Shown: positions 1-32,000, counted from the first letter of the stretch. The stretch is DNA of 32,000 nucleotides from Pseudomonas aeruginosa (GCF_001457615.1 NZ_LN831024.1:3150001-3182000), one strand, 5' to 3'. Notes: generated by a model not told the origin, from the letters alone. Numbers and translations are program-made.

Positions 1-26
1 GTACAGGCGTCGAAGTCCTTGAACAT
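1..26 (-). CDS. 5' end of an unidentified gene running off the left edge (only MFKDFDAC... visible)
   Basis: Minus-strand ATG at 26-24. It is preceded by AGGAGAG (40-34), which overlaps the stop codon of the MgtC-like gene. Too little sequence to name. Confidence 0.3.
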
Positions 27-39
27 GACGGAACTCTCC

Positions 40-531
40 TCAATGGCTATCGGAAGATGGCGGCGAACGGTTCAGGCAGGCCAGGACATGCAGCACCAGT
101 AGCGCCAGGACCGTCCCGAGCACCGCGGTACCCTGGTGACCGAGTCCGACCGCGACGCCTATGGCGGTGCTGGCCCAGAGACCCGCCGCGGTGGTCAGGC
201 CCCTGACCCGGCTTTCCCGACCTGCCTTGAGGATGGTGCCGGCGCAGAGGAAGCCGATGCCGGCGACGGTGCCCTGGATCACCCGGCTCAGCGCGTCCGC
301 CCCGCCACCCTGCAATTGCAGCGGCATGACGAACAGCGCCGCGCCGAGGGTTACCAGCATGTGCGTGCGCAGGCCGGCGGCCTTGCCGCTCTGCTCGCGC
401 TCGTAGCCGAGTACCGCGCCGAGCGCCGCCGCCAGCAGCAGGCGCAACGCGGCGCGGGCGGTCTGCTCGAAGTCGGCGAGATCGGCGAACTCCTCGCCGA
501 GGATCTTCCACAACGTCTCCCAGGCGCTCAT
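40..531 (-). CDS. MgtC/SapB-family integral membrane protein (163 aa)
   Basis: Track ORF 40..567 trimmed to the ATG at 531-529. The ORF is hydrophobic and multi-helical. It carries the MgtC-like core LGYEREQSGKAAGLRTHMLVTLGAALF and AAGLWASTAIGVAVGLG. The ATG forms an ATGA overlap with the upstream small ORF. Confidence 0.8.
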   Translation of the reverse strand: MSAWETLWKILGEEFADLADFEQTARAALRLLLAAALGAVLGYEREQSGKAAGLRTHMLVTLGAALFVMPLQLQGGGADALSRVIQGTVAGIGFLCAGTILKAGRESRVRGLTTAAGLWASTAIGVAVGLGHQGTAVLGTVLALLVLHVLACLNRSPPSSDSH

Positions 532-662
532 CGGCGTTGTATCTCGCTGTAGCGCAGGGCACCGCAACGCAGGCAGCGCTCGCAGTCGAAGGTTTCCTCA
601 CCCAGTCGCAACGCCGGTTGCCGGCACCAGTCGCAACCGCCTATCAGGCAACGCAAGGTCAT
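528..662 (-). CDS. Small Cys-rich (zinc-ribbon-like) protein, 44 aa: MTLRCLIGGCDWCRQPALRLGEETFDCERCLRCGALRYSEIQRR
   Basis: Hand translation; below the 60-aa cutoff of the track. The ATG at 662-660 is preceded by GGGAGGA with 5-nt spacing. Six Cys are arranged CX4CX2C...CX2CX2C. The TGA stop (530-528) overlaps the MgtC-like ATG (ATGA). Confidence 0.55.
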   Translation of the reverse strand: MTLRCLIGGCDWCRQPALRLGEETFDCERCLRCGALRYSEIQRR

Positions 663-758
663 CCGGGTCCTCCCGCCGAATCGCTCGGCCAGCCGCCCTT
701 TCCAGCTGTGACCGACGAGACGACGGGAAGGTGCGATCGGATTCGCCAGCGGCGCTCC

Positions 759-2888
759 TCAGGCGGGGATCGCCTTGGTCGCCGCCTCGCGCTGCCAGAT
801 CCGGTGCTGCATCAATGCCTGGCGCAGGCCGGGGAAGACATCGGTGGCCGTGGCGCCGAGCACCACGCCGGGGTCGCCAGGCAACGAAAGCTGGCTGGCC
901 AGCGCCTGGGCATCGCCGGCGAAGGCCACTGGCTTCAGGTGCTTGTAGGCTTCCAGCAGGTAGTGCAGGCCGCGTCCGTCAGCGCCGATGGCCTGGCTGC
1001 TGGCCGCGCCGCCAGGCACGAAGACCGCGTCGAAGGCTACCGACGGCAGGCCGTCCCAGGTTCCCTCAGGGCTCAGTTCGGCGCCGTTTTCAGCCTGCAC
1101 CGGCGAAGCGCTGGGCGCGATCAGCTTGGCGTCCGCGCCCTCCTGGCGGAGCGCGTCGCGCAGGTCGCTGACGTCGCTCTCGGCGACGCCGTCGGCGATC
1201 AGGATCGCCACCTTGCGCGAACGGATGTCGCCGGACAGCAGGTTCATCTGGCTCAGCGCCGGCGACGGCTTCGGCTGCGGTGCCGGGTTGGCCGGCGCGG
1301 CGAGCTGCACACCGACGTTCGCCGCGACCCTGGCGGCCAGTTGCGGATCGATGTTGAGGAGTATCTGGTTGACTTCGCGCTCACGGATCGATTGCCGCTC
1401 GACCTTGGACAGTTCGAAGCTGTAGGCGGCGACGATATGCGCCTGCTCGGCCTCGCTCATGCTGTGCCAGAACAATGCGGCCTGGCTGAAATGATCGGCG
1501 AAGGAGTCGGCGCGCTTGCGCAGCTTGCTGCCGCTGACCGGCTCGTGGTAGGTGGAGAAGCCGCCGTTGCGCGCCGCCGGCGGGGTTTCCTTCGGCCAGC
1601 CGCCGTCGATCGAGTTCGGTTCATAGGAAGCCCGGCCGCGGTTGATGGTCTGCCGGTGCGGCGCGTCGCGCTGGTTGTTGTGGAACGGACACAGCGGGCG
1701 GTTGATCGGGATTTCGTTGAAGTTCGGCCCGCTCAGGCGCAGCAGTTGGGTGTCGGTATAGGAGAACAGCCGACCCTGCAACAGCGGGTCGTTGGTGAAG
1801 TCGATTCCGGGGACCACGTGGCCGACGTGGAACGCCACCTGTTCGGTCTCGGCGAAGAAATTGTCGGGGTTGCGGTTGAGTACCATCCGCCCCACCACCC
1901 TTACCGGCACCAACTCCTCGGGCACCAGCTTGGTGGGGTCGAGCAGGTCGAAGTCGAAGCTGTCCTGCTGGTTCTCCGGGATCACCTGCAGGCCCAGCTC
2001 CCATTCGGGATAGTCGCCCTTCTCGATGTCCTCCCAGAGGGTCCGCCGGTTGAAGTCGGGGTCCTTGCCGGCGAGCTTCTGCGCCTCGTCCCAGACCAGC
2101 GAGCAGGTCCCGGACTTCGGTCGCCAGTGGAACTTGACCAGCACGCTCTCGCCGGCCGCGTTGACCAGGCGGAAGGTGTGCACGCCGAAGCCCTGCATGT
2201 TGCGGTAGGCGATCGGAATGGCGCGGTCGGACATCAGCCACATGACCATGTGCGCCGACTCCGGGGTCAGCGAAACGAAGTCCCAGAAGGTGTCGTGGGC
2301 AGACGCTCCGGTGGGAATCTCGTTGTGCGGCTCGGGTTTCACCGCATGGACGAAGTCGGGGAACTTGATCGCATCCTGGATGAAGAATACCGGCATGTTG
2401 TTGCCGACTAGGTCGAAGTTGCCTTCGTCGGTATAGAACTTCACGGCGAAGCCGCGTACGTCACGCACCGTATCCGCGGACCCGCGCGGCCCCTGCACGG
2501 TGGAGAAACGCACGAAGACCGGGGTACGCTTGCCCGCCTCGGCGAGGAAGCCGGCCTTGGTCAGGTCGCTGAGGTCCTCGTAGGCCTCGAAGTAGCCATG
2601 CGCCGCCGAGCCACGAGCGTGGACCACGCGCTCGGGAATGCGCTCGTGGTCGAAGTGGGTGATCTTCTCGCGCATGATGAAGTCTTCGAGCAACGACGGT
2701 CCGCGCTCGCCGGCCTTCAGGGTGTTCTGGTTATCGGCGATGCGGGTGCCGGTATTGGTGCTCAGGGCCTCTCCGGTGGCGTCCTCGCGATAGGCCTCCA
2801 GCTGTTCCAGCTTGGCGTTGCTGTTGCCACGGTCGACGGTGTCGGTGCCGGCCGCCTGGCTGCGCTGCTCGTTGTTCTGCTCGCTCAT
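759..2888 (-). CDS. katE: Large-subunit monofunctional catalase (HPII type), 709 aa
   Basis: Catalase core motifs [23 protein letters not shown] and [12 protein letters not shown]-terminal extension of about 150 aa is typical of HPII/KatE enzymes. ATG at 2888 with GAGGAGAGGAAA upstream. Confidence 0.97.
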
Positions 2889-2917
2889 CGGTTTCCTCTC
2901 CTCATCCTGGGCATGAA

Positions 2918-2950
2918 AATGGGGCGGATGCCTCCCTGCTCCGCCCCATT
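2918..2950 (-). terminator. Intrinsic terminator downstream of the KGG-repeat gene, 29 nt upstream of the katE ATG
   Basis: The minus-strand RNA is AAUGGGGCGGA-(11-nt loop)-UCCGCCCCAUU followed by UUCAUG. That gives a perfect 11-bp stem running into AUUUUCA. Confidence 0.65.
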
Positions 2951-2968
2951 CACTTCACTGCGCGGTTA

Positions 2969-3136
2969 TCAGTTCCCGCCGTGGCTGCGCTGGCCACCTT
3001 TCTTGCCAGCCTCGGAGGCCCGCTGCGGATCGTTCTTGAAGTTGCCGCCGCTGGCCTGGCCGCCCTTCTTGCCGGCCTCCGAAGCACGTTTCGGGTCTTC
3101 CGCGAAGTTGCCTTTACCACCTTGATGCTGTGCCAT
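2969..3136 (-). CDS. KGG-repeat small general-stress protein (YmdF/YciG-like; PA2146-type), 55 aa
   Basis: Hand translation: MAQHQGGKGNFAEDPKRASEAGKKGGQASGGNFKNDPQRASEAGKKGGQRSHGGN. GGAGGA lies 8 nt upstream of the ATG at 3136. Stop is TGA followed by TAA. Confidence 0.88.
   Translation of the reverse strand: MAQHQGGKGNFAEDPKRASEAGKKGGQASGGNFKNDPQRASEAGKKGGQRSHGGN
2990..3112 (-). repeat. Internal tandem duplication (22-aa / 66-nt period) inside the KGG-repeat gene
   Basis: GNFAEDPKRASEAGKKGGQ (aa 9-27) and GNFKNDPQRASEAGKKGGQ (aa 31-49) match at 16 of 19 residues. Confidence 0.8.
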
Positions 3137-3384
3137 TTCTATTTCCTCCGAATAATCTCTTCAGAACAGATTTCATGGACGCATGCGTTGCGCATGCCCT
3201 AACTCTGAGAGGGTGTTTCGCCAGTGGTTCAGATTATTTTCAGCGAATGAAAGCGAAGCGCTTTGCCAGCATGTTTTGAGCGCAATCCATAGGGTTCAAA
3301 GATCCTTGCCTTATTCCATTGCCAGCATTGACAGGAATCCCCGAATTGCGTCAGATGAAAGCCCGCACATCTCGGAGGAGCACC

Positions 3385-3549
3385 ATGAAACCCTACGAGC
3401 ATCCGGCCTACAGCGATCCCATGGTAAGCAACGAAGAACCCGATCGCGATTGCCATGAATGGAATTTCGAACCGGGAGACAGTGATCAGGAACCCTACCC
3501 CGAATATCATGGAGCGAATACCGAAGAATGCCCAGGCGGAGGCACTTAA
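3385..3549 (+). CDS. Small highly acidic hypothetical protein, 54 aa (MKPYEHPAYSDPMVSNEEPDRDCHEWNFEPGDSDQEPYPEYHGANTEECPGGGT)
   Basis: ATG at 3385 preceded by GGAGGAG with 5-nt spacing. 14 of 54 residues are Asp or Glu. GC3 is only about 52 percent by hand count (28 of 54 codons), atypical for this genome. No family recognised. Confidence 0.4.
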   Translation: MKPYEHPAYSDPMVSNEEPDRDCHEWNFEPGDSDQEPYPEYHGANTEECPGGGT

Positions 3550-3622
3550 TTATTCTTTTCTATTGCAACCCCTGACATTCCGATAGACCCATTCAATAAT
3601 TAATCGTCGAACTTTAAAACAA

Positions 3623-4033
3623 ATGGAACTCGCCATGGAAAACAGTGACGAAGTGCGATTCCAGCACTATTTCATTTCTCTCGTGGAACAGGTGGCGAAA
3701 CCGCTTTTCGTCGACTCCTGCGAAGAGGCGCGCAGCTACGGCCTGGACTGCAACGTGGACCTCGACCTCGACGAGGACGGCCATCCTCGCCTGCGCCTGG
3801 AAGTCGGCGAGCCGGGAGGCGAGAAAAGCCACTACAGCCTGCTGGCGATTCCCGGCGAGCGGGTCATCCATCGCCAGTACCTGGCCGGGGCCCAGGAATG
3901 GCACAGCCTGCCGGCCGAGCTGGCGTCGATCAACCCGATGGTGCTGGACAGCGAGCTGGCGGTATTCTTCCGCCGCGCCTTCGACCTTCGCCTGGAGGGC
4001 CCCGAACGCCGTCACCCGGCCGGCTTCTGGTAA
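3623..4033 (+). CDS. Hypothetical protein, 136 aa (start could instead be the ATG at 3635)
   Basis: Only sizeable ORF in the gap that does not oppose a recognised gene. Third-position G/C becomes high after about 3680. No clear SD and no family recognised. Confidence 0.55.
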   Translation: MELAMENSDEVRFQHYFISLVEQVAKPLFVDSCEEARSYGLDCNVDLDLDEDGHPRLRLEVGEPGGEKSHYSLLAIPGERVIHRQYLAGAQEWHSLPAELASINPMVLDSELAVFFRRAFDLRLEGPERRHPAGFW

Positions 4034-4039
4034 GGCCCT

Positions 4040-6478
4040 TCATAGCTTCCAGATATCCCGGGCGTATTCGCTGATCGTCCGGTCGGCGCTGAACCAGCCG
4101 ATCCGCGCCACGTTGAGCAACGCCGAGCGCCACCAGCGATCGGGCTCGCGCCAGACTTCCTCGACCCGGCACTGCGCATGCCAGTAGGCCTCGAAGTCGG
4201 CGCAGAGCATGAAGCGGTCGTCGTGCACCAGGCCGTCCACCAGCCCTTCGTAGCGGCTGCGGTCGTCGGCCGAGAACAGCCCGCTGCGGATCGCCTCCAG
4301 GGCTTCCTCCAGCCGCGGCGAGGCCGCGATCACCCCGCCCATCTCCAGCTCCCCGGCCTGCCGGCGCTGCTCCACCTGCTGGGCGCTGAGGCCGAAGATG
4401 AACATGTGTTCCAGGCCGATCCGCTGGCTCATCTCGACGTTGGCGCCGTCCAGGGTGCCGATGGTCAGCGCGCCGTTGAGGGCGAACTTCATGTTGCTGG
4501 TCCCGGAGGCCTCGAGCCCGGCGGTGGAAATCTGCTCGGAGAGGTCCGCCGCGGGAATGATCGCCTCGGCCAGGCTGACGTTGTAGTTGGGCAGGAACAC
4601 CAGCTTGAGCAGGCCGCGCACGGTGGGGTCGTCGTTGATGGTGCGGGCGATGTCGTTGGCCAGCTTGATGATCAGCTTGGCCTGGTGGTAGCTGGCGGCA
4701 GCCTTGCCGGCGAAGATCTTCACCCGCGGCACGCGGTCGGCGGTCGGGTCGTTGCGGATCTCCTGGTACAGCGCCACGGTGTGCAGCAGGTTGAGCAACT
4801 GCCGCTTGTATTCGTGGATACGCTTGATATGCACATCGAACAGCGCTTCCGGTTCGATCGCCACGCCGAGGCTGTCCAGCACCAGGCGCGCCAGGGCGGT
4901 CTTGTTCTGCCGACGCTGCTCGGCGAAGCGTGCCCGCAGCCTGGCGTCCTCGACGTGTTCCTCGAGGTCCGGCAGGCGCCGTTCCGGGGTGTCCAGCAGG
5001 TCGGCGCCGAGGGTCTCCACCAGCAGCTCGGTCAACCCCGGGTTGGCCTGGAACAGCCAGCGGCGGAACGACACGCCGTTGGTCTTGTTGCTGATGCGCT
5101 GCGGATAGAGGCGATGCAGGTCATGGAACACGGTTTCGCGCATCAGCTCGGTGTGCAATGCCGATACCCCGTTGATCTGGTGCGAACCGAGGAACGCCAG
5201 GTTGCCCATGCGCACCCGTCGGCCGTGGCCCTCCTCGATCAGGCTGACCGAACGCAACAGGTCGAAGTCGTGGATGTCCTGGGCACGCAGCGCGTCTATA
5301 TGGAAGGCATTGATCAGGTAGATGATCTGCATGTGGCGCGGCAACAGGCGCTCCATCAGCGCCACCGGCCAGGATTCCAGGGCTTCCGGGAGCAGCGTGT
5401 GGTTGGTGTAGGACAAGGTCGCCACGCTCAGCGCCCAGGCGTCCGGCCAGGCCAGTTGGTGCACGTCCACCAGTTGCCGCATCAGCTCGGCGACGGCGAT
5501 CGCCGGGTGGGTGTCGTTGAGCTGGATCGCCACCTGTTCCGGCAGGCTACGCAGGTCGTGATGATGGCGCAGGTGGCGGTCGAGCAGGTCCTGCAGCGAG
5601 GCTGAGACGAAGAAGTACTCCTGGCGCAGGCGCAGTTCCTGACCGGCCTCGGTGCTGTCGGCCGGATACAGCACCCGCGAGATGCTCTCCGCCTTGACCA
5701 CGTCGACCACCGCGCCGATATGGTCGCCGGCGTTGAAACGGTCCAGTTGCAGGTCTTCCTCGGCGCGAGCGCGCCACAGGCGCAGGGTATTGACGCTGGC
5801 ACGCCGCCAGCCGACGATCGGCGTGTCGTAGGCGATCGCCCGGATCCGCTCGTCCGGCCGCCAGATGGCTCGGCCACTGTGCTCGCTGTCGACCTGCACG
5901 CTGCCGCCGAAGTCGATGTAGTAGCTGACCTCGGGTCGTTCGAACTCCCAGGGATTGCCGAAATCCAGCCAGGTCTCGGTCTGCTCCTGCTGCCAGCCGT
6001 CGGTCAGCACCTGGCGGAACAGGCCATGCTCGTAGCGGATGCCATAGCCATGCGCGGGAATGTCGAGGCTGGCCATGCTTTCCATGAAGCATGCCGCCAG
6101 GCGTCCGAGGCCGCCGTTGCCGAGCGCCGCGTCCGGCTCCAGGGCAACGATCCGCTGCAGGTCGACGCCCAGCTCGGCAAGGGCCTGGCGGGTTTCCTCG
6201 AGCAGCCCGAGGTTGCCGAGGTTGTCCAGCAACAGGCGACCGATGAGGAACTCCAGGGACAGGTAGTAGACCCGCTTGCGCGCGGGCGCTTCACCTTGCG
6301 GGGTGGCCTCCTCCCAGTGGTCGATGATGTGGTCGCGCACCGCCAGGGCCACCGCTTCGAACCAGTCGTGCGGGCAGGCGGTGGATGGGTCGCGGCCGAC
6401 GCTGTAGCGCAGTTTGGCGAGGATGCTGGCTTTCAGGGTCTGGACCGCACTTGGGGTCTGGTCTTGGCTGTCGGGCAT
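4040..6478 (-). CDS. glgP: Glycogen/maltodextrin phosphorylase, 812 aa
   Basis: Full-length alpha-glucan phosphorylase. The PLP-lysine signature EASGTSNMKFALNGALTIGTLDGANVE is present. GGAAGGAAG lies upstream of the ATG at 6478. Confidence 0.97.
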   Translation of the reverse strand: MPDSQDQTPSAVQTLKASILAKLRYSVGRDPSTACPHDWFEAVALAVRDHIIDHWEEATPQGEAPARKRVYYLSLEFLIGRLLLDNLGNLGLLEETRQALAELGVDLQRIVALEPDAALGNGGLGRLAACFMESMASLDIPAHGYGIRYEHGLFRQVLTDGWQQEQTETWLDFGNPWEFERPEVSYYIDFGGSVQVDSEHSGRAIWRPDERIRAIAYDTPIVGWRRASVNTLRLWRARAEEDLQLDRFNAGDHIGAVVDVVKAESISRVLYPADSTEAGQELRLRQEYFFVSASLQDLLDRHLRHHHDLRSLPEQVAIQLNDTHPAIAVAELMRQLVDVHQLAWPDAWALSVATLSYTNHTLLPEALESWPVALMERLLPRHMQIIYLINAFHIDALRAQDIHDFDLLRSVSLIEEGHGRRVRMGNLAFLGSHQINGVSALHTELMRETVFHDLHRLYPQRISNKTNGVSFRRWLFQANPGLTELLVETLGADLLDTPERRLPDLEEHVEDARLRARFAEQRRQNKTALARLVLDSLGVAIEPEALFDVHIKRIHEYKRQLLNLLHTVALYQEIRNDPTADRVPRVKIFAGKAAASYHQAKLIIKLANDIARTINDDPTVRGLLKLVFLPNYNVSLAEAIIPAADLSEQISTAGLEASGTSNMKFALNGALTIGTLDGANVEMSQRIGLEHMFIFGLSAQQVEQRRQAGELEMGGVIAASPRLEEALEAIRSGLFSADDRSRYEGLVDGLVHDDRFMLCADFEAYWHAQCRVEEVWREPDRWWRSALLNVARIGWFSADRTISEYARDIWKL

Positions 6479-6530
6479 CGCCGGGCTTCCTTCCGGCCCG
6501 CCGCTGCAGGCCGGTGCTTGCGGGGTTTTC

Positions 6531-6824
6531 TCAGGCGCTCTTGCGTACCGGCACGGCGGCCGCCGCGCTTTCCTGGCGCAGGCGGTCGAGCAGGTCGTGG
6601 CCGGCCAGGGTCAGGTGGTGGACCACCCATTGCTCCTGGCCGGTCCAGGAATGCTGGACGCTGCCGCAGAGCAGTTGCGCCTGGTTGAGCAACTGCAAGT
6701 GGTAGGCCACCGCCTCGCGGCAATGACCGGGTAGCTCGCGTGCTTCCCAGTGCTGGCCGAAGCCAAGGCTTTCCAGATGCTCCAGCAGATCCCTGATCAA
6801 CCCCCAGTCGCGTTTCATCGGCAT
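6531..6824 (-). CDS. DUF2513-like small hypothetical protein, 97 aa
   Basis: The N-terminus MPMKRDWGLIRDLLEHLE resembles the DUF2513 family as I remember it. AAGGAG lies upstream of the ATG at 6824. The gene sits 52 nt upstream of glgP on the same strand. Confidence 0.65.
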   Translation of the reverse strand: MPMKRDWGLIRDLLEHLESLGFGQHWEARELPGHCREAVAYHLQLLNQAQLLCGSVQHSWTGQEQWVVHHLTLAGHDLLDRLRQESAAAAVPVRKSA

Positions 6825-7231
6825 GCTCCTTGTCTGCGTCGCGGCCGGCCGTTCCGGCTACCTAGAAGCGGAGTCGCGGCGGCCGCGATGGTTCATTCTT
6901 TTTCGCCGGCGGCCCGCCTGTCCGCACGACGGAACCGCCGGGCGCCGGCGTCAGTCGGGAGGAATGCCGTTGCCAACGGTCGGTGTGCGGACTGGCGCGA
7001 GAGCTGGAGCGCAGCTTCACTGAGCAGTGACCTTTCCCGTATCCCGGCAGGAGCGCTCCGATGCAGGCTTTCATGGTTCATTTCTCAGACGCCGGACAAC
7101 CCGGCCGGACCGTGCTCACCACTTTCGCGCCAACCCTCAGCACCAGCGAGGCGCACGTTCGCCTGCAACTCTGCTATCCCCTGCTGTTCCCGCAGCGTCT
7201 GAGCGCGGTGCGGGTCTACCCCTGCTGCCGG

Positions 7232-7260
7232 CGGCGGCACGCGAGTGAACGCGGCCGCCG
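7232..7260 (-). terminator. GC-rich hairpin immediately after the SDR stop codon (possible end of the ligD-to-SDR transcription unit)
   Basis: The minus-strand RNA is CGGCGGC-CGCG-UUCACU-CGCG-U-GCCGCCG. That gives about 11 bp with one bulge. No U tract follows. Confidence 0.35.
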
Positions 7261-7267
7261 GGGCGCC

Positions 7268-8128
7268 TCAGCCGTTGACTACCGTACCGCCGTTGACGTG
7301 CAGCACCTGGCCGCTGACGTAGGACGAGTCGTTACAGGCCAGGTAGACGTAGCTGGCGGCCAGCTCTTCCGGCTGGCCGGGCCGGCCCATCGGCGTATCC
7401 GCGCCGAAGTGGGCGACCTTCTCGGCGCTGAAGGTGGACGGGATCAGCGGCGTCCAGATCGGGCCCGGGGCCACGGCGTTGACGCGGATGCCGCGGTTGA
7501 CCAGGTTCATCGACAGCGACCGGGTGAACGAGGTGATCGCGCCCTTGGTCGAGGAATAGTCGATCAGCTGGGGGTTGCCCTTGTAGGCGGTGATCGAGGT
7601 GGTGTTGATGATCGCCCCGCCCTTGCCCATCAGCGGCAGGGCCGCCTTGGTCAACTGGAACATGCCGAAGATGTTGGTGCGGAAGGTCTTCTCCCACTGC
7701 TCTTCGCTGATGTCCTCCAGGCGCGCCTGCGGATGCTGCTCGCCGGCGTTGTTGACCAGCACGTCGAGGCGCCCCCATTTCTGCCTTAGCGTGTCCACAA
7801 CCTGGCGGCAGAAGCCGGCGTCGGCGACGTCGCCGGCGAACGCCAGGCACTGGCGGCCGAGCGACTCGATGATCTCGCGGGTCTTCGCCGCGTCTTCGTT
7901 CTCATCCAGGTAGACCAGCACCACATCCGCCTTCTCGCGGGCGAAAGCCACCGCCACCGCGCGGCCGATACCACTGTCGCCGCCGGTGACCAGGGCCACC
8001 TTACCCTCCAGCTTGGCCGCCGGACGGTAATCGGCGGAAACGAACTCCGGCTTCGGCTGCATCTCGCTTTCGTGGCCGGGACGTTGGTCCTGGTGCTGCG
8101 CCGGCAGGGTCTGTCGCTGTTCGCTCAT
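7268..8128 (-). CDS. Short-chain dehydrogenase/reductase of the YghA/YdaD general-stress type, 286 aa
   Basis: Track ORF 7268..8350 trimmed to the ATG at 8128 (MSEQRQTLPAQ...) with GAGAGGAAA upstream. Cofactor motif VTGGDSGIGRA and catalytic YSSTKGA (YxxxK) are present. Confidence 0.93.
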   Translation of the reverse strand: MSEQRQTLPAQHQDQRPGHESEMQPKPEFVSADYRPAAKLEGKVALVTGGDSGIGRAVAVAFAREKADVVLVYLDENEDAAKTREIIESLGRQCLAFAGDVADAGFCRQVVDTLRQKWGRLDVLVNNAGEQHPQARLEDISEEQWEKTFRTNIFGMFQLTKAALPLMGKGGAIINTTSITAYKGNPQLIDYSSTKGAITSFTRSLSMNLVNRGIRVNAVAPGPIWTPLIPSTFSAEKVAHFGADTPMGRPGQPEELAASYVYLACNDSSYVSGQVLHVNGGTVVNG

Positions 8129-8153
8129 GGTGGTTTCCTCTCTGTCGGACGCC

Positions 8154-8672
8154 TCAGGCGCGTTCGCCGCGCAAGGCGCGTTGATGGAATTCGGGCAGGC
8201 GCCGCAGCGCCCAGCGGGTGGCTTCCCGGCGCATCCGCGCGGGGTCGCCGTGGAAGCGCTCGCGGCGCGAGAACAGGGCGAGGCCGGCGGGCAACCGGAA
8301 GGCCCAGGCGAAGCACACGGTACCGGGCGGGATGCCGTCCTTCGCTTCACTGCCGAGCAACCCCGTGACCGCCAGCGCGGCGCTCGCCGGACTGCGTTGC
8401 AGGGCCGCCCTGGCCATGGCCTCGGCGACCTCCACGCTGGTCAGGTTGAAACGCTCCAGCCAGTTCGGGTCGAGCCCCAGCAGGGCAAGCTTGGCCGCCG
8501 GCGAATAGACGACGAAGCCGCCTTCCATCACCTTGCCGCTGCCGGCCACCGCCGACAGTTCGGCGCTGATCTGCCCGGCAGTACAGGATTCCGCGGTGAT
8601 CAGGCTGAGGTCGGCGCTACGCAGGTAGGTCACCAGGCGAGAGGCCTCGTCCGCGAGTTGCAGGTCGGGCAT
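8154..8672 (-). CDS. CinA C-terminal-domain / PncC-like (nicotinamide-nucleotide amidohydrolase family) protein, 172 aa
   Basis: LITAESCTAGQIS motif and overall CinA_C-like sequence. Its GAGGAG SD overlaps the stop codon of the upstream metallothionein gene. Confidence 0.85.
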   Translation of the reverse strand: MPDLQLADEASRLVTYLRSADLSLITAESCTAGQISAELSAVAGSGKVMEGGFVVYSPAAKLALLGLDPNWLERFNLTSVEVAEAMARAALQRSPASAALAVTGLLGSEAKDGIPPGTVCFAWAFRLPAGLALFSRRERFHGDPARMRREATRWALRRLPEFHQRALRGERA

Positions 8673-8682
8673 GGCACGCTCC

Positions 8683-8922
8683 TCAGGGCGAGATCGGGTC
8701 GCTGGCGGGAAAGGTCTCCTTCAACGCGTCGTCCAGCTGGCGATCCTCCGCCACCTGGGGCCGGGTGGTGCCGCCACAGGGGCAATCGGCGTCGCGACAC
8801 GGCTCGCCCTGGGGGTGGCCGCTGGCGCAGGCCGCGCAGCAATAGTGCTGGCCGTCGCGTTCGACGGCATCGGCGCCGGGCTGGCAGGTGCATTTGGGAC
8901 AGGCACAGGTTTCGCTGTTCAT
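8683..8922 (-). CDS. pmtA: Bacterial metallothionein (SmtA/BmtA family), 79 aa
   Basis: The Cys/His-rich N-terminal half reads CACPKCTCQPG...HYCCAACASGHPQGEPCRDADCPCG. The symbol is from my memory of the P. aeruginosa PA2140 literature. Confidence 0.85.
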   Translation of the reverse strand: MNSETCACPKCTCQPGADAVERDGQHYCCAACASGHPQGEPCRDADCPCGGTTRPQVAEDRQLDDALKETFPASDPISP

Positions 8923-8941
8923 GGGCAGTCTCCAGTGGGGT

Positions 8942-9157
8942 TCACTTGCTGTGTTCCGGCGAGGTCACCGGGCGCAAGCCACGGGGGCCGGTCCAGCCCC
9001 AGAGGACCAGGCCGAGCACGGGCAGGAGCAGGATCAGCAGCGACCAGCCGAGCTTGCGACTGGCGGAGCTGTCGCTGCGGAGCACGCTGTTGATGGCCCA
9101 GGCATCCACCAGGAGCAACAGGACCAGCAGCGCGAGGATCAGGTAGGCGGTATCCAT
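8942..9157 (-). CDS. PLDc_N-type (cardiolipin-synthase N-terminal-like) two-helix membrane mini-protein, 71 aa
   Basis: Only the last 71 codons of track ORF 8942..10309 are plausible: MDTAYLILALLVLLLLVDAWAINSVLRSD...GWSLLILLLPVLGLVLWGW. GAGGAGG lies upstream of the ATG at 9157. Confidence 0.75.
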   Translation of the reverse strand: MDTAYLILALLVLLLLVDAWAINSVLRSDSSASRKLGWSLLILLLPVLGLVLWGWTGPRGLRPVTSPEHSK

Positions 9158-9231
9158 CGGGGCCTCCTCGGCATCTCGTTGCACGGTGGAGGCCCTGTGC
9201 GCCGGGGGAGTTCCGCCTTTTTCGCGGACGG

Positions 9232-11754
9232 TCAGCCGCGCCCGAGCTGGCGCCGCATGGCCGCGCTGATGCGCTGGCGGGTGCCGGCGTAGTCGGCCCA
9301 GGGATCGTCGCCGGCGAGTTCGTCGAGGCGCTGCGGCAGACTGCGCAGGTTCCATTGGTTGGCGCCCTGCAGCGAGTCGAGTTCCTCGCGGAACACCGGT
9401 ACCGACACCGGCAACCCTTCGCGGGCGCGCACCGAGTAGGCGGCCACGGTGCTGGCGCCGCGGCTGTTGCGCAGGTAGTCGACGAAGATCTTGCCGACCC
9501 GGTTGCGCGGCCCGGAAACCGCCGAGAAACGCTCCGGCATCAGGCGCGCCAAGTGCTGGGAGATGGCCTGGGCGAAATCCTTGACCTCGTCCCAGCCATG
9601 CCGGCGCTCCAGCGGCACCAGCAGGTGCATGCCCTTGCCGCCGCTGGTCTTGAGGAAGGCGCGCAGGCCCAGCTCGTCGAGCAACGTCAGGCTCAGCTGG
9701 GTCGCTTCGAGCATGCGCTTCCACGGCAGCGCCGGGTCCGGGTCGAGGTCGAGGACGAAACGGTCGGGCCGCTCCAGGTTGGCCAGGCTGGCGTTCCAGG
9801 TATGGAATTCGATGCTGCCCATCTGCACCGCGCCGACCAGCGCCTCGGCGCTGCGGATTTGCAACAGCGGCGGATGACCGGGATCGAGCGCCGGGTCGAG
9901 CTGGACGATGCCGGGGATCTTCAGGCGCGCCGCGTGCTTCTGGAAGAACAGTTCGCCGCCGATTCCGTCGGGGCCGCGCACCAGCGACACCGGGCGCTCG
10001 CGCAGGTCGCGCAGGAGCAGGTCGGCGTAGCGCGCATGGAACTCGGCGAGTTCCAGCTTGCTGGCCTGGATCGACGGGTCGATCAGCCGCTGCGGATGGC
10101 TGATGCGCACGCCGGCGGTGGCCGCCCGCGACGCACCGGAGCCGGCCTTGCGCGCGCCGCGCAGCGGCGGCGGGCCGGCGGGACGCTCGCCGGTCACCTC
10201 GCGCGCCGGCTTGTCTTCGCGCAAGCCGTGGAACACTGCCTGGCGGATGATCCCGCCACGGGTCATCTGCGCATAGGAAACCTCGCACAGCTGTTGCGGG
10301 CGCACCCACTGCACCGACCCGGTCTCGCGCGCCGGCGGCACCTTCGCCAATGGGCTGGAGCGGACCGCGAGGGGTTCCAGGCGCTCACGGACCTTCTTCA
10401 GGCTGGCCGCGGTGAAGCCGCTGCCGACCTTGCCGGCATAGCGCAGCCGGCGCTCCTCGTCAGGGCTGTAGAGGCCGAGCAGCAAGGCGCCGATATGCCG
10501 GCGAGAGCCCTTCGGCTCGGTATAGCCGACGATCACGAACTCCTGGCGCAACTGGCACTTCAGCTTGATCCAGTCGTTGCTGCGGCGCGAACGGTAGGCG
10601 CTGCCCAGACGCTTGCCGATCACGCCTTCGAGACCGAGCTTGCAGGCGCTGGCCAGCAGGTCGCGGGGGTCTTCCGCGAGCGTCGCGGAGAACCGCAGCG
10701 GGTCTTCGTCTCGCCCTTCCAGCAGCGCCTCCAGGCGCGCGCGGCGCTCCTCCAGGGCAACATCGCGCAGATCCTCGCCTTCGTGGTACGGCAGGTCGAA
10801 GAGGACGTACAGGATGTTCTCGCCGCGACCTTCCTCGAAGGCGTTCTGCAGGGCCTGGAAGTCCGGTCGACCCTCCTCGTCGAGGACGACCAGTTCGCCG
10901 TCCAGCCAACTGCGCTGCAGACCGAGCCCGGCCAAGGCCTTCTCCAGGTGCGGCAGGCGTTCGGTCCAGTCATGGCCGTTGCGGGTCAGCAGGCGCACGT
11001 GGCCGTCTTCGATGCGGCTCATCAGCCGATAGCCGTCCAGCTTGAGTTCGTAGGCCCACTCCCCTCGCGGAGGCTGCTCGACCAGGCTGGCCAGCTCGGG
11101 GGCGATCCATTCGGGCATCGGCGTCTTCCCCCCGCTCTTGCCGCGTCGCGCCGGCCTGGCCGCGGGCGTGGCGGCTTCGCCATGGCGGGGCAGCAGCGTA
11201 CGCTCGCTGAGCACGCTGTCGGGACGCTCCTTCAGCACGTCGAAGCGATCCAGGCTGCGCGCCTCGCCGTCCTTGGCCTTGACCAGGAACCACTGGGGCT
11301 GCTTGCCGCGCAGGTTGGTGCGGATCAGGTGCCAACGCCCGGAGAGTTTCTCGCCATCCAGGGCGAAGCTGAGATGGCCCTTTTCCAGGCCCTCGCGCGG
11401 ATCGTCCAGAGGCGTCCAGGCGCCTCGGTCCCAGACGATGACATCGCCGGCGCCGTAGTGCCCCTGGGGGATGCTGCCTTCGAAATCGGCATAGTCCAGC
11501 GGATGGTCCTCAACCTGCACCGCGAGCCGCTTCACCGCCGGGTCGAGGCACGGCCCCTTGGGCACCGCCCAGCTCTTCAGGGTGCCATCCAGCTCCAGGC
11601 GGAAGTCGTAGTGCAGGCGGCTGGCGTCGTGCTTCTGGACGCAATAGCGGAGCAGCCCGGTGCTGTCCTTGCGAGGCTTGCGGCCGCTGGGCTCCGGGGT
11701 CTGGCGGAAATCGCGCTTGCGGGCGTACTCGGCGAGCGGCTTGCTGCTGGGCAT
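9232..11754 (-). CDS. ligD: ATP-dependent DNA ligase D (NHEJ; phosphoesterase-ligase-polymerase order), 840 aa
   Basis: N-terminal phosphoesterase signature RLHYDFRLELDG. Ligase motif I is ELKLDGYR. The C-terminal primase/polymerase domain shows FVLDLDPD and KTSGGKGMHL. GAGGAG lies upstream of the ATG at 11754. Confidence 0.97.
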   Translation of the reverse strand: MPSSKPLAEYARKRDFRQTPEPSGRKPRKDSTGLLRYCVQKHDASRLHYDFRLELDGTLKSWAVPKGPCLDPAVKRLAVQVEDHPLDYADFEGSIPQGHYGAGDVIVWDRGAWTPLDDPREGLEKGHLSFALDGEKLSGRWHLIRTNLRGKQPQWFLVKAKDGEARSLDRFDVLKERPDSVLSERTLLPRHGEAATPAARPARRGKSGGKTPMPEWIAPELASLVEQPPRGEWAYELKLDGYRLMSRIEDGHVRLLTRNGHDWTERLPHLEKALAGLGLQRSWLDGELVVLDEEGRPDFQALQNAFEEGRGENILYVLFDLPYHEGEDLRDVALEERRARLEALLEGRDEDPLRFSATLAEDPRDLLASACKLGLEGVIGKRLGSAYRSRRSNDWIKLKCQLRQEFVIVGYTEPKGSRRHIGALLLGLYSPDEERRLRYAGKVGSGFTAASLKKVRERLEPLAVRSSPLAKVPPARETGSVQWVRPQQLCEVSYAQMTRGGIIRQAVFHGLREDKPAREVTGERPAGPPPLRGARKAGSGASRAATAGVRISHPQRLIDPSIQASKLELAEFHARYADLLLRDLRERPVSLVRGPDGIGGELFFQKHAARLKIPGIVQLDPALDPGHPPLLQIRSAEALVGAVQMGSIEFHTWNASLANLERPDRFVLDLDPDPALPWKRMLEATQLSLTLLDELGLRAFLKTSGGKGMHLLVPLERRHGWDEVKDFAQAISQHLARLMPERFSAVSGPRNRVGKIFVDYLRNSRGASTVAAYSVRAREGLPVSVPVFREELDSLQGANQWNLRSLPQRLDELAGDDPWADYAGTRQRISAAMRRQLGRG

Positions 11755-11771
11755 GGTGGGCTCCTCGGTGG

Positions 11772-12161
11772 TCAGACGCCGGGGCAGACCGGCGCGCTGT
11801 GCAGGACCATGTCGATGGCTTTCCCCAGTTCCTCCAGGGTCACCGGTTTGAGCAGCACCGGATAGGGTGCCGCCGGGTCGATGCCGACGCGAGCGCTGTC
11901 GCTGAGCAGGATCACCCGCATCCGCGGGCGCACCGGCAGGCTGGTTTCGATGAGCATGCTGCCGCTCAGAGGACCTTCGAGCTGCTCGCTGAGCAGGAAC
12001 AGGTCGATCACCGCGTCCGAGGCCAGGTGCTCGAGGGCTTCGTCGCGACTCGCCGCGCTGAGCACCGCGTAGCCTCGATCGAGGAGGAATTCCTCGATCC
12101 GCCAGAGCTGGTCGGCGTGTTCTTCGAGGACCAGGACGATCTTGTTTTCTCCGTTCACCAT
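11772..12161 (-). CDS. Stand-alone receiver-domain response regulator, 129 aa
   Basis: Track ORF 11772..12359 trimmed to the ATG at 12161 (MVNGENKIVLVLEEH...) with GGGAGAA upstream. It has a CheY-like pattern: IDLFLLS (phospho-Asp), ILLSDS and LLKP. No output domain is present. Confidence 0.85.
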   Translation of the reverse strand: MVNGENKIVLVLEEHADQLWRIEEFLLDRGYAVLSAASRDEALEHLASDAVIDLFLLSEQLEGPLSGSMLIETSLPVRPRMRVILLSDSARVGIDPAAPYPVLLKPVTLEELGKAIDMVLHSAPVCPGV

Positions 12162-12259
12162 GGTTCTCCCTGTCGGATTGTCAGGAAGGCTTCGCTGCAA
12201 GGTTCGCGCCGTCCGCCCCGCTTGCGCCGGAGCAGCGTGACCACGGCGATTGGGCGCGG

Positions 12260-12282
12260 GCTGATCGCAAAGTGCGATCAGC
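12260..12282. promoter_or_regulatory. Perfect 10-bp inverted repeat GCTGATCGCA-aag-TGCGATCAGC in a divergent promoter region (candidate operator)
   Basis: All 10 arm positions pair when checked base by base. The repeat lies about 100 bp upstream of the receiver gene ATG and about 128 bp upstream of the 12410 ATG. Confidence 0.5.
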
Positions 12283-12409
12283 AGAGTGCCCGGAAGGCGC
12301 CTGTTCATCGTGCAGATTGCCCGACCCGCGCGGACCGCTGGTAAGCCCGCCGGCACCAACCGCGTCGACCGGGGTCCAGCCTGAGAGACCGCGAGCGAAG
12401 GAGCCAGCC

Positions 12410-12934
12410 ATGCGCCCTGCCCCAGAAGACGCCGCAGACGATGCGTTCGACCAGCGCGAGTATCCGATCCCGGAGCGCCTGGAAAGCCAGCGCCGCGCCT
12501 GGCGTTTCGAACGGGCGGGCCTGTGGGTCCTGCTCGGGGTGATCCTCCTGGCGCTGACCGGGGTGTTCGCCGGCGGGCCTCTGAGTTCGCGGACGCTGGT
12601 CAGCGACAGCGGCAGGCTGACCCTGGCCTACGAGCGTTTCGAACGCAGCGGCGCCGCCAGCCGCCTGCGCATCGATCTGCGCGGCGCGCCGGGCACCGAA
12701 GTTGGCGTGCGCCTGGGCGGCGGACTGCTACAGGCGCACAGCATCCAGAGCCTGCAACCGCAACCGCTGCGCAGTCACAGCTGGCGGGGTGGCCTGGAAC
12801 TGGAGGGAAGGCTCGACGAAGACGGTCGCCTGAGCCTGTTCCTGACGTTGTTGCCGAACCAGCTCGGCGAAGTCGCCAGTCGACTGGAGTTCGCCGGCGA
12901 GAGCCTGGCCTTCGACCAGTTCATCTACCCCTGA
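12410..12934 (+). CDS. Hypothetical single-pass membrane-anchored protein, 174 aa
   Basis: Track ORF 12272..12934 trimmed to the ATG at 12410, which is preceded by AAGGAG. One hydrophobic helix (GLWVLLGVILLALTGVFAGG) is followed by a soluble domain. No family recognised. Confidence 0.7.
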   Translation: MRPAPEDAADDAFDQREYPIPERLESQRRAWRFERAGLWVLLGVILLALTGVFAGGPLSSRTLVSDSGRLTLAYERFERSGAASRLRIDLRGAPGTEVGVRLGGGLLQAHSIQSLQPQPLRSHSWRGGLELEGRLDEDGRLSLFLTLLPNQLGEVASRLEFAGESLAFDQFIYP

Positions 12935-12959
12935 GTCATCCGTTCCGAGGAGGCGCACG

Positions 12960-13409
12960 ATGGATTCCATACTGCGAGCCGCCGCGCTCTACCTGGTCCT
13001 GCTGGTACTCTTCCGCATCGCCGGGCGGCGTTCACTGACCGACATCACCACCTTCGACCTGCTGCTGCTGATGATCATCGGCGAAGCCACCCAGCAGGCG
13101 CTGCTGGGCGACGACTTCTCGCTGGTCAACGCGGTACTGGTGATCATCACCCTGATCGTCATCGACGTCGGTCTGTCCCTGCTCAAGCTGCGCCATCCGA
13201 AGCTCGACACCCTGATCGAGGGCTCCCCGACGCTCATCGTCGAGTACGGCAGGCCATTGCACGCACGCCTGGCCGAGGCCCGCCTGCGCGAGGAAGACAT
13301 TCTCCTGGCCGCCCGCGAGACCCAGGGCCTGGAACGCATGGAGCAGATCCGCTTCGCCATCCTCGAGAAGAACGGCAAGATCTCGATCATTCCCGATCGC
13401 GGCGACTGA
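12960..13409 (+). CDS. DUF421 / YetF-family membrane protein, 149 aa
   Basis: The YetF-like sequences RIAGRRSLTDITTFDLLLLMIIGE and RFAILEKNGKISIIP are present. GAGGAGG lies upstream of the ATG at 12960. The gene starts 25 nt after the previous gene. Confidence 0.85.
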   Translation: MDSILRAAALYLVLLVLFRIAGRRSLTDITTFDLLLLMIIGEATQQALLGDDFSLVNAVLVIITLIVIDVGLSLLKLRHPKLDTLIEGSPTLIVEYGRPLHARLAEARLREEDILLAARETQGLERMEQIRFAILEKNGKISIIPDRGD

Positions 13410-14751
13410 CGCTGCGCGCGTGGCGCATCAGCAGCGGCTGGATGCTCAGGCCGTGCACGCAGATGCTCAGGGCGACGAGGCTCAGCACCAGGTCGCTGGC
13501 GGTATGCGCGAGCGCCGTAGGCAGCCCCTGGTTCAGCGCGTAGCTGAGGTAGTACAGGCTGCCGATGCCGCGGATGCCGAACCAGCCGAGCAGGCGCCGC
13601 TGCGCCGGGTGCATCAGCCGCCGGCCGACCAGCAGCCAGACCATCGCCGGCCGGCACACGCAGAACAGCAGCAGCGCCAGCGGCAGCGCGCGCCAGTCCC
13701 AGTGCTGGTAGAGCATGGCGCCGAGCAGGGTCACCAGCAGCACTTCCAGCGAGCGCTCCAGCAGGTTGCCGAAGGAGAGCACGTCGAGCATCACCGCGCC
13801 GGCCGCCACCTTCGGGTGTTCGCTGCGGTCGGCGCCGTACTCGATGGCGCCGCTGGCCTGCCCTGCCTCGCGCACGTCGGCGGCGGCCGCCTGCGCCTCG
13901 GCCGGTGCCGAGGCGCGCCCCAGCGTCGCCACCTCGGCGTGGCGCAGGCCGATCCCGGCGGCGAAGCTGGCGAGGAAGCCCCAGCCGCCCAGTGCGTCGG
14001 CGCCGACATAGGACAGCGCGATCAGCGCCAGGGCGAGGAAGTCGTTGGCCGACACCGAGGTGTCGGTGTGCCGCGCCCGCAGGTGGATGGCCAGGCGGCC
14101 GAGACCATGGCCCAGGCAATAGCCCACCAGCAGGCCGAGCGGAATCGCCCAGAGCACGTCGCGCAGCAGCCAGTCCAGGCCGCTGCGGTCGAACTCCCCG
14201 GGCAGGCCGCCGCCCTGACCGATCAGCAGCAGGGCGGCGATGACGAAGGGAAAGGCGATGCCGTCGTTGAGTCCCGCCTCGCCGGATACGGCGTAGCGCA
14301 GGCGGTCGTCGTCGCCGGCGTGGTTGACCTGGATGTCGCTGGCCAGCACCGGATCGGTGGGCGCGAGGATCGCCGCGACCAGCAAGGCCAGCCCCCAGTC
14401 CAGGCCGAACAGGAAATGCGCGCCCAGGGTAAGGCCGAGGATACAGCCGAGCAGGACTGGTCCGGCCAGCAGCCAGGCAGCGGTCCAGGCCGGCGAGCGC
14501 AACGGCAGGCGCAGCTTGAGGCCGCCGATGAACAGCGAGATCAGCAACGCCGCCTCGCTGAGGTGTTCGAACCAGCCGCTGATGTCCGCCAGGCCGCTGC
14601 GCCAGGCGTGCAGCCCGGCCGGGCCGATGGCCAGGCCGAACAGCAGGTAGATGAACGACGTGCTGACCGGCAGCAGGCGCAGGTAGGCCGAAGCCAGGCC
14701 GAGCGTCAGCAGGATGCAGCCCAGTACCAGCAACCACAGGCTGAAACTCAT
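13387..14751 (-). CDS. Cation:proton antiporter (CPA1, Na+/H+ exchanger family), 454 aa
   Basis: Polytopic hydrophobic ORF with a Na_H_exchanger-like N-terminal half (LFGLAIGPAGL, ILAPTDPVLAS). The other long ORFs over this interval are Arg/Pro/Gly-rich off-frame products. Confidence 0.9.
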   Translation of the reverse strand: MSFSLWLLVLGCILLTLGLASAYLRLLPVSTSFIYLLFGLAIGPAGLHAWRSGLADISGWFEHLSEAALLISLFIGGLKLRLPLRSPAWTAAWLLAGPVLLGCILGLTLGAHFLFGLDWGLALLVAAILAPTDPVLASDIQVNHAGDDDRLRYAVSGEAGLNDGIAFPFVIAALLLIGQGGGLPGEFDRSGLDWLLRDVLWAIPLGLLVGYCLGHGLGRLAIHLRARHTDTSVSANDFLALALIALSYVGADALGGWGFLASFAAGIGLRHAEVATLGRASAPAEAQAAAADVREAGQASGAIEYGADRSEHPKVAAGAVMLDVLSFGNLLERSLEVLLVTLLGAMLYQHWDWRALPLALLLFCVCRPAMVWLLVGRRLMHPAQRRLLGWFGIRGIGSLYYLSYALNQGLPTALAHTASDLVLSLVALSICVHGLSIQPLLMRHARSVSRRDRE

Positions 14752-14779
14752 GCCTGGCCAGGCTCCGCCCGCGGGGGCG

Positions 14780-15304
14780 TTACTTGGATGGGTGCGCCTT
14801 GGCCAGCGCGCGGGCCATCTCCAGGTGATGCTTCAGGGCCGGCAGATGGGTCTTGGCGAATGCCTGCAGTTCCGGGTCGGTCAGGTTGTCCGCGGCCTGG
14901 GTGAACAGTTCCACGGCTTTTTCGTGAGCCGCCACCTGGTTATTGGCGTAGGCCGGGTCGAAGGAGGCGTCGCGCAGGTCGAGCAGGGTCGCCTTGGCCT
15001 TGTCGGTCAGGCTGGCGTCGTCTTCGACCTCCAGTTTCTTGCGCTCGGCCAGGCTGCGCAGTTCGGCGTTGACCTTGCCGTGGTCGTCGATCATCTGCTT
15101 GGCGAATACCTTCACATCGGCGGCGGTGCTCTTTTCCAGCGCCATCTTGCCGGCTTCGATTTCCGCTACGCCGGCCGCCGAGGCCTCGCTGACGAAGGTC
15201 TGTGGCGCGGTCTTGTTCATGTCCTGGGCGTTGGCGAAAGGCAGGGCCAGGACCAGCAGGAGCCAGGCGGCTCCCTTGAGGGGAAGGCTGATTGCTCTGT
15301 TCAT
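14780..15304 (-). CDS. DUF4142-family exported protein, 174 aa
   Basis: Only the last 174 codons of track ORF 14780..16144 are plausible. Signal peptide MNRAISLPLKGAAWLLLVLALPFANA. DUF4142-like repeats are present (FVSEASAAGVAEIEAGKMA..., MIDDHGKVNAEL, FDPAYANNQVAAHEKAV). Confidence 0.85.
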   Translation of the reverse strand: MNRAISLPLKGAAWLLLVLALPFANAQDMNKTAPQTFVSEASAAGVAEIEAGKMALEKSTAADVKVFAKQMIDDHGKVNAELRSLAERKKLEVEDDASLTDKAKATLLDLRDASFDPAYANNQVAAHEKAVELFTQAADNLTDPELQAFAKTHLPALKHHLEMARALAKAHPSK

Positions 15305-15329
15305 GGTCGACTCCGTTGGCGTGACAGGG

Positions 15330-15351
15330 AAAAAATGCCGGGACTTCGGCA
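15330..15351 (-). terminator. Short intrinsic terminator after the EAL gene (candidate end of the cupA transcription unit)
   Basis: The minus-strand RNA is UGCCG-AAGUCC-CGGCA followed by UUUUUU. The stem is only 5 bp. Confidence 0.4.
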
Positions 15352-15444
15352 CAACGCACCTCGGCATCGTCGCTGCTGTGACGGCGCCGCCGGCCGACCG
15401 TTCAGATTTTTCGCCGACCGTGCCAGGCCGGGCGCCCTCCCCGG

Positions 15445-16302
15445 TCACCCCTGGCGGCTCGCCAGCGCCTCGATCCGCGCCCGGCTCTTCGGCCGGCGTA
15501 CGGACAGCGGCGGTTCGACCCGCATCGGCGGCGCGATCGCGTTGCCCTGGAGATAGACGTCCCCGGTCGGCAGCCGGGCGAACGCATCGTCCTCCTCGAG
15601 ACCTTCCAGGACCACGCAGGGCGCCAGTTCGCGGCACAGGGCCAGCAGATGGCGCAGCACTTCGGCGCCCTTCGCCGAGCGACGTGCTTCGCGGGTATAC
15701 CGGCAATCGATCTTGATCACATCGGGACGGGCATCGAGAACGAAGTCCAGGTTGTTGTGCGCCGCGCCGAAGTCGTCTATCGCGATGCGCACGCCATGTT
15801 CGCGCAGGCGTCGGATGAACTCCCGGGTCGCGACTCTCTCGCCCACGGCGGTCTCGGTCAGCTCCAGCGTCAGCCTCCGTGCCACCTGCGGACGGGCGGC
15901 CAGCCATCGGCAGACCGCTTCCCACCAGGCATCCATCGCCGCGCTCTGGCGCGACAGGTTGCAGGCCAGGCGCAAGGTAGGCTCGGCGTTCAGCCGGTCG
16001 AGGACCGTGCCCAGCACGCAGCGATCGAGCAGGCGTACCAGGCCGAGCCGCTCCAGCGCCAGGATCAGTTCCTGGGTCGGCAACGGCGGCTCGCCGCTGG
16101 CGGCCGTAACCCTGAGCAGGGTTTCCCGGTAGAGCGGCTCCCATTCCGGATGCCCGGCATGCCGTACGGCCTGCCAGTCCAGGCGCACCCGACCGCGCGC
16201 CAGGGCGGCCTGGAAACGCCGGGCGAGGCGCAGGTCGCCGGCCAGGGAGGCGGCAACGGCCGGTGGGTGCTCGTGCTGGCGAGCCTGTGGGGAACCGTTC
16301 AC
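15445..16302 (-). CDS. Stand-alone EAL-domain c-di-GMP phosphodiesterase (PA2133-type), 285 aa
   Basis: EAL-family catalytic set visible: ETLLR, ACNLS, ELTE, DDFGAAH, KIDCRY, EGLE, LQG. The start is GTG at 16302-16300, overlapping the cupA5 TGA (GTGA). Confidence 0.9.
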   Translation of the reverse strand: MNGSPQARQHEHPPAVAASLAGDLRLARRFQAALARGRVRLDWQAVRHAGHPEWEPLYRETLLRVTAASGEPPLPTQELILALERLGLVRLLDRCVLGTVLDRLNAEPTLRLACNLSRQSAAMDAWWEAVCRWLAARPQVARRLTLELTETAVGERVATREFIRRLREHGVRIAIDDFGAAHNNLDFVLDARPDVIKIDCRYTREARRSAKGAEVLRHLLALCRELAPCVVLEGLEEDDAFARLPTGDVYLQGNAIAPPMRVEPPLSVRRPKSRARIEALASRQG

Positions 16303-17012
16303 TGTAGAGCTTTCCTTTCCTGGCGGCTGACGCCGTTGTCGTCGATCCAGTCGAACGCCACCTCGCCGCGCGTCCCGCCGTCCACCCGCCGCGGCAGGCC
16401 GAGGCGTCGTTGCGAGCGCGGAGCCAGCAGCGTTCCGGGCAGATCCAGGCGCGTCTCCCCTATCTCCAGCGCCAGCCCCGCCAGGGACACGAAGTACGGC
16501 GTCGGGTTGTCCACCCGCAGGGTCTCGTCGCGCAGCGCGAAGCCCAGTTCGGCGGCCGCGTCCTCGGCGTGCGGATGCAGGCCGTGCGGGCGGTACAGCA
16601 CCTTCATCTGGGTTCGCAGGGTGACCGTGAGCCGGGGCCGGCCAGCGGCCTCGGCGGTGGCTTGCGGGGGGATCTCGTAGATGTTCAGCCAGTACAGCGA
16701 TTCGCGATCCCGTGCCTGGGCCTGGCCGGTAGCCAGCAGGCGCAGGCTGCGCTGGCGTCCCGGCTCCAGGCGGAATACGGGCGGCAGCGGCAGGAACGGA
16801 GCCAGCGCGGTATCCGGTTCGCCGTCGAGGGCGCCGTCATCGACCCACGCCTGCACCAGCACCGGGTAGGGATTCTGGTTGACCAGCAGCAACGAGGCCT
16901 CGCGCTGGCCCTCCACGAACACCAGGCGGGTGCGCTCCGCGGTCACTCCGGCCTCGCTCGTCGGCGCGAGGCAAAGCATGGCCAGCAGCGCGAGCGCGCG
17001 CCTACTGGACAC
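16299..17012 (-). CDS. cupA5: Fimbrial periplasmic chaperone (second chaperone of the cluster), 237 aa
   Basis: PapD-like sequence: LLLVNQNPYPVLVQAWVDDG and LYWLNIYEIPP. I chose the GTG at 17012, preceded by AGGTGG with 6-nt spacing. This gives the signal peptide SSRRALALLAMLCLAPTSEA. The longer track ORF has no better start. Confidence 0.88.
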   Translation of the reverse strand: MSSRRALALLAMLCLAPTSEAGVTAERTRLVFVEGQREASLLLVNQNPYPVLVQAWVDDGALDGEPDTALAPFLPLPPVFRLEPGRQRSLRLLATGQAQARDRESLYWLNIYEIPPQATAEAAGRPRLTVTLRTQMKVLYRPHGLHPHAEDAAAELGFALRDETLRVDNPTPYFVSLAGLALEIGETRLDLPGTLLAPRSQRRLGLPRRVDGGTRGEVAFDWIDDNGVSRQERKALQ

Positions 17013-18363
17013 GGATAACCACCTGCGCCGTGGCCTCGACTCGCCCCGCCGTGACGCCGGGCTGGCTGCCGAGCGCGAGTTTCTCCAGGCGCGCGCGGAA
17101 GGTTTCGCGGTACAGGTCGATGCCGCCGCTACCGCCGTTGGCCTGGGTCGCGCCACCGATGGCGGGGTACCAGCCGGTGGCCTCGGCGTTGCTGCCGCCG
17201 GCGGAGTTCTCGTTGGCCAGGAGCGTCATCGGCGTGCCGTCGCGGTAGATGCGGATGCCGACCCCACGGGCAATGCCCGGCTCCCCATAACGGTCGGAGA
17301 GCAGGTAGGACAGTCCGCCACTGGCGTTGACCAGGCCCAGCGCCGGGCTGGCCGCCAGGGCCCCGCTGGACACGCGGATGCCCAGCGCCGTGGCGCCGGC
17401 CCCGGTGCCGTTGGTCATGCCGCTCTGGCACTTGAAGGTGAGTTCGAAGGGCGCCTCGCGCACGCCGCCGCCATCGATCTCGGCCAGGGTGATGGACGGG
17501 AACTGCACGTGCGGGGTGACCGTCATCACCGCGCAAGTGGGATAGCGTTTCAGGGTCACGTAGCGGTACAGCCCGATGGCACCCGGCCAGTTGCTGTACC
17601 AGCCGCCCCAGTTGCCGCCCACGTGCGCCTGGCCGACGGTCGGCGCGGTCAGGCCCGGCCCCTTGATGGCGATGTAGGCCGCCGGCTGGGTGTAGGAATA
17701 GGGCTGCGAGAGGATCGTCGGCGAGTAGTAGCGGATCGCCTCCAGCGGCGCGCTGTACAGCTCGGCGCGTACCGCTGCGAGGTTCTTCGCCTTGACCAGC
17801 TGGAAGCCGCGCGAGTCTATGTCCAGCCCGGAGAGCTGGCGCTCCTTCCAGATCGGCGTGATGGTTTCCCCCGTCTCGACGTTGGTCAGGCGCAGCAGCA
17901 CGTTGGGCCAGGCGGTCCGGTAGGCATCCTGCAGGCCGATGTCGTTGCCCACCGTATCGGCGCCGGTGTAGTAGCCGCTATAGAGATCGTCGCCGTTGGT
18001 AGAAAACATCTCGTAGACGGCGTCCCCGGCGCTACAGCGGAAGAACACCCGTTCGGGGTCGTAGCCGCCGGTGGCGCCGTACTGGGTCAGCGGCGCCACC
18101 GCGCTGGCGATGAGCGTCGGATAGGGCTGGAAACTCTCGTCGCTGACGTTGACCACGCTGGGCAGGCCGAGCGAGCCATTGCAGGTGTCGCAGGCGCCGG
18201 TCCAACTGCCGGCGGTACCTTCGCCTGGGCGGATCTGGGTGTTCGAGGTGGTCGTCTCGCTGCCTACCGAGGTGACCCGGTAGCAAGTCGCCTGGCCACT
18301 GGCGGGAAGCCCCAGCAACACGCCGAGGGCCAGCGCGGGCAGCAGGGGAAGCGTGCGGTTCAT
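17002..18363 (-). CDS. cupA4: Large fimbrial adhesin-like subunit, 453 aa
   Basis: Last 453 codons of track ORF 17002..20487. Signal peptide MNRTLPLLPALALGVLLGLPASGQA. C-terminal pilin-like domain. The ATG at 18363 forms an ATGA overlap with the usher stop. Confidence 0.9.
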   Translation of the reverse strand: MNRTLPLLPALALGVLLGLPASGQATCYRVTSVGSETTTSNTQIRPGEGTAGSWTGACDTCNGSLGLPSVVNVSDESFQPYPTLIASAVAPLTQYGATGGYDPERVFFRCSAGDAVYEMFSTNGDDLYSGYYTGADTVGNDIGLQDAYRTAWPNVLLRLTNVETGETITPIWKERQLSGLDIDSRGFQLVKAKNLAAVRAELYSAPLEAIRYYSPTILSQPYSYTQPAAYIAIKGPGLTAPTVGQAHVGGNWGGWYSNWPGAIGLYRYVTLKRYPTCAVMTVTPHVQFPSITLAEIDGGGVREAPFELTFKCQSGMTNGTGAGATALGIRVSSGALAASPALGLVNASGGLSYLLSDRYGEPGIARGVGIRIYRDGTPMTLLANENSAGGSNAEATGWYPAIGGATQANGGSGGIDLYRETFRARLEKLALGSQPGVTAGRVEATAQVVIRVQ

Positions 18364-20978
18364 CTGGCGTTCTCCAGGTTGGAGTCGGTGGTGGCTGCCC
18401 GGCAGGTGCCGCGCAGGCGGATCAGCGCCTGGTCGCGAGACACACCGGCCAGGTCGTAGGGCAACTCGCAACGCTCCTTGCGCGCCGTTCCCCATTGCAC
18501 CAGCAACCTGCCCCGCTGGTTTTCCGCGCGCGCATAGACCTGGCCGCCCTGCCCGACCATGCCGATGGCCGCCCCGCCGTCGTCGACCACCACGGCGCCG
18601 AGCGGCAGCACACTGCCGTCCTCGCGCCGCGCCTGGATCAGCAGCGGATGGCCGGTCAGCGTCCTGAACGTCACGCGCACGCTGGCACCGGCGTAGGGCG
18701 CGACCTTGCGCTCGGTTTCCAGCAGTTCGGCGTCGGGATCGATGCCAACGGGATCGAGTGAGATCGGGTTGTAGCGATAGGGCGACAGCGAGGGGGCCAG
18801 CGCATAGCCGTTGCCGTCGATGCGCGCGCCCTGCCCGCCGCGTATCGCGGCACCGCTGGCGCCCTTGGCCTCGACCAGGGCGAAGGTATCGCCGACGCTG
18901 GGGCCAAGGGTCAGCCCGTCGCGGTGAGCGACCAGCGCGCCACGGATGCCGCCACTGTATTGCCGGTAGCGATCGCCCTGGGCATAGCCGGCATTCACGG
19001 TGGCCAGCGCCGCCTGCTTCTGCAACGTGCCGTTCCATGTGGTGTCGGCGACCTCGCTGTCGCGGTTGGCGGACAGCGCGTAGCTCCAGGTACGCTCGTC
19101 GCCCAGCGTACCGTTCAGCCCGGTTTGCAGGCTGCCGCCACGGCTGTCGCCGGAGCGCCGGGTAGCCATGGCGCTGAGCGTCGGCGCCCGACTGGAAGAA
19201 CCCAGCGGCATGGAGACGCTGAGGGTCAGGGTGTCGTTGCGCTGGCCGCTGCGCCGGTCGCGCCGGAGCAGCTCGACGCCAGGGTCCTGGTCGCCCTGCT
19301 CCTGGTAGTAGGTGGTGGTCTGCCGCGACCAGGCGAGGTTGTAGCTCAACTGCCCCCAGGTATTGGAGTAGCCGAACTGCAATTGGGTGTCGCGGCTCTT
19401 GCCGTCGTAGAAATCGCTGGAGGAGCCGGAAAGATAGAGGTTGCCGTAACCGCCGAGGGCCTGGCTCACCAGCAGGTTGAACTGGTTGCGCTGCTTGTAG
19501 CTGCCGGAATCCCAGGTGTCCCCGTGGCGCAGTGCGTCGCGCGAGCCGAGCACGTCGCCGAGTTCGCGGTAGCCTTCGGTGGAATAGCGGTAGCCGGCCA
19601 GGGTCAGGGTAGTGCCGGTGGGCTGGAAGGTCCGGCTGTAGTCGAGCCCGATGCGCCAGCCCTGCTTGCGCGCGCCATCCTCGACGCGTGCGCTGGAATA
19701 GGTGCTGTTCAGGCCGAAGGCGCCGAAGCGGGTGGCGAGGACGCCGCCGCCCAGCATGGCCAGGTAGTCGTCGGCGACACGCAGTCCCAGGTTGGCGGTC
19801 AGGGCGTTGCTCATGCCGCGCTGGTAGGTGAAGTCGGCGAACAGGTCGTCGCCGTCGCCATACTGGCGCGCCTGGCCCAGGGTGAAGCTGTAGCGCGACA
19901 GGCCGGGACGCATGGACTCCGGGACCGAGGCGAACGGCACGCTGAAGCTCGATACGCTGCCATCGGCTTCGAACACCTGGACATCCAGATCGCCGGCATA
20001 GGCGCTGTCGTAGAGATCGTCGATGACGAACGGACCGGGGGCGACATTCACCTCGCGGATCTTCCTGCCGTTCTGGCTGATCACCACCCGCGCCGCGGTG
20101 GCCGCGGTGCCGCGCACCTGCGGCGCATAGCGGCGCAGGGACTCGGGCAGCATGCGGTCGTCGGTAGCCAGGCTCAGGCCGCGGTAGCCGATGCTGCCGA
20201 GCAGGTTGCCGGCGGTGTAGCTCTCCCCCGCCGTCAGTTCGCTGCGCCAGGCCGGCAAGGCGCGCTGGGCATAGGTGCGGATGCTGTTCCACTTGCGCCT
20301 GGCCTGCCCGTTGTAGCGGGAATAGGTGTAGTTGGACTGGTGGCGCAAACGCCACAGGCCGAGGTTGATGCCGCTGTTCAGGCCGACATAGGCGTAGTCC
20401 GATCGTCCCGATTCGCCGCCGCGGTATTCGGAGCGATAGAGGTTGGTGTCGTAGTTGACGAAGCCCATGCTGTCGCCGGCGTCCCACTCCTCGGGGCTGA
20501 CGTAGCCGCGCGGCTTGAGGTCGAGCAAGGCTTGCGGCACCGAGAGATCCAGGCGCAGGCGGGCGACGTCCAGGCTGAACCGCGAGCCGGGCAGGCGTGC
20601 ATCGAGAAAGGCGCAGTGGCGCCCGTCGCCGCTCTTGCGCGGATCGTCACCAGGCTTGGCGCCGAGGCGCTGGCGCAGGAAGTCTTCGTCGAGGCAGGGC
20701 TCCACCGCGCCGCTGGCGGGGTTGGCGCGGAAACTCACTTCGCTGCGGCTGGCGAAGCGCTCGTTGAGGTAGACATCGACGTGATAGCGACCCGGATCGA
20801 TCCGACCGTCCTGGTTGAAGCGCGACAGGTCGCCGCCGCCCAGGGAAGAGCCGAGCAACAGGCGATCATCGAATTCGTAGCCGGGCTGGGCATGACCGAA
20901 GGCGCTCGCCGCCAGCGCCATGCCGCCCGCCATCAGGGCCGTGCCGGTGCGGCAGCGGCGTTCATGGCGATAGGTCAT
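18360..20978 (-). CDS. cupA3: Outer-membrane fimbrial usher, 872 aa
   Basis: Usher-length beta-rich protein. N-terminal YEFDDRLLLGSSLGGGDLSRFN motif and C-terminal Cys pair. The ATG at 20978 overlaps the end of cupA2 by 17 nt. Confidence 0.95.
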   Translation of the reverse strand: MTYRHERRCRTGTALMAGGMALAASAFGHAQPGYEFDDRLLLGSSLGGGDLSRFNQDGRIDPGRYHVDVYLNERFASRSEVSFRANPASGAVEPCLDEDFLRQRLGAKPGDDPRKSGDGRHCAFLDARLPGSRFSLDVARLRLDLSVPQALLDLKPRGYVSPEEWDAGDSMGFVNYDTNLYRSEYRGGESGRSDYAYVGLNSGINLGLWRLRHQSNYTYSRYNGQARRKWNSIRTYAQRALPAWRSELTAGESYTAGNLLGSIGYRGLSLATDDRMLPESLRRYAPQVRGTAATAARVVISQNGRKIREVNVAPGPFVIDDLYDSAYAGDLDVQVFEADGSVSSFSVPFASVPESMRPGLSRYSFTLGQARQYGDGDDLFADFTYQRGMSNALTANLGLRVADDYLAMLGGGVLATRFGAFGLNSTYSSARVEDGARKQGWRIGLDYSRTFQPTGTTLTLAGYRYSTEGYRELGDVLGSRDALRHGDTWDSGSYKQRNQFNLLVSQALGGYGNLYLSGSSSDFYDGKSRDTQLQFGYSNTWGQLSYNLAWSRQTTTYYQEQGDQDPGVELLRRDRRSGQRNDTLTLSVSMPLGSSSRAPTLSAMATRRSGDSRGGSLQTGLNGTLGDERTWSYALSANRDSEVADTTWNGTLQKQAALATVNAGYAQGDRYRQYSGGIRGALVAHRDGLTLGPSVGDTFALVEAKGASGAAIRGGQGARIDGNGYALAPSLSPYRYNPISLDPVGIDPDAELLETERKVAPYAGASVRVTFRTLTGHPLLIQARREDGSVLPLGAVVVDDGGAAIGMVGQGGQVYARAENQRGRLLVQWGTARKERCELPYDLAGVSRDQALIRLRGTCRAATTDSNLENAR

Positions 20979-21708
20979 GACGGATATCCATATGGGCGCC
21001 GTAGTCGTTGATCAGCAGCGCGTGCAGGCGCACGCGTCCCGGCGGCAGGGCTTCTCGGGTTTCGGCCTGCCATTCGGCATGGCTGCGCGGCTCCAGCATG
21101 CCGCTGCGCAAGCGCCAGCGGCGCTGGCCGACGCTGAGCGTGGCGCTGGCGAACGAGGCGTAGTAGCCGCTCGGGTTGTCCACCCGCACCGCCCAGCCGG
21201 CGCTGCGCCGGACCAGTGCGAAACGCAGTTGCCCGGGCAGGTCCTCGGGACGGCCCTGGATGCCCGCCGGGCGGTAGAACAGCTTCAGGCGATTGCGCAG
21301 CATCAGCAGCATCTGGTTCCGATCCGCATGGCTGCTGTTGCGTGGCGGGATCTGCAGGACGTTGAGATGGAACAGCGATTCGCGATCGCCCGGCAGGCCC
21401 TGCCCGGTGTAGACGATGCGCAGCGTCTGGCCGCTGTCCGGGGCCATGCGGAATACCGCCGGGTTGACCAGGAACGGCGCGTCCGCCTGGTCCGGCGGCG
21501 CGTCCGGGGCGTCGATGTCGACCCAGGCCTGGACGACGTTGGGAAACGCATCGCGATTGCTCAGTTGCACGGTCTTCTCCCGTGCCTCGCCGGGATAGAT
21601 CACCCGGGTCCCGGTCACCACCACGCTTGCCCGCGCCTGGGCGATGCTCGCCAGCAGGACGAGCAGAAGCGCCGATGTCCTGCCGGATCGGTACGAATGT
21701 CTGGGCAT
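20962..21708 (-). CDS. cupA2: Fimbrial periplasmic chaperone, 248 aa
   Basis: Track ORF trimmed to the ATG at 21708 (MPRHSYRSGRTSALLLVLLASIAQA). PapD-like LSNRDAFPNVVQAWVD and LFHLNVLQIPP are present. Confidence 0.93.
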   Translation of the reverse strand: MPRHSYRSGRTSALLLVLLASIAQARASVVVTGTRVIYPGEAREKTVQLSNRDAFPNVVQAWVDIDAPDAPPDQADAPFLVNPAVFRMAPDSGQTLRIVYTGQGLPGDRESLFHLNVLQIPPRNSSHADRNQMLLMLRNRLKLFYRPAGIQGRPEDLPGQLRFALVRRSAGWAVRVDNPSGYYASFASATLSVGQRRWRLRSGMLEPRSHAEWQAETREALPPGRVRLHALLINDYGAHMDIRHDLSP

Positions 21709-21772
21709 GCGGCTTACCTGGCCGGGCACGGTCCAGCGACCGGGCCCGGCTTTAGTGCTGGGAAAAGGAAGG

Positions 21773-21790
21773 GGCGGCGCATGCGCCGCC
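21773..21790 (-). terminator. Intra-operon hairpin/attenuator between the major pilin gene and the chaperone gene
   Basis: Perfect 18-nt palindrome GGCGGCGCATGCGCCGCC (7-bp stem, 4-nt loop). It begins 5 nt after the cupA1 stop. On the minus-strand RNA it is followed by CCUUCCUUUUCC. Confidence 0.5.
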
Positions 21791-21795
21791 GGCAT

Positions 21796-22347
21796 TCACT
21801 CGTAACGCAGCGTGTAGGTCACGGCGCCGAGTACCGGACCGGGCGTCACGGTCGCCGCTTCGGAGACGTACTGCACCGCGTAGTCGTAGCTGGTGCTGGT
21901 GGCTCCGTTGGCGAGCACGATGTCGCCGGCGGGCACCGCCGCGCCGCCGGCCAGGTCGACCGGGTTGCCGCCGACGCTATCGAGCAATTGCAGCGCCACG
22001 CCCGTCGCGCCGCTGGCGGCGGTGTTCACCAGGTTCCCGGCGGCGCTGGGGTTGGTGGCCTGGAACAGGGTGGTGAAATGCTCGTCGGCCGTCGGCGCGA
22101 CGCAATCGGTGAGTTGCAGGGTGAAGGCGGTTTCGCCGGCGCTGCGGCCCACTGCGCCATCGAGGGCGCTCACCGGTACGCTGTCGAGGATCACCGTGGG
22201 GTCGGTGAAGCCGTTGACCGCGACCTGGCAGGTCTGGTCGGTCACTTCGCCGCTGAATGTGATAGTGTTTGCCGCCATCGCGGTTCCCGAAGCGGCAATT
22301 GCCGCAAAGGCCAATACCACTGCGCATGGGTTCGAAGTTCTGGTCAT
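21796..22347 (-). CDS. cupA1: Major fimbrial subunit (type-1-like pilin), 183 aa
   Basis: I chose the ATG at 22347, preceded by AAGGAA with 7-nt spacing. The track start at 22371 is a TTG. Signal peptide MTRTSNPCAVVLAFAAIAASGTAMA, then TITFSGEVTDQTCQV. C-terminal beta strand ends in YTLRYE. Confidence 0.92.
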   Translation of the reverse strand: MTRTSNPCAVVLAFAAIAASGTAMAANTITFSGEVTDQTCQVAVNGFTDPTVILDSVPVSALDGAVGRSAGETAFTLQLTDCVAPTADEHFTTLFQATNPSAAGNLVNTAASGATGVALQLLDSVGGNPVDLAGGAAVPAGDIVLANGATSTSYDYAVQYVSEAATVTPGPVLGAVTYTLRYE

Positions 22348-23200
22348 GCCTATGTTCCTTGTGTGAGGCAATAATCGTCCACCCGCCTTTTATTTCGGCC
22401 GGGAACGCGGTAAAGACTCGAACGAGTTCAAATCGATAATCAGTGGTGCGAACCACCGATATAAGTATCCCGTGCACAGGCGTCGAGGTGAACGCCGAAC
22501 GGCGGACTTATAAATCCGTTCGAGTGCCCGCCATTCGGGGAATTGCCTCGTTTCGCAGGGTACCGCCGCCTCTTCGTGCTATCCGTCGACATTGCAACGC
22601 TTGTATTTCCGACTATGGAACTCTGGCATCCCGGCCTCTCTTGCTTGTCTTCGCCAGTTTGGACTTATAATAAAAACCGTCATCCGTGTAATGCATGGAT
22701 GGTGCCATGCAGTTAACTTCCAAGTTGGAAGTATGCACTTCCCTGTTATTCAACGAATAATTACCGTCGACTTTTCCCGGGCAATTTCCATGTTCACCCG
22801 CAGGCGCTTCTCCTTGCGTAGCAAGCTTTTTCCGCCGCCGCTCAGAAGTCCGGTGCGCAGACGAGTGCCAATGGCGGCGTGCGCACTCTCGTTGCAAGTG
22901 GGCGCTGCGCCGATGCTGTTCGGAGAATCCGTCTTGCGACAAGTCAACAACTCGAACCACGGCTTCGCCTAGCATTGAAAAAGTTCCTGCACGACAGTTG
23001 TCGGGCCTGTTGGTCGTCGCTCTGCCAAGTGCCTGGACATATTTCCGTTATCCACTGATTCGGAGTCCAACGTCGCCGAACGTGCCGGCTGCCGCGACTC
23101 TCGAAAAAATAGCCTGGAGAAACTCCGAAACAAACATTGCACATGGACCGTCGTCGCAACGGTCTCCCTCAATAGTTATTAAAAGAAGAGGTTCGCACCC
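22348..23200. promoter_or_regulatory. 853-bp low-GC divergent control region between cupA1 and cgrA (expected target of H-NS-like MvaT/MvaU silencing)
   Basis: Three 60-nt lines counted by hand (22621, 22681, 22741) give 45-48 percent G+C, against 67 percent for a cgrA line (23401). The region is dense in palindromes. I find none of the ORFs here convincing. Confidence 0.8.
22934..22947. promoter_or_regulatory. Candidate Anr/Dnr (FNR-type) box TTGCG-ACAA-GTCAA
   Basis: 8 of 10 matches to TTGAY-N4-GTCAA, with the TTG-N8-CAA core intact. It lies 254 nt upstream of the cgrA ATG. This is a sequence match only. Confidence 0.3.
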
Positions 23201-24427
23201 ATGGCAGGCAAGCATTACCAGGATGCCGATGTGCATGCCGCAACCCTATCCCGCCTCCGACTGGTATTCCGGAACTTCGAGCGCGTCTGTGTCGCCTTCT
23301 CCGGTGGCAAGGACAGCTCGGTCACCCTGCAATTGGCGCTGGACGTGGCACGCGAGTTGGGACGCAGCCCGGTGGACGTACTGTTCATCGACCTGGAGGG
23401 GCAGTACCAGGCCACCATCGATCACGTCAGCGAGATGCTCGGGCGTCCCGACGTACGCCCCTGGTGGGTCTGCCTGCCACTCAACCTGCGCAACGCCTCT
23501 AGCCTGGAGGAACCCTACTGGTGCTGCTGGGAGCCCGGCGCCGAGGCCGACTGGGTGCGCCCGCTACCGAAGCAGCGAGGGGTGATCAGCGACCCGGCGT
23601 TCTTCCCCTTCTACCGCTACCGCATGGAGTTCGAGGAGTTCGTCGCCGGCTTCAACGCCTGGCTGGCCAGGGAAGAGCCTACCGCGTTCCTGGTCGGCAT
23701 CCGTTCGGACGAATCGCTCAATCGCTACCTGGCGGTCAAGCGCAGGAGCCGGGCGAAACAATGCGCCTGGACGCCGCCGGGCGGCTGCGCGCCGCTGGCC
23801 TGGAGCGCGCGCGACCGGGCCAACCCGCAGGCGGTGAGCTTCTTCCCGATCTACGACTGGCGTTTCGAGGATCTCTGGCGTTGCGTCGCCGACCACGGCT
23901 ACGCCTATAACCGCCTCTACGACCAGATGTACCGCGCCGGCGTGCCGTTCTCGCAGATGCGCATCTGCCAGCCCTATGGCGACGACCAGCGCAAGGGCCT
24001 CGACCTGTTCCACCGGATCGAGCCACGCACCTGGTTCAAGGTAGTCCGGCGCGTCGCCGGCGCCAACTATGGGGCGCGCTATTGTCGCCAGCGCTTCCTC
24101 GGCTACCGTGGCGGCCTTGGCCTGCCGCCCTCCTTCGGCACCTGGCGCGAGTACAGCCAGTTCCTCCTGCGCAGCATGCCGCCGCCTCTGCGCGGCATCT
24201 ACCAGCGGCGCATCGAGCGTTTCATCCTCTGGTGGAAGCAGCACGACTATCCCCTTGCCATCTGGCCGGACGCGGGGATCCCGGCCCTGGAGAATCGTCG
24301 CAAGCAGCCGTCCTGGCGGCGTATCGCGCTATCCCTGCTGAAGCAGGACATGGCCCGCTCGCTGTCCTTCGGCTTCTCCCAGGCCGATATCGACAGACTG
24401 GTCCCCGGTCGGGAGAAGCGCTCGTGA
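23201..24427 (+). CDS. cgrA: PAPS-reductase-like PP-loop ATP pyrophosphatase family protein, 408 aa
   Basis: PP-loop motif SGGKDS at aa 34-39 (nt 23300-23317) within VCVAFSGGKDSSVTLQLAL. A long C-terminal extension follows. The gene is divergent from cupA1. Confidence 0.92.
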   Translation: MAGKHYQDADVHAATLSRLRLVFRNFERVCVAFSGGKDSSVTLQLALDVARELGRSPVDVLFIDLEGQYQATIDHVSEMLGRPDVRPWWVCLPLNLRNASSLEEPYWCCWEPGAEADWVRPLPKQRGVISDPAFFPFYRYRMEFEEFVAGFNAWLAREEPTAFLVGIRSDESLNRYLAVKRRSRAKQCAWTPPGGCAPLAWSARDRANPQAVSFFPIYDWRFEDLWRCVADHGYAYNRLYDQMYRAGVPFSQMRICQPYGDDQRKGLDLFHRIEPRTWFKVVRRVAGANYGARYCRQRFLGYRGGLGLPPSFGTWREYSQFLLRSMPPPLRGIYQRRIERFILWWKQHDYPLAIWPDAGIPALENRRKQPSWRRIALSLLKQDMARSLSFGFSQADIDRLVPGREKRS

Positions 24428-24936
24428 TCCGCCCGCAAGACTGCGAGATCCTGCAGTGGCGCTCGTTCGACGACGAGGCCGCCTTCTTCGCCAGCATGGG
24501 CCGCTTCTTCGCCAGCGCCCGGGTGCGCCGCGAGTGCGGCGGCTACCCGCTGAGCGACGGTCCCTACCACCGCTGGTTCGTGCTCCGCCGCCTGGGGGAC
24601 ACGCGGATACTGGGGTTCGTCAGCCTGGAGCAACATCCCGACGTGGTTCGCCTGCGCGATGCCTACCTGCGTGCGGAAGCGCGCGGTCGCGGGCTGTTCC
24701 GCACCCTGCGCGAGCGGGTCCTCGGGCATGTCGACCAACTCGGGCTGGCCTGTACCACCCGCGCGCCCCAGGCCTGCGCGCGCCTTCTCGAACCGCACGG
24801 CTTCGCCGTGCATTCCACCCGGGGTAGCTGGGTGACGCTCATGAGGAAAGCCCATGGCACAGACAAAGACACTGACGGAGCGAGCCGAGGCGCTGTTCGG
24901 CGAACTGCACGGGTTGCCGCTTGCCGAGCGGATTGA
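24424..24936 (+). CDS. cgrB: GNAT-family acetyltransferase-like protein, 170 aa
   Basis: The GTG at 24424 overlaps the cgrA TGA (GTGA). An acetyl-CoA-loop-like RGRGLFRTLRERV is present. The frame stays open to 24936, which is 83 nt into cgrC. Confidence 0.78.
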   Translation: MIRPQDCEILQWRSFDDEAAFFASMGRFFASARVRRECGGYPLSDGPYHRWFVLRRLGDTRILGFVSLEQHPDVVRLRDAYLRAEARGRGLFRTLRERVLGHVDQLGLACTTRAPQACARLLEPHGFAVHSTRGSWVTLMRKAHGTDKDTDGASRGAVRRTARVAACRAD

Positions 24937-25489
24937 AGCCATCAACCGGATCCGCCGGCTGCTCCACGCGCACAGTCCGTTCGCCGAAGAGCCGGTCGAT
25001 TGCGTGCAGTGGGTGCGTGCCGAGCGCGTCGCCGGCAACGACTACAACCCCAATACCGTCGCGCCACCGGAGATGCGACTGCTGAGGCTGTCCATCGAGT
25101 CCGACGGATTCACCCAGCCCATCGTCGCCTATCCGCAGGCCGACGGGCGCTACGAGGTGGTCGACGGCTTTCACCGCCTGCGCGTGGGCAGCGCCAAGGG
25201 CGCGCTGCGCCAGCGTCTGCACGGCTACCTGCCGATCGCCGCGATACGCGCCGGGCGTGAAGGCGACAGCGAGCGCATCGCCGCCACCATCCGCCACAAC
25301 CGAGCACGCGGCGTGCACGGCGTATTGCCGATGACGGCGATCGTGGTGACCCTGCTCAAGGCCGGCTGGAGCGAGGCCGACGTGGCCCGCGAACTGGGCA
25401 TGGACAATGACGAGGTGCTGCGTTTCAAGCAGGTTTCCGGATTGCCCGAGCTGTTCCGCGAACACGTGTATTCCCGCTCCTGGGAGTAG
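24854..25489 (+). CDS. cgrC: ParB/Srx-domain DNA-binding protein, 211 aa
   Basis: ATG at 24854 preceded by GAGGAAAG. ParB/sulfiredoxin-fold signature YEVVDGFHRLRVG (DGFHR at nt 25163-25177). A C-terminal HTH-like segment reads LLKAGWSEADVARELGMDNDEVLRFKQ. Confidence 0.9.
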   Translation: MAQTKTLTERAEALFGELHGLPLAERIEAINRIRRLLHAHSPFAEEPVDCVQWVRAERVAGNDYNPNTVAPPEMRLLRLSIESDGFTQPIVAYPQADGRYEVVDGFHRLRVGSAKGALRQRLHGYLPIAAIRAGREGDSERIAATIRHNRARGVHGVLPMTAIVVTLLKAGWSEADVARELGMDNDEVLRFKQVSGLPELFREHVYSRSWE

Positions 25490-25515
25490 CGGGCGGCGCC
25501 GTCGGCCGCACCGCT
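25488..25515. terminator. GC-rich hairpin between the convergent cgrC and aldehyde dehydrogenase genes
   Basis: AGCGGGCGGC-gccgtcg-GCCGC(a)CCGCT gives 10 bp with one bulge. There is no U tract on either strand. Confidence 0.3.
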
Positions 25516-25524
25516 CGCCCAGGC

Positions 25525-26973
25525 TCAGGCCGCGCCGGTGGTCAGGCTGATGTGCTTGTATTCGACGAAGTCGTCCAGGGCGGCGACCCCGTTCAGCCGG
25601 CCGAGGCCGGACTGGCGGTAGCCGCCCTCCTCGAATTCGTCGTAGACCTTGGCCCAGTCGTTGATCCACACGGTGCCGGCGCGAATCTTCCGCGCCACCC
25701 GGAAGGCACGCGCGACATCGCGGGTCCAGACCCCGGCCGCCAGCCCGTACTCGCTGCGGTTGGCCAGGGCGACGCCCTCCTCCTCGTGCTCGAATACCTG
25801 CAGGGTCAGCACCGGTCCGAAGGTTTCCTGTTGCACGATGTCCAGGTCCGGATCATCGACCTCCAGCAGGGTCGGACGGTAGAAGGCGCCGGCCGCCAGC
25901 TCGCCCTCGGTTACCGGGCCGCCGCGGACCACCACCCGCGCGCCGGCGGCGATGGCCTGGCGTACGGCTCGCTCGACGCGCTCGACGTTGGCCTTGTCGA
26001 TCAACGGCCCCATGTCGCTGCGCGGGTCCGCCGCCGGCCCCACGCGCAGGTTTTCCAGGCGCTGCGCCAGGCGTTCGCGTAGCCGTTCGGCAACGCCGCG
26101 CTGCACCAGCAGGCGCGAACCGGTCATGCAGAACTGCCCGGCGAACACCGTCAGCGACTTCTCCAGCACGGGCAAGGCGGCGTCCAGGTCGGCGTCGTCG
26201 AACACCAGGTGCGGTGTCTTGCCGCCCAGTTCCAGGCCGAAGCGCTTCAGGTGCCGCGCGCCGGCGGCGGAAATCGCTCGGCCGGTGGCGCTCGAGCCGG
26301 TGAAGCTGATCACCGGCACCTCGGCCGCGTCGATCAATCGCCGGGCGCCTTCGGAACCCGATTCGCTGAAGATGTTCACCGCCCCGGCAGGCAGCGACGG
26401 CGCTTCGGCGATGATCCGCGCGACCATGGCGTTGGTCTGCGCGGTCTGCCCCGGCATCTTCACCACCGTGGTGGTACCGGCGGCCAGCGCCGGCGCCAGG
26501 GAGCGGATCATCAGCACCACCGGTGAATTCCACGGCACGATGATGCCGGCGACGCCCATCGGCTCGCGCAGCACCAGCGACACCACGTCGGGGCGCGGCG
26601 TGCCGCTGGCGCCCCGTTCGCTGCGCGCCAGGCCGGCGTAGTAGCGCAGCTTGCCCGGCACCATGCCGACCTCGAAGGCAGCCTCGGGCTTGATCTTGCC
26701 GTTCTCCAGGGCAAGCAGGTCGATCAGCGCATCGGCATGCCGCTCGAAGGCCGCGGCGATTTCCTCCAGGGCTGTCGCGCGCAGCGCGTGGTCGTCCTTC
26801 CAGGGACCATCTTCGAAGGCGCGCACAGCGGCGGCGATCGCCGCGTCGGCCTCGGCCCGCCCGCCGTCGGCGTAGGTGCCGATCGGCTGGCCGCTGGCGG
26901 GGTCGAAGGATTGTCCCCGCTGCGCGGAATCGAGCCATGCGCCGTCGATCCAGTGTCTGGCGTGTCCGTTCAT
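25525..26973 (-). CDS. NAD(P)-dependent aldehyde dehydrogenase, 482 aa
   Basis: ALDH motifs LELGGKTP and catalytic FAGQFCMTGSR are present. The track start at 26979 is a TTG. The ATG at 26973 is preceded by AGGAGAA with 7-nt spacing. Confidence 0.93.
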   Translation of the reverse strand: MNGHARHWIDGAWLDSAQRGQSFDPASGQPIGTYADGGRAEADAAIAAAVRAFEDGPWKDDHALRATALEEIAAAFERHADALIDLLALENGKIKPEAAFEVGMVPGKLRYYAGLARSERGASGTPRPDVVSLVLREPMGVAGIIVPWNSPVVLMIRSLAPALAAGTTTVVKMPGQTAQTNAMVARIIAEAPSLPAGAVNIFSESGSEGARRLIDAAEVPVISFTGSSATGRAISAAGARHLKRFGLELGGKTPHLVFDDADLDAALPVLEKSLTVFAGQFCMTGSRLLVQRGVAERLRERLAQRLENLRVGPAADPRSDMGPLIDKANVERVERAVRQAIAAGARVVVRGGPVTEGELAAGAFYRPTLLEVDDPDLDIVQQETFGPVLTLQVFEHEEEGVALANRSEYGLAAGVWTRDVARAFRVARKIRAGTVWINDWAKVYDEFEEGGYRQSGLGRLNGVAALDDFVEYKHISLTTGAA

Positions 26974-26994
26974 CTGCAAGTTCTCCTGGGTCGG

Positions 26995-28632
26995 TCAGGC
27001 GATGCGCTGCGCGAGGTGCTCGGCAACGGCGATGGTGGTGATGTTGGTGGCCACCGAAATGGCATCGGGGAAGATCGAGGCGTCGATCACCCGCAATCCT
27101 TGCAGGCCATGCACCCTGCCCTCCAGGTCGACCACCGCCCAGCGCTCGCCGGCGCGGCCCATCGGCGCGCTGGAGGTCGGGTGGTGGTAGGTATCGAGGG
27201 TGGCGCGGATCGCCGCTTCGATCTGCGCATCGCTGCGTGCCTCGGGCCCCGGCCCGAGTTCGGCGTGGATCAGCCCGGCGAGCGGTTCGCTGCGGCCTAT
27301 CCGGCGCGCCAGCTTGACCCCTTCCAGCAACCGCGCGCGGTCTTCGGCCTCGGCGAGGAAGTTCAGGTCGATCAGCGGCGCGACGGCCGGGTCGCGGCTG
27401 GCCAGGCGCACACTGCCCAGCGATTGCGGCCGGGTCAGGGCCACGGCGAGGACGAAGCCGACCCCGGTCGGGCTCATCTCGGCGGGGAACAGGTGGGTGG
27501 CGGTGATGTGCAGGTCCAGCTCGCCGTTCTGCGCCCGCGAGCTATGGGTCCAGAGCTTGGCGCCGATCACCGGCGACTGCGCGCCGATGCGCTCCGGCCG
27601 GGCGGCATAGGCGTTGTAGTAGAACGGATGGTCCTTGAGCCGGCGGCCCACCGGCAAGTCGGCAAGCAACGGGATCGACAGCGCCTTCAGCTCGTCGGCC
27701 GGGCCGACACCGGAGCGCAGCAGGATCGCCGGGCTGCCGTAGGCGCCGGCGCTGAGGATCACTTCGCCGGCGTGGATTTCCTCGCCGGAGGCCAGGCGCA
27801 CGCCCACCGCGCGCTTGCCTTCGAAGAGCACCCGGTCGACCAGCGCGTCGCCGCGGATCGACAGGTTGGCGCGAGCGCGCACGGCGTTGTCGAGGTAGGC
27901 CATGCCGGTGTTGACGCGCACACCGTTGACGACATTCATCGGGTACGGCCCGACGCCGTTGGCGTCGGCGCCGTCGAAATCGGCGATGGCCTTGAAACCG
28001 TTGGCCAGGGTGGCGTCGACGAAGGCCCTCTGCATCGGCGAGAGATCGGCGCGGCTCAGTTGCCGCACCGGCAGCGGTCCGTCCCCGCCGTGCAGGGCCG
28101 GGTCGCCGCCCTGGCGGGTCTCCAGGCGGCGGAACGCCGGCAGCAGGTCGTCGTAGGACCAGCCCGGCAGGTTCCAGCGGGCGAAGTCTTCGCGCCGCGC
28201 GCGGATCGCCACCGCGCCGTTGATCGCCGAGCTGCCGCCGAGGACCTTGCCGCGGATCGCATGGATCGGGTGCCCGATCGCCCCCGGTTGGGACTGGTAG
28301 CCCCAGTCGCTGGAGGGGTCGCCGCCGACGCTGTCGCTGCTGGCGATGATCCTGGGGTAGTCCCAGGCCGGATAGGCCTGGCCGGCTTCCAGCAACAGTA
28401 CCCGGCGGTCGCCGCGCTCGCTCAGGCGCCGGGCGAGGACCGCGCCGGCGGAGCCGCCGCCGACGATCAGCACATCGATCCTGCCGCCATCGAAGGCCTT
28501 GCGGGGCGTTTCCGCCGTGGCGCTGGCCACGCCGGGCGCGCCGCCGAGCAGCGAGCCCAGGGCGAGCGCGGCGGAGCCGGCGACGGTCTGCGCCAGCAAG
28601 GTGCGGCGCGCCGGGTTTTCGGGTTGGTGCAT
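26995..28632 (-). CDS. GMC-family FAD oxidoreductase with twin-arginine signal peptide, 545 aa
   Basis: The N-terminus NPARRTLLAQTVAGSAALALGSLLGGAPGVASA looks like a Tat signal. The FAD fold DVLIVGGGSAGAVLARRLSE follows. The C-terminal region is GMC-like. GGGAGAA lies upstream of the ATG at 28632. Confidence 0.92.
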   Translation of the reverse strand: MHQPENPARRTLLAQTVAGSAALALGSLLGGAPGVASATAETPRKAFDGGRIDVLIVGGGSAGAVLARRLSERGDRRVLLLEAGQAYPAWDYPRIIASSDSVGGDPSSDWGYQSQPGAIGHPIHAIRGKVLGGSSAINGAVAIRARREDFARWNLPGWSYDDLLPAFRRLETRQGGDPALHGGDGPLPVRQLSRADLSPMQRAFVDATLANGFKAIADFDGADANGVGPYPMNVVNGVRVNTGMAYLDNAVRARANLSIRGDALVDRVLFEGKRAVGVRLASGEEIHAGEVILSAGAYGSPAILLRSGVGPADELKALSIPLLADLPVGRRLKDHPFYYNAYAARPERIGAQSPVIGAKLWTHSSRAQNGELDLHITATHLFPAEMSPTGVGFVLAVALTRPQSLGSVRLASRDPAVAPLIDLNFLAEAEDRARLLEGVKLARRIGRSEPLAGLIHAELGPGPEARSDAQIEAAIRATLDTYHHPTSSAPMGRAGERWAVVDLEGRVHGLQGLRVIDASIFPDAISVATNITTIAVAEHLAQRIA

Positions 28633-28736
28633 GGGGTTCTCCCGTATCCAGATCGATTGACGGGAGCAACGCTATGCCCGGCGCGCCCTCGGCGACAGAC
28701 AGCGGAAGGCGAACCGCTGGTTCGGTTTTTCCGAAC

Positions 28737-29669
28737 TCAGCCCGGCGGCAACAGGCCACGCTCGATGAGCGCGCGGTCCCAGGGTGCCGGATCGCCGATT
28801 TCCTCTTCGAGGAACTGGCCGAGGACGAGGATCTTCCGGGGCGTCCGTTGGGTCTTGCGGTAGACCACGGAAACCTGCCCGCCGTCCGGCGAGTAGCCAG
28901 GCAGGACCGGCAGCAGCTCGCCGGCCAGCAAGGCATCGGCGGCCAGGAAGCTCGGCAGGATCGCCAGGCCGAGCCCGGCGCGCGCACCTTCGAGCAACTG
29001 GTGCCCGGAGTCGGTGCGCATCCTCACCCGGATGCGGAACGAGGCCGGTTCGCCGTCCACCGGCAGACAGAGCATGCCGCCGGGCTCGCGGTTGTAGTAG
29101 ACCAGCCCGTCGTGCGCCTGTAATTCCTCGGGATGCTGCGGCACGCCATGCCGCGCCAGGTAGTCGGGACTGGCGCAGAGCAGGTGGCGGTTGGCGGTGA
29201 TCGGCCGCGCCACCAGGCAGGAGTCGTCCAGCCGGCCCATGCGCAGGGCCATGTCGAAGCGCGGTTCCTGGAGGTTGACGAAACGATCGTCGGCCTGCAC
29301 GTCCACCCGCAATTGCGGATGGCGCTCGGCGAAGCGCGCCAGCAGCGGCGCCAGGTAGCGCGGAGTGAAGGCCAGCGGCGCGGAGAGGCGCAACTGGCCG
29401 CGCAGGTCGTCATCGGCGTCGAGCACCGAGGCTTCCGCCTGCTCCAGCTCCTGTAGCAGGCGGCAGGCATGTTCGTAGTAGGTGCGACCGGGGTCGGTGA
29501 GGCTCAGCGGCCGGGTGCGGTTCAGCAGCACCCGGCCCAGGCGCCTCTCCAGTTGCTGGATACGCTGGCTGACTTGCGACTTGGTGGTGCCCAGGCGGCG
29601 GGCGGCTTCGGAGAAGCTACGGGCGTCAACCACGCTGACGAAGGTGGTCATTTCGGCAAACTTGTTCAT
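28737..29669 (-). CDS. LysR-family transcriptional regulator, 310 aa
   Basis: N-terminal HTH FVSVVDARSFSEAARRLGTTKSQVSQRIQQLERRLG plus a LysR substrate-binding domain. Confidence 0.93.
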   Translation of the reverse strand: MNKFAEMTTFVSVVDARSFSEAARRLGTTKSQVSQRIQQLERRLGRVLLNRTRPLSLTDPGRTYYEHACRLLQELEQAEASVLDADDDLRGQLRLSAPLAFTPRYLAPLLARFAERHPQLRVDVQADDRFVNLQEPRFDMALRMGRLDDSCLVARPITANRHLLCASPDYLARHGVPQHPEELQAHDGLVYYNREPGGMLCLPVDGEPASFRIRVRMRTDSGHQLLEGARAGLGLAILPSFLAADALLAGELLPVLPGYSPDGGQVSVVYRKTQRTPRKILVLGQFLEEEIGDPAPWDRALIERGLLPPG

Positions 29670-29705
29670 CGGTGTCCTTCTGCGATCCGCCCCCGCGGCC
29701 CCCGA

Positions 29706-30842
29706 TCATACGCTTTCCGCCGCCGCTATCCGCGCCTCGGCGACCCGGCGTAGGCGGTGCATGGACTCCTCCGACTCGCGCTCGATGCGCCGGCGCAGCA
29801 GGAACAGGTTGGCCAGGCGCATTGACCAGCCATCGAAGCGGTATTCCAGGGTGCGCACGAAGCGGGTGCCGGCCGCGCTCGGCTGGCATTCGTAGCTCAG
29901 GCGCAGGTGCAGGCCGTGGTCGCCACGGGCGTTGGCGCGCCAGAGGCGGCCCGGCTGGTACTCGACCACCGTCCAGGACAAGTGCCCGGCGCGGCCGCCG
30001 GCGTGGATGTCCTCCTCGAAGCGCGCGCCGGCCGGCAGCGGGCCCGAGGCGCCGTCGACCCGCAACGACGAGGGATGCCATTCCGGCCAGAGTGCCGGGC
30101 TGGCGGCGTAGGCGAGGGTCGCCTCGGGCCCGCGGGCGATCTCGATTCGGTGCTGCATGCGGGTCATGGCGCGCTCCTCGGCGGGTTCCGCTTCCCAGTG
30201 GAGGGTGCCGTAGCACCAGTCCATCAACGGGAAGACCAGGTTGAAGTTGTGCGTCTGCATCAGCTCGCGACGGTGATGCAGTTCGTGCAGGCGGCGCATG
30301 TGGCGGATCCACGGCAGACGGCTGAGCGGATGCTCCGGCGGCAGGTGTTCGCAGGCGTGGAAGATCTCGTAGCTGAGGTAGCCCAGCAGCAGGGTCGCGG
30401 CGAACAGCGCGGCGAGGTTGTCGTTCAGCAGGCCGAGCAGGCTCCAGGCGAGCAGCGCGCCGAGGCTGAAGACCACCACCAGCCAGGCCGGGAACAGGAT
30501 CACCCGCCAGTCGCGTGCCTGTTCGTAGCGCATCTGGCCGGCGACGAAGAAGCTGTGGTGGTCGCCGGTATGGCGCTTGTAGAACATCCGCCCCAGCGGG
30601 TGCTTGTGGTGGCCGAGGGACTTGTGGATGCGGTACTCGCCCCAGTTGAAGAACACCAGCGCGGCCGGCACCGTCAGCCATTCCAGCAGGCTCGGCTGCT
30701 CGAGCCGGGAGAGGAAGAAGACGATCCAGGCGCCGCCGTAGGCGAGGACGAAGCCGGCGTGCAGCCAGGGGTTGTAGCCGGGCCGGATGGCCGCGCGGTA
30801 CTGCTGGCGAAAGGGTTGGGGATCGAAGGACATGGTCGGCAT
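29706..30842 (-). CDS. Fatty-acid hydroxylase/sterol-desaturase-superfamily membrane domain fused to a C-terminal SRPBCC (START/polyketide-cyclase-like) domain, 378 aa
   Basis: Three histidine boxes are present: HKSLGHH, HTGDHH and HELHH. Hydrophobic helices fill the first 230 aa or so. Then comes a soluble SRPBCC-like segment (IEIARGPEATLAYAASPALWPEWHP...TRFVRTLEY). The start could instead be the ATG at 30833. Confidence 0.82.
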   Translation of the reverse strand: MPTMSFDPQPFRQQYRAAIRPGYNPWLHAGFVLAYGGAWIVFFLSRLEQPSLLEWLTVPAALVFFNWGEYRIHKSLGHHKHPLGRMFYKRHTGDHHSFFVAGQMRYEQARDWRVILFPAWLVVVFSLGALLAWSLLGLLNDNLAALFAATLLLGYLSYEIFHACEHLPPEHPLSRLPWIRHMRRLHELHHRRELMQTHNFNLVFPLMDWCYGTLHWEAEPAEERAMTRMQHRIEIARGPEATLAYAASPALWPEWHPSSLRVDGASGPLPAGARFEEDIHAGGRAGHLSWTVVEYQPGRLWRANARGDHGLHLRLSYECQPSAAGTRFVRTLEYRFDGWSMRLANLFLLRRRIERESEESMHRLRRVAEARIAAAESV

Positions 30843-30930
30843 CTCGCGTGTGATTGTTATTGGCTGGGCCGCGAACCGGGCCGATCCGCCGGGGCGGAAG
30901 GGCTTGCATTCGAGTGTAGCGATGCCAGTC

Positions 30931-30949
30931 TTATCAGGGTAATGGATAA
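30931..30949. promoter_or_regulatory. LysR-type box TTATC-N9-GATAA (contains ATC-N9-GAT / T-N11-A)
   Basis: Perfect 5-bp arms in the 125-bp divergent intergenic region. The box lies 19 bp upstream of the LysR ATG at 30968 and about 90 bp upstream of the hydroxylase-fusion ATG. Confidence 0.5.
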
Positions 30950-30967
30950 ATAGAATGAGGATTATTC

Positions 30968-31873
30968 ATGAAGCTGAACTTGCAGCAGCTCGACCTCAAC
31001 CTGCTTCTGGTCTTCGATGCCCTGATGCGCGAACGCAACCTGTCGCGCGCGGCGATCCGCCTGCATCGCAGCCAGCCGGCGGTGAGCAACGCCCTCGCCC
31101 GCCTGCGCGAGCAGCTCGACCAGCCGCTGTTCCGGCGCACCGCCAAGGGCCTGGAACCCACCGCCGCCGCCCTCGCCCTGTACGTGCCGGTGCGCCAGGC
31201 CCTGCATCTGCTGCAGGCCGGCCTTGGCTCCCAGGAAACCTTCGATCCGCACACTGCGCGGACCTTTCGCCTGACGATGAACGACTATGCCCAGTTGCGC
31301 CTGCTGCCGGGCCTGGTGACCCGCCTGAAGACCCTGGCCCCGCGGGTGACGCTGGAGGTACGTCCCGACGAAGGCGCCTCGATCCCGGCGCAACTGGCCA
31401 GCGGCGAACTCGACCTGGCGATCGACTACCTGTACTTCGACGAGCCCGAGCTGGCCTACCGGCCGGTCGGCGAGGAACGCCTGGTGGTGATCGCCCGGCA
31501 GGGCCATCCGGCCTTCCGCGGCGGCCTCGACCGCGCGGCCTACGAGGCCGCGCAGCACGTCTCGATCCTGCCGCGGGTCGGGCGCGGCAGTCCGCTGGAG
31601 ATCGTCCTCGGCTCGGCCAGGGTACAGCGCCAGGTGCAATTGCTGGTGCCTCACTACCTGACCATCCCGGCCATCGTCGCCAGCACCGAGCTGCTCGGCA
31701 CCGTGCCGCGCCGCCTGGCCGAGCGTTTCGCCGGCAGCCATGGTCTGCAACTGGCGGACGTCCCCTTCGAGATGGCCCCGGTGCAGGTCAACCTGATCTG
31801 GCATCGCCAGCAGGAAGCGACGCCCGGCCTGCAATGGCTGCGCGAGCAGATCGTGCAGATCGAACAGGGCTGA
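30968..31873 (+). CDS. LysR-family transcriptional regulator, 301 aa
   Basis: HTH LLLVFDALMRERNLSRAAIRLHRSQPAVSNALARLRE. GAGGA lies 6 nt upstream of the ATG. The gene is divergent from the hydroxylase-fusion gene. Confidence 0.93.
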   Translation: MKLNLQQLDLNLLLVFDALMRERNLSRAAIRLHRSQPAVSNALARLREQLDQPLFRRTAKGLEPTAAALALYVPVRQALHLLQAGLGSQETFDPHTARTFRLTMNDYAQLRLLPGLVTRLKTLAPRVTLEVRPDEGASIPAQLASGELDLAIDYLYFDEPELAYRPVGEERLVVIARQGHPAFRGGLDRAAYEAAQHVSILPRVGRGSPLEIVLGSARVQRQVQLLVPHYLTIPAIVASTELLGTVPRRLAERFAGSHGLQLADVPFEMAPVQVNLIWHRQQEATPGLQWLREQIVQIEQG

Positions 31874-32000
31874 GTCGCAGGTTGCGCGCCAGGATCAGTC
31901 TTCCGTCACTTTCGATCATTGAGCGAGGCCTTTCCCGCGACCTATGGTGAGGCTGCGCCCCGCTGCCGGCCCCAGGCCGCCCCGGGGATACAGTCCAGCA

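What the first reader, a model, noticed from the sequence alone, without database searches (positions are those of the whole stretch)
23201..25489. cgrABC triad (PP-loop ATP pyrophosphatase + GNAT + ParB/Srx protein) looks like a nucleic-acid-modifying or ParB-like spreading module, not a classical regulator
Seen in sequence: CgrA carries a canonical PP-loop SGGKDS (23300-23317), the motif of PAPS reductase, DndC, SspD, TtcA and QueC-type enzymes that adenylate or thiolate substrates. CgrC has the ParB/sulfiredoxin-fold signature VVDGFHRLR (25163-25177) plus a C-terminal HTH. CgrB has a GNAT acetyl-CoA loop (RGRGLF). The three genes are translationally chained by a GTGA overlap and an 83-nt overlap, which implies fixed stoichiometry. 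Established knowledge, as I recall it: cgrABC is required for phase-variable (ON/OFF, heritable) cupA expression. CgrA and CgrC act together. The analogous PAPS-reductase-like/ParB-like pair IbrA/IbrB activates eib genes in E. coli. Canonical ParB proteins are CTP-dependent clamps that load at palindromes and spread. Inference: the heritable ON state could be a covalent DNA or RNA mark written by the PP-loop enzyme. Alternatively it could be a self-propagating ParB-like nucleoprotein that counteracts MvaT silencing. To my knowledge, neither the substrate of CgrA nor that of CgrB is known.
Basis: partly seen in the sequence, partly recalled or inferred. Interest (0 to 1): 0.85.

Follow-up and report, generated by a model that had tools for sequence, protein, structure and literature searches.

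The report
cgrABC: known enzyme-like fimbrial gene activators
These three overlapping genes are the already described cgrABC activators of CupA fimbriae in Pseudomonas aeruginosa; their enzyme-like parts are real and strongly conserved, but how they switch a silenced gene on is still unknown, and the enzyme/ParB pair turns out to be a mobile module found from phages to archaea, often next to adhesin genes.

Summary
cgrA (23201-24427), cgrB (24424-24936) and cgrC (24854-25489) lie where stated, with SGGKDS, RGRGLF and DGFHR at the stated coordinates, a GTGA junction and an 83-nt overlap. This is P. aeruginosa cgrABC (PA2127/PA2126.1/PA2126), so the locus is already known.

What I add:
- The conserved unit is the CgrA-CgrC pair (IbrA/IbrB, E. 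coli YbdN/YbdM), adjacent in 76 of 78 usable species loci. The GNAT is an optional insert (34 loci).
- CgrA is a PP-loop enzyme closer to the adenylyltransferases CysD and FAD synthase than to CysH or DndC.
- CgrC models as a ParB N-domain plus HTH (Noc, KorB, ParB) but has no C-terminal dimerisation domain. A canonical sliding clamp is therefore unlikely.
- Relatives sit beside fimbriae, autotransporters and T9SS adhesins. In phages and mobile elements they sit with an SNF2 helicase, which in one contig is fused to a CgrB-type GNAT.
- The PA7 lineage keeps cgrABC under purifying selection although this locus has no cupA cluster.

Best reading: a DNA-tethered, nucleotide-dependent enzyme complex that opens an MvaT-silenced region. 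A covalent DNA mark is neither supported nor excluded.

The parts
21796..22371 (-). cupA1, the fimbrial subunit gene and the regulated target, transcribed divergently from cgrA
   Evidence: ORF. The gene order cupA1/cgrA is named in PMC12977541.
22372..23200 (.). 829-bp AT-rich cupA1-cgrA intergenic region. It is the presumed site of MvaT silencing and of CgrC/CgrA action.
   Evidence: GC is 0.51-0.55 here against 0.64-0.73 in the flanks. No Rfam family, no sigma-70 consensus, no FNR/Anr-box match at up to 2 mismatches and no significant repeats. A published low-affinity HutC site lies at 22600-22615. The region is absent from the PA7 lineage.
23201..24427 (+). cgrA (PA2127): a PP-loop ATP pyrophosphatase/adenylyltransferase-like domain (residues ~14-246) plus a DUF3440 C-terminal domain
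   Evidence: Pfam PAPS_reduct 8e-16 and DUF3440 1e-23. AF2 model pLDDT 78.8. Foldseek hits to FAD synthase, APS/PAPS reductases, CysD, NcsA, LarE and TtuA, over the N-terminal ~250 residues only. hhalign to CysD E 6e-9 against CysH 2.6e-5.
23300..23317 (+). PP-loop SGGKDS
   Evidence: Coordinates. Invariant in 27 diverse homologues.
23696..23716 (+). GIRSDES motif (R168, D170, E171 and S172 are invariant)
23960..23998 (+). RICQPYGDDQRKG motif, carrying the family's only invariant cysteine (C256), at the start of DUF3440
24424..24936 (+). cgrB (PA2126.1): a divergent GNAT with a family-specific N-terminal motif, FFAxMGRFFAS..VRRECGGYPLxD (24475-24558). The tail after ~24850 lies inside the overlap with cgrC and is unconstrained.
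   Evidence: A profile search found 452 cluster representatives.
24682..24699 (+). GNAT motif-A-like loop RGRGLF (R87 invariant, G90 nearly so; the last G/A position is F)
24854..25489 (+). cgrC (PA2126): an N-terminal helical hairpin (residues 2-40), a ParB/Srx NTP-binding-fold domain (~51-153) and an HTH (~160-201), with no C-terminal dimerisation domain
   Evidence: 52% identical to E. coli YbdM.
25163..25177 (+). DGFHR, which aligns with ParB box II GERRxRA (G and the two Arg are kept; E becomes F and R becomes H)
   Evidence: phmmer alignment to Noc. Invariant in the family.
25286..25312 (+). TIRHNRARG, on the helix that corresponds to ParB box III (ENxxR). N and R are kept and the catalytic Glu is not; the register is inferred.
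   Evidence: Secondary-structure order. Invariance.
25037..25054 (+). NDYNPN, the counterpart of the ParB N-terminal 'PNPxQPR' segment
   Evidence: Alignments. Invariance.

Best explanation
cgrABC is the P. aeruginosa copy of the widespread IbrA/IbrB (YbdN/YbdM) module, carrying the optional GNAT insert. Proposed mechanism: (1) CgrC is the targeting subunit. Its HTH places it on the AT-rich, MvaT-silenced cupA1-cgrA intergenic DNA (association with the cupA promoter and a CgrA-CgrC complex are published; I recall this but could not read the papers). (2) CgrC brings in CgrA, a catalytically intact PP-loop enzyme of the CysD/FMN-adenylyltransferase type. I infer that the ParB/Srx nucleotide pocket of CgrC acts as the regulatory NTP switch for CgrA, much as the GTPase CysN drives CysD. 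(3) The tethered enzyme pair, helped by the acetyl-CoA-dependent CgrB in this clade, acts on the local nucleoprotein (the MvaT/MvaU filament, CgrC itself or RNA polymerase) rather than forming a sliding clamp, and so opens the silenced promoters. (4) Heritable ON/OFF behaviour arises because cgrABC shares the same silenced intergenic region, which gives positive feedback. Shown here: the folds, the motif conservation, the gene coupling and the genomic associations. Inferred: steps 2-4 and the substrate.
For: Core pair. A is followed by C on the same strand, usually with overlapping stop and start codons, in 76 of 78 usable loci out of 80 fetched, spanning many bacterial phyla and Asgard archaea. 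E. coli YbdN and YbdM are homologous (3e-81 and 5e-77).

Intact active sites. Invariant catalytic-type motifs occur in CgrA and CgrC. dN/dS is 0.12-0.19 for all three genes.

Enzyme type. CgrA's best matches are CysD (NCBIfam 8e-11; hhalign 6e-9 against CysH 2.6e-5) and the FAD synthase PAPS domain.

Targeting subunit. CgrC models as a ParB N-domain plus HTH and matches Noc, KorB and ParB.

Precedents. The ParB-like protein VirB is a CTP-dependent anti-silencer of H-NS (PMC10770331, PMC10653881). ParB folds bind CTP, ATP or GTP, including a ParB-acetyltransferase fusion (PMC12704722).

Target DNA. The shared intergenic region is AT-rich.

Conserved role beside surface-protein genes: a YadA-type adhesin in Ralstonia, an autotransporter in Bradyrhizobium, fimbrial genes in P. 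protegens and Achromobacter, large surface proteins in Delftia, and T9SS cargo adhesins in 14 of about 21 Bacteroidota loci.

DNA/chromatin context. In about 13 loci and in phages the module is linked to an SNF2 helicase. In contig L101 an SNF2-CgrB-type GNAT fusion sits directly upstream of IbrA-IbrB.

Known role of the locus: PMC12977541, PMC12071387 and PMC7253367.
Against: No nucleotide binding, catalysis or substrate has been shown for any Cgr protein. PNAS 2025 reports that neither sequence nor AlphaFold3 predicts ParB-fold ligand specificity. PA7-lineage strains keep cgrABC under purifying selection with no cupA cluster and no AT-rich region at this locus, so cupA anti-silencing cannot be the only function. 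The pair also occurs in Bacteroidota, Bacillota and archaea, which lack MvaT/H-NS. The GNAT is absent from most family members. Feedback through the shared region is inference only. No Anr box and no palindromic loading site were found. The primary papers could not be read.
Confidence: 0.4

Rival explanations
1. Epigenetic writer. CgrC targets CgrA to DNA or a nascent RNA, and CgrA adenylates and then modifies a base or the backbone. The mark is inherited and defines the ON state.
For: PP-loop enzymes of this fold modify nucleic acids (DndC, TtuA, NcsA and TilS appear among the fold hits). A ParB-like plus PAPS-reductase-like pairing also occurs in Dnd (DndB/DndC; PMC12839542). The module associates with SNF2 DNA translocases and, in three loci, with type IV-B CRISPR-Cas plus a CysH-like gene. 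It sits next to adhesin genes, which are typically phase-variable.
Against: The DndC and BrxP models score far below threshold (18 bits against a 290-bit cut-off; PADLOC 1e-5). No desulfurase, DndD/E, Ssp or restriction partners are nearby. CgrA is closer to the adenylyltransferases CysD and FAD synthase. No known DNA modification is made by this family.
Confidence: 0.15
2. Canonical ParB-type CTP clamp. CgrC loads at a palindrome, closes around DNA, and slides or spreads to displace MvaT, as proposed for VirB.
For: The ParB N-domain plus HTH fold matches CTP-bound ParB, Noc and KorB. G105, R108 and R110 of box II are conserved, as are N and R of the box III helix. VirB provides a precedent.
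Against: There is no C-terminal dimerisation domain, and the family is uniformly ~170-215 aa. The box II Glu-Arg pair and the box III Glu are replaced. No significant palindrome was found in the intergenic region. CgrC needs CgrA, an enzyme partner that clamps do not need.
Confidence: 0.08
3. Conventional activator complex. The enzyme folds are vestigial scaffolds (pseudoenzymes) and CgrA-CgrC simply recruits or stabilises RNA polymerase.
For: The only published activities I recall are complex formation and promoter association. SbnI shows that a ParB/Srx protein can also be an ordinary regulator (fold hit).
Against: Active-site motifs are invariant across phyla, phages and archaea, and dN/dS is low. 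Pseudoenzymes usually lose such residues.
Confidence: 0.1
4. Small-molecule route. CgrA and CgrC together make or consume a nucleotide-derived signal (an adenylylated or phosphorylated metabolite, by analogy with CysD/CysC or with SerK/SbnI kinases), and that signal controls expression.
For: CgrA resembles CysD and FMN adenylyltransferase. ParB/Srx folds include ATP-dependent kinases (SbnI and Srx hits; PMC12704722).
Against: The conserved HTH in CgrC, and the SNF2 and HNH-like fusions of the GNAT partner, point to action on DNA-bound targets rather than free metabolites.
Confidence: 0.1

Closest known systems
IbrA/IbrB of E. coli (activators of the eib adhesin genes) and YbdN/YbdM of E. coli K-12
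   Same: The same two families in the same order with overlapping genes. YbdN is 37% and YbdM 52% identical to CgrA and CgrC. Database names for the homologues are 'IbrB-like domain-containing' and 'DUF3440 domain-containing'. ybdNM also lies in an H-NS/FNR-linked regulatory context (PMC9068703).
   Different: The E. coli pairs have no GNAT between the two genes. The ybdNM neighbours are not adhesin genes.
VirB of Shigella (a ParB-like, CTP-dependent anti-silencer of H-NS)
   Same: A ParB N-domain plus HTH protein that activates genes held silent by an H-NS-type protein on AT-rich DNA (PMC10770331, PMC10653881).
   Different: VirB has a C-terminal dimerisation domain and works without an enzyme partner. 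CgrC has no such domain, has a divergent box II and box III, and depends on CgrA.
ParB, Noc and KorB CTP-dependent DNA clamps
   Same: These are the best structural matches for CgrC (7nfu, 8qa9, 7bm8, 6sdk).
   Different: CgrC has no ParA-binding motif and no C-terminal domain, and the catalytic Glu is not conserved. KorB is a repressor, not an activator.
DndB/DndC (DNA phosphorothioation) and DpdB/QueC (7-deazaguanine DNA modification)
   Same: A ParB/Srx-fold protein with a DGxHR-type motif paired with a PP-loop enzyme in a DNA-directed system (PMC12839542).
   Different: CgrA does not meet the DndC or BrxP models. There are no DndA/D/E, DpdA or restriction partners.
CysD-CysN, the GTP-regulated ATP sulfurylase
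   Same: CysD is the closest characterised sequence relative of the CgrA catalytic domain. It is a PP-loop adenylyltransferase driven by a partner NTPase.
   Different: CgrA's partner is a ParB-fold DNA-binding protein rather than a translational-type GTPase. CgrA also has an extra DUF3440 domain, and its acceptor substrate is unknown.
SbnI of Staphylococcus (a ParB/Srx serine kinase that also regulates the sbn operon)
   Same: A ParB/Srx fold that combines ATP-dependent chemistry with gene regulation (5uje and 6nr6 hits).
   Different: SbnI has a different domain layout and no PP-loop partner.

Membership tests
IbrA/IbrB (YbdN/YbdM) two-gene module | The first gene encodes PAPS_reduct + DUF3440 | tested here: met
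   Pfam 8e-16 and 1e-23, both above the curated cut-offs.
IbrA/IbrB (YbdN/YbdM) two-gene module | A ~200-aa ParB_N + HTH protein is encoded immediately downstream on the same strand | tested here: met
   76 of 78 usable loci. Fold. With CgrB inserted, the gap between A and C is about 426 nt.
IbrA/IbrB (YbdN/YbdM) two-gene module | Sequence homology to E. coli YbdN and YbdM | tested here: met
   3e-81 and 5e-77.
IbrA/IbrB (YbdN/YbdM) two-gene module | Activates neighbouring adhesin genes | not testable with these tools
   Literature only. Adjacency to adhesin genes in other genera is supportive.
ParB-CTPase DNA clamps (ParB/Noc/KorB/VirB) | ParB N-terminal NTP-binding fold plus a central HTH | tested here: met
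   Foldseek E 9e-8 to 1e-5 over ~155-165 columns.
ParB-CTPase DNA clamps (ParB/Noc/KorB/VirB) | Box II GERRxRA and box III ENxxR | tested here: inconclusive
   DGFHRLR keeps G, R and R but not the E-R pair. RHNRAR keeps N and R but has no Glu. The register comes from helix order only.
ParB-CTPase DNA clamps (ParB/Noc/KorB/VirB) | A C-terminal dimerisation domain that closes the clamp | tested here: not met
   CgrC ends at residue 211, about 10 residues after the last HTH helix. Family lengths are about 170-215 aa.
ParB-CTPase DNA clamps (ParB/Noc/KorB/VirB) | CTP binding and hydrolysis, and loading at a palindromic site | not testable with these tools
   Only chance-level repeats were found in 22372-23200. 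Ligand specificity cannot be predicted (PMC12704722).
Dnd/Ssp DNA phosphorothioation | A DndC/SspD-type sulfurtransferase | tested here: not met
   TIGR03183 scores 18.1 bits against a 290.4-bit cut-off. PADLOC DndC scores only 1e-5.
Dnd/Ssp DNA phosphorothioation | Partner genes nearby (DndA/D/E or SspA/B/C, plus restriction genes) | tested here: not met
   The neighbours are cupA genes, an aldehyde dehydrogenase and a GMC oxidoreductase.
PP-loop ATP pyrophosphatases (PAPS-reductase-like) | An SGGxDS loop and the adenine-nucleotide alpha-hydrolase fold | tested here: met
PAPS/APS reductase (CysH) proper | The C-terminal catalytic Cys (ECGLH) and equivalog-level similarity | tested here: not met
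   NF002537 scores 22 bits against a 154-bit cut-off. hhalign gives only 75% probability. No ECGLH-like motif is present in the sequence.
GNAT acetyltransferases (CgrB) | Match to GNAT profiles | tested here: met
   The single sequence scores 20.3 against 20.7 bits. 21 of 30 family members match PF00583, the best at 3.8e-7. The best PDB profile hit is GNAT 3gy9.
GNAT acetyltransferases (CgrB) | Motif A, Q/R-x-x-G-x-G/A | tested here: inconclusive
   RGRGLF: R87 is invariant and G90 is conserved in at least 90% of sequences, but the final G/A position is F.

The most novel reading that the evidence does not exclude
CgrA-CgrC, with CgrB and, in mobile relatives, an SNF2 remodeller, is a bacterial 'chromatin-modifying' machine. 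A DNA-targeting ParB/HTH subunit tethers an adenylyl-transferring PP-loop enzyme and an acetyltransferase. These covalently modify either the DNA or the silencing nucleoid protein at a chosen locus, creating a heritable open state. This would be a new class of epigenetic phase switch, shared by adhesin loci from Proteobacteria to Bacteroidota and by phages.
Probability: 0.15. Interest if true: 0.85.

Novelty: already known. Interest (0 to 1): 0.45.

Why it matters
The biochemical role of the IbrA/IbrB-CgrA/CgrC family has been open since the genes were described. The family is large: each of my two searches scored 8,000 candidates, and more than 7,900 passed E <= 0.001. It is present in 223 phage records. 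It sits next to adhesin and virulence-related surface genes in several pathogens. If the conserved active sites act on DNA or on H-NS/MvaT-type silencers, this would be a new way to make heritable ON/OFF decisions and to escape xenogeneic silencing. Recent work on VirB, KorB and the ParB fold makes the decisive experiments routine. If the proteins are only scaffolds, the locus is an ordinary local activator.

Tried and rejected
- The two primary papers (10.1128/JB.05904-11 and 10.1128/JB.01344-07; PMC3209204, PMC2168922; PMID 21926232) are not held. Statements about ChIP and the CgrA-CgrC complex therefore rest on my memory and on citing papers.
- Literature searches for IbrA/IbrB, DUF3440, ybdN/ybdM and CgrA found no mechanistic study.
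- Intergenic region: an Anr/FNR box (TTGATN4ATCAA, up to 2 mismatches) gave no hit. A sigma-70 scan found none. Rfam found none.
- Repeats in the intergenic region (10-14 nt) are at chance level: I estimate about 0.3 exact 10-mers expected in 829 bp.
- Apparent long 'fusions' P0122, P0210 and P0211 are frameshift artefacts.
- PADLOC gave no defence-system assignment.
- A near-identity plasmid search found only Ralstonia megaplasmid homologues.
- A profile search of the CgrC family against PDB sequences did not extend the alignment to box III.
Full report
**Identity and observation.** The window carries the Pseudomonas aeruginosa cupA/cgr locus. CgrC and CgrA are 100% identical to clusters of P. 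aeruginosa proteins. The genes are named PA2126 cgrC, PA2126.1 cgrB and PA2127 cgrA in PMC7253367.
- cgrA is 23201-24427.
- cgrB is GTG 24424-24936, joined to cgrA by a GTGA junction.
- cgrC is 24854-25489, overlapping cgrB by 83 nt.
- SGGKDS is at 23300-23317 and RGRGLF at 24682-24699.
- DGFHR is at 25163-25177; the longer VVDGFHRLR spans 25157-25183.

**Domain assignments.** CgrA matches PAPS_reduct and DUF3440 above Pfam's cut-offs. CgrC and CgrB are sub-threshold as single sequences, but other evidence supports both. The CgrC AlphaFold2 model (pLDDT 82.9) matches Noc, KorB and ParB across the N-domain and the HTH. For CgrB, 21 of 30 relatives hit GNAT profiles. All three genes are under purifying selection against their PA7 orthologues (dN/dS 0.12-0.19). 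The CgrB tail inside the overlap is unconstrained (dN/dS 5.6).

**The conserved unit is a pair, not a triad.** A scan of one genome per species returned 80 loci from Proteobacteria, Bacteroidota, Bacillota, Desulfobacterota, Acidobacteriota, Planctomycetota and Asgard archaea.
- In 76 of the 78 loci with a usable CgrA homologue, a CgrC homologue follows directly on the same strand, usually with overlapping stop and start codons. The two exceptions run off contig ends.
- A CgrB-type GNAT lies between the two genes in only 34 loci.
- On a neighbour-joining tree of CgrA, the GNAT-containing loci fall in at least four separate clades, and some close relatives lack it.
- E. coli K-12 YbdN and YbdM are clear homologues with no GNAT.

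So cgrABC is an IbrA/IbrB-type pair with a facultative third gene.

**What the proteins look like.**
- CgrA. Invariant residues across 27 diverse homologues include SGGKDS, D64/E66, GIRxDES, PIYDW and RICQPYGDDQRKG, which carries the only invariant cysteine, plus a tryptophan-rich DUF3440 domain. Its fold matches adenine-nucleotide alpha-hydrolases over the first ~250 residues only; DUF3440 has no structural match. By sequence it is nearest to CysD (NCBIfam 8e-11; hhalign 6e-9 against 2.6e-5 for CysH) and to the FAD synthase PAPS domain. Both are adenylyltransferases. It is far from DndC (18 bits against a 290-bit cut-off).
- CgrC. It has an N-terminal helical hairpin, a ParB/Srx domain and an HTH. 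The motifs NDYNPN, DGFHR, TIRHNRARG and LGMDxDEVLRxKQ are conserved across 77 sequences. It ends just after the HTH, and the whole family is ~170-215 aa. The C-terminal dimerisation domain of clamp-forming ParB proteins is therefore missing.
- CgrB. It is a small divergent GNAT with a family-specific invariant N-terminal motif. The family has 452 cluster representatives at E <= 0.001 among 1.84 billion.

**Genomic associations.** In Proteobacteria the module often sits beside surface-protein genes:
- cupA fimbriae in this window;
- a YadA-type trimeric autotransporter immediately upstream in Ralstonia;
- a classical autotransporter immediately upstream in Bradyrhizobium;
- a fimbrial gene in P. 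protegens;
- a chaperone-usher cluster in Achromobacter;
- large surface proteins in Delftia.

That is 6 of 13 contexts examined. Three others are prophage-, plasmid- or integrase-linked. In Bacteroidota, 14 of about 21 loci are flanked by T9SS cargo giants (BspA-type LRR, Big_12, FG-GAP, PKD, CHU_C/Por_Secre_tail), PorP/SprF and a LytTR regulator.

A second recurrent context, in about 13 loci of diverse phyla and in phages, is hypothetical protein - SNF2 helicase - IbrA - (GNAT) - IbrB. In Clostridium and Streptococcus phages this cassette lies between the lysis genes and the integrase or cro region. CgrA and CgrC match phage families phrog_2302 and phrog_2159 strongly. SNF2-linked versions branch at the base of the proteobacterial ABC clade. 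In contig L101 a single protein fuses the SNF2 helicase to a CgrB-type GNAT directly upstream of IbrA-IbrB. That fusion ties the GNAT functionally to the module and to DNA-translocating machinery.

**Mechanism.** The data favour a DNA-tethered, nucleotide-dependent enzyme complex over either a plain activator or a canonical clamp. CgrC supplies targeting through its HTH and a ParB/Srx nucleotide pocket. CgrA supplies ATP-dependent adenylyl-transfer chemistry. CgrB supplies an optional acetyl-transfer activity.

The target region is an 829-bp AT-rich island (GC 0.51-0.55 against ~0.68) shared by the divergent cupA1 and cgrA promoters. That arrangement would give positive feedback, and hence bistability, if the complex relieves MvaT silencing. 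This last step is inference. VirB shows that a ParB-like protein can counter H-NS silencing using CTP. The 2025 survey of the ParB fold shows ATP, GTP or CTP binding that cannot be predicted from sequence, and includes a ParB-acetyltransferase fusion. It does not mention the IbrB, PAPS-reductase or YbdM families.

**Limits and counter-evidence.**
- No activity has been demonstrated for any of the three proteins.
- In the PA7/P. paraeruginosa lineage cgrABC is intact at the syntenic site, but the cupA cluster and the AT-rich region are absent there. Homology upstream of cgrA stops about 60 nt before the start codon. The module must therefore have another role or target.
- The family also occurs in organisms without MvaT or H-NS.
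- A covalent DNA or RNA mark remains possible. It is unsupported by partner genes or by similarity to known DNA-modifying PP-loop enzymes.

**Verdict.** The locus is already known. Interest is moderate because an old open question is now readily testable, and the comparative results (pair as core, adhesin linkage, SNF2-GNAT fusion, PA7 retention) narrow the hypotheses.

Noticed in passing
L089-L091 (P. aeruginosa-group/PA7, CP000744.1 3284538-3301170) and L001, compared with window 22372-25489: The PA7/P. paraeruginosa lineage keeps intact cgrABC (~87% aa identity, dN/dS 0.12-0.19) at the syntenic site. There is no cupA cluster there and no AT-rich intergenic region. Homology upstream of cgrA ends about 60 nt before the ATG.
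   Followed up: partly
L038 1435-6505, L056 and L077: In Thermoanaerobacter, Pirellulales and Heimdallarchaeota contigs the IbrA-IbrB pair directly adjoins a type IV-B-like CRISPR-Cas set: Csf1 4e-8, Csf2 3e-15, Csf3 6e-13 and a short CysH-like PP-loop protein. The type IV papers I searched do not mention this neighbour.
   Followed up: partly
L101 3340-6955; also L024, L025, L028, L061, L062, L064 and L081 (Clostridium phage phiCs5676-1): There is a recurrent mobile cassette: hypothetical ~390-aa Zn-ribbon protein - SNF2 helicase - IbrA - (GNAT) - IbrB - small protein. In L101 the SNF2 helicase and a CgrB-type GNAT are one 599-aa protein (P0314).
   Followed up: partly
L058, L059, L066, L067, L070-L072, L074-L076, L078 and L080: In Bacteroidota the pair is flanked by T9SS-secreted giant surface proteins (BspA LRR, Big_12, FG-GAP, CHU_C/Por_Secre_tail), PorP/SprF and a LytTR regulator. 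This extends the adhesin linkage beyond Proteobacteria.
   Followed up: partly
window 23145-23167: An inverted repeat GGACCGT-N9-ACGGTCC (predicted hairpin -12 kcal/mol) lies 35-55 nt upstream of the cgrA start. It sits within the only upstream stretch that aligns with PA7, where it is only partly retained. It could be an operator or a 5'-UTR hairpin.
   Followed up: no
window 22445-22454 and 23190-23199: Perfect 10-nt inverted repeats (GGTGCGAACC / GGTTCGCACC) bracket the intergenic region. One abuts the cgrA start codon and the other lies ~75 nt upstream of cupA1. By my estimate this is about chance level (~0.3 expected), but the placement is notable.
   Followed up: no
window 22600-22615: The published low-affinity HutC site (TAGTCGGAAATACAAG, PMC12977541) maps inside the cupA1-cgrA intergenic region, on the minus strand.
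   Followed up: no
window 24850-24936; L085, L088 and L093: The C-terminal ~28 residues of CgrB are an unconstrained read-through of the cgrC 5' region. Gene callers often omit cgrB altogether in relatives, so the GNAT is under-annotated in databases.
   Followed up: partly
P0317 (560 aa): A CgrB-type GNAT is fused to multiple Zn-ribbons, an HNH-like segment (weak NinG and GmrSD_C hits) and an HTH. This is another DNA-linked architecture for this GNAT family.
   Followed up: no
window 23471, 23522 and 23966 (CgrA C91, C108, C256): CgrA has three conserved cysteines: one invariant and two conserved in at least 90% of sequences. They could form a three-Cys Fe-S site like that of TtuA/NcsA, which would fit the anaerobic induction. 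Their spatial proximity could not be checked.
   Followed up: no
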